From Sulfolobaceae archaeon (GTDB lineage: Archaea > Thermoproteota > Thermoprotei_A > Sulfolobales > Sulfolobaceae), in assembly GCA_038893355.1 (NCBI GenBank), contig JAWARQ010000003.1, positions 64,001-128,000 of the forward strand: a stretch of 64,000 nt of DNA, read 5' to 3'. Below, piece by piece: positions 1 through 64,000 of this stretch. Position 1 is the stretch's first letter; every line of letters begins with the position of its first letter. Made by a program: the position numbers and the translations under genes. Below the pieces are notes generated by a model. It had not been told where the DNA came from. It worked only from the letters and a program-made list of their open reading frames with translations, and ran no database searches.

Positions 1-192
1 AGAATTGAAGAAATGATTGTTAAAAATGGTAATGATATATCAGCATTACCAGCAGAGGTATTGGAAATTTTGCCATTACTTGCAGCATTATCGTTAATTG
101 ATTTAGCTCTACTTCAAAGTATAATCACGATTGCTGAATTAGATCTAGATAACGAAGTAACTGATGCTAATGTTGATGGAGGAGATTTCTAA
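1..192 (+). CDS. 3' end of a hypothetical protein (partial, runs off the window)
   Basis: Frame 1 is open from base 1 to TAA at 190-192 (RIEEMIVKNG...NVDGGDF). No family recognised. Confidence 0.5.
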   Translation, partial: RIEEMIVKNGNDISALPAEVLEILPLLAALSLIDLALLQSIITIAELDLDNEVTDANVDGGDF

Positions 193-305
193 CTTTTAAA
201 GCTTTATAACATAAATATTATTTTCTAATATTTATAGTTATTATATTCACAAATTAATATAAAAATTTGTAGGAAAAATGATAATATATTGGAAACTTAA
301 AATAA

Positions 306-394
306 TGGCGCCGGGGGTGGGATTCGAACCCACGCAGGGAATAATCCCTACTGGCTCTCAAGGCCAGCCCCTTAGTCCGCTCGGGCACCCCGGC
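306..394 (-). tRNA. tRNA-Ser(UGA), CCA encoded
   Basis: Reverse complement GCCGGGGTGCCCGAGCGGACTAAGGGGCTGGCCT-TGA-GAGCCAG...GGTTCGAATCCCACCCCCGGCGCCA forms a cloverleaf with a long variable arm and G73. Confidence 0.97.
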
Positions 395-419
395 AATAAT
401 AATTATTTACTAACCAGTT

Positions 420-983
420 TTAATCCTTAACGGCTATAAGTATAGAATAACCCTTAATCCTCTTTATCAACTCATAATTTCCGAAAAACTTTTTTAATAG
501 TTCTTTAGCATTTTCCTCACCCTTATAAACTACGATTTGGATAAAACCACCCTTCTCTAAATACTCATAAGATTGAATAACAAGCTTTTGTAAAAATTCT
601 TTACCTCTAGATAGTGGAGGATTAGAATAAACTGCCTTAAATTTAATCTTTGGAACCTTCTCGAAAATATCACTCTGAATTACAATAACTCTATCCTTAA
701 CCCCATTTATTTCAGCATTCCTCTTAGCTAGTTTTATAGCTAAAGGCTCTATATCAACCATGTAGACTATTAAGTTAGGATTTTTCTTAGCTAGAAAAAT
801 TCCTATTGGCCCATAACCACATCCGACATCAATTACATTAATATCTTTACCCTCTGGAATTTTGATGTTCTCTAAAAGAACTTTAGTCCCTAAATCTAGT
901 TTACTCTTAGAAAAGAGGCCTGATGAACTTTTCAGTACTAATGGTATCCCATCAATAACCTCTAGTATTAATTCTTCACTCAT
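420..983 (-). CDS. class I SAM-dependent methyltransferase, RsmC/MTS-like
   Basis: GLFS..LD.GT, DVGCGYG and NPP motifs. Confidence 0.85.
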   Translation of the reverse strand: MSEELILEVIDGIPLVLKSSSGLFSKSKLDLGTKVLLENIKIPEGKDINVIDVGCGYGPIGIFLAKKNPNLIVYMVDIEPLAIKLAKRNAEINGVKDRVIVIQSDIFEKVPKIKFKAVYSNPPLSRGKEFLQKLVIQSYEYLEKGGFIQIVVYKGEENAKELLKKFFGNYELIKRIKGYSILIAVKD

Positions 984-2008
984 TTCTACCTTTAGGATAT
1001 ACGTCCCTAGGCATTATAACCTTTTCAACTTTAGCTATCATACCTTTACTCATATTAGGAATTGAATTAGAATCGACTAACGCCTTTCCTAACGCTACAA
1101 TCTCCCCTTTTAAAGTGAGTATTGCTATAGTATCATTTGCTTTAAATTCTTGAAATGCAACTACACCTGGCACATATAAAGGTGCACCATGAGCTAGTGA
1201 ATTTACAGTAAAATCGTCTACTATTACCTTAGGGATTCCACAGCATGCATATTCCATTGGTAATAATATTCTTCTTAATTCACTCTCGTCCTTACAGTTT
1301 TTCCATAAATATAGTGCCTCAGAAAGTTCATGAAGCGTAACGAGATTTTTTGTCTCATCAAATATTCCAGTCCTTATTCTTCTTAATTCTCTCATATGTG
1401 CACCACAACCTAAGATTATACCAATATCATGACATATTTTCCTCATATAAGTTCCAGATTCTGAAGATATTTTAAGTAGATATAATCTTCCTGAGTTTTC
1501 TAATAGTTGAATATCATAAACTGTCTTGACCCTTAATCTTCTCTTAACAGAAGATCTTACCGGGGGTCTTTGATATATCTTTCCCTTAAACTGATTAATT
1601 ACCTCCATTACTTTCTCTACTGGTAATTCCTTATGAATTTCCATTAGACAAACATATTCCTTTATTGACTTTACGACCAGAGGCATTAATTTCGTAGCTT
1701 CCTCTAAGCCCATAGGTAGTACTCCTGAAACTTTAGGATTTCCCCGCCCATTTATTGGGCTCTAGGGTCCCACCATGTCCGACCTTATTTAAGCCAAACA
1801 TTTGCTTTACCCAAAATGCTACCTCATGACTTGTGGGACCTGGGGGCTTATCTAGGTTTATTATTGACCTTCTTATAAGAGATTCTATTCTTCTTTTATC
1901 TGGATATTCACCATATTTTTCAGAAGTTTCCTCGTCCTTCCTTATTATCCATTTGCTAACATAATTACAAAAATTATCAATATCATAAATAAAAGGGTAG
2001 AACTTCAT
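976..2008 (-). CDS. cbf5: H/ACA RNA-guided pseudouridine synthase Cbf5, two exons (2008-1762 and 1739-976)
   Basis: DKPPGPTSH and GHGGTL in exon 1; SGTYMR, LRRIRTG and PUA domain in exon 2. Removing 1740-1761 restores GTLDPKVSGVLP and a 336-aa frame. Confidence 0.95.
1740..1761 (-). other. 22-nt bulge-helix-bulge mRNA intron in cbf5
   Basis: GGA-CCCU-AG^A-GCCC-AAUAAAU-GGGC-GGGG-AA^A-UCC: 4-bp central helix with two 3-nt bulges, interrupting the catalytic Asp codon. Confidence 0.93.
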
Positions 2009-2299
2009 TTAGGTCACTGGTACTTTTAATTTTAATTCTTCCTTCATCCAGTCTAAAATACCCGCCTCTTGAAGCTTCCTCTCTACTTCCTCGTCACTAG
2101 CTCCTTTACTTATTTCAATCTTCTTATCTGTTGGTTCTATATGTAGAATATTTACTCTCCTTCTTTTAACACCATTTACTTTCTTAGGTCCAGTTATTAA
2201 GACAAAATTATCATCTATAATATCTACTATTACACACTTTTTACCAGCTTCCCTACCCCTTGTCTTAATGCATATCCTGCCTATCTCGATAACTGGCAT
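2009..2299 (-). CDS. rpl14e: 50S ribosomal protein L14e
   Basis: [32 protein letters not shown]; ATG at 2299 gives 96 aa. Confidence 0.95.
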
Positions 2300-2384
2300 A
2301 ATTATCAATACATCAACTTTTCTGAAACTTATAAAGCTTATACTAGACGTAAATCATATATTTGCTTTAAGAGAAGTAAATATT

Positions 2385-2660
2385 ATGAAGTTAATAACGC
2401 TCGGAATAGTATTAACACTTTTAGGATTTCTATTGATTATATTATCTTCCATATCCTTAATTCAAATAAGTAGCAGCGGTAGTAATATACAGTATGGTGG
2501 GGTAATATTAATTGGGCCTTTGCCTATATTTTTTGGAAATATTCCTAATGGGGATATTTCTAGTTTAATAACATTTGGAATAGTATTAACAATAATTTCG
2601 ATATTATTATATATAATTTCGATACTGCTGATCAGAGGAAGGCAACAACAACGTTGGTAA
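2385..2660 (+). CDS. DUF131/TIGR00304-like small membrane protein
   Basis: Two TM segments around GGVILIGPLPIFFG. ATG 2385 preferred over the start overlapping rpl14e. Confidence 0.8.
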   Translation: MKLITLGIVLTLLGFLLIILSSISLIQISSSGSNIQYGGVILIGPLPIFFGNIPNGDISSLITFGIVLTIISILLYIISILLIRGRQQQRW

Positions 2661-2692
2661 TCTTTATTTAAGTAGAATTTTTCTTAGTAAAT

Positions 2693-4006
2693 ATGAGCTA
2701 TACTAGCAAAGCTAAATCTCTGTTTATGGAAACAGGTACGAGATTTCCCAGAAGAATAATATGGGCTATGGGATTGATAAAGTATGCATGCGCAAGGGCA
2801 AACTTAGAATTAGGATTATTAGATGAAAGTATTGCAAAAGGAATAATCCAAGCCTCTAAGGAACTAATGGATGGTAAGTATGATAGTGAGATAGTACTAG
2901 ATGTTTTTCAAACAGGATCTGGTACTGGATTAAATATGAACGTAAATGAAGTAATAGCAGCTAGAGCTACAGAAATCGTAGGAAAGAAGGTTCATCCTAA
3001 CGATCATGTAAATATGAGCCAATCTTCGAATGATGTAGTGCCTACAGCAATAAGAGTAGCTAGTGTCGCTGAAGTAAATGAGAATTTAATAAGAGCGTTG
3101 GATGCTTTTATTAAAATACTTCAAGAAAAATCTGAAGAATATAAAGATTTAGTGAAGGCAGGAAGAACGCACTTAAGAGATGCATTACCAGTTACATTAG
3201 GCCAGGAATTAGGAGCTTATGCTGATAGTTTTATTCATAATTATGAATATTTACTAAAAATTCTCGAATATGTAAAAGAATTACCTATAGGAGGAACTGC
3301 AGTAGGTACTGGATTAAATTCGCATCCAGAATTTAGACAGAGAGTAATTAACATTATAAATATAGAAACTGGTTTAGGATTTAAGGCTGCTAATACTTTC
3401 AGAGCAATGAGACTTCTAACTGATTTATTACTACTTTCGAGTATTATGAGGAATATTTCGGTAGAATTATATAGATTAGCACAAGATATAAGGCTCATGT
3501 TTTCTGGACCTTTTACTGGTTTAAATGAAATAGATCTTCCAACTCAAGAAGAAATTGCTGGTAGCTCAATAATGCCGGGAAAGACGAATCCAGTGACTGT
3601 AGAGGCTACATTACTTATTGTATCTCAAGTATTAGGATTAGATTATGCTAATCAAATTGCATCTACTCTTGGAGAGTTTGAGCTATCAATGGGTATTCCT
3701 TTAGTTGGATATAATATAATTACTCAAATATCTCTACTATCAGAGGCATTAAGGAAATTCTCAAGTCTTGTAATAAAGGGAATGAAACCAAATGTAGAAG
3801 TAATGAGGAAATATGCAGAAAGTTCTCCTGCTCTAATAACCGTCGTATCGCCTAAAATAGGCTATGACAAGGCTTCGGAATTGGGTAAGAAGATAGCAAA
3901 GGGATTATCAATACGAGAGGCATTGAGGGAATTAGGATTTTCAGAGGAAGAAATAAATAAAATATTAGACTTTAAGATCTTAACTAAACCAGGTATATTG
4001 AAATAG
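2693..4006 (+). CDS. fumC: class II fumarate hydratase
   Basis: [31 protein letters not shown] and [11 protein letters not shown] motifs. Confidence 0.93.
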
Positions 4007-4125
4007 ACAAATGTATATAAATATACACTTCTTACTGAACAAATGTAAAGTAATATATAGATTAACATGTTTAATTATATAACTTTTTAAGTTTGAATTA
4101 CGTAATAGGTATAGGTGAATTAGGA

Positions 4126-4506
4126 ATGAATATAAAAATAAATCTTCCAGATGGAAGGGAAACTACAATAGATGAAATTATTCAATTCCTATACAACCTA
4201 TCCAAGACTGATATAGATGTATTAAACGTGCTAGCAAGTTCTGGAAAACCAATAACTACAGAAGAAATTGCAGAAAAACTAAATGTTACTAAGGCATCTG
4301 TAAGTAAGGCTCTAAATAACTTAATTTATAAAGGTCTAGTTCAAAGGAGAAAGGCTATATCTGAAGAGAAAAAGAAGGGAAGACCTAATTATGAGTACTG
4401 GATAGTTAAGGAAGAACTATTAGAGAAGATAAAGAAAGACTTAGAAAATATACTTAATCAGATTAAAAGCGAAATAGCTGCTGAGGCTAAAGCTATAAGT
4501 GCATAA
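4126..4506 (+). CDS. winged-helix transcription regulator (TrmB/MarR-like)
   Basis: EEIAEKLNVTKASVSKALNNL...GRP.Y; GGTGA SD-like motif upstream of ATG 4126. Confidence 0.8.
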   Translation: MNIKINLPDGRETTIDEIIQFLYNLSKTDIDVLNVLASSGKPITTEEIAEKLNVTKASVSKALNNLIYKGLVQRRKAISEEKKKGRPNYEYWIVKEELLEKIKKDLENILNQIKSEIAAEAKAISA

Positions 4507-4509
4507 AAG

Positions 4510-4785
4510 CTATTGATTCTGTTTTTGTTCAGTCTTATCCTCTTTTTTCTTTTTTAGTCTTATCCTCTTTATCTCAATCTTTACTACTACCTTTTCGTTT
4601 TTACATTCAGTAATATATGTATCATCTTTAGTTGTTAAATTTCCACAGCTAAGATCATACTTTAATTTTAATTCTTTTATAAACTTTCTAGCATTAACCA
4701 AATGTCTAAAGTTTCTAGTAATTATTTCTTCCTTACCACCTTGATTTATTATACTCGCCTTAAACTCATACTTTACTACCTTCAT
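4510..4785 (-). CDS. hypothetical basic protein
   Basis: 91-aa ORF fills the gap; TTTAAG TATA-like box about 25 nt upstream. Confidence 0.65.
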   Translation of the reverse strand: MKVVKYEFKASIINQGGKEEIITRNFRHLVNARKFIKELKLKYDLSCGNLTTKDDTYITECKNEKVVVKIEIKRIRLKKKKEDKTEQKQNQ

Positions 4786-4823
4786 TAAGCTTAAAGTAAT
4801 ATGAAAAAACTTAAATCTATTCC

Positions 4824-5798
4824 CTACCTTACCTCGGAGAAAGCTAATTTATATATTAATTGAACTCTCCTTGCAGGATGGGGGTGTGTCATTAGAACAT
4901 CAGCAAATGGTGATACATTTTGATTTAACCATTTATTTAACAACTCATTAGGATCAGTTTCTCTTATCTTCATAGGTGGTACAGTAAGTATTATTCCAGT
5001 AAATGGATCAACTCTAACATTTTGCATATAAATTTGAATTTTAGCCAACGCAGTTGCAAGATTCCATGCCTGTGATTTAAATAATGTCACTGCATGATAA
5101 TCAGCATACGACTCTCTAAGCCTATTAAACCATAATACAAATATATTTATAAGAATTGTAAGGGCGAGTAATAAGAATCCTACAGCAATCATTATTATTC
5201 CTAATAGTAAGGCGTATTCATCTACAGCGAAAAGTAATGCTATCCATCCAAAATTAAGGAGTAGATTACTGATAAAACCTAGGGCTGATGGTATTAGTCC
5301 AATAGCCATTCCTATCTCTACATCAAAATGTTTAATATGACCTATCTCATGTGCAATTACAGCCTTCAATTCCTCATCAGTTAATATATTTAATAGAGGC
5401 CTAGTTATTGCAACTCTTTTTCCAGTAATATAGTTTCCATAGGCAAAAGCATTAGGAAACGGGTCATCTGATATGAAAACTCTAGGAGGTTTTATCTTAG
5501 ACTTCTCAGCTATCTCCTTAACTATATTATAAACCCAACCATATGCTACATCGTTTGGACCTATTTCAGTCGCCCTCCTACCTACTAAGTAAGGTCCTAA
5601 TATCCACTGTACTAACCAAAATAACGGTAAGAGGATATAGATTAGAATAAAGGGGAGATTAAAGAATGATAGTAAGAAGTAAGTTATTATACCCTCAGCT
5701 ACAGCTGCTAGTATTCCTGCAATAATCATCTCAAGTTTTATTAATGTAGACAGTGCCACGAGTAAAATAAGCTGAATAAAAATAAATCTATTTTCCAC
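4824..5798 (-). CDS. htpX: HtpX-like M48 zinc metalloprotease (start uncertain)
   Basis: PNAFA, HEIGH, RESYAD and THP motifs plus TM helices. Confidence 0.88.
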   Translation of the reverse strand: MENRFIFIQLILLVALSTLIKLEMIIAGILAAVAEGIITYFLLSFFNLPFILIYILLPLFWLVQWILGPYLVGRRATEIGPNDVAYGWVYNIVKEIAEKSKIKPPRVFISDDPFPNAFAYGNYITGKRVAITRPLLNILTDEELKAVIAHEIGHIKHFDVEIGMAIGLIPSALGFISNLLLNFGWIALLFAVDEYALLLGIIMIAVGFLLLALTILINIFVLWFNRLRESYADYHAVTLFKSQAWNLATALAKIQIYMQNVRVDPFTGIILTVPPMKIRETDPNELLNKWLNQNVSPFADVLMTHPHPARRVQLIYKLAFSEVR

Positions 5799-6309
5799 CT
5801 AAAATGCTCCTTATCTTGTCCAAATCGCTTTTAATCTTCTCATATTCACTTTTAATCCTATTTAACTCCTCCTTTAATCTAGCATTTTCTTCTTCCAACT
5901 TCTTTAATTCTTCACTACTTAAAGCCTTACATTCCTCTTGAGTATAATATCTAGTTATTCTGATATTATCGAATTTCAACTTCTTTTCTTTTTCATCGTA
6001 AAATACATCTACCATTATCCTTATCACATCTAACTTACCAACTTTCATCTTATTTACGAGCTCGTCATATAATTTAGAATTCAATTCGCCGATATCCCTT
6101 ACTATTATCTCTTTTGGCACGATTTTACCTAATGCCACAAATGCAACTCTTCGCAATTTATCTGCATACCTTGCAGCTATTATTAGACCAGTACTTAATT
6201 CGTATTTATTCCCACTAATTGCAGTAGCTCGAGCAGTTAATTGCTGATATTCTTCTGCCCTCTCCATATCACGTGAAATGTCTTCTTCCTCAGTACTCCA
6301 GCTACTCAT
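5788..6309 (-). CDS. DUF2258 / ThermoDBP-related nucleic-acid-binding protein
   Basis: LSTGLIIAARYADKLRR motif and C-terminal coiled coil. Confidence 0.8.
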   Translation of the reverse strand: MSSWSTEEEDISRDMERAEEYQQLTARATAISGNKYELSTGLIIAARYADKLRRVAFVALGKIVPKEIIVRDIGELNSKLYDELVNKMKVGKLDVIRIMVDVFYDEKEKKLKFDNIRITRYYTQEECKALSSEELKKLEEENARLKEELNRIKSEYEKIKSDLDKIRSILGGK

Positions 6310-6349
6310 AAAATATATAAATACTTAAATAACTTATATACTTTTTCCC

Positions 6350-7099
6350 CTATAAAGATTCTTCTTTACCATCAAGATACTTAATATAAAACCTCCCATT
6401 CTTATAATCAATACTCATAACCCTCTTATCATAAAAATTAAATAATTCTGGAAAGTTAATTTTTAGTGTATCTGAAAGAATTTTCGATATTTGTTCTATA
6501 ATATGCAGACCTATTCTCTCTCTATTTTTACGGGAATTTGAAATAAACTCGAATAAATTACAAACCTCTCCTAAATTTTGGATTCTACAAATCTCGATAA
6601 CATCTTTATCTCTTAATGGAATAATATTCAAATTTTCAACACTTATAAACCTTATTAATGCTCTAACTGTCTTATAAAAATTATTTAGTTCACTTATTTC
6701 ATCCCCCCTTAATAATGCATTTATCCCCAAAACATAATAAGATATAATGTTATTTTTTAATATAATTTTAGTTCTTTCAGTAATTTGGAATTCAAATTTA
6801 GGTAATTCACCACATACTAGTTTAGAATCATAAAGGATGTAATAACAAATAACTTCACCTTGTTGACAAAGCAGCTTTAACTCAAAATCTGCTAAGACTA
6901 CAGGAGAGCACCCGGAGCTCGCCAATTCTAATAGGTATTTATTTTTCATATTATGATTTTTTAACACTACGAAAACGTTTATATCAGAAATCCCTTCAAC
7001 ATAGTCCTCTTTAGAAGTATAAGATCCAAAATAGCCTATACACTGTACAATCGAATCACAACCTAATGATATATTCTCACACATGGAGTAATACACCAT
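6350..7099 (-). CDS. Pol-beta-superfamily nucleotidyltransferase-like protein (start may be 7084)
   Basis: FGS...SDIN.F motif followed by a helical C-terminal domain. Confidence 0.6.
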   Translation of the reverse strand: MVYYSMCENISLGCDSIVQCIGYFGSYTSKEDYVEGISDINVFVVLKNHNMKNKYLLELASSGCSPVVLADFELKLLCQQGEVICYYILYDSKLVCGELPKFEFQITERTKIILKNNIISYYVLGINALLRGDEISELNNFYKTVRALIRFISVENLNIIPLRDKDVIEICRIQNLGEVCNLFEFISNSRKNRERIGLHIIEQISKILSDTLKINFPELFNFYDKRVMSIDYKNGRFYIKYLDGKEESL

Positions 7100-7293
7100 C
7101 TTAAAGCTTACTTTCCATTTACCGTTTTCCTTACACTTTTGATTTGCATCTCTAAGCCCTTCGGTTCTTCTGTTATAACCTAAACTACTATTAGAGATCG
7201 TCTTCTATAAGGAAATTTATATAACAAACATAAAAAGATTTTTGTTAACGTAGAAAGTTAGTAAGAACTGTAAGTAACTAGATTTTTAGTCTT

Positions 7294-7503
7294 AGGGGTT
7301 TGGGCTTCATCGAATTTTCATGAATTTATATCTAACTCTCAGCCCTTGGACTTCACCGAAGTCACGGGGCATTGCCCCTTTCATCCCTCTCCATCCCCTT
7401 AGCGGGATGACCCCAAACCCACATCCGCAGAATATCGCGGATGTGGAGAACCCGCATATCTTGTGTAACGTCTTGCTATTTTTCGGGAAAGTGTGTCCAC
7501 ATC
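7294..7503 (-). mobile_element. IS200/IS605-type tnpB 3'-end remnant (omega/reRNA-like structured region)
   Basis: GC-rich island with at least five hairpins. Translation across two frameshifts gives CGF-HIRDILRMWV-GVIPLRGWRGM...PRDFGEVQGLR, which resembles Sulfolobales TnpB C-termini as I recall them. Confidence 0.7.
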
Positions 7504-7518
7504 TGATAACAAGCTTTT

Positions 7519-7534
7519 TAATAAATACTTTTCT
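7519..7534 (-). promoter_or_regulatory. BRE-TATA promoter candidate upstream of the tnpB remnant
   Basis: GAAAAG-TATTTATTA on the minus strand just upstream of the structured region. Confidence 0.5.
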
Positions 7535-7764
7535 CATATAAGATAATATAGACTTTACAATTTATCGGAAACTACTGACAACGACGAGTCTTCAAAATCC
7601 AAATTTGCTAAAAACTAAAACTTAGTATAAGTGACGTTTTAAACTTTCTTATAAAGAAATTTAAGTCTATCGTAAAGCATGAGGCTCCATCTATAACTTA
7701 ATTTTCGTAAATTCGTCTATCGTCTTATTTATAAGTTAAAAGTTAAATATATTCCTCATTAATT

Positions 7765-8466
7765 ATGAATGAGATTAAAGAGGCTATCGAGAAGAACGAT
7801 ATTCAGACTTTAATCAAGTATAAAAAGAAGTTACTTTCAATGCTTAAAAGTCCGAATGCTGAAATAAGAAAGTTAGGATGGACTGGGGTAAGGTATATAG
7901 TTGAAACTGGAAATTCTGTTAAACTCGAGAGTAATAAAGGTTACTTAAGATCGTTATTATGGCACAAATTACAAGGAATAAGAGATGATGCATGGAGAAA
8001 TTTAGATATATATAAAGAGCTTTTAGTTGAAGGAATTGAAAGGACTCTTACAGCAAGTTCTGATAGGATAAAATGGCCTGCATGGAGTAATGTATTAAAG
8101 TTGATAGATTTAAACTTAGTTCCAAGGGATTACGTAATTAAGGTTAGGAATTCTTTTTGGAGATTATTAAGGAGTAGGTATGGCACAATTAGAAAGAAGG
8201 CGTGGAGGTTGTTTGTAGAATTAGTTAAGAGTGGGATATTCTCTACGAAAGATAAATATAGATTTTTTGACTTTCTAAAACATTCAAGACCTAAGGTAAG
8301 GCTATATGCATGGTCTTCTGTTCCTAAACTTTTAGAACTTAACTTTTTAACAAAAGATGATATTAAAAACAATTTGAAATATTTACAAGAAATGTGTGAA
8401 ATGAAGGGAAGTGTTGGAAATAGAGCTAAAAATATTTTAGAAGTTATTAAGAAGCTTATAGAATGA
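7765..8466 (+). CDS. basic HEAT-repeat-like protein
   Basis: Five L...IR..AW-type repeats; 4-nt ATGA overlap with the next gene. Confidence 0.7.
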   Translation: MNEIKEAIEKNDIQTLIKYKKKLLSMLKSPNAEIRKLGWTGVRYIVETGNSVKLESNKGYLRSLLWHKLQGIRDDAWRNLDIYKELLVEGIERTLTASSDRIKWPAWSNVLKLIDLNLVPRDYVIKVRNSFWRLLRSRYGTIRKKAWRLFVELVKSGIFSTKDKYRFFDFLKHSRPKVRLYAWSSVPKLLELNFLTKDDIKNNLKYLQEMCEMKGSVGNRAKNILEVIKKLIE

Positions 8467-9569
8467 GAGTAGGTATAATAGGTGCGGGAATTACAGGCTT
8501 ATTTATTGCCTACTACCTAAAAAGGGAAGGAATAAAGGAAATAACGATATTCGAAAAAGGAAAAGTAGGAGAGGGTTCAGTTCATGCAGCAGGATTAATT
8601 GAACCATTTAGATTTGATAAGATAAATTCAAATTCGATGATCATTAAAATGATTAAATATTCATTAAATGGTAATACTCTGATTAAGGAGTTTGATAAAA
8701 AGTGGTTGGAAGAATTAATAAAATCTCTAAATAAAGATCCACCATTAGATGCATGGGAAAGGGTAAATTGGATGGCTAGATTCTCATTGAGGGAATATAA
8801 AAGATTTGCTGAAGAGAAAAACGATTTTGATTATTCAGAATCGGGAATTGCTGAAGTTTATAAGAGTTATGCAGAATTGGAGAGGGGAATAGAAGAAGAA
8901 GAGAAGAGTCCATTTAAACCTAAATTCGAGATAGTTGAAATTAAGGGATTTGCGGGTGGAATATATTTCCCAGAACTGGCTAAACTTAATACAGAAAAGT
9001 TTATAAATAGAATAAAAACTGAATTAAATAATAATATTAATATTATAAATAAAACAGTAGTAAATGTTACAAGGGAAGGAAAGGTTCATATAGAAGATGG
9101 AAAAATCTATGAATTTGACGAGATTGTAGTATCTGCAGGGATATGGTGTAGGAGATACGTACCAGTAACATCCTTTAAAGGATATGGCATCTATGTAAAA
9201 GGTAGTGAAATTAAACTAGATTATCCAGTAGTACTTGCTGAGTTAGGAATAGCAATTGTGAAAAACTCTGACCATGTTAAACTAACTTTTGGATTTGATG
9301 CTGATTTTTCCACTAAAATCAGAGATTATAGTTACGTTTTAAAAAATTCCTCAAAACTAGTTAAAATTGAAGAAATCTTAGAGATAAAACTTGGATTTAG
9401 ACCTTGTTCACCAGACGGATTCCCTATTATAGCTAAGAAAGAAAATATGACTATCGCAACTGGTGCATGTAGATTGGGCTGGAGCTTTGCCCCAGCAATA
9501 GGTAAGATGGCTACGGATTTGGTACTAAATAGAGTAAAGGATTATGGATATCTATCTAGATATTTTTGA
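8463..9569 (+). CDS. FAD-dependent oxidoreductase, DAO/D-amino acid dehydrogenase family
   Basis: GAGITG, GFRP..PDG.P and G.S.APA.G motifs. Confidence 0.88.
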   Translation: MRVGIIGAGITGLFIAYYLKREGIKEITIFEKGKVGEGSVHAAGLIEPFRFDKINSNSMIIKMIKYSLNGNTLIKEFDKKWLEELIKSLNKDPPLDAWERVNWMARFSLREYKRFAEEKNDFDYSESGIAEVYKSYAELERGIEEEEKSPFKPKFEIVEIKGFAGGIYFPELAKLNTEKFINRIKTELNNNINIINKTVVNVTREGKVHIEDGKIYEFDEIVVSAGIWCRRYVPVTSFKGYGIYVKGSEIKLDYPVVLAELGIAIVKNSDHVKLTFGFDADFSTKIRDYSYVLKNSSKLVKIEEILEIKLGFRPCSPDGFPIIAKKENMTIATGACRLGWSFAPAIGKMATDLVLNRVKDYGYLSRYF

Positions 9570-9605
9570 TTAAATGTTAATACTTCATAAACATTAATAA
9601 CTAAT

Positions 9606-10106
9606 GTGTCTCAAACACCTATAGATATTCAGAAGACATTAATTGAGGTAAAGGTTAGATTATTGCAAGGACTACATGATGAAGGATTTAGATTATTGGA
9701 CTCTATAAAGGATAAAATAGATTTAAATCAGCATAATTGGTTGCTCTGCAATATTATTGATATTGGTGAATGTGATGTAATATTGAAATTTCTGGAAAAG
9801 TTTGGCGAATTATTTAATCTAGCCAGATGCAAAAATTTAAAAAGATTAGTAATATGTAGTATTTTAAATAATGGAAATATTAGTAAATATCTAGAAATTG
9901 CGATAAACGAAATTATTAGACGAGGTGAGGAAAATGTTATTTTCGACATAATAGTCCAAACCATATCAGAAAATGAAAAAATTAATTATAATAACTTATT
10001 AAAAATAGCAGAGTCTTATAAGTTACTAGGATTTTATAATAGATACACCCAATTAATTGATATTGCATGTAGAAGTGGAATAAAAGAATTATGCAAAAAA
10101 ATTTAA
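9606..10106 (+). CDS. DUF1955-like helical-repeat protein
   Basis: NW..CNI.D...C, F.L..C.NLK..V.C and C-terminal AC..G.KE.C pattern. Confidence 0.7.
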   Translation: MSQTPIDIQKTLIEVKVRLLQGLHDEGFRLLDSIKDKIDLNQHNWLLCNIIDIGECDVILKFLEKFGELFNLARCKNLKRLVICSILNNGNISKYLEIAINEIIRRGEENVIFDIIVQTISENEKINYNNLLKIAESYKLLGFYNRYTQLIDIACRSGIKELCKKI

Positions 10107-10109
10107 AAT

Positions 10110-10739
10110 CTATATATAATTTAATAATTCGCATAAATTTTCTATAATCTTTAACCTAGTAAAATTTCTTAAATCATTGCTAACTATCTTATCATTTTTT
10201 AAAATAAAAATCATTGCTAAACCGGCAGAATGATATGCTAATAAATCATTTATAGTATCACCTACACCTATTACTTCATTAGGTCTTAAACCCATTTTAC
10301 TTATAGCCATAAGGATAGGAAAAGGATCGGGTTTTCCCTTTTCTACGTCATCACCAGCAATTAAGATCTCTGGAAGATATCCTAGAATTTTAAGCGTCTC
10401 TATAGCTGCAGCTCTACTAGACGATGTCACAACAGCTATCTTTAAGCCTTTACTCATTATATGATTAATAACTTCTATACTACATCTTACTGGTTTAGCA
10501 TATTTCCAAACAATTTCCTTGAATATCTGTGTTTTTCTCTCTGCTAAAATTCTTGCATTTTCCTTCCCAGCTATAATTTCTGCTATTTCAATAGTTCTTA
10601 ATCCGAATAAATTTTTTATATCTATTTCTCCTCTCAATTTAATTCCAAGCTCTTCTAATGCAATGTACCATGCCTTAAGGTGTGCAATTTCTGCATCTAC
10701 TAGCGTTCCATCAAGATCAAATATTACACCTCTAATCAT
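10110..10739 (-). CDS. HAD-superfamily phosphatase
   Basis: FDLDGTL, KPDP and GDT..D motifs. Confidence 0.9.
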   Translation of the reverse strand: MIRGVIFDLDGTLVDAEIAHLKAWYIALEELGIKLRGEIDIKNLFGLRTIEIAEIIAGKENARILAERKTQIFKEIVWKYAKPVRCSIEVINHIMSKGLKIAVVTSSSRAAAIETLKILGYLPEILIAGDDVEKGKPDPFPILMAISKMGLRPNEVIGVGDTINDLLAYHSAGLAMIFILKNDKIVSNDLRNFTRLKIIENLCELLNYI

Positions 10740-11694
10740 CTTCTACACCTAATAGATCAAGAATTATTTTAATTGCCTTCTCGGTACCACTATTTATCAC
10801 TTTCGGTTCTTTTACACTCTCTATAGCTTCTATAATTAATTCGCTATTCTCCCAATCTGCAGGGTCATCAAGGAATAATGCGCCTAAAACCTCTGCATAT
10901 TTTTTAGAATCTTGATATGTTGCGGCTCTAATCCAATCTCTATTATAAACTATTATTGTGGGTTTTCTATACATAACTACGGCCTCCATTGCAGTTTTTC
11001 CTTGATGGGTTATTACTAGCTTAGAATTTGCGATCCATTTCTCCAGATCACTATCAAAGCTGAATGCAATAATTCCTGCAGTTCTATAAGGTTCTGGATT
11101 TACCTTACCAGTTTGAATAACAATCTTATCTTTTATTCTTACAGTTAAGAATATATCGAATAATCTCTTAAAACCATAACTCCCTGCAGTTACTAAAATA
11201 TATTCGCCATCCTTAGGTTCATATTTTGGTTTTTCAACTATTGGGCCAACTACTATACCGTTTTTATATAATCTCTTTTGCTCTTCCCAATGTAAAAAGA
11301 TATACTTTGCATAATATGATATAATACTAATTGCTTTTCCTTTAGTAAAGAATCTGTCTTGGCTCTCTATTCCTATTATTTTTGAACCTTTTAATTTTTG
11401 AAAAAGAGACGGTAGAATAGAGTGATTAGAACCTGTGGCAATAGTTAATGTATACTTACTTAATCCAGCGCTTTGAAAAAGAGAATGAAGAAAACCTCTT
11501 ATTGAAGTTTTTCCTTCAGGATCCCTCCATTTAGGAATCTCAAATATCTTGTTAGAAATATTTTTTAACATATCTTTCGAAAAATTATCACCTTTAGGTA
11601 TAACATAATCAGCCTTAAATGGTAAGCTAGTTCCAATTGCACGTGCAAAACCCGTATGACCTCCACCACTAGCTATTATTAATAACTTTCTCAA
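10732..11694 (-). CDS. agl24: Alg14-Alg13 fusion GlcNAc transferase (Agl24-like)
   Basis: SGGGH and ES motifs (Alg14 half); VTAGS, IQTG and VITH.G (Alg13 half). Confidence 0.8.
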   Translation of the reverse strand: MRKLLIIASGGGHTGFARAIGTSLPFKADYVIPKGDNFSKDMLKNISNKIFEIPKWRDPEGKTSIRGFLHSLFQSAGLSKYTLTIATGSNHSILPSLFQKLKGSKIIGIESQDRFFTKGKAISIISYYAKYIFLHWEEQKRLYKNGIVVGPIVEKPKYEPKDGEYILVTAGSYGFKRLFDIFLTVRIKDKIVIQTGKVNPEPYRTAGIIAFSFDSDLEKWIANSKLVITHQGKTAMEAVVMYRKPTIIVYNRDWIRAATYQDSKKYAEVLGALFLDDPADWENSELIIEAIESVKEPKVINSGTEKAIKIILDLLGVEDD

Positions 11695-11724
11695 CGAAAC
11701 GTTATATATTACTGGGAGTAAAAA

Positions 11725-13377
11725 ATGCTAAGCATGAATTTCGATAATTATAAACCACTCTGGCTTAAGGCTGGAATACTGTTTGCACTAGAATTAGTTG
11801 ATAAAGGTTATAAGCCAGTTGAAGTAGGACTAGGTGAAAGGGATTTTTATGTTGATATAGAAAGTAACACATCTATAACCTTAGATAAATTAAAAAATAT
11901 TAAATTAACCCCAAAGAAGTTCTCGATAAATGAAAATAATGAGGTAGAATATAATTCAGTAAAGATAAGGATAAGAGAAAGTATTAAACCTTCGACTATT
12001 GATCCTAGCTATATAGAAATCTTAAATATATCAACTCATCATCCAGATCCACAAGTTCAATATGTTAGGATTCGTGGAGTTGGATTCTCTACAGAGGAGG
12101 AATTAAAGAAGTATCTAGAATGGTTAGAAGAAGTAACAGAAATAGATCATAGGGTATTTGGCGAAAAGTTAGATTTATTTAGTTTTCATGAGGAGATAGG
12201 CCCAGGTATAGTGCTATTTCATCCTAATGGCCAAATTATAAGGAAGGAATTAATCAAATACATGGAGGAAATTAATCAATCTTTAGGATATCAGGAAGTT
12301 TATACTTCACATGTTATGAGAAGCGTATTATGGAAAATAAGCGGACATTATAATCTTTATAGAGATAAAATGTTAATATTTAAACATGAAGATGAGGAAT
12401 TAGGAGTAAAGCCAATGAATTGCCCAGCCCATATACTAATTTATAAGTCACGAACTAGGAGTTATAAGGATTTACCAATAAGATTCTCTGAATTTGGACA
12501 TGTATATAGGTGGGAAAAGAAAGGTGAGCTTTATGGTTTATTAAGAGTAAGGGGCTTCGTACAAGACGATGGCCATATATTCCTTAGGGAAGATCAATTA
12601 AAGGATGAAATAAAATTACTAATATCTAAGGTTATAGAAGTATTATCGAAATTCGGATTCCGTGGGGATGATATAAAAATTAACTTAAGTACTAGACCAG
12701 ATGAGAGCATAGGAACAGATGAGCAATGGGAAAAAGCTACTACTGCATTAGAACAGGCTCTTAAAGAACTCAATTTGAATTATCAAATTAAAGAAAAAGA
12801 GGGTGCGTTTTATGGACCTAAAATAGATTTTGAAATAAGAGATAGTTTAGGTAGATGGTGGCAGTTATCAACCATACAAGTAGACTTTAACTTACCAGAG
12901 AGGTTTAAGTTAGAGTATATAGACAAAGATGGAAACCCAAAACGGCCAGTGATGGTTCATAGGGCAATTTACGGATCTATAGATAGATTTATGGCGATAT
13001 TGATAGAGCACTTTAGAGGAAAACTACCTACTTGGTTGTGCCCCATTCAAGTAAGGATAATCCCAGTGAGTAAAGATAATATTGAATACGCTAATAAGAT
13101 ATTTGAAGCTTTAAGAAGAGAAGGAATAAGGGCAGATATTGATTCTGAAGAGGAAACTCTCTCTAAAAGGATTAAGAATGCCTATGATAAGGGTATTCCA
13201 TACATAATTATAGTGGGAAGAAGAGAAGAAGAATTATCAAAAATTACGATAAGAGCAAGGGGTAATATTGAAATTAAAAACGTAAGCCTCGAAAACTTCA
13301 TAAGAGAATTAACATATGAAATTAAGAATAGAGAAATAAAGCATGTTGCAGTAGAAAAGTTAATGAAGGCAAAATAG
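11725..13377 (+). CDS. thrS: threonyl-tRNA synthetase, catalytic form with short N-terminus
   Basis: [31 protein letters not shown] and HRAIYGS motifs. Confidence 0.95.
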
Positions 13378-13399
13378 TATATAAAATTTGAGAAGAAAA

Positions 13400-13852
13400 A
13401 TGTTAATTTATGGCTTATATAATAGCCCTTTCGGGGAAATAACTGTTGCAAAAACTGAAAAAGGGTTTGTAATGCTAGATTTTTGTAATTGTGTTGAAAA
13501 GGATCTTCGTGATGATTCACAGTTTTCGGATTTCTTTTATAAATTAGATAAATATTTTAGTGGTGAAAAAGTGGATTTAACGGAACCTATAGATATTTTT
13601 ACTAATAATTTTAGACTTAGTGTATATAAAGAAGTAATGAAAATAAAGTGGGGCACTGTAAAAACTTATGGTGAAATAGCAAAGATCCTTAAGACTTCTC
13701 CAAGAGCGATTGGTGTTGCATTATCTAAAAACCCCCTACTATTAATAATACCCTGTCACAGAGTAATTGGAGAAAATGATATTGGTGGTTATAAGAGAGG
13801 AAAGGAATTAAAGAGAAAACTACTTCAACTAGAGGGAATAATTAAGGATTAA
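13400..13852 (+). CDS. ogt: O6-methylguanine-DNA methyltransferase
   Basis: PCHRV active site and TYG.IA...PRAIG helix-turn-helix. Confidence 0.93.
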   Translation: MLIYGLYNSPFGEITVAKTEKGFVMLDFCNCVEKDLRDDSQFSDFFYKLDKYFSGEKVDLTEPIDIFTNNFRLSVYKEVMKIKWGTVKTYGEIAKILKTSPRAIGVALSKNPLLLIIPCHRVIGENDIGGYKRGKELKRKLLQLEGIIKD

Positions 13853-14261
13853 GAACTGTCCTTGCCTTAGATACAACCTTCATTTCCTTTAATTTCTCCA
13901 TAAGTCTAAAGTAATACTCTTCAACAATATCTAATCTAACAAAGTTCTTGGTCCAATCAATGTAGTTACCTTCTAAGTCTATGAATAATTTCAACCTACC
14001 TATAGCATATTTCGTATTCACACTATAAAGGTTATTAGTTATCTCCGTACTGGCATAAGCGTTTATACATTCAAGGTAACTATTTCCAATGTCATATACT
14101 GTAGAATCTGGCTTCATATATTCTAATGCGACCTCAAGCTTTGCTTTTTCGATTATATCCTTAAAGTTCTTAGGGTACTGAATGCAATATGACATCACTT
14201 CAATTCTCCAATGCAATAGTCGCTTTACTTTATTAGCTTCTAAAACTCTTAGTCTCCTCAT
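13842..14261 (-). CDS. hypothetical protein
   Basis: 139-aa ORF fills the gap; no motif recognised. Confidence 0.6.
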   Translation of the reverse strand: MRRLRVLEANKVKRLLHWRIEVMSYCIQYPKNFKDIIEKAKLEVALEYMKPDSTVYDIGNSYLECINAYASTEITNNLYSVNTKYAIGRLKLFIDLEGNYIDWTKNFVRLDIVEEYYFRLMEKLKEMKVVSKARTVLNP

Positions 14262-14316
14262 ATGAGAAATTTTCGGTGTCGTGGTATATAAATGCGTTGC
14301 AAATAGAATATAAGTA

Positions 14317-15564
14317 TTACGTTAAAATTGCGTTATTAAGCTTACTGTATGCATTAATTATCTTAGAAGGATAAATCTTTGAATTAATAATTTCACTACC
14401 TTCTCCAATAACTACATCATCCCCTAATACACTATTAATTATTTTAGTAGGCTTCGAAATTGAGGACCTAATCTCAACATGTCTACCTAATATAGAATTC
14501 TCTATTATTGCACCATCGCCAATATAATTTCTATCCATTATAGAACTCCTAATTATTCTTACTTTTTTACCTATAATCGTAAAGTTATCTATAGAGGATT
14601 CTTCAACATAAGTCCCACCACCTATTTGACAATGCCTTCCAATAAGAATAGAACCTTCAAAGTGCAATTCACCTCTTTGATACATTCTCTTTATTCTTTC
14701 TCTTCTCTTTTTAGAATCAGGACTAGTACCTTGGACAAAAATCCTTCGATCTTTATCTATTCTTGTAGCATTGATGTCCTTATCATCTAAAGTATCAAGT
14801 AAGGTTTTCATAGCTTCAAGATATCTTTCTGGAGTACCAACATCAAACCATATATCCTTAGTTATATACGCCCTTATCTCATAACCTTTCTTAAGGAGAT
14901 ACGGAATTATATCCTTACCAAAATCTCCCTTACCAACTTTGAACATTTCTTTAACCTCACTAGAACTAAATATTTCTCTAATTTTTGGATTAATAATATA
15001 AATTCCTGTATTTACTAAGTTTGATGGTGCTAAATGTCTAGGAGGCTTTTCTATAAAATTTATTATCCTATCACCTTGAAGCTCTGCAACTCCAAATTCT
15101 TCAACATTCTCGACTTCTTTTAAGACTATTGTCATAATTGCACCAGACGATTTATGAAACTCAAATGCCTTCCTAAAGTCTAATTTAAATATGTTATCTC
15201 CTTGGATAACTACAAAATCTTCCCTTATATCATAATACTCCAGATTTATAAACACTGAATGTGCATTACCAACACTATCAATCCTAGGCTGATATTTAAA
15301 ATGAAGTCTAGGCTTTATCTTATATCTGGCTGAAAATCCTATTCCTTCCTTAAAAGTATCAAATAAAGAGCGATAATTAATATATCCCCTAACCCCGAAG
15401 ATAAATTCTCTAAAGCCTTGCTTTGCCATTTCTAAAATTGGAAATTCCAATAATGGCCTATTTAAAATCCTTACGGTGGCCTTAGAAGTAGTAACTGTTA
15501 ATGGCCTTAGCCTCGTAGCTTCACCGCCTATCGGAATTATTACTTTAGTTGAAGGATTACTCAT
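14317..15564 (-). CDS. sugar-1-phosphate nucleotidyltransferase with left-handed beta-helix
   Basis: GGEATRLRPLT, GD, EKP and W.DVGTP motifs with hexapeptide C-terminus; divergent from glycogen genes; ATG at 15564. Confidence 0.85.
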   Translation of the reverse strand: MSNPSTKVIIPIGGEATRLRPLTVTTSKATVRILNRPLLEFPILEMAKQGFREFIFGVRGYINYRSLFDTFKEGIGFSARYKIKPRLHFKYQPRIDSVGNAHSVFINLEYYDIREDFVVIQGDNIFKLDFRKAFEFHKSSGAIMTIVLKEVENVEEFGVAELQGDRIINFIEKPPRHLAPSNLVNTGIYIINPKIREIFSSSEVKEMFKVGKGDFGKDIIPYLLKKGYEIRAYITKDIWFDVGTPERYLEAMKTLLDTLDDKDINATRIDKDRRIFVQGTSPDSKKRRERIKRMYQRGELHFEGSILIGRHCQIGGGTYVEESSIDNFTIIGKKVRIIRSSIMDRNYIGDGAIIENSILGRHVEIRSSISKPTKIINSVLGDDVVIGEGSEIINSKIYPSKIINAYSKLNNAILT

Positions 15565-15597
15565 ATTATAAATTCTGAAATTTAACAAATATAGTTT

Positions 15598-16908
15598 ATG
15601 GTAGAAGAAATAATAATAGGCTTTGAGGTTCATCAGCCGTTTAGAATAAGGAAAGATGCTTTTTGGAAACCTAGATTTAGAGGAAACCTTTTAGATAAAT
15701 ACTTTGATAATTCATTAAATAGAGAGGTATTTGAGAGAGCACTTAAAAAATGCTATCTGCCCGCTACTAAAATTATCATGAGAAATATTGAAGAGGGAGA
15801 AAAGGAGGGTAAAGAGTACAAGTTCTTTTATTCGATTTCTGGAACTTTCTTAGAACAGGCAGAAAAATGGGGTAAGGAATTAATTGAATTATTTAAACAA
15901 CTAGCAAGTACAAAGAAAATTGAATTTTTAGCACAAACATACTACCATTCAATAACTTCTCTTTGGCCCGATAAATCTGAATGGAGAGATCAGATAAGGG
16001 AACATGTTCAAGTCATAAAGGATGTAATAGGATTTACTCCAATAACCTTTGAGAATACAGAATTACTTACAAGTAATGAAATTATAGATGAAGTTGAAAA
16101 TCTAGGATTTAAGGTTATGATAGCTGAAGGAAGGGATTATGACCCTAATAAAATATATAAAAGAAAAAAAGTTACAATTTTATTAAGAAATTATAGACTT
16201 AGTGATGATATAGCATTTAGATTCTCTTTGAGAACATGGGATCAATATCCATTAACTGCAAGGAAGTTTGCAGAATGGATTAAGAGTTCTATAGGTAATT
16301 TAGTACTAATATTCGTAGATTATGAAACCTTTGGAGAGCATCACTGGCCTGAAACTGGAATTTTGGATTTCTTAGATTGGTTGCCAAAGGAACTTAGTCA
16401 GAAAGGTATAAAAATGAAACTTCCAATGGAATATGCCGAAATTAATGGGGAAGAAATATCTTTTAAAACAATAGTTTCATGGGCGGATATAGAAAAAGAT
16501 CAGTCAAGTTGGTTAGGAAATCAACTACAATATGCATATGATGAGGCAGTAAGAAGGGCAGAAATGTTAGCAAAAGAATTAGGTGGAGAATTTCTTAAAG
16601 TATGGAGATATTTTACTACAAGTGACCATTATTATTATTTATATACTGGAAAAGAGAGTCCTATGGAGGTTCATTCATATTTCAGCCACTTTGAAAGCCC
16701 AATCCATGCATTTATTGATGAATTTTATTCTATAAATAGATTTACTGAGGAAATGTTAAGGTTGCTCAATATTAATAGAGAACCATTCTTTGTAGTAAAG
16801 GATGGTAGAGAGTTTGCTGTAATATGGAACGAGAAGCAGTATAATGAGATTTTAAAGAGGAATCCAGAGTTAAAATTTATAGAGAGGTACGTTAAAGATT
16901 GGCTTTAA
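15598..16908 (+). CDS. amyA: GH57 alpha-amylase
   Basis: HQP, NTE, DYETFGEH, SWAD and TSDH GH57 motifs. Confidence 0.9.
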   Translation: MVEEIIIGFEVHQPFRIRKDAFWKPRFRGNLLDKYFDNSLNREVFERALKKCYLPATKIIMRNIEEGEKEGKEYKFFYSISGTFLEQAEKWGKELIELFKQLASTKKIEFLAQTYYHSITSLWPDKSEWRDQIREHVQVIKDVIGFTPITFENTELLTSNEIIDEVENLGFKVMIAEGRDYDPNKIYKRKKVTILLRNYRLSDDIAFRFSLRTWDQYPLTARKFAEWIKSSIGNLVLIFVDYETFGEHHWPETGILDFLDWLPKELSQKGIKMKLPMEYAEINGEEISFKTIVSWADIEKDQSSWLGNQLQYAYDEAVRRAEMLAKELGGEFLKVWRYFTTSDHYYYLYTGKESPMEVHSYFSHFESPIHAFIDEFYSINRFTEEMLRLLNINREPFFVVKDGREFAVIWNEKQYNEILKRNPELKFIERYVKDWL

Positions 16909-18602
16909 AGAGAATTCCTAGCTTACTCATACCCGATAGTATAGATAGTGTATGGATGTTAACGGTAGAATTGTGGAAGGTTGCGAGTGTTGGAGGGTTA
17001 GGAAAGGTCGTATATAATTTAGCTAGAGAACTCGCAAGACAGGGAATTGACGTAAAGGTAATAATGCCGTCACATGGAAGACATCTCAGTAGCGAGTATA
17101 GAAGTCTCCTAAATTTGAAGGAGATAAATATAACAGCGGAAGGTGAAAGAATAGGAGTCAATGGTCAATACTATCATTATAAATTAGGATTTGAGGAAGG
17201 AGGACTCGATGGGTTTAAAGTAGTCTTAGTTAAAGGATTAGATTATGAAACTGGTAAAATAATAGATAATTGGGTAATATATTCTGAAATTGAAGAAAAA
17301 GCTTCTTTATTTGCAAAAGCAGTAGAAATATATTCTCTACACTCAATACCGTCTAACATACCATCACTAATTCACATTCACGATTGGCATACTGTTTTAG
17401 CTGGAGTTAAGGCAAAACAAGTTTTTGAACTTAGGAGAATTATAATTCCATTAGTATTCTCCATACACTTAATAAATCAAAGAGGTTTTCCATGGCATTA
17501 CGCATCTGTGGAATGGTCCGGAATAAGAGATGAGTCGCATTACGTTTGGTTTCCGTTTAGACATGTGTTGAAATCTTATAGAGAAATTTGGGATGTATAT
17601 TCAAAAGGTGATATAGAGAAATTTGGGATGTATGAGAGTGATGTAATAGTTTCAGTTAGCAAAAGTTATTTAGAAGATGAAATCCTAAAGAGACTAGGAG
17701 ATTGGTATCGCGAAAAATGCTGTGTAGTATACAATGGAACTGACTGGTATTTAGATGATGTCCAGGCTTTATTGTATAGAGTATTTAACACAATTGATAG
17801 AAAAGTTATAAGAAAGAAAATATTAGAAAATTTATGGAGTATTAGAACCAGTATAGAAGATTATATTTCTGCAAAAATAGTATGGGATAATAGATGGAAA
17901 ATAGGTATTAGAGATGATTCAACAATAGAACCGTTATCTGACGGGAATTTGATATTATATGCAGGAAGAATATCCTATCAGAAAGGTCTTGATATATTGA
18001 TTAATTCATTCAAAAAAGTAGTAAAAATATTTCCTGATACTAAATTAATAATATTAGGAATACCTACTGGTGATTATACGTATTTGTATAATATTATAGA
18101 AATGATAAGGGATCTAAGAGTAAACGTAAGATTGATAATAGGCAAAATTGATGAGATAATTTATAAGGCATTATTCTATTCAGCTGACGCGTTAGTAGTA
18201 CCATCAAGGTGGGAGCCCTTTGGAATTGTTGCTATTGAAGCAATGGCACTAGGTACCCCAGTAATTGCTTCAAGAGTTGGGGGACTGAAAGAGATAGTAG
18301 TTGATATCAGAGAGGATAAGAAGAATGGAAATGGATTATTGGTCGGAAATAATGAGGAAGATCTAAGTAAGGGGATACTAACCTTATTAGCTCTATCGAA
18401 ATTTTATGATACTGGAGATGAAGAATATTTAAAGTTCTCAGAAATAAAAAATATAGAACGAAATTTTTGGGAAATGATTAGGGAGAATGCAATTAGAAGA
18501 GTAAATGAAAAATATAGATGGGAAATAATAGTTAAAGAACTAATAAATGTCTATAACAAAGCCTTAAAAATAGCCGAAAATAGGGCATTAGCATGGGGAT
18601 AA
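16899..18602 (+). CDS. glgA: glycogen synthase
   Basis: K..VGGLG, HDWH, NG.D, GR...QKG and PSRWEPFG motifs. Confidence 0.9.
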   Translation: MALKRIPSLLIPDSIDSVWMLTVELWKVASVGGLGKVVYNLARELARQGIDVKVIMPSHGRHLSSEYRSLLNLKEINITAEGERIGVNGQYYHYKLGFEEGGLDGFKVVLVKGLDYETGKIIDNWVIYSEIEEKASLFAKAVEIYSLHSIPSNIPSLIHIHDWHTVLAGVKAKQVFELRRIIIPLVFSIHLINQRGFPWHYASVEWSGIRDESHYVWFPFRHVLKSYREIWDVYSKGDIEKFGMYESDVIVSVSKSYLEDEILKRLGDWYREKCCVVYNGTDWYLDDVQALLYRVFNTIDRKVIRKKILENLWSIRTSIEDYISAKIVWDNRWKIGIRDDSTIEPLSDGNLILYAGRISYQKGLDILINSFKKVVKIFPDTKLIILGIPTGDYTYLYNIIEMIRDLRVNVRLIIGKIDEIIYKALFYSADALVVPSRWEPFGIVAIEAMALGTPVIASRVGGLKEIVVDIREDKKNGNGLLVGNNEEDLSKGILTLLALSKFYDTGDEEYLKFSEIKNIERNFWEMIRENAIRRVNEKYRWEIIVKELINVYNKALKIAENRALAWG

Positions 18603-18646
18603 CATTTATAATCAATTAAATTATAATAAAAATATATAATCTTTAA

Positions 18647-20077
18647 TTAATATTTAGTAAAATAAATTCTTTTGCGAAATTTTTCAGATTTCAAAGGAAA
18701 ATCAGATCTATAATGCACTCCTCTACTTTCCTCTCTATATAATGCTGAAAGCGCTAGTAAAGAAGATACTAATGCAGCATTAGAACTCCTATTATTACCA
18801 ATAGTATTGCATTCATGATAATAATTTAATGCTTCCTTTATACCACTACCATTCCTTATTATCCCTAAATATCTCCAATTTATCTCCCTTATCTCTCCTA
18901 AGTTGCAATCTTTTCCGTAGTGAGGTGTATAATAATATATTTCACCATCGTTAATATATAATCCTTCCCAACTATCTATATATAAAGGTAATGAAAAACC
19001 TTGAACTAAACATTCAGTTAAAGAATTGCTAGCAAGCCTATTAGAACCATGAAAACCGGTATCACTTACTTCGCCAATAGCATATAATCCATAAATATTA
19101 CTCTCGCCCCTATAATTTACTCTTATTCCACCAATAGTATAATGTGCAGCTGGATATATGGGAATTAAATCTTTTAATAAGTTAATTCCATTTTTTAATA
19201 AAATATTATAAAGATCTGGAAATTTCTCTTTAACATCCTTTACTTTTCTTGCATCAATAAAGACTTTATTTCCCCTTAATATTTCCTCATATATTGCCCT
19301 AGCCAGAATATCTCTAGGTGCTAATTCTCCTCTTTTATGATATTTAAATAAAAATCTCTCACCGTTCTGATTTATAACCTCAGCACCTTCACCTCTTAAT
19401 GTTTCAGTTATTAAAATAACTTGATTGTTAACTATAGCTGCAGTTGGATGAAATTGAACGAATTCCATATCACTTATTAAAGTGCCTTCTCTAAATGCTA
19501 TTGCAATTCCTTCCCCATAGCTCGAATTTAAATTGGTAGATAAAGAAAATAAAGAAGAGTAGCCACCAGTTGCAATAACTACTCTAGAATCCTCTACTTG
19601 AACATGATTTTCAGTTAAGATACCCTTAACTTTAGCGTCTTTAACAATTAATTTAATAACTCTATCTTGAATTAAAGGTATTTCTAATTCTCTAACTTTA
19701 TTAATAAAAAAATTAAGTAGAGCTCTTCCGGTACTATCACCTACACTATGCACTCTCCTTCTAGAATGACCACCCTCTAATCTTAACTCTTTATCAAATT
19801 TAAAGCCAAGTTTTTCTAATTCCTCTACTACCTCAACAGCCCTTTTTGTAAAGTAATCTACTACCTTAGGATCACAAAGCTCCTCACAAACGGATATGGT
19901 ATCAAGTTTATGTAGTTCTGGTGAATCATCAGGGGATCTCGCTGCTGCTATACCGCCCTTAGAGTAGTAAGAAGAATTAAATAAAGTCTCATATATAACC
20001 TTCACACTATATCCTGCCTTCCTTAATGATATCGCTGCAGATAACCCTGCTATACCGGCACCTATAATAATAACCAT
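18647..20077 (-). CDS. nadB: L-aspartate oxidase
   Basis: EGGHSRRR, EFVQFHPT, HYTIGG, H.SNRLASNSL.E and ESRG.H motifs. Confidence 0.93.
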   Translation of the reverse strand: MVIIIGAGIAGLSAAISLRKAGYSVKVIYETLFNSSYYSKGGIAAARSPDDSPELHKLDTISVCEELCDPKVVDYFTKRAVEVVEELEKLGFKFDKELRLEGGHSRRRVHSVGDSTGRALLNFFINKVRELEIPLIQDRVIKLIVKDAKVKGILTENHVQVEDSRVVIATGGYSSLFSLSTNLNSSYGEGIAIAFREGTLISDMEFVQFHPTAAIVNNQVILITETLRGEGAEVINQNGERFLFKYHKRGELAPRDILARAIYEEILRGNKVFIDARKVKDVKEKFPDLYNILLKNGINLLKDLIPIYPAAHYTIGGIRVNYRGESNIYGLYAIGEVSDTGFHGSNRLASNSLTECLVQGFSLPLYIDSWEGLYINDGEIYYYTPHYGKDCNLGEIREINWRYLGIIRNGSGIKEALNYYHECNTIGNNRSSNAALVSSLLALSALYREESRGVHYRSDFPLKSEKFRKRIYFTKY

Positions 20078-20167
20078 AGACCTCTCTGTTGTCTTTAGAT
20101 TTTAAAGTATTTTCTTCATGTATATTTAATAGTTAATTTTTTATTTTAGTTATCGAACTCAAGTTCG

Positions 20168-21145
20168 ATGGACAAAACAAGCCTATTAGATACTGTGAAT
20201 AAGTTAAAAAAGGAGAAAAATGCTATAATATTAGGCCATAATTATATGGATTATTGGGTTCAACTTGCATCAGATTTTGTAGGAGATTCATATGAACTGG
20301 CAATGAAAGCTACTAAGACTAATGCTAACATAATTGTATTTGCAGGAGTTTATTTCATGGCAGAGCAAGCCGCTGCATTCAATTTGGATAAGAAGGTGTT
20401 AATACCAGATCCTAATGCAGGCTGCTCCTTATCTGATTCTTTACCACCAAAACTTGTTGAAGAATATAGAAAAAACTATCCTGACATTCCAATAGTATTG
20501 TATATAAATACAAGCATCTATGCTAAAGCCTTAGCTGATTACATAGTAACTTCATCTACTGCAGTTACAGTTATAAAAAACTTACCATATGACAAGATAA
20601 TATTTGGACCAGATAGAAATTTAGCTAATTACGTTGAACGTAAAACAGGGAAGAAGATAATAAAAATTCCAGAGGATGGTAGATGCATAGTACATGCTAA
20701 TTATACTAAGCAGATGGTTGAATTTGCAAGGAAAAAATATCCTAAAGCAATATTAATGGCACATCCAGAGTCGCCCTTAGAAATACTTGAAGAGGCAGAT
20801 TTTGTAGGATCCACTAGTCAAATGATTAAATTTGCAATAGAGAGTAATTATGATGAATTCATAGTTGCAACAGAGCTAGGTATGATTAATTCTCTCATTC
20901 TTAAAGTAAAAAATAAAAAATTTTATCCATTAGTAACCCTAGAAAGTTGTGCTTGTGCAAGATGTCCCTATATGAATATGATAACATTAGAGAAAGTCAA
21001 GGAGTCGTTAGAGAAGGAAATATATGAGATTAAAGTTCCAGAAAAGATAGCTGAAAGTGCTAAAGCCGCTTTTCAAAATACTGTAAGGTTGCTAGAAAGA
21101 ATCTCTCCGCAATATACAAAAACTGCATTTAAGGGTTCAGAATAA
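20168..21145 (+). CDS. nadA: quinolinate synthase
   Basis: HNY, GV.FMAE, AGCSL, YIN, C.VH, HPE and CPYM motifs. Confidence 0.95.
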   Translation: MDKTSLLDTVNKLKKEKNAIILGHNYMDYWVQLASDFVGDSYELAMKATKTNANIIVFAGVYFMAEQAAAFNLDKKVLIPDPNAGCSLSDSLPPKLVEEYRKNYPDIPIVLYINTSIYAKALADYIVTSSTAVTVIKNLPYDKIIFGPDRNLANYVERKTGKKIIKIPEDGRCIVHANYTKQMVEFARKKYPKAILMAHPESPLEILEEADFVGSTSQMIKFAIESNYDEFIVATELGMINSLILKVKNKKFYPLVTLESCACARCPYMNMITLEKVKESLEKEIYEIKVPEKIAESAKAAFQNTVRLLERISPQYTKTAFKGSE

Positions 21146-21179
21146 AATAAATTTTGAACTTGAGAGGATTAATATCTGA

Positions 21180-21956
21180 ATGAAAGGGGTATTTGTATCT
21201 CATGGTTCTCCTACAATTCTAATTGAAGAGAATAGATGGAAAACTACATTTAAAAAGATAGGTGAAAGGATTAAGACTGAAATAAGACCAGAGACTATAA
21301 TAATTCTAAGCCCGCACTTTTACACATGGTCTGGAATTCATTATGTAGAAATTGATGAAGAATTAGAGTGTATTCAAGATTATTATGGATTTCCAGACGA
21401 ATTATACAAATACTGCTATTCAGCTAAAAATGATGTTATTTTAGCTAGGGCAATAATAGAAGAAGGTAAGAAAGCAGGCTTACAGATTAGAGAAGATAAT
21501 ACATGGGGATTAGACCATGGTTCATGGATTCCTCTATTTTTCATGTTCCCTGATAGAGATGTAAAAGTAGTGACATTATCTATAACAGATGCTAGCTTTG
21601 AACAACATTATAAGTTAGGTGAGATAATTAAAAAAGCAGTAATAAAAGAGAATAAAAAAGCAGTAATTATAGCAACGGGTTCTCCGACACACAGATTGGA
21701 TTTGTATTTTCTTAAAATATCACCAATTCAATCTAATTTTGATAAAATCTTAATTAATATTTTATCTCAATCAAAATTCGAAGAATTATTTGAAATAGAT
21801 AAAAAATATTATAAAGAATATATTTCTGCTCAACCAGAAGGTGATCTAAAGACATTATTCGTATTACTAGGTGCTGTAAAGCCTAGAAGATGTGAGATAA
21901 TAGACTATGATATACCGTGGGCAGGAGTAAGTATGTTAGCTGCTTACTTCGAATAA
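21180..21956 (+). CDS. LigB/DODA-type extradiol dioxygenase
   Basis: SHGSP, SPH, DYYGFP, GLDHGSW.PL and TGS.TH motifs. Confidence 0.85.
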
Positions 21957-21982
21957 TAAAACTAATAAACTATCTTATATAA

Positions 21983-23260
21983 TTATTTTTTATCTCTAAA
22001 TATATCATTTAAGAAACTTAATGTAACTTCAGCAACTTTTTCCCATGAAGAATGTAATTCGAGAAATTCTCTAGTTATAGGATTTTCAAATAAGCTAAAT
22101 ATCTCTTCATCAGACATGTTTAAAAACTTTAATGAAGTCCTAGAGAAATTAGGAATATCAAATTCTTTGACTATCTTTACTGGTGGTAAATTGCCATATA
22201 CGCTATTAATTGCAGGTATATCGTATGCAACTACTGGCGTCCTTAATGCTAAAGACTCGAGTACTACTAACGAAAAACCATCTTGATGTGAGGGATATAA
22301 CAGTACCTTTGATTTAGATACATATTTATAAAGCTCTTCTTCAGATACGAAGCCCATATATTCTACGTTTTTTGGTATTGATTTAAGAAACAATCTTTTC
22401 TCACTTTCCCTAAAAAATTTTCCAAAGACTAATATCTTATAGTCTTTTAATAATTTAGCTATTTTAGGTATTTCTCTAATTCCTTTCTGAGGCACTAATC
22501 TAGCAAAATAAACTGCATAATCTTCCTTATAATTACAAATATATTTCTCAATATTAGAATCATAAGCATTAGCAGGCTTTAATACTTGAATTTTAATTTT
22601 GTATTCTTTAGAAAACTCTCTAAATCTAGATAAATATAGAGGAGCTTCAGATACTGCAATTACCCCTCTCAATATACCTTCACTTAAAACTTTTTTGTAG
22701 AACATTCTATCTATAGTATAGAAAAACCATGATGATAAATCATAAATAAAACCTTCGACACCCATAAATTTTCTGTATCCCCTACCTAGAGAAAATCTAA
22801 AAGGTTCGTCATGGAATAGTTTTACTATAAATGTTTTAAATAATTTTGCTAAGGAATAAGAAACTTTTAAATAATCTATATTTTCATGCATATCATATAT
22901 TAAGTTAATATTTTTATAATTATTTATACTTAATTTTTTTAAATATTTTAAATCAATATTAGGATTATAAAAATGAGATTTTATAAAGTATTTAAACTGT
23001 GTTAGCGAATTACTTTCTTTTTCGATTAAATCATATATATTATCTTGTATGAAAATTATTTTAGCTTGTTCAAGCTCCTTTAGAACAGGTAAAATTTCAC
23101 TTTTAGAATATTGTTGAATGGTTATTATAGGGATGTATAAAAGAACCTCAATTCCATATCGAGATAGTAATTTTAAGACATTCAATACATGTTTTCTTAC
23201 GCCAGAAGGTGCCATAGGATTTGCAACAACTAGTATTCTACTAATTTCGCTCATCATCAT
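21983..23260 (-). CDS. GT4 family glycosyltransferase
   Basis: FARL...KG and YPSH.DGFSLVVLESLA motifs. Confidence 0.85.
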   Translation of the reverse strand: MMMSEISRILVVANPMAPSGVRKHVLNVLKLLSRYGIEVLLYIPIITIQQYSKSEILPVLKELEQAKIIFIQDNIYDLIEKESNSLTQFKYFIKSHFYNPNIDLKYLKKLSINNYKNINLIYDMHENIDYLKVSYSLAKLFKTFIVKLFHDEPFRFSLGRGYRKFMGVEGFIYDLSSWFFYTIDRMFYKKVLSEGILRGVIAVSEAPLYLSRFREFSKEYKIKIQVLKPANAYDSNIEKYICNYKEDYAVYFARLVPQKGIREIPKIAKLLKDYKILVFGKFFRESEKRLFLKSIPKNVEYMGFVSEEELYKYVSKSKVLLYPSHQDGFSLVVLESLALRTPVVAYDIPAINSVYGNLPPVKIVKEFDIPNFSRTSLKFLNMSDEEIFSLFENPITREFLELHSSWEKVAEVTLSFLNDIFRDKK

Positions 23261-23499
23261 TATCGTATTCTATTATATTTATTAATCTTATTCAAAGAGT
23301 GCTCTTATGTTCATTATAATTTTATTTTTAAATATAATAAATATAAATAGTAATTAATATATTCTTTAAAATGATTTTAATTTAGAACACTCCAGTTACA
23401 TATAACCTTACTATTTTTCATCAACTAGGTAAACCGCAAGTAAGATTTGCATTAATAAAATATGAATAAGTTTAAAAGTATTAGTTTAAGTTAGCAATT

Positions 23500-25776
23500 A
23501 TGAGCATTCTACAGCGAATACGTACCTTAGAAACTTATAATAGAGTTATTGATGCAATAATAGTAGCCTCGCTTGCCCTAATTTCTATGCTTATTAGAGC
23601 TGTAAGTATTAATTGGACTATCGGATTGGGAGAATTTGACCCTTGGTATATATTCTATAATGCAGTATTAATAGTACAAAATGGTGGTAATTGGTATGCA
23701 GTGCCACCAGATGTTCATGCATGGTTCCCTTGGGGTTATTTTATAGAGTTATATAACACCATTGGATTACCATTTTTATTGGCAATAGCTTCTTTACCGA
23801 TATATGGAATATATGGTATAAATGGAGTATATACTGTAGCAATATTTTCTAGTATTTTTTTAGCTGGAATTAGTGTTCTTGCAGGATTTTTAGCCATAGA
23901 ATCGATTACGAAATCAAGAATAGCTGGATTTTTTGCAGCTGCAGCAATAGCAGTATCACCGTCTTTAACAACCAAGAATACGATAGGTACGCTACCTAAA
24001 ACATCATGGGGTGCAACATTTATACTTTTTGCAATTTATTTCATTACTTTAGCTATAGAAAAAAGAAATCCCTTATATGCTATCCCTGCTGGTATAATGC
24101 TCTTTCTAGCAAATATAACTTGGGGTGGATTATATTACATTAACCTTAGCCTAATAGGTGCTGTCTTCTTCATTATACTATTAAATAAAAATGATGAAAT
24201 TACTGCAAAAACTTTTACATTACTTGTAGTAACAACTGCACTTCTAAACTCAATTTCCCCAAATAATATTGGATTTTTATCAGGATTATCTCAAGGAATA
24301 ATAATGCTTCTAGCTGCGCTTTTTATAAATCTTGATTTATATTTAAAAGAAATTTTGCCCCAGAAAATAGCAGATTCTAGGTCATTAATAGTAGCCTCAG
24401 TATTCGTTGGAATTATAGCATTAGGTATTCTTAGTTTAGGTGCTTTAGGAATTACTAGCCTAATTCCCTTAAGATATTATGCATTAGTAAATCCGTTATT
24501 CCAATCTTTAGTTCCAATATTTCAAACTGTTGCTGAGTATATACCAATTAGCACTCAAGGTATTATACAAAATTTTGGAATAGCATTATTTTTAGCAGTT
24601 CCGGGTTTATACTTTCTGCTTAGGAATCCTAAATTAGGTTCATTATGGTTGTTACTATTATCGGTAATAAGTATCTATGCTACTTCACTACAGCCTTATC
24701 TCTATAACTACACTACTTACATGATTGCAGCTCTAGCGGGAGTAAGTGTAGGGGAAATAGTGAATAAATTAAAATCAAGTTCAAGAATCTTAGGAATAGT
24801 CTTTATCGCATCTATTAGCCTAGGCTTAGTAGCTGATGCTGGGCTAGCAATTAGACTTAGTAATACACCTCAGCCTATAGTTAATGCTGCAGCACCTTAT
24901 GCTTTAGAAAATTACGCATGGATTTCTACACTTAATTGGTTAAGAGAATATACACCGCCTAATTCCGTAATATTTACATGGTGGGATTATGGTTATTGGA
25001 TTCAGGTTGGAAGTAATAGATACGTTATTGACGAGAATAATACCTTAAATGGAACGCAAATAAAACTTATGGCTACTATGTTCTTAAATAATGAAAGTTA
25101 CGCAGTTAATGTGCTCGAAAATAAATATCACTTATATCCATATGGGAACCCTAACTTCACTGTCCCAGTCTATTTTGTAGCGTACGACGCAGTAACTGTA
25201 TTTTATTATTCAGGGATATACCCAATACAATATTTAGGATACCCAACAAATTTCCCTGGCCCATTTATTGGTTATACTACTAGCTTTGGAGATATAGCAA
25301 AGGCTATGGGCGCGATGACGATAATTGCTGGATATCCCCAAAGTGACTATATAGATTATGCTAAAATTAATCAGACTATTCAAAGAATAATTTATGAGTA
25401 TTCCTCAAATCAGCAGTTTGCTACACAATTGATTAACCTTGTTAGCCAATCCTCCGTTATGGCATTTACTCCAAGGGCATATAATTCTCTAATAGTTCAA
25501 ATGTTCCTTGAAGCAATGTGGGTATTAAGCTCAAGAAATGGATTTGTCAATGCGCCATTTACAGCAGATATATTATCAAATAATATCTTTGGCCAACTAG
25601 CACCTTATGTACAGTTAAATTACTTCCAACCAGTTTATATTGCACTTTTTCCATTTAACGGAGTTAGCAGCATACCTTCATCTAATGGATATTATACAGT
25701 TTACGTAATGGTGGTAGTATATCAGTTTGTAGAACCAGGAACTATAGTAGAACCGCAGATCGTAATTAACACTTAA
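23500..25776 (+). CDS. aglB: oligosaccharyltransferase AglB (STT3)
   Basis: EFDPW, TVAE, WWDYG and DIAK motifs; many TM helices. Confidence 0.95.
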
Positions 25777-25930
25777 TTCCTTTTTTTAAGAGAATTCTAT
25801 AACTTACATACTTATCAACTGGAGAGAATCTGGCTGGATGTGGAATAATTGTAAAAGAATTACATTTAGGACACCTTTCTCTTAGAGTATAAGTTCCATC
25901 AATCTTGCACTTTCTTATTTTCCATGTCAT
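25766..25930 (-). CDS. nop10: H/ACA RNP protein Nop10 (54 aa, below the ORF-track cutoff)
   Basis: [46 protein letters not shown]...; follows aIF2alpha. Confidence 0.92.
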
Positions 25931-26745
25931 TTCTTAGACCCAGTAATTACGAGAAATTCTATATTATCCTTTTGGGCTAATTGTTTAATTGAATTAATTA
26001 AATCTTGAAGAACTTGTGATGCAAATTTAGGATCACCTGCAGTTACATCAATCCTATATCTCGGTGCGCCTACCGTGTATATTTTAATATTGTATATTTC
26101 ATCAGAACCTTCGTATAACTTATGAATTTCCTCCAATGCAGAATCGAATACTTGCCTTATTTTAACTACACCTTTAGGTTCAGTCGTTCTAAGCGATACT
26201 AAGCCCGAAACTTTAATCTTCTTTTCTTCAATATGCTTAGAAACTTCCTCTAAGAGAATCTTTATATATTCTTCATTAACTCCAGCATCTAAGAGAATCT
26301 TTGAACCTTCCTTCGCTGCTCTTTCTAATGGGGAATAAAAATCTCCGTACTTATCCTCTAGTTTCCATATGATATTTGCCCATACTTCTTCTTCCTTTTT
26401 ATTAAGTTTTTGTGCAATTATTTCAATTAACTTATCTATCTTCTGAAGTCTCTTCCATTGTAACATTTTTTTCCTTTTCTCATCTTCAGTTACTTTCTTT
26501 AGAGACACATCCACATTCCCCTTTCTCTTATCAACCCTTATCACTTTTGCTACTACTTTCATATTCTCTCTTAGGAGATCTCTTATGTTTCTAACCCATT
26601 TACTACTAATTTCACTCCATGGTAAAAAGGCCTGGAGATTCCTGTATTCATCTAATGTAACATATGCACCATAGTCAAAAATTTGCTTTACAGTTGCTAT
26701 TACTACTTCTCCTACTTCAGGTAATTCTTGCTTTTTATATATCAT
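25927..26745 (-). CDS. eif2a: translation initiation factor aIF2 alpha
   Basis: S1 domain [12 protein letters not shown]...GAYVTLDEY and GAPRY; ATG at 26745. Confidence 0.95.
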
Positions 26746-26746
26746 G

Positions 26747-26944
26747 CTATCCCAAGATTCTAATAATTTCTGCAACTATTTTTGCTTTGCCTCCAGTCGA
26801 ATAAGCAAGCTGAGTACCACAAGATAAACATCTTACTGGAAATGTTGCATGGCTAAAAATTACTTGTTCATTACCACAATTATTACATCTTACTCTCAAA
26901 AATCTGCTTTTAGGCTCAGGTACAAGAATTTTAGTCTTCTTCAT
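26747..26944 (-). CDS. rps27e: 30S ribosomal protein S27e
   Basis: P.SRFLRVRC..C.NEQVIFSH...C..CG....TGGKA. Confidence 0.96.
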   Translation of the reverse strand: MKKTKILVPEPKSRFLRVRCNNCGNEQVIFSHATFPVRCLSCGTQLAYSTGGKAKIVAEIIRILG

Positions 26945-27231
26945 TATTTAGCCACCTCAACTAATTCAATCTTCTTAATTCTTATTCCCTTCTTATGGAA
27001 TGTATAACCACATTTTGAACATTTTAGAACTAGAGTTTGTTTCTTTGTAACTTTAGCAAACCTTTTTTGTTCTGGTTTTCTCTTACTACCATATCCTAAA
27101 TTCTTTCTCTCATACCTCCTTTGACCCTCTGCTAAGGTCCTTCTTTTACCGCCCTTATATAATGATACTGAATGTTCTGTATGAGACTTACATCTTGGAC
27201 AGTAAGTATTAATTACCTTAGGTACTTTCAT
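26944..27231 (-). CDS. rpl44e: 50S ribosomal protein L44e
   Basis: TYCPRC..HTEH, GQRRY.RK..GYG and K.TKK motifs. Confidence 0.96.
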
Positions 27232-27233
27232 CT

Positions 27234-27683
27234 TTACTTCGTTATATTTGTTTCTATAGGATTTATAAAGCCTGCCATTGTTAACTTTAACGCGTTCTCT
27301 ATATTAGTTATGATAATATCACCAGGATTTAAAGTAAAGTTATCTATTGTTATTGCCTTTTCCACTCTACATAAAATTTTTTCATTATAAATATTATATT
27401 TTCCTGTTAATAAATTAATATAAAATTTTCTTATTTTTATTATTATTTCAAAAAATATTGAATCAAAGCCCTTTATAGTCTGACCTTCAATAACTTTAGA
27501 GAGTCTAAGGTCAAAAAGAGATTCTGCAAGCTCCTCATAAATTGATATCTCTTTTAAATGGAGCTCATCAGTATACTTACTTCTCATTAGAGTTATAGAT
27601 CTTATGAATTCCTTAATTTCATCAAATGATATGTCTTGTAATTCTGGTTTGTATAACTCTAGCTTAACTTTTTCATCTAACAT
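27234..27683 (-). CDS. gins15: GINS subunit Gins15 (probable)
   Basis: LRL.K A-domain helix and C-terminal L.PGDII B-domain; pcna-priS-gins15 order is established for Sulfolobales. Confidence 0.7.
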
Positions 27684-28668
27684 ACGCCTTCATCTCACCT
27701 AAGCTTTTAAGATGTAAATATACTCCTATACTCGCTTCAACCCTTATGGGAATATTTTTATTCATCTCTAAAACTCTATCGAATATATTTATTTTCATAC
27801 TAACTTTTGGAATTATAATAACATAACCATTAAAAGGTGATAAGGATTCATCAATAGTAAAGTTCGCCAAATCATTTACTCTCTTTACTAAAAGTCCTGA
27901 TTTTCCATTTATCGAGTTCTCTACCCTTTCTAATCTTCTCACATCTATTGTTACTTGTTCATCTAAGACTACTGATTTTACCCCCCTTACTTTCCGCCCT
28001 ATCCAAGAAGGCGAATCTGGCGTTACATTTATTTCAGGAACTTTTTCTCCCTTTATATAATCTACTATTTCTTTTCTCTCTTCTTGGCCTAGCAATCCAC
28101 ACTCATCCTTACACTCTACTCTAACATGAAAACCTCTATTACCAGAAAATGTGACCACTCCTAGGAAACCAAAATCATTCTCTAGTATCTCAATTAAGGT
28201 AAGAGTATTTTTTATTGTAGACTCTAGACATTCTTTATTAATTTCTACATATTCTACGACCTCACTACCATCAATAGGACACTTCCCAACTCCTTGAACT
28301 ATACTACCACAAGTTGGGCAGAAGTTTATCCTTTTTAGATCTTTACACACTTCATCTGCATCTACATCAAATAGCAAATCAGAACCTAGCCATCCTTTTT
28401 CCTCCATTTCTTTTGCTGCTGGAATTGCATATCTTGCAGAGGAGTAGTATAAATGAAGAGGAAGGTTTTCTAAAATAAAGGACTTTAATTCAGTAATACT
28501 CGTAAACGATAAATGTCTAATATAACTACCGTATCCTATGGGCTGAATAGCGAACTCTCTCATTTCTATATCTGACGGTTCTACCAACTCCGCCTTTGAA
28601 TAATATGATTTAAAAAGAGATTTAAGTAGAACATTACTCGATTCTTGGTGCAATATAGAAGTCCCCAT
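27673..28668 (-). CDS. priS: DNA primase small subunit
   Basis: REFA, YYSSA.Y, FDVDAD, FSGNRGFH and D.QVT.D motifs. Confidence 0.95.
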   Translation of the reverse strand: MGTSILHQESSNVLLKSLFKSYYSKAELVEPSDIEMREFAIQPIGYGSYIRHLSFTSITELKSFILENLPLHLYYSSARYAIPAAKEMEEKGWLGSDLLFDVDADEVCKDLKRINFCPTCGSIVQGVGKCPIDGSEVVEYVEINKECLESTIKNTLTLIEILENDFGFLGVVTFSGNRGFHVRVECKDECGLLGQEERKEIVDYIKGEKVPEINVTPDSPSWIGRKVRGVKSVVLDEQVTIDVRRLERVENSINGKSGLLVKRVNDLANFTIDESLSPFNGYVIIIPKVSMKINIFDRVLEMNKNIPIRVEASIGVYLHLKSLGEMKAYVR

Positions 28669-29371
28669 AACCACCTTGTGGTAATTCATACCTTAATCTT
28701 AGAGGTAATTGAGTTCCAAATCTTATTTCGACAGTATCAGAAGAATTTCTCATTTTTATAGTATTATAAACATATTTTATACTATAAATAGATGAAGCAT
28801 CGGGACCTTCAGACTCAAGTAATCCACCATTTTCTGTAGAAAGTTCTATGATAGATGATGAAATATCACCTTCTGATTTTATATACAATTTACCTTCCTT
28901 AGATTCGAATATTATACTTTCACCTAGCTCAGATAATTCATCTATAATATCCGCAAATACTGCTGTAAGTAATTTTGATCTAAAAGGTAACTCAATTGTT
29001 AATGAAGATTTCTCCACTTCACCTGCGGAAAGTATAGGAATTTCGAATGCTCTCTCGTACTCTCCATCTAATATAAGCCTTACTCTGTCTTTTGTCGTTT
29101 CAAGTTGTATACTATCATCTTTCATCACCTTTTTAAGAATATCCGTAAATTCCTCTAGATTAAAGCCTACAATCTCCTCATCTTTCTCTAGTTCATAACC
29201 TTCGAAGTATCCTGCCGGTAAAAATATTTCTAGGTATACTGCCTTTGAAGGATCCTTTCCACTTAATAATATACCTTCCTTATTTGCCCTAATTACTGCC
29301 TCATCTAAAAATTCATACACTACTCGGAATAAGTAACTAAATGATCTTGCATCTACTACTCTAAACTTCAT
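28634..29371 (-). CDS. pcn: DNA sliding clamp PCNA
   Basis: 245 aa, D.S.A motif and C-terminal F..QLPL...YIAPR. Confidence 0.93.
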   Translation of the reverse strand: MKFRVVDARSFSYLFRVVYEFLDEAVIRANKEGILLSGKDPSKAVYLEIFLPAGYFEGYELEKDEEIVGFNLEEFTDILKKVMKDDSIQLETTKDRVRLILDGEYERAFEIPILSAGEVEKSSLTIELPFRSKLLTAVFADIIDELSELGESIIFESKEGKLYIKSEGDISSSIIELSTENGGLLESEGPDASSIYSIKYVYNTIKMRNSSDTVEIRFGTQLPLRLRYELPQGGYGDFYIAPRIE

Positions 29372-29491
29372 ACATATTTTACATCATGTTTCTATTTTAA
29401 ATTCATATATGCGATACTACATACGAGAGTTAAAGGAATGTATTATACGCCATATTTAATATAAATGAAAGAGCTGTTATAGCCAAATTGT

Positions 29492-31471
29492 GTGAGGATA
29501 GTAATACTGAAGGATAATAGGGTGTATTTATATGAGAATAATAAGCTTAGTTACATTAATGAAAAGATAAAGTTTAAGTATCCCGTAGTGGGCTATATTG
29601 AAGAAGGTAGTAAAAAATCAGATTTAGTAGATATTAGAAATCTTAAAAAAATAATTAAAGTAAAATTAGTCGAAATAATTAAAGAACTAAATGTTTCTAT
29701 ACTTAAAGATTCTTTAGATAATTATTATCTAGTTAATTTTAATTTATCTAATATAAAAAAAGAAGAAAATTTAATATATTTTAAGGGAGAATTAGTAAAG
29801 GAAACTCAAGAATTTTATTATAATTTAGCCGAAAAGTTAGGAGGAAAGACCCTGGATGAAATTGATGATGAGGAGATCTTGAGAAATCTTGTTATAGTAT
29901 TAAGTAGAAAGGAGATGTGTAAAGAAGCTATTTATGCTTATAGTAAACTAAGTAAAAAGTTTCCAGAAGAATCATTAGTTGTTGCAGAATGCATGATAAA
30001 ATTAGGTAATGAACTTGAAGCGTTAAAAATATATTCCTTCTTTAATCCATCTAAATATAAAGAGTTAGAAATAAGATTAAAAGAAAAAGTAAATTATTTA
30101 ATTGAGCAATTCGAATTAACTAAAAATTTAAAGTATTTACATGATGCTTTACACATACTACCAACCTATGATGCAGCTGCATTAAGACTTGGTATCTATT
30201 ACTTAGAGAAGAAAGATTATAAAAACGCATTAAAATATCTTGAGGAAGCAAATAGGAGGAATAGTGATTATAAAAACTTACTCGCATTAGCGAGGGCATA
30301 CCTCCATATAGGAGAAGGTAACAAAGCACTCGAGATCATAGAGATTGCTGAGAGAATAAGAAGAACTCCAATTTCAGCGTACTTAAAGGCATTAGCTTAT
30401 GAAATACTTAATTCGCCTAAACATGCTGAAAGAGATTTCTTATATGCATGTATTAATGGTGTAATTGAAGCTTGTGCTAAAATTAGTCCTAATCTGTTAA
30501 GCAATAGCGAGTTTAATCCAGAGCTATTAATAGGTCATACAATCTATGGATATAAAATTGAAAAACTTCTTGGGACAGGTGGAATGGGTTATGTCTATCT
30601 GGTTGAAAAAGATAATAGAAAATATGCAATGAAAATTATGAAAAAAGATTTCAACATTTACGAAATGTTAAGAGAAATAAGTAAGGTGCAAGAAATCTCA
30701 AAGGGTTCAGATTATATCGTTAGAATATTTGCGACATTTATTGACGAAAACTGGAATGGAGACTATTATTCCACTCCGCCTTCCATAATAATGGAATTTA
30801 TGAGTGGTGGTAGTCTCCAAAATCTTTTAATAGATTCTGAATATTCATCATTAAGATATTCTGAAAAATGGAAGAAAATAGTTGCACTCGTTTTCTACAT
30901 GATTACTGAAGGATTAATCCACATTCATAAAAACGGATACGTACATTGCGATATCAAACCTCCTAATATTCTCTTTAACAATCAATTACCTAAGTTATCA
31001 GAGGACGCAGTAAGAGCTCTTACCGCAAGGAGTGTAGTAGCTAAAATTTCTGATTTGGGGTCAGCAGTAAAACTTGGCTCTCCAGTAATTCATTATACTC
31101 CTTATTATGCACACCCCTTACAAAGGTTTGGATCTTATGCAGAGTACCAAATGGACGTTTATTCATTTTCAGTATCTTTATATGTTTCTCTAGCGAGGAA
31201 TTATCCTTATCCAGAATGGTTAGAAAACGAGATCGAGAAAGCGGTTACTAATCCTCAACTTAGGCAAGATGCATTAAAAGATTTTTACTCGTTTGAACCA
31301 AGGCTAGATTACATCCCAGTTGAATTTAGAGAGATAATTCGTAAGGGATTAAAATCTGAAGTAACTATGGAGGAAATTAAGTATAAGTTGAGGGAAATTA
31401 TTGCGAATGAATATTCATTATTAGTACCTTCCCCATTGGCACAGCAAAATTTAAACGAAATAGGATTATAA
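29492..31471 (+). CDS. TPR-containing Hanks-type Ser/Thr protein kinase (ArnC-like)
   Basis: TPR helices, then GTGGMG, AMK, HCDIKPPN, DLG and DVYS motifs. Confidence 0.9.
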   Translation: MRIVILKDNRVYLYENNKLSYINEKIKFKYPVVGYIEEGSKKSDLVDIRNLKKIIKVKLVEIIKELNVSILKDSLDNYYLVNFNLSNIKKEENLIYFKGELVKETQEFYYNLAEKLGGKTLDEIDDEEILRNLVIVLSRKEMCKEAIYAYSKLSKKFPEESLVVAECMIKLGNELEALKIYSFFNPSKYKELEIRLKEKVNYLIEQFELTKNLKYLHDALHILPTYDAAALRLGIYYLEKKDYKNALKYLEEANRRNSDYKNLLALARAYLHIGEGNKALEIIEIAERIRRTPISAYLKALAYEILNSPKHAERDFLYACINGVIEACAKISPNLLSNSEFNPELLIGHTIYGYKIEKLLGTGGMGYVYLVEKDNRKYAMKIMKKDFNIYEMLREISKVQEISKGSDYIVRIFATFIDENWNGDYYSTPPSIIMEFMSGGSLQNLLIDSEYSSLRYSEKWKKIVALVFYMITEGLIHIHKNGYVHCDIKPPNILFNNQLPKLSEDAVRALTARSVVAKISDLGSAVKLGSPVIHYTPYYAHPLQRFGSYAEYQMDVYSFSVSLYVSLARNYPYPEWLENEIEKAVTNPQLRQDALKDFYSFEPRLDYIPVEFREIIRKGLKSEVTMEEIKYKLREIIANEYSLLVPSPLAQQNLNEIGL

Positions 31472-31501
31472 TTTTTATAACTAAAATTCATTTATCAAGG
31501 T

Positions 31502-32947
31502 ATGGCATTTAGGGATTTAAGAGATTATATAATCTACATGAAGGAAAAAGGAAAGATAATAGAAATAGAAGAGGAAGTCAGTGTAGATTTGGAGATAGCT
31601 GAAATAACCAGAAAAGCATGCTATAATAAATTACCTCCACTATTATTTAAAAATATAAAAGAGTATAAGAATTGGAAAATAATTTCTAATATTTTTTATT
31701 CTTTAGATGGAATTTATGAAATTTTTAATACAAATAACTTAGAGAGTATTACAAGTAACTTCTTAGATATATTATCCGATATACCCATAACATTTTTAGA
31801 TAAGATAAGATCCTTTAAAGATGCTTTAAAACTAGGAAAGTTCTTTCCAACTTCAAAAAAACCTCGATTTGTAGAAAGAGAGGATATTAAAATTCTTGAT
31901 TTACCAGCAATAAAAACTTGGCCTAAAGATGCAGGAAGATATTTTACATTCTCGATTACAATTACTAAAGACCCAGATACCGAAGTTCATAATTTAAGTG
32001 TATATAGAATCCAAGTCTTAAATGAGAAGGAAGCAATAGTACATTGGCAGGCTTTTAAAAGAGGTTCATTAACTGCGCAAAAATACAAACATAAGGGTAT
32101 AACTAGGATTCCAGTCGCAATAGTTAATGGAGTAGATCCAATAATAGCATTTACAGCCGCTGCTCCAATACCTCCAGGATTAGATAAATATCTATTTGCT
32201 GGGTTATTAAGAGGAGAAGGCGTTGATGTTCATAAATTAGATAATGGTATACTAGTTCCTTCACATGCAGAATCTGTATTAGAAGGTTATGTTGACTTAA
32301 ATGACTTAAGACTAGAAGGACCTTTTGGAGATCATCTAGGATATTATACTCCCCCAGATTATTATCCAACTTTTAAGCTAGAAAGAGCATTTCTGAGGGA
32401 AGATCCAATATTTCATGTAACTTCCGTAGGCAAACCACCCTTAGAAGACGCATGGATCGGTAAAGCTGTAGAAAGGATTTTCTTACCATTCCTTAAAATG
32501 TTAATTCCAGAAATTGTAGATATGAACTTACCAGAATATGGATTATTTACAGGGATTGGAATTTTCTCTATTAGAAAATATTATCCGGGTCAGGCAAAGA
32601 GGGTTATGATGGCATTATGGGGTTTAGGTCAATTAAGCCTTACGAAAATGATAATAATAGTAGATCATGATGTAAACGTTCATGATATAAATCAAGTTTT
32701 ATATGCTATAGCGTCAACAGTAGATCCACAAAGGGACATTCTAATAATACCATATACTCTTACCGATTCTTTAGATCATACTACTCCTAATCCACCACTA
32801 GGAAGTAAAGTTGGTATAGATGCCACACGAAAATTTAAGGAAGAGCTAGGTGGTAAAGAATGGCCGGAAGAAGTAAGATCTGACGAAAAAATATCTGAAA
32901 AAGCTGAAAATATACTAAAAAAATATAGAATCTTATTTTCTAAATAA
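31502..32947 (+). CDS. ubiD: UbiD family decarboxylase
   Basis: [18 protein letters not shown] and KVGIDATRK motifs. Confidence 0.9.
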
Positions 32948-34867
32948 TCTTAAAATATCAAAAATTATTAAATTGTCGTATGGGCATGCTTCAATGCAAT
33001 TACCGCATCCTATGCATGTAACTCTATTTACATAACCCTTAGTAGAAGTATCGTAACTTACAGGTATTTTAACTGGGCAAGCATTATCGCAGCTCTTTAC
33101 GTCACATTTAGCACATACCTCTTTGTTTTTTGCTTTAACTTTAAATAATATTTTATTAAATAACCCTATAAAACTTCCAAATCCACACCAACCCTGCCTT
33201 ACACATGAGTAACTTCCAAAATACGGAGTTAAGAAGTAAAAGAACCACCATGCATAATTTAGGGTTAGCATTCCATAGAGCATTAATACGTCACTAGGAC
33301 CTAACTCTACATGTATAAAGATTGAAGTATTAGATAAATATATTCCAAATACTACAAATATAGGTATTATTGAAATTAACCTAATGTAATCCCAGACTTT
33401 ACTGCTTTTTCTAGCTCTAAATTGATCATAAAATGAATTATTATACATATGAGCTGCCATACATACTACCCCACAATATGCCCTTCTACCAAACATTATA
33501 CTTGCAACTATTATAGCAGCTATAGATGTTAGAAAAGGAATATATTCTACAGGAAATATCATTCCGCTCATACCAAATATATAGTAGGGTGTATAATTAG
33601 GGACTAAAACTGAAAATATAGGTACACCTAATATTACAGCCCATAATAGTGCCTTATTTGATTTATACCTTAATGACCTTAATTTGTCATAAACTAGGAA
33701 GGACATCTCAGAACCCATCATTATTAAGTAAAAGGGCGACATTGTAGTATACATTATTAGCATAAAAGATGCAAGAAATAATGAATAGGGTAAACTATTT
33801 GTTAACATTAAGGCAGAATTAAATTCATCTATAGTTACATCCCAAGGGTTAAACGGAAATATCCACCAAAAAGGATTAGAGAAATCTATCATCATTCCAT
33901 GATCATGAATGTGATACATGTTAGACATAACCATTTCAGTTGGTTGAGTAGTAACGTACCCAAGAACACTCTCACCGAATCCCATCGTAAGTTCTGCAAG
34001 ATTTACTAATATCATAAAAATAAAAATTTGTTTAAATTTTGGTATCAATTTTTTATCTGGCAATTTATATAATACTAGAACAAAATAAGAGAACATTGAA
34101 ATTATAGTAATTATAGATAAAATCGAAATATCATATGTAACGCTATATATTGCAAGACCTAACATCATAAGAAAATCAAATGATGCTAATGATAATGTTA
34201 AAATTTGGAAATCTAGGGAGAACATTCTTCTTGTATAAACTAAATAGAGTAGCACTATATTAATCGTCATTAATATTGACGCTATAACTGATGAAAAGAG
34301 TATTAAGTACTGATGATACGTGTAAAAAATGTTAGGCATAAATGCCATTGACGAGGCAAAAGTAAATAAAATCCAGTCCCTTATTCTCCTAACTTTAGAA
34401 ATAAGAAGGAAGAAAAGAGCATCTACAGCCATCATTACTCCAAAAGCTATATTACTTACAGCTGCCAAAATTGGGTTTAAATCAATAGGACCGAATGTTG
34501 TCGAAAAAGCATACCCCATAGCCATTTCATCAATAAGAATAGTAGCAGCCAATGTTAGGGAAGTAATTAAATCTTTTCGCCATTCCACCATTTCATCTTT
34601 TACCTTAGCTGAAAACACTAAGGGAATAATTGGTATAATTGATAAAGGTAGAATGTAGAGTATTGAAGTTTCTCTAAATATAGAAGAAATAAAAATTGAG
34701 ATTTCCACACTCATAAGTAAAATAATAAATGATAGTAAGAATACTGTTTTTCTTCTTATTATTGAAGTCCTAAATATTCTATAGATTAATAAGAATATTA
34801 CACTCATCATTGATACGATATATAGTAATATTAGCACTTGTATAAGATTCATAATAGAAAATATCAA
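32933..34867 (-). CDS. polytopic membrane protein with C-terminal 2x[4Fe-4S] domain (NapH/FoxG-like)
   Basis: Many TM helices; [21 protein letters not shown]....CDNACP and [12 protein letters not shown]. Confidence 0.8.
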
Positions 34868-34997
34868 TAGTGCTAAATAAAGTTTTATTTATATTCCTAG
34901 TAATAACATGATCTAAATTAATAAATATATTATTCTTCTTTATATAGCATTTTTAATTTCGGAAAACTCACTATTATTTTTAAAGTGGTAGTACAAT

Positions 34998-35186
34998 ATG
35001 GACGAAATTAACAGAATAAGACTTATAATAGAAAGTATAAAGGAGAGACTTCCTGATGATTGTGCATATTTACTGGATCAGATTTTTAAAGAAATTCTAA
35101 AAGATATGAAAAAATATGGTATAGAAATTACGGTTAAAAAGTGGTACGGGGAAGTAATAGACGAGAGTGAAATAGAAGTTATTTAA
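34998..35186 (+). CDS. small acidic hypothetical protein
   Basis: 62 aa; TTTTTAAA box and GTGG upstream. Confidence 0.55.
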
Positions 35187-35874
35187 TGATTTCTATTACC
35201 TCTTGAGATGCTTCTTCTAAATCTTTATGACTATCTATACTTCTCCAGTAAGAATCTGGGAATTTAACCCCTTTAATTAATCCTTTTTCAGCAAGGATCG
35301 GAAATGTTAACCTTTCTAGATCTCCCTTATCTGGCAGGAACTCAAAAATTTTTGGTTTCATAAGATATACACCAGCATTAATCCAATACTCCTTTAATAT
35401 TGGTTTTTCAACGAATGAAATTACCTTAGAATTTTCATCTATTTTTACTATTCCATAAGGACTTCTTAATGGGACTAATGAAAGTTCAATAATAAAATCT
35501 TTCTCGTCTTCTTCTATCAGCTTTGAAACATTAATGTTCGTAATTATATCTCCATTAATAACTAGAAACTTATCTTCCCTTTCTAAAAAGTTCTTAGCTC
35601 TTTTTAATGCACCTCCAGTGCCTAATGGTTCATCTTCAAAGATAAATGCAAAATTAACGTCTAGCCTAGAAGAGTTTTTACTAACCCATTCTACTAGTTT
35701 CTCTTTTCTGTAACCAGCTAAAATTAAGAATGATGAGATCTCATACTTCTTTAACCATAGTATTTGCCATTCTAATATGGGTTTACCTCCAACTTCTATA
35801 AGAACTTTAGGCTTTTCATCAGTAATTGGCCTAAGTCGTTTGCCATATCCACCTGCAAGTATAACACAAAACAT
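35179..35874 (-). CDS. sugar-phosphate nucleotidyltransferase
   Basis: [11 protein letters not shown]....PK, EPLGTGG, NGD and EKP motifs. Confidence 0.9.
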
Positions 35875-35931
35875 AGTAGAGAATGTAAGAAAGTAAATAA
35901 TAAAATTATCTTTCTTTTTTATTCTAAGATA

Positions 35932-36033
35932 TGCGGGGGGTGGGATTTGAACCCACGCAGGCCTACGCCAGCGGGGCTCTTACCCTTAAAGGTCCTAAGC
36001 CCGCCCCCTTTGACCTAGCTCGGGCACCCCCGC
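35932..36033 (-). tRNA. tRNA-Leu(UAG) with 17-nt intron at 37/38 (35977-35993)
   Basis: GCGGGGGTGCCCGAGCTAGGTCAAAGGGGGCGGGCT-TAG-G^ACCTTTAAGGGTAAGAG^CCCCGC...GGTTCAAATCCCACCCCCCGCA; BHB central helix CUUA/UAAG. Confidence 0.96.
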
Positions 36034-36068
36034 ACTATCATATTTAAAATAGTAAGTTTAAAAAAGTA

Positions 36069-36335
36069 TTAGTCTTTAATCGTTTCCAATATCGATACAA
36101 TATTCCAGATAAAGATTCTGGTATGGGTTGGCATATTGGGATCCTGACTTATTTCCTCTAAAATTCCCACAGCATTTGCTGCCTTCACACCAGGGCTTGT
36201 ACTAGTATCTTGTAAATACCTAATTGCTTCAGTAGCAGCCCTTCTTATATTTCTAGGAACTGTCGTATCATTTATAATTCTCTGTAATAGAGTTATTACT
36301 TGTTTTATTTTAGCCTCGTTATCCTGAACCGACAT
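36069..36335 (-). CDS. UPF0147 family protein
   Basis: [14 protein letters not shown] and [13 protein letters not shown] motifs. Confidence 0.9.
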
Positions 36336-36392
36336 CTTACACTCACCACACTTATAACTCTCTAAGTATTAGATTTAAGTGGTAAATTTAAA

Positions 36393-36758
36393 ATGAGCAG
36401 TGAAAATGGGATTAAAAAAGCTGCTGAACTTTTAAAACAAGGAGCAATAATGCTTGAAATTGCTTGTCCTATATGTAATTATCCACTATTTAGAACTAAA
36501 AATGGTGAGGTATTGTGCCCAAATCATGGGAAAGTTTATATTGTTAAATCTGAAGAAGAAGAGAAACAGATTAAAAGTAATTATATACTAAACGAAGTTG
36601 AAGAAGTATTAATTCAGAGTTTATACGCTGTTACGGAAAAGTTAAGAAAAGATCCATCAGATCAAGATTCTATAAGGCAATTAGTTTATTACTTAGATGC
36701 AATAGAACGTTTGAAAAAAATTAGGAAAGAATATTTTTCCGTACAATCTCAAAAATAG
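36393..36758 (+). CDS. UPF0148 / SSSCA1-like zinc-ribbon protein
   Basis: [10 protein letters not shown]...CP.C..PLF....G...CP.H. Confidence 0.85.
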
Positions 36759-37290
36759 TCTTAATCACCTCATCTAGTGGTTTACTTGCATCAATAACAT
36801 GCATTTTAAATTCCTTTGCTAGTTCTAGATATATTTTCCTTACTTTGTACAATGAACTTAATTTTTCCTTATAATTAAAAATATCATTCTCCTTAATTCT
36901 GCCTAATGCAATTTTAGGATCTATATCTAATAGAAAAATTATATCAGGATTTGGAAATATTGAATTTACACACTTTAACCACTTAATATCGACTCCCATT
37001 GCACCTTGATAAGCTATTGTAGAGTAAAAATACCTATCCATTATTACAATGTCGTATACTTGATTTTTTAGCCAACTAATGTGAAGTGCGCGGTCTGCTG
37101 AAAACAGTAAAGCTAAAGCCACTGGATCCTTCCACTGAACCTTATTTATTAAGTCTATTATCTCTTGAGTAAATGGTTCACTAGTCAAAATTACCTTAAG
37201 ATTTTGATTTGACAATAACTCGTATAGCTTTCTTGCTACAGTAGTTTTCCCAGCACCGTCTATTCCTTCAATAACTATAGTTCGTGGCAT
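36721..37290 (-). CDS. tmk: thymidylate kinase
   Basis: [15 protein letters not shown] and DRYFYST.AYQG motifs. Confidence 0.93.
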
Positions 37291-38384
37291 TTTCTCAACT
37301 TAACCCTCCTTTCTTCAAATTTATCATCTAATGCTATCTTTCCAGTTACTATCCCATCAAATTCCTCTATAGGTGAAAAAATCTTTACATGATTTTTATT
37401 AATCTCCTTAATTAGTCCAGCACCTATAGTCTTCCCTCCTCTTATTAAACCTACTATTAAGCCAATTAGCTCTGATCTGTCTATCATTATACCACTGCAT
37501 GGCTCTTCTAATGTTAATTGTACAGTCTCTCCCCATGCATCGAAGAGAATATCAGTAATACCAATTCCAAAAACTGATGAAGAAGGTATTGAAACTTCTT
37601 TACTATCTTTAAAATAGTTCATATAAAGATTCCTTCTTCTCATCTTCCTTCTTTCCCTACTTCTCCCTTCTACTACACTAGGTTTTTTAGGGACTATAAT
37701 CTTCTGATTATATTTATCTATAAAATATTTCTTTAATTCGTTATCTAAAATTATTATATAATCTGGATTTATATAATTTAATAATGATAACTTGTGCAGA
37801 TATGCTCTATAACCCCTTACCCAACCATCAGTATCAATAATATTTAAGTTACTCCTATTTCTCTCATATAAGATTCTTAATAAATTCACATGAAGTTGGG
37901 GATTGGTAGAAGGAGTTATATCACCTAAAAATTCAATATCACTTACTCCTCTACTTGAGATGTTAAGTGTCTTTAAAGAGCTTTTAGATAATGCTATAAA
38001 GGTAGGGATGAATAAGGAAGATTGACCCACATCGCCATCAAGTATAACTACTTCGTTTTTATAACAATTTGCTATTAAATTTGAAAAATAAGTTTTACCT
38101 GAATCTATATTTCCTAAAATTACTACAGTACCCCCTGTTGCAGAAATCATTTCGGCTATTTTGTGCCAATTCGTTACATTTTTTGTCTTATCTAAAATAT
38201 TACAATCTAAGAGTATTTTAGATACGTTGTCTATGGTATAAATTGTAAAGGAGTTATCATATGGAATGTTAATTTCGTCTAATATTTTTAAACCTTGTAT
38301 GAATACGTTTCCTTCTATAACCTTAATGCTGCAAGGACCTTTTACTATTATTTCCTCATCTTTACTAAACTCTACATAACTCAT
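37275..38384 (-). CDS. Clp1/Grc3-family polynucleotide 5'-OH kinase
   Basis: GNIDSGKT, DGDVGQ, DTDGW and RSRERR..RR lid motifs. Confidence 0.85.
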   Translation of the reverse strand: MSYVEFSKDEEIIVKGPCSIKVIEGNVFIQGLKILDEINIPYDNSFTIYTIDNVSKILLDCNILDKTKNVTNWHKIAEMISATGGTVVILGNIDSGKTYFSNLIANCYKNEVVILDGDVGQSSLFIPTFIALSKSSLKTLNISSRGVSDIEFLGDITPSTNPQLHVNLLRILYERNRSNLNIIDTDGWVRGYRAYLHKLSLLNYINPDYIIILDNELKKYFIDKYNQKIIVPKKPSVVEGRSRERRKMRRRNLYMNYFKDSKEVSIPSSSVFGIGITDILFDAWGETVQLTLEEPCSGIMIDRSELIGLIVGLIRGGKTIGAGLIKEINKNHVKIFSPIEEFDGIVTGKIALDDKFEERRVKLRKCHEL

Positions 38385-38923
38385 AACATTGCACTTAAAG
38401 CTATCTTAACTGCTGCTCTAATATCTTCATCTTTAATCGTAATATAAGGATTAAAGCTACTAGTTCTTTTCTCGTCAACTAATTTAACATTATCACCATA
38501 TTTTTCCTTAATTAATTTATATACAATATCTCCATAAATATTACCATTTCCTACACCTATCTTAAGTTTTTTATAATTAAATAAATCTATTATATCTTTA
38601 ATTTTGTCTAATATTTTTTCGAAATTTGTTTTTTGGATTAGTACTATATTACCATCAGCCATAACTACTAATATTATATCGCTCAAAGTATTAACATCAA
38701 TACCTACGAGAAGCTCATTAAAATATTCCTTCCCGAATATTAATGATAAAATCTTACCTAATTTTGATTTTAACTCATTATTATTGTTTAATTTTATTTG
38801 GCCATAATTTGTAACAATATCTATTTTATCTAAAATCCATTTAAGATTATATTCTTCTATTAATCTTAGGAAACTTTTAAAAACCTTTACGTCAGTAACT
38901 TCAACACTAACTCTTTTATTCAC
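38381..38923 (-). CDS. YqgF/RNase H-fold-like protein
   Basis: VGID, IGVGNG, VDEKRTS and D..AA motifs in YqgF order. Confidence 0.6.
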   Translation of the reverse strand: MNKRVSVEVTDVKVFKSFLRLIEEYNLKWILDKIDIVTNYGQIKLNNNNELKSKLGKILSLIFGKEYFNELLVGIDVNTLSDIILVVMADGNIVLIQKTNFEKILDKIKDIIDLFNYKKLKIGVGNGNIYGDIVYKLIKEKYGDNVKLVDEKRTSSFNPYITIKDEDIRAAVKIALSAML

Positions 38924-38954
38924 ATTTATAACTATTTTTTAAGGAATTTAAGGC

Positions 38955-39485
38955 TTGAAGGTCTCAGAATTTGTATTCACGGGCAATAATTCTCTAATTT
39001 CAATATGTGGCACTAGTGGGTCAGGCAAAACTTCAATCTCTCTACAAATCATAAAGGAGCTTAAATCTGGAGTATATTTTTCACCTAGTCTACAAAATTT
39101 CTATGGTAGGGTAGAGAAAATAATATTTGGACCAAATATTAAATTCAGCATAGCTTATACTACTATTCATTTAATTAATGGCATAATAAAATCAATATCT
39201 GATGTTAATAGTCCTAAAATACTCGTGGTTGATCCAATTAACAGATATTATAGACAAACTAGAAATGAAGTGGATATCATTCTTCCATTAAATCTGCTTA
39301 AAAGGATTGCAGAAATAATTAAAGTAGTAATAACTTGGGATATGCCATTAGACAAAAGAATAGAATCAAGGTTATTATGGAAGTATTCTGATGAAGTTTT
39401 TTTCCTTAGAAATAATTATATATTTGGTCGAAATAAAAAATGCAAATATAGTATAGGCTATTATGGTGTCGAAATTTGTACGTAG
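38955..39485 (+). CDS. short RecA/RadB-like P-loop ATPase
   Basis: Walker A GTSGSGKT and Walker B ILVVD. Confidence 0.7.
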
Positions 39486-39979
39486 TATATAATGAAATAG
39501 TAACAACGATATTAATCTATCTCCCTGCATTTGCAGCAAATGGAGGTGCAGTATTTGTAAGTAAGGGTACTCCGATAGATTTTAGAAAGAATTTTATCGA
39601 CAATAAAAGAATCTTGGGAGACGGTAAGACTTTTGAAGGTCTTTTATTATCATTGACGTTTGGAACTAGTGTGGGTGTAATTATTGCTAGGTTTTTAGGT
39701 ACTGATTTTATAATTATATCAGCTGTAGAATCTTTATTTGCAATGTTAGGTGATATGTTAGGTGCATTTATAAAGAGAAGATTAGGACTTCCAAGAGGTT
39801 ATAGAGTACTTGTTCTAGATCAATTAGATTTTGTGTTTGGTGCTACTATTGGCCTTTTAATCATGGGGGTAAACCTAAGTATTTTAGGCATAGGAATAGT
39901 AGGTATAATTTCTTTTGCATTACACATAGTAACTAATTACATTGCATATAAGCTAAGAATTAAAAATGTACCTTGGTAA
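39476..39979 (+). CDS. carS: CDP-archaeol synthase
   Basis: P.F.AN, PIDF, GDGKT.EG, GD..G.FIKRR and LDQLDF motifs. Confidence 0.92.
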
Positions 39980-39988
39980 ATATAAATA

Positions 39989-40348
39989 ATGAGCAAAAAG
40001 AGAAATGTCTCAAAAATTGAGAAAGATTATATAAATATTTTAAATTCATATTTAATTATAGTATTAATTGTTGTTGTTGGAATTGGTATTCTAGGAGCAA
40101 TTGCACTACCATATTACCTTTCGCCGATAACAAGATCGCAAGGATATCTTGCAATTAATAGTAATTTAATTTACTTTATACCATCACTTATAGCAATACT
40201 ACTCCTACTATGGGGTGTAAGCATTTTAGAAGAAAAGGAAACTAATATTGGACTGGGTATTATATTATTTTCAATTATAATAATTTTAATAATAGTATGG
40301 TCTATAAACGGAATTTCAAGCGTTAAAGTTATATTTAATATTACATAA
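39989..40348 (+). CDS. hypothetical membrane protein
   Basis: Three hydrophobic segments; co-oriented with carS. Confidence 0.65.
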   Translation: MSKKRNVSKIEKDYINILNSYLIIVLIVVVGIGILGAIALPYYLSPITRSQGYLAINSNLIYFIPSLIAILLLLWGVSILEEKETNIGLGIILFSIIIILIIVWSINGISSVKVIFNIT

Positions 40349-40358
40349 GTGGTGAATA

Positions 40359-40586
40359 ATGGAGTTCACAAAGATTAGATTATCTAGCGGAAGAGAAGTC
40401 GTAATAGATGAAAATACCATAAAGATCCTTAACAAATATGTGAGGACTGAAATGACGTTAGAAAAATTAGCAAAAGAGTTAGGCTTAACTGGATGGGAGG
40501 AAGCTTATGAACTAATAAAACTAGTACCTGCATATCTAATGTGGACACCATTACCATTACTAAAAAGAAAGATTCAAATACAATAA
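40359..40586 (+). CDS. small HTH-like hypothetical protein
   Basis: MTLEKLAKELGL; GGTGA SD upstream. Confidence 0.7.
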   Translation: MEFTKIRLSSGREVVIDENTIKILNKYVRTEMTLEKLAKELGLTGWEEAYELIKLVPAYLMWTPLPLLKRKIQIQ

Positions 40587-40631
40587 ATTCATTTCTATAT
40601 AATAACTTAATATTAAAATAAAAATTTTGTT

Positions 40632-42689
40632 TTATACTTTCTTGTAGCAATCTGTACGTACTTCATAAATTAATCCACTCTTTCTCATTTCAACTAATAA
40701 TCTATCCAGAGAACTTCTATCAATACCATTACTTTCAGCCTCCTTAGTAATATCTTTAACTCTAGCACACTCTCCATTACTCGTTAAGGTTTCTATTATT
40801 TCAAGTAGCTTAGCCATTTTCTCTCTAGTACTTTTAGGCTTTCCAGTCATTATAGTATCAATATCTACTTTACCAGATTCTACATCAATTCCTACCTTCT
40901 CTAAAAATATCCTCATAATATTTATAGCCCTCTCAGCATCTTCTCTCGTAACTTCTTGCCTTAGAGCCATCCTAGCATAGGCCTCACTAAGCCTTATTAA
41001 AGCCTCTAATTGTCTCGGTGTAATAAGAATTGGAGAATCGGGAGTTTCTGAACTTCTCTTTCTCATTTCAACAAAGAATTCAGCAAGAAGTTTCTTTGCT
41101 TCCGAAGTAAGTTTCGGAACTACATATTTTCTAGCATAGGCAATATATTTTTTAAGGAGATCGGGCTGAATTACATCTTTAATTACTTTACCACCATGAA
41201 AATCTAGAATATGAGATGCCAAATTAATGTCCTCTTCCCCTGGCCTGTCAATTAAGATAAATATTAGATCAAACCTAGATAGAATAGTTGGTGGAAGATT
41301 TATATTATCTGAAACTGATCTCTCTGTAATATATCTACCTAATTTAGGATTACCAGCAGCTATTATAGTTGCCCTAGCATTTAATTTAGCAACTATTCCT
41401 GCCTTAGCTATTGATACTGTCTGTTGTTCCATTGCTTCATGAATTGCTACCCTATCTTCTTCTCTCATTTTATCTATTTCATCAATAATAGCAACACCAC
41501 CGTCAGCTAGTACTAGAGCACCTGCTTCAAGATAATAGTCTCCCGTACCCTTTTCTCTGACTACTGCAGCAGTTAATCCTGCTGCAGTTGAACCTTTACC
41601 AGTAGTATAAACACTTCTTGGTGCTATTTTTGCTGCAAACTGCAACATTTGAGACTTTGCAGTACCTGGGTCACCTATAATTAAAACATGTATATCTCCC
41701 CTTATTCTAGTCCCATCTGGCATTTGTTTAGGAACACCACCAAAAAGTGCAAGTGCTATAGCCTCTTTCACTTCCCAATGACCATATATTGAAGGTGCTA
41801 TTGAAGATATAATTCTCTCTCTTATCCAAGGATCTTTTGCTAATTCCTTTATCTTCTGCTCGTCCTCATCTGAAATTATTACCTCATCTAAAACTTTTTG
41901 TGAAACTTCAACAGAATTAACTCTTAGTTGTACATCAAATATTGCTCTACTCCCTCTTCTAACTGGAGAATCATGCTTTATCTCAAGTATCCCATAAACT
42001 TTAACTCTATCACCAGGCCGTACTTGATCTACTAAATCATCCTCCAATATTGCTTCAATTTGCCTTGGAAGTTGACCTGGAGGTAATTCCTCTGGCCTTT
42101 CTTGAATTACAGCTTTTTGCCAATCCTTTAGCTTCGATTTATCCGTAATAAGTTTAAACTGACCTGCTTTACCACATATTGGACAACTAGTTGGTGCTTC
42201 TAATATGTCACCCATTTCTCCTTCTATAGGCCATTCAAATTCTCCGTTACATTCTAGATTAAGATGCTTAAATTTTGCCTTATATATTCTTTGTTTTACA
42301 GGCGTAACTCTTACCACTATTCCTTCTATTCCAATTAACTTACCTATATCATCACTTCTAATCTTTCTTAATTCTACAATTTTAGGTAAATTAATAATTC
42401 TTATGTGAATTTTATCTATCTCTTCTAATGTTGGTTCTCTCTCTTTAATATAATTCGTAAGCCTCTCTTCCAGTAATGGTAATATTTCTTTAGGATTATT
42501 TACTACTCTTGTTGCAAGTTCTTGATTAAAAGAATAGAGGTCATTAAAATCTATAATTATACTTTTTTTCCTATAAGCTATAATATCATTTATCTGAATT
42601 ATATATTTCAATCTTTTTTTATCATCAGTAAAAGTATTTATAAATTCTATAAACTCCTCATCAAGTAGCTGAGATTCCAAATATTTCAC
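40632..42689 (-). CDS. mcm: replicative helicase MCM (no intein)
   Basis: GDPGTAKSQ, IDEIDKM and SRFD motifs; Zn finger; C-terminal wH domain. Confidence 0.97.
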   Translation of the reverse strand: MKYLESQLLDEEFIEFINTFTDDKKRLKYIIQINDIIAYRKKSIIIDFNDLYSFNQELATRVVNNPKEILPLLEERLTNYIKEREPTLEEIDKIHIRIINLPKIVELRKIRSDDIGKLIGIEGIVVRVTPVKQRIYKAKFKHLNLECNGEFEWPIEGEMGDILEAPTSCPICGKAGQFKLITDKSKLKDWQKAVIQERPEELPPGQLPRQIEAILEDDLVDQVRPGDRVKVYGILEIKHDSPVRRGSRAIFDVQLRVNSVEVSQKVLDEVIISDEDEQKIKELAKDPWIRERIISSIAPSIYGHWEVKEAIALALFGGVPKQMPDGTRIRGDIHVLIIGDPGTAKSQMLQFAAKIAPRSVYTTGKGSTAAGLTAAVVREKGTGDYYLEAGALVLADGGVAIIDEIDKMREEDRVAIHEAMEQQTVSIAKAGIVAKLNARATIIAAGNPKLGRYITERSVSDNINLPPTILSRFDLIFILIDRPGEEDINLASHILDFHGGKVIKDVIQPDLLKKYIAYARKYVVPKLTSEAKKLLAEFFVEMRKRSSETPDSPILITPRQLEALIRLSEAYARMALRQEVTREDAERAINIMRIFLEKVGIDVESGKVDIDTIMTGKPKSTREKMAKLLEIIETLTSNGECARVKDITKEAESNGIDRSSLDRLLVEMRKSGLIYEVRTDCYKKV

Positions 42690-43218
42690 CGTATATTGAT
42701 CTAATTAAGTCTTTTATCGAATAATAAATTAAAAGTTCTTCTTCCGTCATATTTGATATGAATGACTGATCATTAGTTTCTAGTAACGCTAATCGTATTA
42801 TCTTTTGTAACCTAATACTTATTATTTCTTCTGCCCTACTTCTAGTCTTTCTAATTTGATCTAGGACTTCTAACCCCTTATTACTATCCCTAGAAAGTTC
42901 TTTTAGCTGTTCCTTAATTTTCATATAAAAGTCTTTGGGTATTTTCGCTAATACTGCGGGTTTATTAATATTTTCTCTTTCTTGGAATAGAATTCTTCCT
43001 AGCTCCTCTAATGTCAGCTCAGATAATTTTTTCACAATACCTCTTTTTTCGAGTTCAAGAGCCAACCAATTTGGCAGCTCGTCTTCGCTACCCCTTACTA
43101 AGGATATAGAAGACTCGCAAAATTCTACAGGCCCCCAGTCCTCTATTACTTCTACCCTCTGCTTCGATAACTTATATATCGCCCTTATTGCCCTTAATTT
43201 TAAATTGATTGTTACCAT
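42661..43218 (-). CDS. gins23: GINS subunit Gins23
   Basis: LP.WLA..L B-domain first, then IP.DFY and RLQKI; directly upstream of mcm. Confidence 0.88.
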   Translation of the reverse strand: MVTINLKLRAIRAIYKLSKQRVEVIEDWGPVEFCESSISLVRGSEDELPNWLALELEKRGIVKKLSELTLEELGRILFQERENINKPAVLAKIPKDFYMKIKEQLKELSRDSNKGLEVLDQIRKTRSRAEEIISIRLQKIIRLALLETNDQSFISNMTEEELLIYYSIKDLIRSIYGEIFGISAT

Positions 43219-43258
43219 ACAATCAATTAATTATATTTTATTACCTATACTTTAAACT

Positions 43259-43753
43259 GTGTCTGCTCCTAAACTTATAGTTACTGCTAAACCAGGGAAG
43301 ACTAGAAAATGTATAACTGAGATATTAAATGTGTTATTAAAACATGATCAAAACTCTAGTGTTGAAGAAGTAGTTAGTAACGTATTAATAGTGAATTCCT
43401 CTCTAGACGCTAATTTAGTTTATGGGATAATAATTTCACGACCGCCTAGTTGTATGAATAATATTTACCCTATTCATTTAATATTAGATTCTAATTCGGA
43501 AAAAACAATTATTAACTCTATTAAAGAATATTTTTTAAATAACTTTAAAGAAATTAAAAATATTTATTGTAGATGTTATGCTAGAAATGTTAAAGTAGAT
43601 TGTAGAGTTGTAGAAATAGGAGTTGGTATTGCTTTAAAAGATAATGTTATAATAAACTATAAAAAACCTGATATTATAATAATTGTAAATATAGTTCCAA
43701 ATCGTACTTTTATCTCCTTTATAAGAAAGGGGCAAGAAAAAGTTTCGGTTTAG
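43259..43753 (+). CDS. THUMP-domain protein
   Basis: C..R, E..VG and I.YK.PD.II.V THUMP-like pattern. Confidence 0.7.
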   Translation: MSAPKLIVTAKPGKTRKCITEILNVLLKHDQNSSVEEVVSNVLIVNSSLDANLVYGIIISRPPSCMNNIYPIHLILDSNSEKTIINSIKEYFLNNFKEIKNIYCRCYARNVKVDCRVVEIGVGIALKDNVIINYKKPDIIIIVNIVPNRTFISFIRKGQEKVSV

Positions 43754-43773
43754 TCTCTGGATAAGTTATATAA
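43741..43773 (+). promoter_or_regulatory. candidate ANTTTC DNA-damage element and TATA box upstream of orc1-2
   Basis: AGTTTC at 43741-43746, then AAG-TTATATAA ending at 43773. Confidence 0.45.
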
Positions 43774-43808
43774 TATTACCAATAAAGTTTAAGGTAGGGG
43801 CAAAAGTA

Positions 43809-45038
43809 ATGGTTTCGAATACTTTAGAAGAAATCTTCAAAGCCTCTTCAGTATTTAAAGATAAGTCTAAGTTGTCTCCAGATTACATCCCTGCAAATCT
43901 ACCTCATAGAGAGAACAAAATAAGAGAAATAGGTTTAGCATTTAGAGAAGTAATACTTAATCCAGGGAAAATTTCAGCAAGAGTAGTAATAGCAGGGAGA
44001 ACTGGTACTGGAAAAACGGCCGTTGCTAAAGTTTTTGGTTTAAAATTCACTGAAATTGCTAAGAGCAGAGGCATAAGGGTAGAATATATTCATTTAAATT
44101 GTCATAGAGATAGAACTTTATATTTATTAATATCAGAGGCTGCAATTCAACTAAAATTACCAATACCATTTCGTGGATTATCTTCACATGAAATACTAAA
44201 AGCAATTCATGAGTATTTAGAGCGTAGGAATTCTTACCTTATAATGACATTAGATGAATTTGATTATTTTCTAGATGCAGCGCCAGCTGATGATATTTAT
44301 TTTTTAGTTAGAATTTATGATGAATTACCATCCTTAATCCCTAGAATAAATTATATATTCATTGTAAGAGATTTAAGTAAAATTAGAACATTGGATCCGA
44401 TAGTCAGAGATCATATTGCAAGGCAAATTATAGAATTTCCACCATATAATAGTAATGAATTATACGATATACTACAAGATAGAGTACAATTAGCATTTAA
44501 TGAAAATACAGTATTAGAGGACGTTTTAAGATATATTGCAGATACCCATGGTTATGACAAGGGTGGTACAGGCAATGCAAGAGTTGCTATAGAAACTTTA
44601 GAGTTAGCAGGAGAAATTGCGGATAGATATGGTTCTCCGATAGTTACCTTAGAATATGCAAAGGAAGCTAACTCTAGACTAAACCCACATGTAACCGAAA
44701 TAATAGATAATATTAGATACTTAGAACTTCATTTACTTCTAATACTTAAAGCAATTATAAATATGATAAAGAGAAAAAATTCAGAATATATAACAATGGG
44801 AGAATTAGAAGAAGAGTATAATAGAATTTGTGAAGAATTAGGAGAGAATGCTAGGAGACATACTCAAGTGTACGAATATGTTAGAAGAATGAAACAAATA
44901 GGTATAATAAACTCAACCCAAAGCGGTAAAGGAATGAGAGGGAGAACAACCTTAATTTCACTTACAGTACCAATTAGTCCAGAATTAGAAGAGTTAATTA
45001 ACAAAGAAATAAGAGGTAGAATATCATCGAAAACTTAA
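43809..45038 (+). CDS. cdc6: Orc1/Cdc6 AAA+ protein (Orc1-2 type by context)
   Basis: LPHRE, GRTGTGKT, LDEFD, G.AR and wH G..GRT motifs; beside gins23-mcm. Confidence 0.93.
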   Translation: MVSNTLEEIFKASSVFKDKSKLSPDYIPANLPHRENKIREIGLAFREVILNPGKISARVVIAGRTGTGKTAVAKVFGLKFTEIAKSRGIRVEYIHLNCHRDRTLYLLISEAAIQLKLPIPFRGLSSHEILKAIHEYLERRNSYLIMTLDEFDYFLDAAPADDIYFLVRIYDELPSLIPRINYIFIVRDLSKIRTLDPIVRDHIARQIIEFPPYNSNELYDILQDRVQLAFNENTVLEDVLRYIADTHGYDKGGTGNARVAIETLELAGEIADRYGSPIVTLEYAKEANSRLNPHVTEIIDNIRYLELHLLLILKAIINMIKRKNSEYITMGELEEEYNRICEELGENARRHTQVYEYVRRMKQIGIINSTQSGKGMRGRTTLISLTVPISPELEELINKEIRGRISSKT

Positions 45039-45280
45039 TAAAGAGAAATAGGATAAAAATATTATTAATAGTATTACAAGAAGGTGAAATAAATATTTCA
45101 AAATTAGCTAAAATATCAAAGATAAATTATAAAACTTTAAGAAATGAAATCGAAATTCTTAAAAATAAAGGATATATTGACGTAATAAGTCTTGGTAGAT
45201 CAATAATAATACGGCCGAATCTATCTAATCCGAAACTCCTACTTATAAAAAATCTTTTAGAAGAATTAATGGAAATATAA
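45023..45280 (+). CDS. ArsR-like winged-helix protein with non-canonical start (missed by ORF track)
   Basis: Open frame IIENLIKRNRIKILLIVLQEGEINISKLAKISKINYKTLRNEIEILKNKGYIDVISLGRSIIIRPN...MEI*; GAGGT SD before ATC. Confidence 0.7.
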   Translation: MIENLIKRNRIKILLIVLQEGEINISKLAKISKINYKTLRNEIEILKNKGYIDVISLGRSIIIRPNLSNPKLLLIKNLLEELMEI

Positions 45281-45284
45281 GTTT

Positions 45285-45755
45285 ATGATAAAAATTAGTG
45301 AATCTGGAACAGATTTAAAAGTTATAGATATATCAGAAAAAAGTGTCGTATATAGAGAAGCAATAGCCGAGGGATATATAGAATTAAAACCGGAAACCAT
45401 CGAGAGAATAATAAAGGGTGAAATAGAAAAGGGAAACGTAATACTAACTGCAAAACTTGCAGGTATACTTGCAGCTAAAAAAACCTCAGAGCTAATTCCA
45501 CTATGTCATCCTATAAATATAGAAAAAATAGATATAAAAGTAGAAGTTATTGATAATAAAGTAAAAGTAACGAGTATTGTATCAGCCCATTCAAAAACTG
45601 GAGTAGAAATGGAAGCGCTTACTGCCGTATCAATTGCATTACTAACTATCTGGGATATGGTGAAGAAATACGAGAAAGATGATACAGGGAACTACCCTAA
45701 CACAAAAATAACTAACATAAGAGTAGTTCTGAAGCAAAAGAAAGAGAGAGAGTAA
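45285..45755 (+). CDS. moaC: cyclic pyranopterin monophosphate synthase
   Basis: KGNV, LIPLCH, TGVEMEAL and IWDMVK motifs. Confidence 0.95.
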   Translation: MIKISESGTDLKVIDISEKSVVYREAIAEGYIELKPETIERIIKGEIEKGNVILTAKLAGILAAKKTSELIPLCHPINIEKIDIKVEVIDNKVKVTSIVSAHSKTGVEMEALTAVSIALLTIWDMVKKYEKDDTGNYPNTKITNIRVVLKQKKERE

Positions 45756-45756
45756 A

Positions 45757-47022
45757 TTAACTTTTCTTACTTTGTGAGAACGTACTAGAGATATTTTTTA
45801 GATATTCAATTTCAGCCGAAGTTAAGTTAAGACTCTTAATAATTTTCTCTTCATTTGAACGGTAGTACTGTACGAAAAACGGAATAACATCATTATTTAC
45901 TTTTCTTTTAGACGCATGAATTATTTTACCTATTCTCTCTAACAATCTATCCCTTCCTTCTCTTAAAGACTTTGTCCTTGCTAATTCTCTAACATATTGT
46001 GGAAACTGATACTTCTTCCATTTAGGCTTCCATCCTGGCTTGAATTTTCCACTCTCTGCAACTGCAATCCCTGGGCCCATAAGATCAAAAACATAACTTA
46101 ACAAATCCCATCCCACAAGCTTGGCTCTCGTTAAGAATATTGAAGCTCTAGATAGAGAATTATAAGCCTCTGCAATATCATATAAATTTTCATATTGAAG
46201 TGGAATATTCTCAGAAAACCATCTTAACAACAATTCGTAATCTATTTGAGATGAAGTAACTGCTGCTTTAGCTTGCCATGCATACTTAGCCCAAAATACA
46301 TTTCTTAATGTTTCAAAAGGATCTAGCTCCCTATCTTTTCGCCTTACTAGTGTTTTAACCAGTTCTAATGTAACTCTTCCATATCCTTCAGAAACTGCTT
46401 GTAGCATATTTATAGCATACCTTGCATCACCTTCACATTGTTCTACAATATAATCAATAGCTTCATCATCACACTTTATGCTTTCCTGATTACAAATCTT
46501 CTTTAATATTCGCTTTATTGCATATTTACCCAGTTGTGGTACTTGAATCATTTTAACAGCATTTCTTAATTCACTAAGCTTAGGATCCCATGGATCATTT
46601 GCAGCAAGAAGGACAGGATGTTTTGTATTATTTATCAGTTCTAGAATTGCTTCAATAGCACCTTCATCTGCCTTAACATTTATTCCATCTACTTCATCTA
46701 GAAATATTAATTTACTTTTTTTCCCAAATAAACTTCCACTATATGAAGCTCTTTGTGCTATATTCCTTATATCTTGTAATCTCCTTGAATCACTCGCGTT
46801 CATTTCAAGTAATTCCAATCCATAAGTCCTTGCTAATGCTTCAGCAAGAGTAGATTTTCCAACACCAGGGGGTCCATAGATTAATAAAGCCTTCGTAGTC
46901 GGCTTACCATTTAACCAAGATTCAATCCAATTCTTAAGCTCTTGTTTCACTTCTTCTTGATCCTCCACTTCATCTAAAAACTTTGGTCTATATTTTATTA
47001 CCCAACTTAATTTTCTATCCAC
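45757..47022 (-). CDS. rfcL: replication factor C large subunit
   Basis: [19 protein letters not shown] and DEVD motifs. Confidence 0.95.
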
Positions 47023-47040
47023 ATTTCCTCACTTTAAAAA

Positions 47041-48054
47041 TTATTTAGTATGAGTCTTAGCCTTTTCCTCAGCACCTTCCAGATACTTACTGCCTAAGAT
47101 TGCTATTTTAGCTAACATAGCACTTAATTGTATCTCATCATCTGCACCTTCCATCAATCTAAATTCGACTTCACCTACATAGTCAGTTAATATTACTCTT
47201 AACTCTTCTGGAATTTGTAACTCTGTAGACATCAATTCCCTATGAACCTGTTTTACAATATCTTCCCCAGAAAGCCCGTGCGTTATAAGTAAGCTTCTTA
47301 GCTTCTCTCTCGCTTGCAAAAATTTACCTTGTAATGCAAGGTTGAGCATCTCTCTAATTTCCTTTGGTTGTGCTAATCCTAAAACCTTATAAACAGACTC
47401 AACTGTTACTTTCCCATATATAGAGGCGGCTTGTAATAAATTAATTGCCTTTCTCATATCGCCTTGTGTAACATCATAAATTGTCTCTAACCCTTTCTGA
47501 TCATACTCTACTTTCTCATTCTTAGCAATCATCATTAATCTAGTGACTACATCCTCTTTTTTTAGTGGGTAAAACCTAAATAATGCAGTCCTTGATTGTA
47601 TCGGTTCTATTATCTTGCTTAAATAATTACAAGCAAGAATGAATCTAGTAGTAGATGTATACATCTCCATTATTCTTCTTAATGCTTGCTGAGCATCCGA
47701 GGTCATATTATCAGCTTCGTCAAGTAAAATCACTTTAAACGGTATATCTCCAGGTAAAACTAATCTAGCGAACTCCTTTACTTTCTCTCTTATAACATCA
47801 ATACCTCTCTCATCACTTGCATTAAGTTCTAAAAAATATTGTTTGTAATTCTCACCATATAATTCATATACTAAAGCTAAGGCTGCTGTTGTCTTTCCAG
47901 TACCAGGTGGTCCAGCAAATAATAAATGTGGCATATTTTTTTCCTCAACAAATTTCTTTAACCTTTCTACAATTTCCTTTTGATTTACAATATCAGATAA
48001 TCTTCTAGGCCTATATTTTTCAGCCCAAAGTATCTCTTCACTATATTTTGACAT
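47041..48054 (-). CDS. rfcS: replication factor C small subunit
   Basis: WAEKYRP, GPPGTGKT, LNASDERG, DEAD and SR motifs. Confidence 0.96.
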   Translation of the reverse strand: MSKYSEEILWAEKYRPRRLSDIVNQKEIVERLKKFVEEKNMPHLLFAGPPGTGKTTAALALVYELYGENYKQYFLELNASDERGIDVIREKVKEFARLVLPGDIPFKVILLDEADNMTSDAQQALRRIMEMYTSTTRFILACNYLSKIIEPIQSRTALFRFYPLKKEDVVTRLMMIAKNEKVEYDQKGLETIYDVTQGDMRKAINLLQAASIYGKVTVESVYKVLGLAQPKEIREMLNLALQGKFLQAREKLRSLLITHGLSGEDIVKQVHRELMSTELQIPEELRVILTDYVGEVEFRLMEGADDEIQLSAMLAKIAILGSKYLEGAEEKAKTHTK

Positions 48055-48081
48055 ATATTTATTTTAGGATCAAATACTATA

Positions 48082-48540
48082 TCACTTTTTCCCACTTCGC
48101 TTATAAGTTCCCATAACATATCCTTCATCAATTATATGACCTTTCATCATCTCTCTAAGCCTTTCTGCATTTATTTTAGAGTACATTGATAACTCTGTAT
48201 CTAATGCATAAACTCTAAAGAAATATCTATGTGCAGGATGCGTTCTTGGTGGACAAGGACCATTATAACCTATCTTCCCAAAATCATTTAATCCTTGTAT
48301 CCCAAAATCTGTTATTTCTTTTTTTGGGATATTTTCAGGTAAATAATTCGATTTTATATTATAAATTACCCAATGTATAAATATACCCATTGGTGCATCA
48401 GGATCCTCTACAATAATTGCATAAGTTTTAGCATTATTAACTGGAGACCATTGTAATGGCGGAGAAACATCTTCCCCGTCGCAAGTATACTTTACTGGTA
48501 TCGCTTCACCGTTTTTAAACGAACTACATTCAACTTTCAT
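48082..48540 (-). CDS. YbhB/YbcL (PEBP/RKIP-like) protein
   Basis: DPDAP, HW, Y.GPCPP and HRY motifs. Confidence 0.92.
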   Translation of the reverse strand: MKVECSSFKNGEAIPVKYTCDGEDVSPPLQWSPVNNAKTYAIIVEDPDAPMGIFIHWVIYNIKSNYLPENIPKKEITDFGIQGLNDFGKIGYNGPCPPRTHPAHRYFFRVYALDTELSMYSKINAERLREMMKGHIIDEGYVMGTYKRSGKK

Positions 48541-48563
48541 AATTAAATTATTATAAAAATTAC

Positions 48564-49181
48564 TTATAACCTTTTAGGTGGTGTAATATAATACTCCTCT
48601 TCCTTATGACCATTTTTAGTTATTTTTGCTACAATTACACCAGTACCAGTAAAAGAATCTCTTTTTATTGCAGACATTATAGCTCTTTTAGCCAGATCAG
48701 CCGCTTCATCAACGCTCATATCCTCTCTATATTCGTCTTCAATTACTCCAATAGCAACTGGAGAACCAGAACCAGTAGCTATGTATTTTTCCCTTGTAAT
48801 ATCGCCAAGATAGTCCAGATTGTATAATTGATAACCTTCACTTTCATCATATCCTCCAATTAATATTTGAACAATATATGGAAAATACTTTGATAAAGTT
48901 AAAATTGCGGAAAGATATGAGGCCAAGGCTTTAATAGTATATGGTCTCCCCACTATTTTATTATAATGATATAAGTTTTTTAAAATATCATAAATATATT
49001 GGAGGTCAGCTACACTTCCAGCTGTTGTTATTCCTATAGTATCCGTAATATAAAGTACCTTTCTAACATTCTTATGTGCTATATAAGTTCCAGCAGTAGC
49101 TCTTCTATCTCCAGCCAATACAACACCATCTTTTGCTAAAATACCTACAGTAGTAGTACCTTTCAAAGTTTTTATCTTCAT
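48564..49181 (-). CDS. psmB: proteasome beta subunit
   Basis: Short propeptide then G/TTTVG, D.RAT, GSGS and RD..TG motifs. Confidence 0.95.
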
Positions 49182-49642
49182 ATTTACACCTAATTATAGA
49201 CTTAGAATCAGAGTTATTTGAGATTTATCTAAGACGAATTAGAAAACAAGATAATAATCTTGAATGTACTTTAAATATTTTTATTAAATTTATTAAAATA
49301 TTTATTCTATTAAATAGAATATTGAATTAACCAGCCATCATAATGCTTAGTAGTTTAAGGAAATTCCTATATAGGGCCTACGTGGCAATCTTAGCTGGCA
49401 TTATGCTTGAAGTTCAACCGAAAGGTTTATTGCTGAATGCCCTTACCATAAAAAATCATAATATTTGCTCATGAACTAATAAATACTTTTTACTCCCTTA
49501 TTTTATTGCTTACTAGGAAAAAGAAATCTCCAGTTAGTAAGAAGATTTTTCTTTTATGTTTTTAACGTAGTGTAAAAATGAAACGATTTTCCTATAAGTG
49601 CTAAATGCTAATATTTTTATGGTTTCTCAAGAATAGAAATAT

Positions 49643-50263
49643 ATGAATGCTAAAATAATTAAGTATACTGTTACTTCGAGTGAAATACCTCGTAAAAAAA
49701 ATGATGAAATTAAATTATTAAATTTATGTAAAGAAATTATAAATTATTTTGAGAAAAATATAAATAAAGCCGAAGTTGTAAAAATAGATATAGCGAGCTT
49801 ATTCGCAGCTAGTATACTTTCAAATAAAATGGTTAATGGTATTATAGAATCTATTTATGAATATATTTTAGGAAAGTGGAACGGAAAGCAATTTTCTGGT
49901 GATGTATCTGCAGTAATAGGGCAGAGTATAGGATTTGCTTTATTAGAGGCTTTATTTGACATACCTATTACCGAAATAATTCCCCTACGTAATATTAAGT
50001 ATCTAGGCTTAACTACTGACGCGATAATCGAAATAGAAAAATACGAAAAATTAAAGAAATTTTTGAATGTAGATAAAGGAGTATTATTTTTCAATTCTAG
50101 GGCAACCTCCTCTTTTAAGAAAAATTATATAATTGATAAATTAATGAAAAGTATTTTAAATATAGAGATTATGAGATATCCCTCACATTACGGTCTAATC
50201 TCCTACTCAGTACTTACTAATCAAGATCTATTAATCCTTCTTACACTAATTAAGCCTGAGTAG
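49643..50263 (+). CDS. hypothetical protein (possible degenerate PD-(D/E)XK fold)
   Basis: 206-aa ORF with IGQSIG...TTDAII...LFFNSRAT pattern. Confidence 0.65.
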   Translation: MNAKIIKYTVTSSEIPRKKNDEIKLLNLCKEIINYFEKNINKAEVVKIDIASLFAASILSNKMVNGIIESIYEYILGKWNGKQFSGDVSAVIGQSIGFALLEALFDIPITEIIPLRNIKYLGLTTDAIIEIEKYEKLKKFLNVDKGVLFFNSRATSSFKKNYIIDKLMKSILNIEIMRYPSHYGLISYSVLTNQDLLILLTLIKPE

Positions 50264-50271
50264 GTGATATT

Positions 50272-50754
50272 ATGAATTGTGTGAAAGAACTACCAACACT
50301 TTACATTTATTCATGGATAGGAGATTCAAAACTTGTAAATTCAGCAGTTAGAGAATGCTTAAAGGATTATGATAATATAAAAGAAATTCAGAAGACTATA
50401 AGAGAGATTCTAATTAGCATCGATTCTGAGATAGAATTACCAAAGGCCCTCAGGGATAAGGGAATAACTTATGTAGAATTATTTAAATTAGGTTTATATA
50501 AAATTTTAAAATCTATCACTAAAAACCAGATAAGTCTGGAAACTGTAGAAGAAGGGAAATTAAAGTACAGTATAATAGATTTAGAGTATAAGAAAATAAT
50601 TAGAGGATTCTGTGGAGAATGTAAGGGAAAGAAGATAGGTACATTGAAAAGGTCTAATGGAATATTTATTCAGTACCAACAAATGATTTATGCAGAGATA
50701 TTTAGTAATGATATCAAAAATGGAATAAAAGAATTAATAGAAAATTTAGAATAA
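50272..50754 (+). CDS. hypothetical protein with CxxC
   Basis: GGTGA SD; 8 nt after the previous stop; contains CGEC. Confidence 0.65.
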   Translation: MNCVKELPTLYIYSWIGDSKLVNSAVRECLKDYDNIKEIQKTIREILISIDSEIELPKALRDKGITYVELFKLGLYKILKSITKNQISLETVEEGKLKYSIIDLEYKKIIRGFCGECKGKKIGTLKRSNGIFIQYQQMIYAEIFSNDIKNGIKELIENLE

Positions 50755-50807
50755 TTCAGCCCTTGTAAGCTTCATCACAGATCATGCAACGGCTCCTTCA
50801 TCATTCC
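50754..50807 (-). ncRNA. box C/D methylation guide sRNA
   Basis: C box AUGAUGA, guide AGGAGCCGUUGC, D' AUGA, UCU, C' GUGAUGA, guide AGCUUACAAGGG, D CUGA; 12-nt spacers. Confidence 0.88.
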
Positions 50808-51946
50808 CTTAGTCTTCTGGTCACTTCACTAATCACTTCTTTAGATATTCTCCTAGTCTGTTCTGGAAGCCCAATTCTTCTAGTAGTCTCAATTATACTC
50901 TGCATTCTTCTAGTAGTCTCAATTAAATCTATTCTTCGAGTAAATTCCGAAATCTCTTCTAATTTCTTTAATGTCTTAGTTGCCTCTACTAAATTTTGCA
51001 ACTGTACTTGCTCAGCGTATTTGATTAATAATTCATAGTAATTATATTCATAAATTAAATCTTTATTTATATTACTTAAAAAAGTTACAAGATCTTGAGT
51101 ATAACTTATGTTTACGCTCTCTTCTAACTTACGCTCATCTTCCATTACTGGATCATAGTATTTTATCATAACTTTAATTAAATTTCCATTGAATTTTGGC
51201 GGAATTATGACCTCACCTAAAATCCTTACAGTACTTTCGACAGCTCCTAACTTAATTGGTGGACCAGGGTAATTTAATATTTTTAACTTACTACTACTCA
51301 GTATGTCAACTTCTAAATTCTTAGCAGCAACTTCAGTAACTGCAGCCTTTGGCATCTTATCTTCTATTTCTTTCGGATCATTAATGTGATAATAAATTCC
51401 TCCTGACTTATCAGCTAAAAGTTTAAGTATATCCTCTCTGTATTCATCACCTACACCAAAAGAATATATTTGAATATTAGTAGGTAATTTTAATTTTTGA
51501 TAAGCCTCAAGACTAGTTTCATCAGTAGGCTCACCATCAGTTAGTAGTATATAAAACCCTGGTAAACCACACATTTCCGAAATTTCATTAGCTTCAATTA
51601 ATGCGTGATATAACGGTGTAGGACCGTCAGCCTTGAGGGTATCTATCAAATCATATTTAACATCAGATAAGTTCTGACACTCTATTAAGCGTTTTACTTC
51701 AGTTGAAAATGATATTAGTGAAACTTTATTATTTTTTGGAATTCTAGATAATAATTCTTTTGCAGATCTCTTTGCTATCTCTATTTTTAAACCTTTCATC
51801 GACCCACTATTATCAATTAGTACCACATAATGAAAACCTTTAGCAAGACTAACCTTTTCTGGTACTAGTAGTATCCTAAATACTCCCCTTATCTCCTCGT
51901 TATAAGACATACTATGTGATACTTCTAACTTTAAAGAAATAGTCAT
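50801..51946 (-). CDS. arnB: vWA-domain archaellum repressor ArnB-like
   Basis: MIDAS DNSGSM, T and TDG; C-terminal helix with TRR repeats; follows the ZnF-FHA gene. Confidence 0.8.
   Translation of the reverse strand: MTISLKLEVSHSMSYNEEIRGVFRILLVPEKVSLAKGFHYVVLIDNSGSMKGLKIEIAKRSAKELLSRIPKNNKVSLISFSTEVKRLIECQNLSDVKYDLIDTLKADGPTPLYHALIEANEISEMCGLPGFYILLTDGEPTDETSLEAYQKLKLPTNIQIYSFGVGDEYREDILKLLADKSGGIYYHINDPKEIEDKMPKAAVTEVAAKNLEVDILSSSKLKILNYPGPPIKLGAVESTVRILGEVIIPPKFNGNLIKVMIKYYDPVMEDERKLEESVNISYTQDLVTFLSNINKDLIYEYNYYELLIKYAEQVQLQNLVEATKTLKKLEEISEFTRRIDLIETTRRMQSIIETTRRIGLPEQTRRISKEVISEVTRRLRE
50874..50925. repeat. exact 22-bp direct repeat, 30-bp period, inside arnB
   Basis: ATTCTTCTAGTAGTCTCAATTA at 50874-50895 and 50904-50925 encodes IETTRR twice. 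Confidence 0.85.
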
Positions 51947-51962
51947 AAGTATGTACCCTAAT

Positions 51963-52526
51963 TTACTCCTTTATAATTTTTATAATAGTATTATTTCCTA
52001 ATTTAATTATTGTATTTTCTTTTATTTCTGTCCTTTGTTTAATTGGAACAAATTTTTCACCATCATATATATATGTCCCGTTAGTACTGTTCAGGTCCTC
52101 TAAATACAACTTCTCACCTTCCTTTGAAATGACTGAATGCCGTCTAGAAACTTCAGGATCTGGGATAATTATAACATTTTCAGGACTTCTTCCTATTGAA
52201 ATTTTAGGAAAATTCACTAAATCTAACGGTATTTTACCCCCAATAAGATTTTGGTTTGGTGTTGAAATTATTTGTAAATAATATTTACCCTCTAACTTTT
52301 TCTCTTCATGTACCTTAACCTCTTGTTGCTGAACCTGTGAGGGTTGTGTTAATGGCTGAGAAGAAGGAGGTGGTAAAACGTTTTGCTCTTGTTGGGCAGT
52401 GGAAGGTTGTTGAGGAGGATTAGAGGACGATTGCTGCTGAGTTTCTTGCTTTTTCACACCACAATTAATACAATAAATTGCATCGTCTTCATTACTCGTG
52501 CCACATACTGAGCATAACCATGGCAT
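51963..52526 (-). CDS. arnA: zinc finger-FHA protein ArnA-like
   Basis: W.C..CG..N...A.YC..CG, Q/P-rich linker, IGR, SRRH and NSTNGT; ATG at 52526. Confidence 0.85.
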   Translation of the reverse strand: MPWLCSVCGTSNEDDAIYCINCGVKKQETQQQSSSNPPQQPSTAQQEQNVLPPPSSQPLTQPSQVQQQEVKVHEEKKLEGKYYLQIISTPNQNLIGGKIPLDLVNFPKISIGRSPENVIIIPDPEVSRRHSVISKEGEKLYLEDLNSTNGTYIYDGEKFVPIKQRTEIKENTIIKLGNNTIIKIIKE

Positions 52527-52758
52527 AGTTTTATAATACAAAAACGTACATATTAACTTTATTCATATAATATGAGTCCTACTCTTCTTAGAAATAATTT
52601 ATTTTAATATGATCTGGGATTAATACTCGATACATTAACACACTTTTGGTAAATTTTAAATTTGCTCTTAAGTTATGAAGAAATTTATGAGATATATTTA
52701 TATACCTTTTTGTATCTCTTAAAAATTTTTATAAAAATAATTATTAATTACTTTATTT

Positions 52759-53076
52759 CTAATCAAATTCTTCTTGAATCTTCTTCTTTCCTTCTATTAA
52801 ATTTTGAGGAAAAGGTATTTTTTGTACATCTTCTATTTTTAAACCCTTCTTCCTTAAATTCTCAATCGCATTCAATATATCTTCTTCATGTGTAGCATAT
52901 TTAATCGAATCCCTAATTTCTGATAACTCTTTATCATTAGTATTAAACCTCTCTGCACTTACAGTAACCCATCTACCATTATTATTATAGATAAAAACAA
53001 CATCTTGATAATATCCTGGAATAACATGAGAAACTCCAGCAATATAATACTCCTTAAACTTAAACACCCTACTCAT
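52759..53076 (-). CDS. hypothetical protein
   Basis: 105-aa ORF with natural composition, divergent from the CoA-transferase beta gene. Confidence 0.7.
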   Translation of the reverse strand: MSRVFKFKEYYIAGVSHVIPGYYQDVVFIYNNNGRWVTVSAERFNTNDKELSEIRDSIKYATHEEDILNAIENLRKKGLKIEDVQKIPFPQNLIEGKKKIQEEFD

Positions 53077-53114
53077 ACGTAAATATATTTATTCTTATTT
53101 GGCTATTAAAAGTT

Positions 53115-53837
53115 ATGAATAATCTAGACTTTATGATTAAAGGAATGGCAGAGTTACTAGATGATGGCGAAATAGTGTATATAGGGTTAAACTCTTTTCT
53201 ACCTCTTATTTCTTCAATAATGGCTAGAGACTATTATAAAAAGAAAATAAGAATAGTTGGAGTGGCAGAAGCGTACAATCCCGTATCTATTGTATTAAAA
53301 GCATCTACTGGAGACCCCTCCTATGCTGAAGGTACACCGATCTTTCCTACCTATGAAGCATTTGATTTAGCCCAAAAAGGTAAATTGGACGTAATGTTTT
53401 TTGGACCAGCACAAATTGATAAGGAGACGAATGTAAATATTTCAGTAATAGGAAGTTATGAAAAACCAAAGGTAAGATTACCTGGCGGTGCCGCTACTGC
53501 TTTCTTAATGCCATTAGTTAATAAACTAATATTATGGAATACCAAACACTCGCGTCGAACGTTAGTAAATAAAGTTGACTTTGTAACGGGTACTGCTAAG
53601 TACTCACAAAATAAAGTATTTTTAGTTACTAATAAATGTATTATGGAATATGATAGGATAAAGAAAGTGTGGAAGCTAGTTGCACTATATCCAAGTTCTA
53701 CAATAGAGGAAATTATTAATGAAACTGAATTCCAGTTTGCAGTTGAGAAGCCAAGAATTATTAAGATAAGTGAAAGTGAAAGTGAGTTTATTAAAAATAT
53801 CGATCCTTATTCCCTTAGAACAGTTCTAGAATTTTAA
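53115..53837 (+). CDS. family I CoA-transferase beta subunit (GctB-like)
   Basis: LDVMFFG.AQID...N.S.IG....P.VRLPGG and VDFVT motifs. Confidence 0.85.
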   Translation: MNNLDFMIKGMAELLDDGEIVYIGLNSFLPLISSIMARDYYKKKIRIVGVAEAYNPVSIVLKASTGDPSYAEGTPIFPTYEAFDLAQKGKLDVMFFGPAQIDKETNVNISVIGSYEKPKVRLPGGAATAFLMPLVNKLILWNTKHSRRTLVNKVDFVTGTAKYSQNKVFLVTNKCIMEYDRIKKVWKLVALYPSSTIEEIINETEFQFAVEKPRIIKISESESEFIKNIDPYSLRTVLEF

Positions 53838-54576
53838 TAATTCCCTCGTAATCTGCATCATATAATCCAAACATACTAGTAGGTTCTGCACCCCTTGGTA
53901 TATGAACTACAGCAGTAACATATTCTGCACTAATTGTTGGCCTCTTTGAATTAAAGTAAGTTTCTGGTACAATCTCCTCTGCAGTAATTATAACCTTTTT
54001 CGATGCTCTTGCTTTAAACTCATCCTCATAGACTGGACCTAAAATCTCTGCATTACCGTACTTATCCGCCTTATGAACATGAATTATAGCAACATCTGGT
54101 TCTATTGCCTTTACTACAACAATTTCTTCTCCACTGAAAGGGTCTTTAATAACTTTCCAATCACCTAACTTTTCATGTAGTTTAACTAAATCAGAGCCTA
54201 TTAGTCCCCTTACTGGCATAAAAGGTAAACCAAAAGCACCTGCTCTTATTCCTGCTATAAAAGCACCACATGAATCTTCTATATACTCTACCTCACCACT
54301 TTCAACCTTTCTTCTGAAATAAGGAGGAGTTCCACTAAACCATTCTAAAGTAGGCATCGCGGCTCTTATCTTTCTTATCATATTTTTCTTTAATAAGAAC
54401 TCTAAACCAACGCCGGGTTCTCTATCTATAAAAGTTAAGTCCCTTATTTCTGTCTTACTTAACTCAAATAAAAACTTCATAGGATTTCTATGTATTGAGA
54501 TCCCACTAATAGTTATTGAAGATCCAGAACTTACTAACTTAATAGCTTCTTCTAATTGCATTAACTTTGAATCCAT
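53815..54576 (-). CDS. family I CoA-transferase alpha subunit (GctA-like)
   Basis: RNPM, RAGAFGLPFMP.R...GSD, PDVAIIH...AD.YGN and AEEIV motifs; ATG at 54576. Confidence 0.87.
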   Translation of the reverse strand: MDSKLMQLEEAIKLVSSGSSITISGISIHRNPMKFLFELSKTEIRDLTFIDREPGVGLEFLLKKNMIRKIRAAMPTLEWFSGTPPYFRRKVESGEVEYIEDSCGAFIAGIRAGAFGLPFMPVRGLIGSDLVKLHEKLGDWKVIKDPFSGEEIVVVKAIEPDVAIIHVHKADKYGNAEILGPVYEDEFKARASKKVIITAEEIVPETYFNSKRPTISAEYVTAVVHIPRGAEPTSMFGLYDADYEGIIKILELF

Positions 54577-54694
54577 ATGTTCATTAATGTGAGAAGAAAT
54601 ATAAATTATTATTAGGAAAGTGCTATAATTCACTTTTAATCCATAAAAACTATTCATTTTATAGTCTTATATATTAATAAAACGTATATATTTC

Positions 54695-56317
54695 ATGGAG
54701 CAAACAGAAAAGTATTCAGGGGCTAGACTAGTTCTTAGGTGGCTAAAGAAGATAGGAGCTGAAAAGCTCTTCATAGTTTCAGGGACAGATTATGCAGCAT
54801 TTATTGAGGAATATGCAAAGGGTGGAGAAGATTTACCAGAATTAATAGTAGTACCACATGAAATAACCGCAGTTTCAGCAGCTATCGGATATTCTTTAGG
54901 TGGAAAAGTAGGAGTAGTAGCTGTCCACACAACGCCTGGTACAGCAAATGCATTAGGGGGCATAATGAATTCGTATACCTCAAGAATTCCTTTAATCGTA
55001 ATTGCAGGCAGATCTCCTTATACAGAAGAGGGTCATAGAGGTAGTAGAAATCTCAGAATCCATTGGACTCAAGAGGCTAGGGATCAAGGAGAGATGGTAA
55101 GGCAATGGGTAAAGTGGGACTTTGAAATAAGGAGAGTAGAACAAATTCCTGAGGTTATGTACAGAGCTTATCAGATTATGATGAGCGAGCCGAGAGGACC
55201 AGTATATATAGTTATTCCGAGAGAAGTTAGTATAGAGGAAGGAAAAGATAAAGACTTTCCACTCTCATATTGCGAGCCTGGAGCAACTACTGAGGCAATA
55301 GTTAAGGCTCGTGATATGATTAATGAAGCAGAAAATCCAGTTATCATAACCTGGAGAGCTGGTAGGAGAAAGGAATGGTTCGAATCTTTAACAAGATTTG
55401 CAGATAAGTTTAATATACCAGTAATAAATTACGTAGGTGAAGTCGTTAATTATCCTTCAACCGGACCAATGGCGCTCGATAAAATAGATCTAAGTAAAGT
55501 TGACTTAGCGATAGTAGTAGAAGCAGAAGTACCATGGATACCTAAGAGAACTAAATTTAAGGGTAAGATAATTAAAGTAGATGTTGAACCGCTATATACA
55601 TATATTCCGTATTATGGATTTTATTGTGACTTATGCATACAATCTACAGTTTCGGATTTCTTTGATAAACTTGTAAAAATAGAGATAAAAATTAGAGATA
55701 AAAATTGGATTATAGAAGAAAAGAGGAAACAAGAGGAGTTAAAGGCGAAAGAAATCGAGAAGCTTAGGGATAAGAAGCCTATCCATCCTAAATATCTCTC
55801 ATTCGAAATAGGTAAATTAGGGCTTACAATATTCAACGAATATCCATTTAACCCAAAATATGCTAAACTCGATGATTATGGTTCTTACTATCATGACTTA
55901 TCTGCAGGATATCTTGGATGGGCATTAGGTGCTTCAGTGGGATATAAATTAGCAACGGGAAAGGATGTTGTAGTTACAATAGGGGATGGATCATTTATAT
56001 TTGGAGTTCCAGAAGCATTCTATTATATTGCAAGCCAATCGCCTGTCCTAGTAGTCATTTATGATAATGGGGGATGGCTTGCAGTACAGGAAGCAGTAGA
56101 AGAAGTATTTCCAGAAGGAATAGCAGTAATGAAGAGACTATTTCCAGGAGCAAATTTTAGAAGGTATAATATTGGTGAAACCGTGAAGGCATTTAATGGC
56201 TTTTATAAGTTAATAGAGGAACCTAGTGAAATTGAGTCCGCGCTTCATGAAGGATTAAAAGAAATGCGAAAGGGAAAAATTGCAGTTATACAAGTTATTG
56301 TGGATAGAATAAGATAG
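54695..56317 (+). CDS. thiamine-diphosphate-dependent enzyme (ALS-like family)
   Basis: SGTD, HE, PG.AN and GDGS...DNGG motifs. Confidence 0.9.
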   Translation: MEQTEKYSGARLVLRWLKKIGAEKLFIVSGTDYAAFIEEYAKGGEDLPELIVVPHEITAVSAAIGYSLGGKVGVVAVHTTPGTANALGGIMNSYTSRIPLIVIAGRSPYTEEGHRGSRNLRIHWTQEARDQGEMVRQWVKWDFEIRRVEQIPEVMYRAYQIMMSEPRGPVYIVIPREVSIEEGKDKDFPLSYCEPGATTEAIVKARDMINEAENPVIITWRAGRRKEWFESLTRFADKFNIPVINYVGEVVNYPSTGPMALDKIDLSKVDLAIVVEAEVPWIPKRTKFKGKIIKVDVEPLYTYIPYYGFYCDLCIQSTVSDFFDKLVKIEIKIRDKNWIIEEKRKQEELKAKEIEKLRDKKPIHPKYLSFEIGKLGLTIFNEYPFNPKYAKLDDYGSYYHDLSAGYLGWALGASVGYKLATGKDVVVTIGDGSFIFGVPEAFYYIASQSPVLVVIYDNGGWLAVQEAVEEVFPEGIAVMKRLFPGANFRRYNIGETVKAFNGFYKLIEEPSEIESALHEGLKEMRKGKIAVIQVIVDRIR

Positions 56318-57277
56318 TTATTTTTTATCAATCTTAATTTTATAATAAATAATTGAGGCAATCCACCCAATTCCAAATATAAGCACCGCAATGTATCCTA
56401 GTCCTTCAAAGTTAATGTTATTAACTATATTCCAAATACCACCTTCCAAATTAAATTCTTGAGATATAATCTGTAGAAATTCTATTGAACCAATAAATAA
56501 AGCAAGGATTACTGATATAATAGTTATTGTTAAATTATAATATAATTTCCTAAAAGGGTCTATAAAAGCCCATGCGTAGACTCTATTCATAAATATACCA
56601 TCTAAACTATCTACTAAAACCATACCAGCAGTAAATGATAACGGTAATAACAATACTTCAGATATTGAATAATTTTGAATAGAAATAAATGCAGATAGCC
56701 CCAATAGTGCTACCTCTGTTGCTGTATTAAAACCTAGACCAAATAATAATCCTATTATATACATATGATATTCTTTATTAATAATATTAAATATTCCTTT
56801 TAATAATTTAGTCATAAAACCAGTTTTTATATCCTTTATATTTATTTTTCTATTAATATACTTCTTATAAATATCTATAAAAATAAGAAAATTAGCTATT
56901 CCTATTATATAAAGGATTGTTGCTGAAATAAAAGTACCTAATAATTCTCCTACTTCTGATAACTGTGGAATTACATTACTTAAAGTCTCTGCAGATACTG
57001 AAACCATAAGAGTAAGTATAAAAACCATTGTTGAATGGCCTAATGCAAAAAAGGCACCTGTATATATAGAAGATTTTCCCTCATTTATTAACTTTCTAGT
57101 TGCATTATCTATTGCTGCAATATGGTCAGCATCTAGCGCATGCCTAAGACCTAGAATGTATGATAGTATACAAAACTCAGTTAATCTTGAAGAATAAGTT
57201 AAAAACATAATAAATAAGTTAAAAACAATTATTGAGAAAATTAAAAAATAAATTTTACGGCTGGATAGGCTATCCAT
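56318..57277 (-). CDS. HoxN/NixA nickel-cobalt permease
   Basis: RHALDADHIAAID, FALGHS, GLGFNTATE and D..DG motifs. Confidence 0.92.
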   Translation of the reverse strand: MDSLSSRKIYFLIFSIIVFNLFIMFLTYSSRLTEFCILSYILGLRHALDADHIAAIDNATRKLINEGKSSIYTGAFFALGHSTMVFILTLMVSVSAETLSNVIPQLSEVGELLGTFISATILYIIGIANFLIFIDIYKKYINRKINIKDIKTGFMTKLLKGIFNIINKEYHMYIIGLLFGLGFNTATEVALLGLSAFISIQNYSISEVLLLPLSFTAGMVLVDSLDGIFMNRVYAWAFIDPFRKLYYNLTITIISVILALFIGSIEFLQIISQEFNLEGGIWNIVNNINFEGLGYIAVLIFGIGWIASIIYYKIKIDKK

Positions 57278-57409
57278 ATATGACTTTTATTGGTATAATA
57301 TATAAATCTATTTGTCTGATATATTCATTTAACTTTAATCAAAATTTTATTTATTTTAAATCTATTATAATATAAACTAATAAGTATATCAGATTAAATA
57401 TTTTAGGTC

Positions 57410-58600
57410 TTAAACCATTTCTATAGCTATAGCAGTTGCACCACCAATACCATGACATATACTTGCAATGCCTCTCTTACCGTTATTCTTTTTGAGAACA
57501 TTTAATAACGTTACAATTATTCTTGCACCACTTGCACCAATGGGGTGACCTAATGCTATTGCACCTCCATAGATATTAAGTTTATCATATTCAATTCCTA
57601 AGTACTTCTTTAATAGTACACTATTTACTGCGAATGCCTCATTATTTTCAAAATAATCAAATTCACTTAACTTCATATTTAATTTGTTTAAAAGCTTTTT
57701 TATTGCATATATTGGTGCTTCTGGAAACCTCCAACTTTCTATACCAACCCAAGTATAGCCGAGAATCCTTGCAACAGGCTTAAGTCCAAATTCTTTTATA
57801 GCTACATCATTTGCAAGGAGCAATGCAGCTGCACCATCAGATATTTGTGACGAATTACCTGCAGTATGTAATCCGTCTTTAGAAAATGCAGGAGGTAATT
57901 TAGATAACTTTTCAATAGTCGTATCTTCTCTAATTCCCTCATCATCAATAAAGACCTCATTATTGTTGAGAGGAACCTCAACTATTTCCTCCCTAAATAA
58001 GCCTTGTCTACGAGCCCTTGCAGCCCTTCTATGACTCTCAAAAGCTATCTCGTCTAATTCCCTTCTCGATATATCATGAGCTTTAGCAACCATATCAGCT
58101 TCCATGCCCATTAACTTAAAGTTAAAAGGATCTGTAAGACCGTCAATAAGCATCGTATCAATTAAATTTATACTTTTATTCATAAGCATCTTAACACCCC
58201 ATCTTACTTCTGAGCCTATTAAGAATCCTGCTTTACTCATACTTTCCATGCCTCCTGCAATAACCACGTTAGAATCACCAGACCTTATTGATTGTATTGC
58301 ATTTATTACACTCATCATACCAGAAGAGCATACCATATCTACAGAATACGCATCAATATCATAGGGTATTCCGGCCTTGATTGCAGCTTGTCTTGCTAAA
58401 TCCTGTCCATGTCCTGCCCTTAATACATTTCCCATGATTACAATGTCTACTTTATTAGGCTCTAGTTTAGCTCTATTTAGAACTTCTTTAATTACGATAC
58501 TGCCTAAATCTGCTGGATGAAAGTCTTTTAGTTTCCCACTGAACTTTCCTATAGGTGTTCTAGCATAAGAGATTATATATACTTCGTTTCCTTTCATCAA
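57410..58600 (-). CDS. acetyl-CoA C-acyltransferase (thiolase)
   Basis: VCSSG, NEAF, GHPIGASG and C.G.GG motifs. Confidence 0.93.
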   Translation of the reverse strand: MMKGNEVYIISYARTPIGKFSGKLKDFHPADLGSIVIKEVLNRAKLEPNKVDIVIMGNVLRAGHGQDLARQAAIKAGIPYDIDAYSVDMVCSSGMMSVINAIQSIRSGDSNVVIAGGMESMSKAGFLIGSEVRWGVKMLMNKSINLIDTMLIDGLTDPFNFKLMGMEADMVAKAHDISRRELDEIAFESHRRAARARRQGLFREEIVEVPLNNNEVFIDDEGIREDTTIEKLSKLPPAFSKDGLHTAGNSSQISDGAAALLLANDVAIKEFGLKPVARILGYTWVGIESWRFPEAPIYAIKKLLNKLNMKLSEFDYFENNEAFAVNSVLLKKYLGIEYDKLNIYGGAIALGHPIGASGARIIVTLLNVLKKNNGKRGIASICHGIGGATAIAIEMV

Positions 58601-58623
58601 TTAATATTTAAATTAATAAATAT

Positions 58624-59889
58624 TTAAACTATTGGAATCCCTCTTAGGTCAAAGAAGGAAGCTTCAGTAATCTTCACATTATACCACTTTCCTAACTCTA
58701 CTGAATTTGGTAATACTACTGGAATATAATTCACTAACCTACCAATTCTTGAACCTTTTTTACCATCCTCAGTAACTAATACCCTACTAGTTGAATTTAC
58801 GTATTCTCTATGAACCTCAAGAGCAATTTTCTCGTATACTTCATTTGCTATCTTCATTCTTTGTTTCTTTACAATATCAGGGATCTGTGGCATTAAAGCA
58901 CTTCTAGTATTAGGTCTTATAGAATACATTGCAAGATGAACTCTTTCAAATTTAAGTGTCTCCATTAGCCTTATCGTATTCATAAAAGCTTCTTCATCTT
59001 CTCCTGGATGACCTATAATAATATCAGTTGTAATATTTATTAAAGGTATTTTTTCTCTAAACTCTTTAACCATACTTATGTACTCTTCAACAGTATATTT
59101 TCTATTCATTAATTTTAAAACCTTATTATCACCACTTTGAACTGGTAAATGTAAAAATTTATAAACTTTTTTATTCTTTAAAACTTCAATAATCCCATCT
59201 ATATCTCTCATCGCTTGCTCAGGGGTCATCATTCCTATCCTTACCATGAAATCACCTTCTACTTCGACAACTTCATTCACAAGATCTGAAAGCTTTATTT
59301 TAGCGCCAAAATCTAACCCATATGCAGCAGTATCTTGACCCGTAAGCTCAATTTCTACTGCACCATTTTGTACTGCGTACTTTACACTTTCTACTATATT
59401 CCTTAAAGGATAACTTCGTAGCTTATTCCTTGCTATTTTAGTAATACAAAAATTACAATCCCCTGCGCATCCATCAGCTATTGGTATTATTGCGATTTTG
59501 CCAGAAAACACTTTAGGAGTAAGGTAAGCTCTTTCGCTTTCTAAAAATCTAGTAGGTGTAGTAGACTCCACCGCATCAACTATCTTACTCACAGCTTGTG
59601 GAGAAACTAGTGAGGAATTCGGTGCTAAAGATAATACAGTTGCTGGTTCCGCACTAGCCATGCATCCTGCAACGATTAGTTTTTTTCCCAATTTATTATA
59701 TTTAATTATTAATTGTTTCATTCTTTCCTCAGTCTCAAGTCTTACTACGCATGTATTTAATACTATTACATCAGCTTCATTTGGGTTTTCGACTATTAGA
59801 TGTCCCCTATCTCTCAATAATGTCATCATTATATAACTATCTCCCTTATTTAATGCACAACCATAAGTTTCAATATATACTCTACTCAT
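58624..59889 (-). CDS. mtaB: tRNA t6A37 methylthiotransferase (archaeal/eukaryal MtaB type)
   Basis: ETYGC..N, NTC.V and AGC; radical SAM C...C..C; TRAM domain. Confidence 0.88.
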   Translation of the reverse strand: MSRVYIETYGCALNKGDSYIMMTLLRDRGHLIVENPNEADVIVLNTCVVRLETEERMKQLIIKYNKLGKKLIVAGCMASAEPATVLSLAPNSSLVSPQAVSKIVDAVESTTPTRFLESERAYLTPKVFSGKIAIIPIADGCAGDCNFCITKIARNKLRSYPLRNIVESVKYAVQNGAVEIELTGQDTAAYGLDFGAKIKLSDLVNEVVEVEGDFMVRIGMMTPEQAMRDIDGIIEVLKNKKVYKFLHLPVQSGDNKVLKLMNRKYTVEEYISMVKEFREKIPLINITTDIIIGHPGEDEEAFMNTIRLMETLKFERVHLAMYSIRPNTRSALMPQIPDIVKKQRMKIANEVYEKIALEVHREYVNSTSRVLVTEDGKKGSRIGRLVNYIPVVLPNSVELGKWYNVKITEASFFDLRGIPIV

Positions 59890-59946
59890 TTTATCCGTTT
59901 AATTTTAATTGTAGAATCCAATAAAACTATTCTTAGGGTAAGTAGA

Positions 59947-60363
59947 GTGTCACAAGAGACTTATCTTAAATTGTTAGATAGGCTTTACACTAGATTACCA
60001 GAGAGAGTAAAGAAGATGGGAGATCAAACATTACCTGCATTAAATATACTGAATATAGGTGCTAATACGATTATTAGAAACTTTAATGAATTCTGCGATA
60101 GAATAAGAAGGGAGCCAAAACTCGTAGCAAAATATTTACTTAAAGAATTGGCAGTAGCAGGCTCAATAACAGATAATGGACAACTAGTTATGCAGGGAAA
60201 GTTTTCTTCATCAGTTATAAATATATTAATTGAAAGATTTATAAAAAATTATGTAAGATGTGCAACTTGTGGTAGTATAGATACTATATTGAAAAAAGAA
60301 AAAAATATATGGATAATTAAATGCTTGGCTTGTGGTGCTGAAACTTCAACAAAGCCATTGTGA
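59947..60363 (+). CDS. eif2b: translation initiation factor aIF2 beta
   Basis: TIIRNF, LKELA and C..CGS.DT...C.ACGA motifs. Confidence 0.95.
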   Translation: MSQETYLKLLDRLYTRLPERVKKMGDQTLPALNILNIGANTIIRNFNEFCDRIRREPKLVAKYLLKELAVAGSITDNGQLVMQGKFSSSVINILIERFIKNYVRCATCGSIDTILKKEKNIWIIKCLACGAETSTKPL

Positions 60364-60369
60364 TGTAAG

Positions 60370-60666
60370 ATGAAAGTCATGTTAAAGATTATTAAAAGCA
60401 ATGAACATATTTTTATAAATATATGTGAAAAACAATATTTGGGTAAAAAATATAAAAAAGGAGATATAGTAATAGATGTTAGCAAAGACTTTTATGAAGG
60501 AGAAGAAGTAAGTATTGATTATGCTTTTTCCCTGATAGATCAAGCTACTATTGTAAATATTGTAGGCAATGAGATTATAGATAGGGCTATAGAAAGAGGT
60601 TTAATTTATAAGGATAGTATAATAAAAATAGGAGATGTAAAATTTGCACAAATTTATAATCTGTGA
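60370..60666 (+). CDS. DUF424 family protein
   Basis: C....LGK, FY.G, N.VG and V.FAQ motifs. Confidence 0.85.
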   Translation: MKVMLKIIKSNEHIFINICEKQYLGKKYKKGDIVIDVSKDFYEGEEVSIDYAFSLIDQATIVNIVGNEIIDRAIERGLIYKDSIIKIGDVKFAQIYNL

Positions 60667-61385
60667 TTTATATGTCAAGAAGATTTTGTATAAAATGTGG
60701 TAAAGAAAATGTTGAACTACTTCCGAACTTTCTATGTGTTGATTGCTATATAGAAACCAAATGGGAAGAATTAGTTAGATTACCAAGAATTATAACACAA
60801 AAACGGTGCAAAGTTTGTGGTGCAGTATATAGAAGTGGAAAATGGGTAAACTACCCGCAAGGCACTGATTTATCTACTATAGTAGAAGATGAATTATATG
60901 GAATTATAGAACCAGATTCTCAAGTTAGAGAATATTCTTTAAAAGTAAAGGGAATTTCATTTAGTCCACAAGGTCAATATATAGCAGAGGTAGTAATAGA
61001 GGGAAAAGTATTAGATAGAAATCTTCAATTTGTGAAAAATGTTATTTTAGATTTAAAATCTTCAATTTGTGAAAAATGTTTAAAGAGAAAAACAAAATAT
61101 TATGAGGCAATAATACAGCTAAGGGGAAAAGGTAGAGTTGGAATTGATAGTGAAATAAAAAAAGCATTCGAAAGCATATTAGAACCGGAGGAAGTTAGTA
61201 ATATTAGTGATATAGTAGAAAGTAAAGAAGGAATAGATTATTATTTCATTAATAAGTCAGTCGCAAGAAGAATAGTAAATAGACTGGCTAGTAAGTACAA
61301 AATAGAAGTAAAAGAAAGTTTTTATAATATCAAAGTAAAAGATGGAAAAAGGAGTGCTAAATTAATAATTTCGGTTAGAATGTGA
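60663..61385 (+). CDS. NMD3-like ribosome biogenesis protein
   Basis: Four CxxC pairs and YYEAIIQLR. Confidence 0.88.
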   Translation: MIYMSRRFCIKCGKENVELLPNFLCVDCYIETKWEELVRLPRIITQKRCKVCGAVYRSGKWVNYPQGTDLSTIVEDELYGIIEPDSQVREYSLKVKGISFSPQGQYIAEVVIEGKVLDRNLQFVKNVILDLKSSICEKCLKRKTKYYEAIIQLRGKGRVGIDSEIKKAFESILEPEEVSNISDIVESKEGIDYYFINKSVARRIVNRLASKYKIEVKESFYNIKVKDGKRSAKLIISVRM

Positions 61386-62029
61386 TGTTTCTAGGAATTG
61401 ATGAAGCAGGACGAGGATCATTAATAGGTCCTATGATAGTTGCAGGGGTACTTATTGATTCTAAATCATTAAGAGTCTTGAAAAACGTAGGAGTAAAAGA
61501 TAGTAAGAAGTTAACTAGAGAAAAGAGGGAAAGATTGGCTAAAATTATTTCAGAAAATAGTATAGCTTATGAGATAGTTGCAGTGCAGCCTTGGGAAATC
61601 GATATTAAGAATTTAAACATGTTAACGTATGAGGCCGTGAATAAAATAGTTATGTCAATGATAGCACTTAAGCCAAGGATTGTAAGAATAGACAAGGTAG
61701 GAGAAGAAAAAGAGGTAGAGGATTTATTAAAGAAATTAAATATTGAATATCAAATATTACCCAAGGCAGATGAATTATTTATCGAGGTTTCTGCTGCAAG
61801 TATAATCGCAAAGGTTTTTAGAGATTGGATAATTGATGAGCTGAAGAAAGAATATGGTGACTTTGGCAGTGGTTATCCGTCAGATGAAAAAACTATTAAA
61901 TGGATACTAAGTATATACCAGAAAAATAAAGATAAACCGCCACGTATTATAAGAAGAAGCTGGAAAATACTCAAGAGAATCTGTCCAGAATATTATATTA
62001 AAAAAGGTGAAATAAGAGATGGTAACTAA
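61382..62029 (+). CDS. rnhB: ribonuclease HII
   Basis: GIDEAGRG, DSKKL, SAASIIAK and GSGYPSD motifs. Confidence 0.96.
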   Translation: MMFLGIDEAGRGSLIGPMIVAGVLIDSKSLRVLKNVGVKDSKKLTREKRERLAKIISENSIAYEIVAVQPWEIDIKNLNMLTYEAVNKIVMSMIALKPRIVRIDKVGEEKEVEDLLKKLNIEYQILPKADELFIEVSAASIIAKVFRDWIIDELKKEYGDFGSGYPSDEKTIKWILSIYQKNKDKPPRIIRRSWKILKRICPEYYIKKGEIRDGN

Positions 62030-63083
62030 CTTACCGGCTGAAGCTAGAGCTAAATGGCTAAAAGTTATGGATGCTAAAACGCCAGAAGAGAAACTTAAGG
62101 CTCTACAAGAGTTCTTAAGTGCTGTACCGAAGCATAAGGGTACGGAAAACCTAGTCTACTGGGCTAAAAGAAGAATGGCAGAATTAAGAGAGGAGTTAGA
62201 GACTAGTAAAAGAAAATCTGGTTCCTCAATATCATATTATATAGAAAAAGAAGGTGCAGGCCAAGTTTTGTTACTAGGAGATGTGGAAATGAAAAATGAA
62301 TTAATGAGAAAGCTAACCAATGTAAAAAGTGATCCTAAAGAGTATCCAGTCCCTGGCATGATGGAATATGAAGATGTAAAGATCCAATTGGTAAACCCTC
62401 CAATACTTATTGGCGGGAAATTAAATAGTAGAATACTTGGTTTAGCTAGAAATGCAGACGTAATACTATTTGTCGTAAAGGATCGTAATGAATATGAGGA
62501 TATAAGAAAATACTTAGAAGATAATGGAATTTTAATAGGGAAGCCAAAAGGGAAAGTTATAATAGAGAGAAGCAGATATGGTATTGCTGGAATTAGAATA
62601 GTTAATATTGGAAAATTAATTAACACTAGTGAAAATGAAATTAGGAAATACATCGAAAGTTTTGGAATAAAGAGTTGTATGATAAAAATTATAGGTGAAG
62701 TTACTTTAGATGATGTAGAGAAGGCCCTATTTGAATCTGTGACGTATAAACAAGGATTAATTGTAACTAGGAATTTATTTGAAGCAGAAAAAATACAAGT
62801 ATTAAGATTTGATGATTTAGAAAATATAAAGAAAACTATATTTGATTTATTAGAGATAATAAGAGTTTATACAAAAGAGCCTTTAGAAGAACCGTCAAAG
62901 GATCCATTAATATTAAAGAAGGGTTCTACGGTATTAGATGTTGCTAGGAAATTACATAGTGAATTGGCAGAAAAATTAAAGTATGCGAGGGTATGGGGAA
63001 AATCTGTAAAGTTTCAAGGCCAAAGAGTTGGACCAGATCATGTACTAGAAGATGGTGACATTGTAGAATTACATGTTAAATAA
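62019..63083 (+). CDS. DRG/OBG-like TGS-domain protein with degenerate GTPase motifs
   Basis: PKHKGTE N-terminus and TGS (YARVWG.S.KF.GQRVG..H.L.DGD); no GxxxxGKS. Confidence 0.85.
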   Translation: MVTNLPAEARAKWLKVMDAKTPEEKLKALQEFLSAVPKHKGTENLVYWAKRRMAELREELETSKRKSGSSISYYIEKEGAGQVLLLGDVEMKNELMRKLTNVKSDPKEYPVPGMMEYEDVKIQLVNPPILIGGKLNSRILGLARNADVILFVVKDRNEYEDIRKYLEDNGILIGKPKGKVIIERSRYGIAGIRIVNIGKLINTSENEIRKYIESFGIKSCMIKIIGEVTLDDVEKALFESVTYKQGLIVTRNLFEAEKIQVLRFDDLENIKKTIFDLLEIIRVYTKEPLEEPSKDPLILKKGSTVLDVARKLHSELAEKLKYARVWGKSVKFQGQRVGPDHVLEDGDIVELHVK

Positions 63084-64000
63084 TAGATAGACCTATTAAT
63101 AATAGTAAAATTGCAGTGAACCACTGACCATAGATTGCATTCATAAATGACGAGAAAATAATTATATAACCAATTACCCTTAAAATTTCTGGAAATTCTT
63201 CCTCTGTCTTCTTAAATTTAGGAGTTACCTTCCATGAATACTTACACTTAAAGATTCCTTTTAAATATCCTATTAAACTTGCAAATGTTGTTACTAACGC
63301 TATTCTAAAATTACCACTTACTTTAGAAATATTTTGATATATAGCTATGCATATAAAATAAATTATTAAAGAAGTAAAATATGTAAAATAGCTAATATTT
63401 AATATTGGTTGAAATATAGCAAAAATTAGTAGTACAAAGAAGAATAGACTATTGATAAACCATTGTGAAATATAAAAAAATGCCTCTATCCCATTTAATC
63501 CCCTCTTAATTAATTTAAGTGAAGTAAGAAATAATTCTCCAGAACCATAGGCCCATCTTTCAATTTGTCTGTAAAGATCTGAATTAGTATAAGGAGCAAG
63601 AACACTCACTTTTACTTCGTCAATATAATTAACTTTATAATTATTATAAAAAAGACGTATCCCTAATTCAAGGTCTTCTGTAACTTGACTCTTCCAGAAC
63701 CCTATATTTTCTAAAACACTCTTTTCTATAACTAGAGCTGAACCATTTGGAAAAATAGGCAACCCTAATACATGTCTACCCTTAAATAAAGAATTCATTA
63801 CAAATTCATTCATTGAGGAATAAATCTTTGGAATTATGCCCTCATTATGATTTCTTATTTCTAATCTTAATGCATTAATTTTCTCAATTTTATTAGTTAG
63901 TTTTATTAAAAAATCTTTTTCAATTCTAGCATCAGCATCTAAAAATACTAAATAAGTACCCTTTGCCTCTTTGCATCCGAGGTTCAGTGCACCTGCCTTT
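63076..64000 (-). CDS. processive GT2 glycosyltransferase, cellulose-synthase-like (5' end outside window)
   Basis: Frame open to the window end with KAGALN, DAD, TED and QIERW (QxxRW), then TM helices. Confidence 0.88.
   Translation of the reverse strand, partial: KAGALNLGCKEAKGTYLVFLDADARIEKDFLIKLTNKIEKINALRLEIRNHNEGIIPKIYSSMNEFVMNSLFKGRHVLGLPIFPNGSALVIEKSVLENIGFWKSQVTEDLELGIRLFYNNYKVNYIDEVKVSVLAPYTNSDLYRQIERWAYGSGELFLTSLKLIKRGLNGIEAFFYISQWFINSLFFFVLLIFAIFQPILNISYFTYFTSLIIYFICIAIYQNISKVSGNFRIALVTTFASLIGYLKGIFKCKYSWKVTPKFKKTEEEFPEILRVIGYIIIFSSFMNAIYGQWFTAILLLLIGLSII

Follow-up and report, generated by a model that had tools for sequence, protein, structure and literature searches.

The window analysed here, a 64,000-nt stretch of a Sulfolobaceae draft genome, contains a short island (7295–7463) with a GC content of 0.49, compared with approximately 0.3 in the sequence around it. 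What is this island, and what has kept it? A reading made from the sequence alone had described it as a stand-alone TnpB guide-RNA locus, in which the gene was lost while the RNA scaffold and its promoter were retained, possibly as a domesticated noncoding RNA. The genome is AT-rich (~32% GC) and was assembled to 1.40 Mb in 17 contigs, with 84% completeness. Rfam gave gathering-score matches in the window to two tRNAs only, and zero matches in 7150–7650 at E values up to 10. Relatives occur in Sulfolobus and Acidianus hosts and viruses.

Extent and parentage of the element

Comparison with homologous copies indicates that 7295–7585 is very probably an IS607-derived mini element. Both termini of its autonomous parent are present in native order and orientation, and its 291 bp include neither a transposase gene nor a TnpB gene, the sole open reading frame being one of 76 aa. 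By homology, a left end with the terminus that the recombinase recognises and the tnpA BRE/TATA promoter has been joined to the 3′ end of tnpB and the right end. The latter portion is an omegaRNA-type scaffold, which lies on the tnpB sense strand and overlaps both the 3′ end of the gene and the right end. A tnpB-less scaffold of this kind on the minus strand, with a promoter upstream, is what the sequence-only reading had proposed. The main features are as follows.

7295–7585, minus strand: whole mini element, 291 bp, very probably a non-autonomous IS607-family derivative
7531–7585, minus strand: left end (LE), common to full-length elements with tnpA and tnpB, in which it aligns just upstream of tnpA
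about 7545–7558, minus strand: BRE-like GTAAAG and TATA box, conserved in mini and full-length copies
7295–7463, minus strand: core omegaRNA-type scaffold, corresponding to the final ~169 nt of tnpB with the right end (RE)
7307–7537, minus strand: 76-aa ORF, judged spurious, with an ATG unique to the window copy

The right end was located by a search of the window's own genome with 7295–7463, which returned four other places at 82–86% identity:

C7:58–226: scaffold match at the end of an ORF
C1:335207–335375: scaffold match at the end of an ORF
C4:186406–186575: scaffold match at the end of an ORF
C1:549–642: scaffold match, a 95-nt remnant

The anticipated similarity to tnpB 3′ ends was thus found. 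The ORFs that end at the C7, C1:335207 and C4 matches have C-termini that align with the broken peptide of the window copy, and the C1 ORFs match OrfB_IS605 and Cas12f1-like_TNB. All five own-genome copies share a common sequence up to ...AAGCCCAAACCCC and are unrelated past that point; the own-genome copies and those elsewhere diverge right after ...AAGCCC(A/G)AACCCC. This single end point, common to all copies, places the transposon right end at 7295.

At the other side, LE (7531–7585) aligns upstream of tnpA in the three full-length elements L071, L072 and L074 and at C1:269–215 of the own genome. Window positions 7543–7597 (minus strand) match two own-genome places, of which one, C1:267–227, lies just 5′ of an IS607-type tnpA. 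Homology to the 20 copies found in other genomes begins and ends at the 7295–7585 borders, with unrelated flanks, and some contigs from public hot-spring runs depart from the window sequence at 7294/7295 and at 7583, marking the borders of a repeat. Since CC, a possible core dinucleotide, is present at either junction, each border could be displaced by ~3 nt. In a profile search of the own genome (G000), the window copy matched positions 1–282 of the mini-family profile (G000:C3:71585–71295) with 259 bits, the profile being built from 20 mini copies with the window copy itself as one row. It was the only complete mini copy detected in the assembly.

The full-length relatives L071, L072 and L074 are 1,907–1,934 bp in length and encode a 205-aa TnpA and a TnpB of ~433 aa. 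The parent TnpA matches NF033518, ‘IS607 family transposase’, with 222 bits (cut-off 110), as well as Resolvase, HTH_17 and MerR; the parent TnpB matches NF040570 with 110 bits. Comparison of the mini profile with these elements gave three blocks of homology: the left end (positions 1–56), positions 65–135 within the zinc-finger coding part of tnpB, and the last ~170 nt (from 114, 116 or 117 to 282 in L071, L072 and L074). Such a pattern would most likely have arisen by two deletions in a ~1.9-kb Sulfolobaceae IS607-family element with a serine-recombinase TnpA and a TnpB. The first, of ~1.6 kb, begins just past the promoter of tnpA, reaches roughly codon 344 of tnpB and includes the entire tnpA. 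The second, of ~57 nt, took the second zinc-finger CxxC and the RuvC-III (DRxxN) motif, which explains why both are absent from the window peptide and accounts for the missing DRxxN remarked on at the outset.

Full-length copies have a GTAAAG/TTTATATT-type BRE/TATA, and their tnpA ATG, as read from the alignment, lies ~27–36 nt past the TATA, a spacing that fits a leaderless tnpA mRNA. By alignment, the conserved BRE/TATA at about 7545–7558 (minus strand), which had been recognised upstream of the island, is the parent’s own tnpA promoter. A transcript of the mini element is predicted to start near 7521.

Cognate tnpB and tnpA pieces are present elsewhere in the own genome, as had been supposed for the TnpB, and the N-terminus of the own-genome TnpA matches HTH_17 and MerR. 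Of the cognate tnpB copies, only that at C1 335225–336524 can be read through, and a frame break near 335880 divides it; contig ends truncate two further copies, as well as tnpA. An intact partner is thus no more than putative in this draft assembly. The cognate TnpB keeps the D of DRQLN, a RuvC-III-type motif, and there is no sign of a dead partner.

Relative to the other copies, the window copy has one T missing and one T extra, flanking the CCACATCCGC hairpin on either side, which agrees with the −1 and +1 frameshifts described for its TnpB-like peptide. One alternative is that 7307–7537 is a small protein gene encoding a truncated TnpB C-terminal peptide, since the frame is open and its ATG lies ~20 nt past the TATA. 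We rejected a 76-aa protein and regard this alternative as scarcely credible: the ORF has no Pfam match, its frame departs from the TnpB frame over ~13 codons, and its ATG and frame are not shared by the other 20 mini copies. The longest ORFs of the 21 mini copies start at element positions 28–172 and use all three frames, and 3 of the 21 have no ORF of at least 25 aa. Because the ORFs of these gene-less copies are not conserved, the constraint on them is not protein-coding.

Gene-less copies and the conservation of their stems

Matches were found in 34 of 47 Sulfolobaceae-family genomes (G000 included, which alone represents its genus in this set) and in 12 of 14 genera. Most are tnpB ends, and an open frame of 425–435 aa terminates at 13 of the 24 related right ends that were inspected. 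Matches spanning left to right end were present in G036, G020, G027, G016, G007, G024 and G044. The related mini copies number 20, in seven other genomes and six genera; 19 have both ends and are 267–287 bp in length, and one, L061, is without the left end. All 20 have unrelated flanks. This recurrence of one gene-less architecture at unrelated sites indicates that the deletions predate insertion in the window and that the element is a mobile mini element, and the idea of a gene lost at this locus with its RNA retained there had to be abandoned.

No target duplication was seen in 16 of the 20 copies, while two share 1 nt, one shares 2 and one shares 3. Terminal inverted repeats are absent, the termini agreeing at 4–7 of 20 positions. 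With neither inverted repeats nor target duplication, the element is not a MITE in the strict sense. By eye, 16 of 21 copies have CC at left-end positions 2–3 (GCC in 15), and the right end finishes with CC in 18 of 21. By analogy with the GG of studied IS607 elements, this suggests CC as the core dinucleotide. The window copy has T at left-end position 2, where 15 of 21 copies have C, and this variant base in the putative core, together with the two single-base indels, could impair recombination or folding. Inspection by eye revealed no clear conserved motif before the left end among the copies from which a TAM could be defined.

An identical left-end junction appears in contigs of X2, X3 and X4, public runs that stem from three studies. 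Among the pieces listed, the right-end junction is crossed by just 26 nt, in one X5 contig, under a 31-nt criterion. In a cross-species comparison of one G020 copy, the corresponding flanks in G022 lie 18 nt apart, with an alignment that stops short of the borders. No contig of four runs skips the element, and since these comparisons yielded no empty site, current mobility is conjectural. One public metatranscriptome contained almost none of the sequence words sampled.

We next consider the stems that the sequence-only reading had named, all of which lie at their stated plus-strand coordinates in the window copy, together with two further hairpins.

7472–7513, minus strand: hairpin H1 (9 bp), at the 5′ side, from the tnpB region encoding the first zinc-finger CxxC
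7418–7447, minus strand: hairpin H2, CCACATCCGC (7419–7428) with GCGGATGTGG (7437–7446), between the two frame-breaking single-T indels
7366–7378, minus strand: hairpin H4, GGGGC (7366–7370) with GCCCC (7374–7378), 3 of 4 pairs changed on both sides
7312–7338, minus strand: hairpin H7, near the right end, with one pair that is A-U, G-C and G-U in 20, 15 and 10 of 48 copies
7382–7387 and 7392–7397 (CATCCC) with 7404–7409 (GGGATG): stem in which the inner CCC/GGG only is conserved
7349–7354 (GACTTC) with 7358–7363 (GAAGTC): stem paired in 76% of cells
7296–7304 (GGGTTTGGG) with 7412–7420 (CCCAAACCC): long-range pair, conserved in sequence and 91% paired

For the minus strand, the folding energy is −79 kcal/mol (z = −3.43), a stability that 0 of 200 shuffles attained. 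The plus strand gives a similar value (z = −3.53), so folding cannot fix the strand, which was assigned by homology. RNAalifold on MAFFT alignments gave partial structures only, because the variable hairpins were misaligned, and a hand-made structure was used instead. Since this model was drawn in part from the window sequence, its perfect fit to the window is uninformative. With a 37-pair model, 91.7% of cells are paired across 48 copies, compared with 32–61% when the partners are slid; 16 pairs are changed on both sides, where shuffles give 7.6 ± 1.9, and 0 of 500 shuffles reach 16, a statistic that shared ancestry of the copies inflates. When the comparison is restricted to the 21 gene-less copies, pairing in a 46-pair model is 90.2% (32–55% when slid), with a covariation score of 0.223 versus 0.161 in shuffles (0 of 500).

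In H1, 5 of 9 pairs are changed on both sides among the 21 mini copies, and full-length tnpB has, by eye, a hairpin of different stem sequence at the H1 position, within a homology block defined by the profile. In H2, both partners have changed in 5 of 10 pairs, and several subfamilies have wholly different stem sequences at its place, also by eye. Of the stems held to be intact, all are so in the window copy, but not every one is a feature of the family: in GACTTC/GAAGTC, 2 of 6 pairs are unpaired in about half of the 48 copies. Neither that stem, nor the extended CATCCC/GGGATG, nor the long-range pair shows covariation across the 48 copies, and the long-range pair competes with other helices. 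On the hand-made model, the stems appear to have been kept through compensatory change, the strongest support being for H1, H2, H4 and H7.

These data bear on a rival reading, in which the element is inert or acts at the DNA level: TnpA mobilises it, or formerly did, its RNA has no role, and its right end is kept for the recombinase or by the youth of the copies. Such an element could display sequence conservation with no covariation, as is seen in the long-range pair and several stems, and related copies can beat shuffles in the absence of any structure. The lack of an empty site in the contigs of the four runs, with a G020/G022 comparison that ends short of the borders, and the indels and variant left-end core base of the window copy, point in the same direction. 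Against this, copies that are 20–30% different have kept pairing by changes on both sides in H1, H2, H4 and H7, which points to a folded single strand rather than a duplex protein site. The 5′ hairpin was kept even though the sequence between H1 and the core was deleted. Finally, ~230 nt of the tnpB side are retained, which by our own reasoning looks far beyond what a recombinase site needs; minimal IS607 ends were assayed in 10.1101/2023.11.20.567912. We consider an inert element unlikely.

The candidate guide, the neighbouring gene and proposed homing

If the scaffold works as an omegaRNA, the DNA past its 3′ end would supply the guide:

7275–7294, minus strand: candidate guide, formed by the flank just past the right-end boundary on its 3′ side, starting TAAGACTAAAAATCTAG

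The guide start had been placed correctly, as TAAGACTAAAAATCTAG begins exactly at the right-end boundary, where all copies diverge. In the 1.40-Mb assembly, the first 16 nt of the guide match their own flank only at 0–1 mismatches; there are five sites at 2 mismatches and many at 3, as expected by chance in AT-rich DNA. The search for guide targets that had been recommended thus returned, at 0–1 mismatches in this assembly, nothing but the own flank, a result that fits a homing guide and not a regulator of a distant target. The first five-T run past the boundary on the minus strand is at 7232–7236, ~60 nt on, and may end the transcript.

The element lies in a divergent promoter region and reads towards ORF 6350–7099 (nucleotidyltransferase-like), with its right end at 7295, 195 nt upstream of the gene’s start at 7099 and on the same strand. 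This arrangement raises the possibility that the left-end promoter reads out through the right end into 6350–7099, the insertion serving as an outward promoter, an effect compatible with the other readings. The short distance to a gene on the same strand agrees with it. The T run, only ~60 nt past the boundary, counts on both sides, since 7232–7236 is also a plausible archaeal terminator. The gene has, in addition, its own AT-rich TATA-like stretch between the element and its start. Overall, we judge outward promoter activity improbable.

The same position suggested domestication, either as a guide for TnpB or a dead TnpB, or as a regulatory RNA for a host target. An identical left-end junction in three studies, with no joint that skips the element, and orientation towards the ORF from a divergent promoter region would be in keeping with a fixed host function. 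However, the element retains two intact transposon ends and, by alignment, the transposon’s own tnpA promoter; other genera carry it at unrelated sites; at 0–1 mismatches the assembly offers no second target for the guide; and the cognate TnpB keeps the D of DRQLN. The proposal of a domesticated noncoding RNA consequently finds little to sustain it, and we regard it as very improbable. In the same way, a TldR-like domesticated guide was set aside, given that the guide matches only its own flank at 0–1 mismatches and both ends are present.

We favour, with some reserve, an explanation that combines a mini IS607 derivative with RNA-guided homing; by analogy with studied systems, the homing function itself is probable by a modest degree. 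The left-end promoter, which normally serves a leaderless tnpA mRNA, would start a minus-strand RNA near 7521, ~8 nt before H1. This RNA would carry a ~227-nt scaffold and continue into the flank, its 3′ part from 7294 downward acting as the guide. TnpB from full-length copies elsewhere in the genome could bind the RNA in trans, and TnpA, likewise in trans, would excise and move the mini element. After excision, the rejoined empty site would pair with the guide next to a left-flank motif and be cut, and repair from the sister chromosome would restore the element. These steps are modelled on established TnpB systems (PMC10055086 and 10.1101/2023.11.20.567912).

A more speculative reading treats such copies as ‘guide-RNA parasites’ of IS607 transposons, and adds a bolder version in which the host makes use of one of them; taken together, we consider these doubtful. 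Placing the scaffold behind the transposase promoter would give a dedicated and strongly expressed guide, which would compete with the parent’s omegaRNA for TnpB, so that homing of the mini element would come at the parent’s expense. The result would be a hyperparasitic layer in at least seven Sulfolobaceae genera and their viruses. In the bolder version, the window copy would be fixed and would serve the host as a promoter or an RNA for the adjacent nucleotidyltransferase-like gene. The ground given for it is that the same site appears in several hot-spring data sets and no empty allele was seen.

Should mini IS607 elements home in the way we favour, a TnpB guide RNA can persist and spread in archaea without a nuclease gene, and what IS607 requires in cis (recombination ends and a guide scaffold) can be packed in <300 bp and driven by the transposase promoter. 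As the gene-less copies are free of protein-coding constraint, they offer a clean natural experiment on which omegaRNA parts must pair. The pairing-constrained parts of this ~230-nt archaeal omegaRNA appear to be H1, H2, H4 and H7, and could help to trim guides for thermostable TnpB. For annotation, GC-rich islands of this sort in AT-rich Sulfolobaceae genomes are best recorded as miniature IS607 derivatives, and not as novel noncoding RNA genes or tnpB pseudogenes.

Comparison with known elements

Structured RNAs at tnpB 3′ ends have been described in archaea as sotRNAs (PMC4615843), as the SisTnpB1 omegaRNA of S. islandicus, with a TTTAA TAM (10.1101/2023.03.06.531077), and as circular omegaRNAs in Sulfolobales (PMC12558985). 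The window element resembles them in having a structured RNA at the tnpB 3′ end, with conserved hairpins at the right end and, after them, a guide that is not conserved. In the described cases the RNA overlaps a complete IS200/IS605 tnpB, whereas the window element has lost the gene and has a transposase promoter joined on upstream. No motif such as the TTTAA TAM of SisTnpB1 is evident at the window element.

The parent architecture is that of IS607 elements with tnpA(S) and tnpB. According to Zedaveinyte et al. (10.1101/2023.11.20.567912), IS607 has no inverted repeats and no target duplication, and a GG dinucleotide is repeated at both junctions. The window element likewise is without repeats or duplication and has a dinucleotide at both junctions (CC, a guess). 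The homing logic is presumed to be shared as well, with a TAM and guide match at the donor joint, the TAM being guessed in our case. It differs in that the window copy is gene-less and no group I intron is involved.

Another comparison is with SMN1, a 320-bp non-autonomous element of Sulfolobus islandicus that is said to depend on the ISC1733 transposase (PMC3718332). Both are Sulfolobaceae non-autonomous elements of ~0.3 kb, derived from and mobilised by an insertion sequence of the orfB/tnpB type, which for the window element is a prediction. SMN1 is 320 bp in length, compared with 267–291 bp here, the comparison being one of description and size and not of sequence. In a literature search that covered few of the subscription journals, we found no link of SMN1 to guide RNAs and no paper on protein-less IS607 derivatives that fuse a transposase promoter to an omegaRNA.

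A functional parallel is provided by the PATE-like elements, omegaRNA-encoding derivatives of IS200/IS605 that have no protein gene (Meers et al., PMC10055086). Like these, the window element is miniature, has both ends, lacks a protein gene and has a right-end omegaRNA-type scaffold with a guide in the flank, and it would need TnpA and TnpB in trans. It differs in its parent, an IS607 serine recombinase element (NF033518) and not one with a Y1 HUH transposase, in its lack of palindromic ends, in its archaeal host and in a scaffold that directly follows the left-end transposase promoter. Because its parent is a serine-recombinase element and its ends are not palindromic, it is not a PATE, though PATE-like in its predicted working. 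By analogy, then, the window element stands to archaeal IS607 as the PATE-like mini elements with their omegaRNAs stand to IS200/IS605, and as such it is one of an expected kind.

Parent genes and further copies in the host assembly

The window belongs to assembly G000, where only one copy of the cognate tnpB, that is, the tnpB of the full-length IS607-family parent, can be read through:

L003:1513-2812 (end of contig C1): cognate tnpB
L005:546-640 (C1:546-640): right-end-only remnant of the window-type scaffold, 95 nt
L006:1512-1556 (C9:24858-24902): second copy of the left end, 85% identical to that of the window element

The single readable tnpB carries a frame break near C1:335880, which leaves frames of 216 and 201 aa. 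Three element copies are located at contig ends of this assembly, and the breaks between contigs were therefore probably caused by the insertion sequence itself. A tnpA copy is located at the start of C1; the 95-nt remnant lies ~280 nt from its left end, and the two are divergent.

The left-end copy on C9 has the same BRE/TATA as the window left end and, in the ~250 nt downstream, is followed by a GC-rich stretch in place of tnpA, whose terminus resembles a right end (...TATGAAAGTCCGACCCC). This arrangement may represent a further mini element that belongs to a sister subfamily and has diverged more.

More distant relatives are also present in G000:

C1:64996-66048, C6:42354-42788 and C12:16107-16619: two distant TnpB homologues and a second IS607-type TnpA

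Both TnpB homologues share 22–29% identity with the cognate TnpB, and the second TnpA shows 43% identity, which indicates that several tnpB lineages coexist in this genome.

A tRNA in the window

35932-36033, minus strand: tRNA, Rfam match of 45.4 bits

This tRNA is absent from the ARAGORN output. Its anticodon region is interrupted by 19 additional nt, probably an intron.

A subfamily with an exchanged hairpin

L031, L036, L037 and L038 (from genomes G018, G012, G024 and G035): tnpB ends with a different H2 hairpin

Abundant in G018, G024 and G035, this subfamily retains the scaffold outside H2; in place of H2 stands a longer hairpin that differs in sequence, CCCACCT...AGGTGGG enclosing ACTCCC/GGGAGT.

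The scaffold in viral genomes

L082:314-1627, SSV10: 433-aa ORF annotated as hypothetical, with the window-type scaffold as its 3′ end
L083:1474-1587, Sulfolobus monocaudavirus SMV1: right-end remnant of the scaffold, 114 nt, in an intergenic gap

The SSV10 ORF is probably a full tnpB. Acidianus tailed spindle virus also gives a match.
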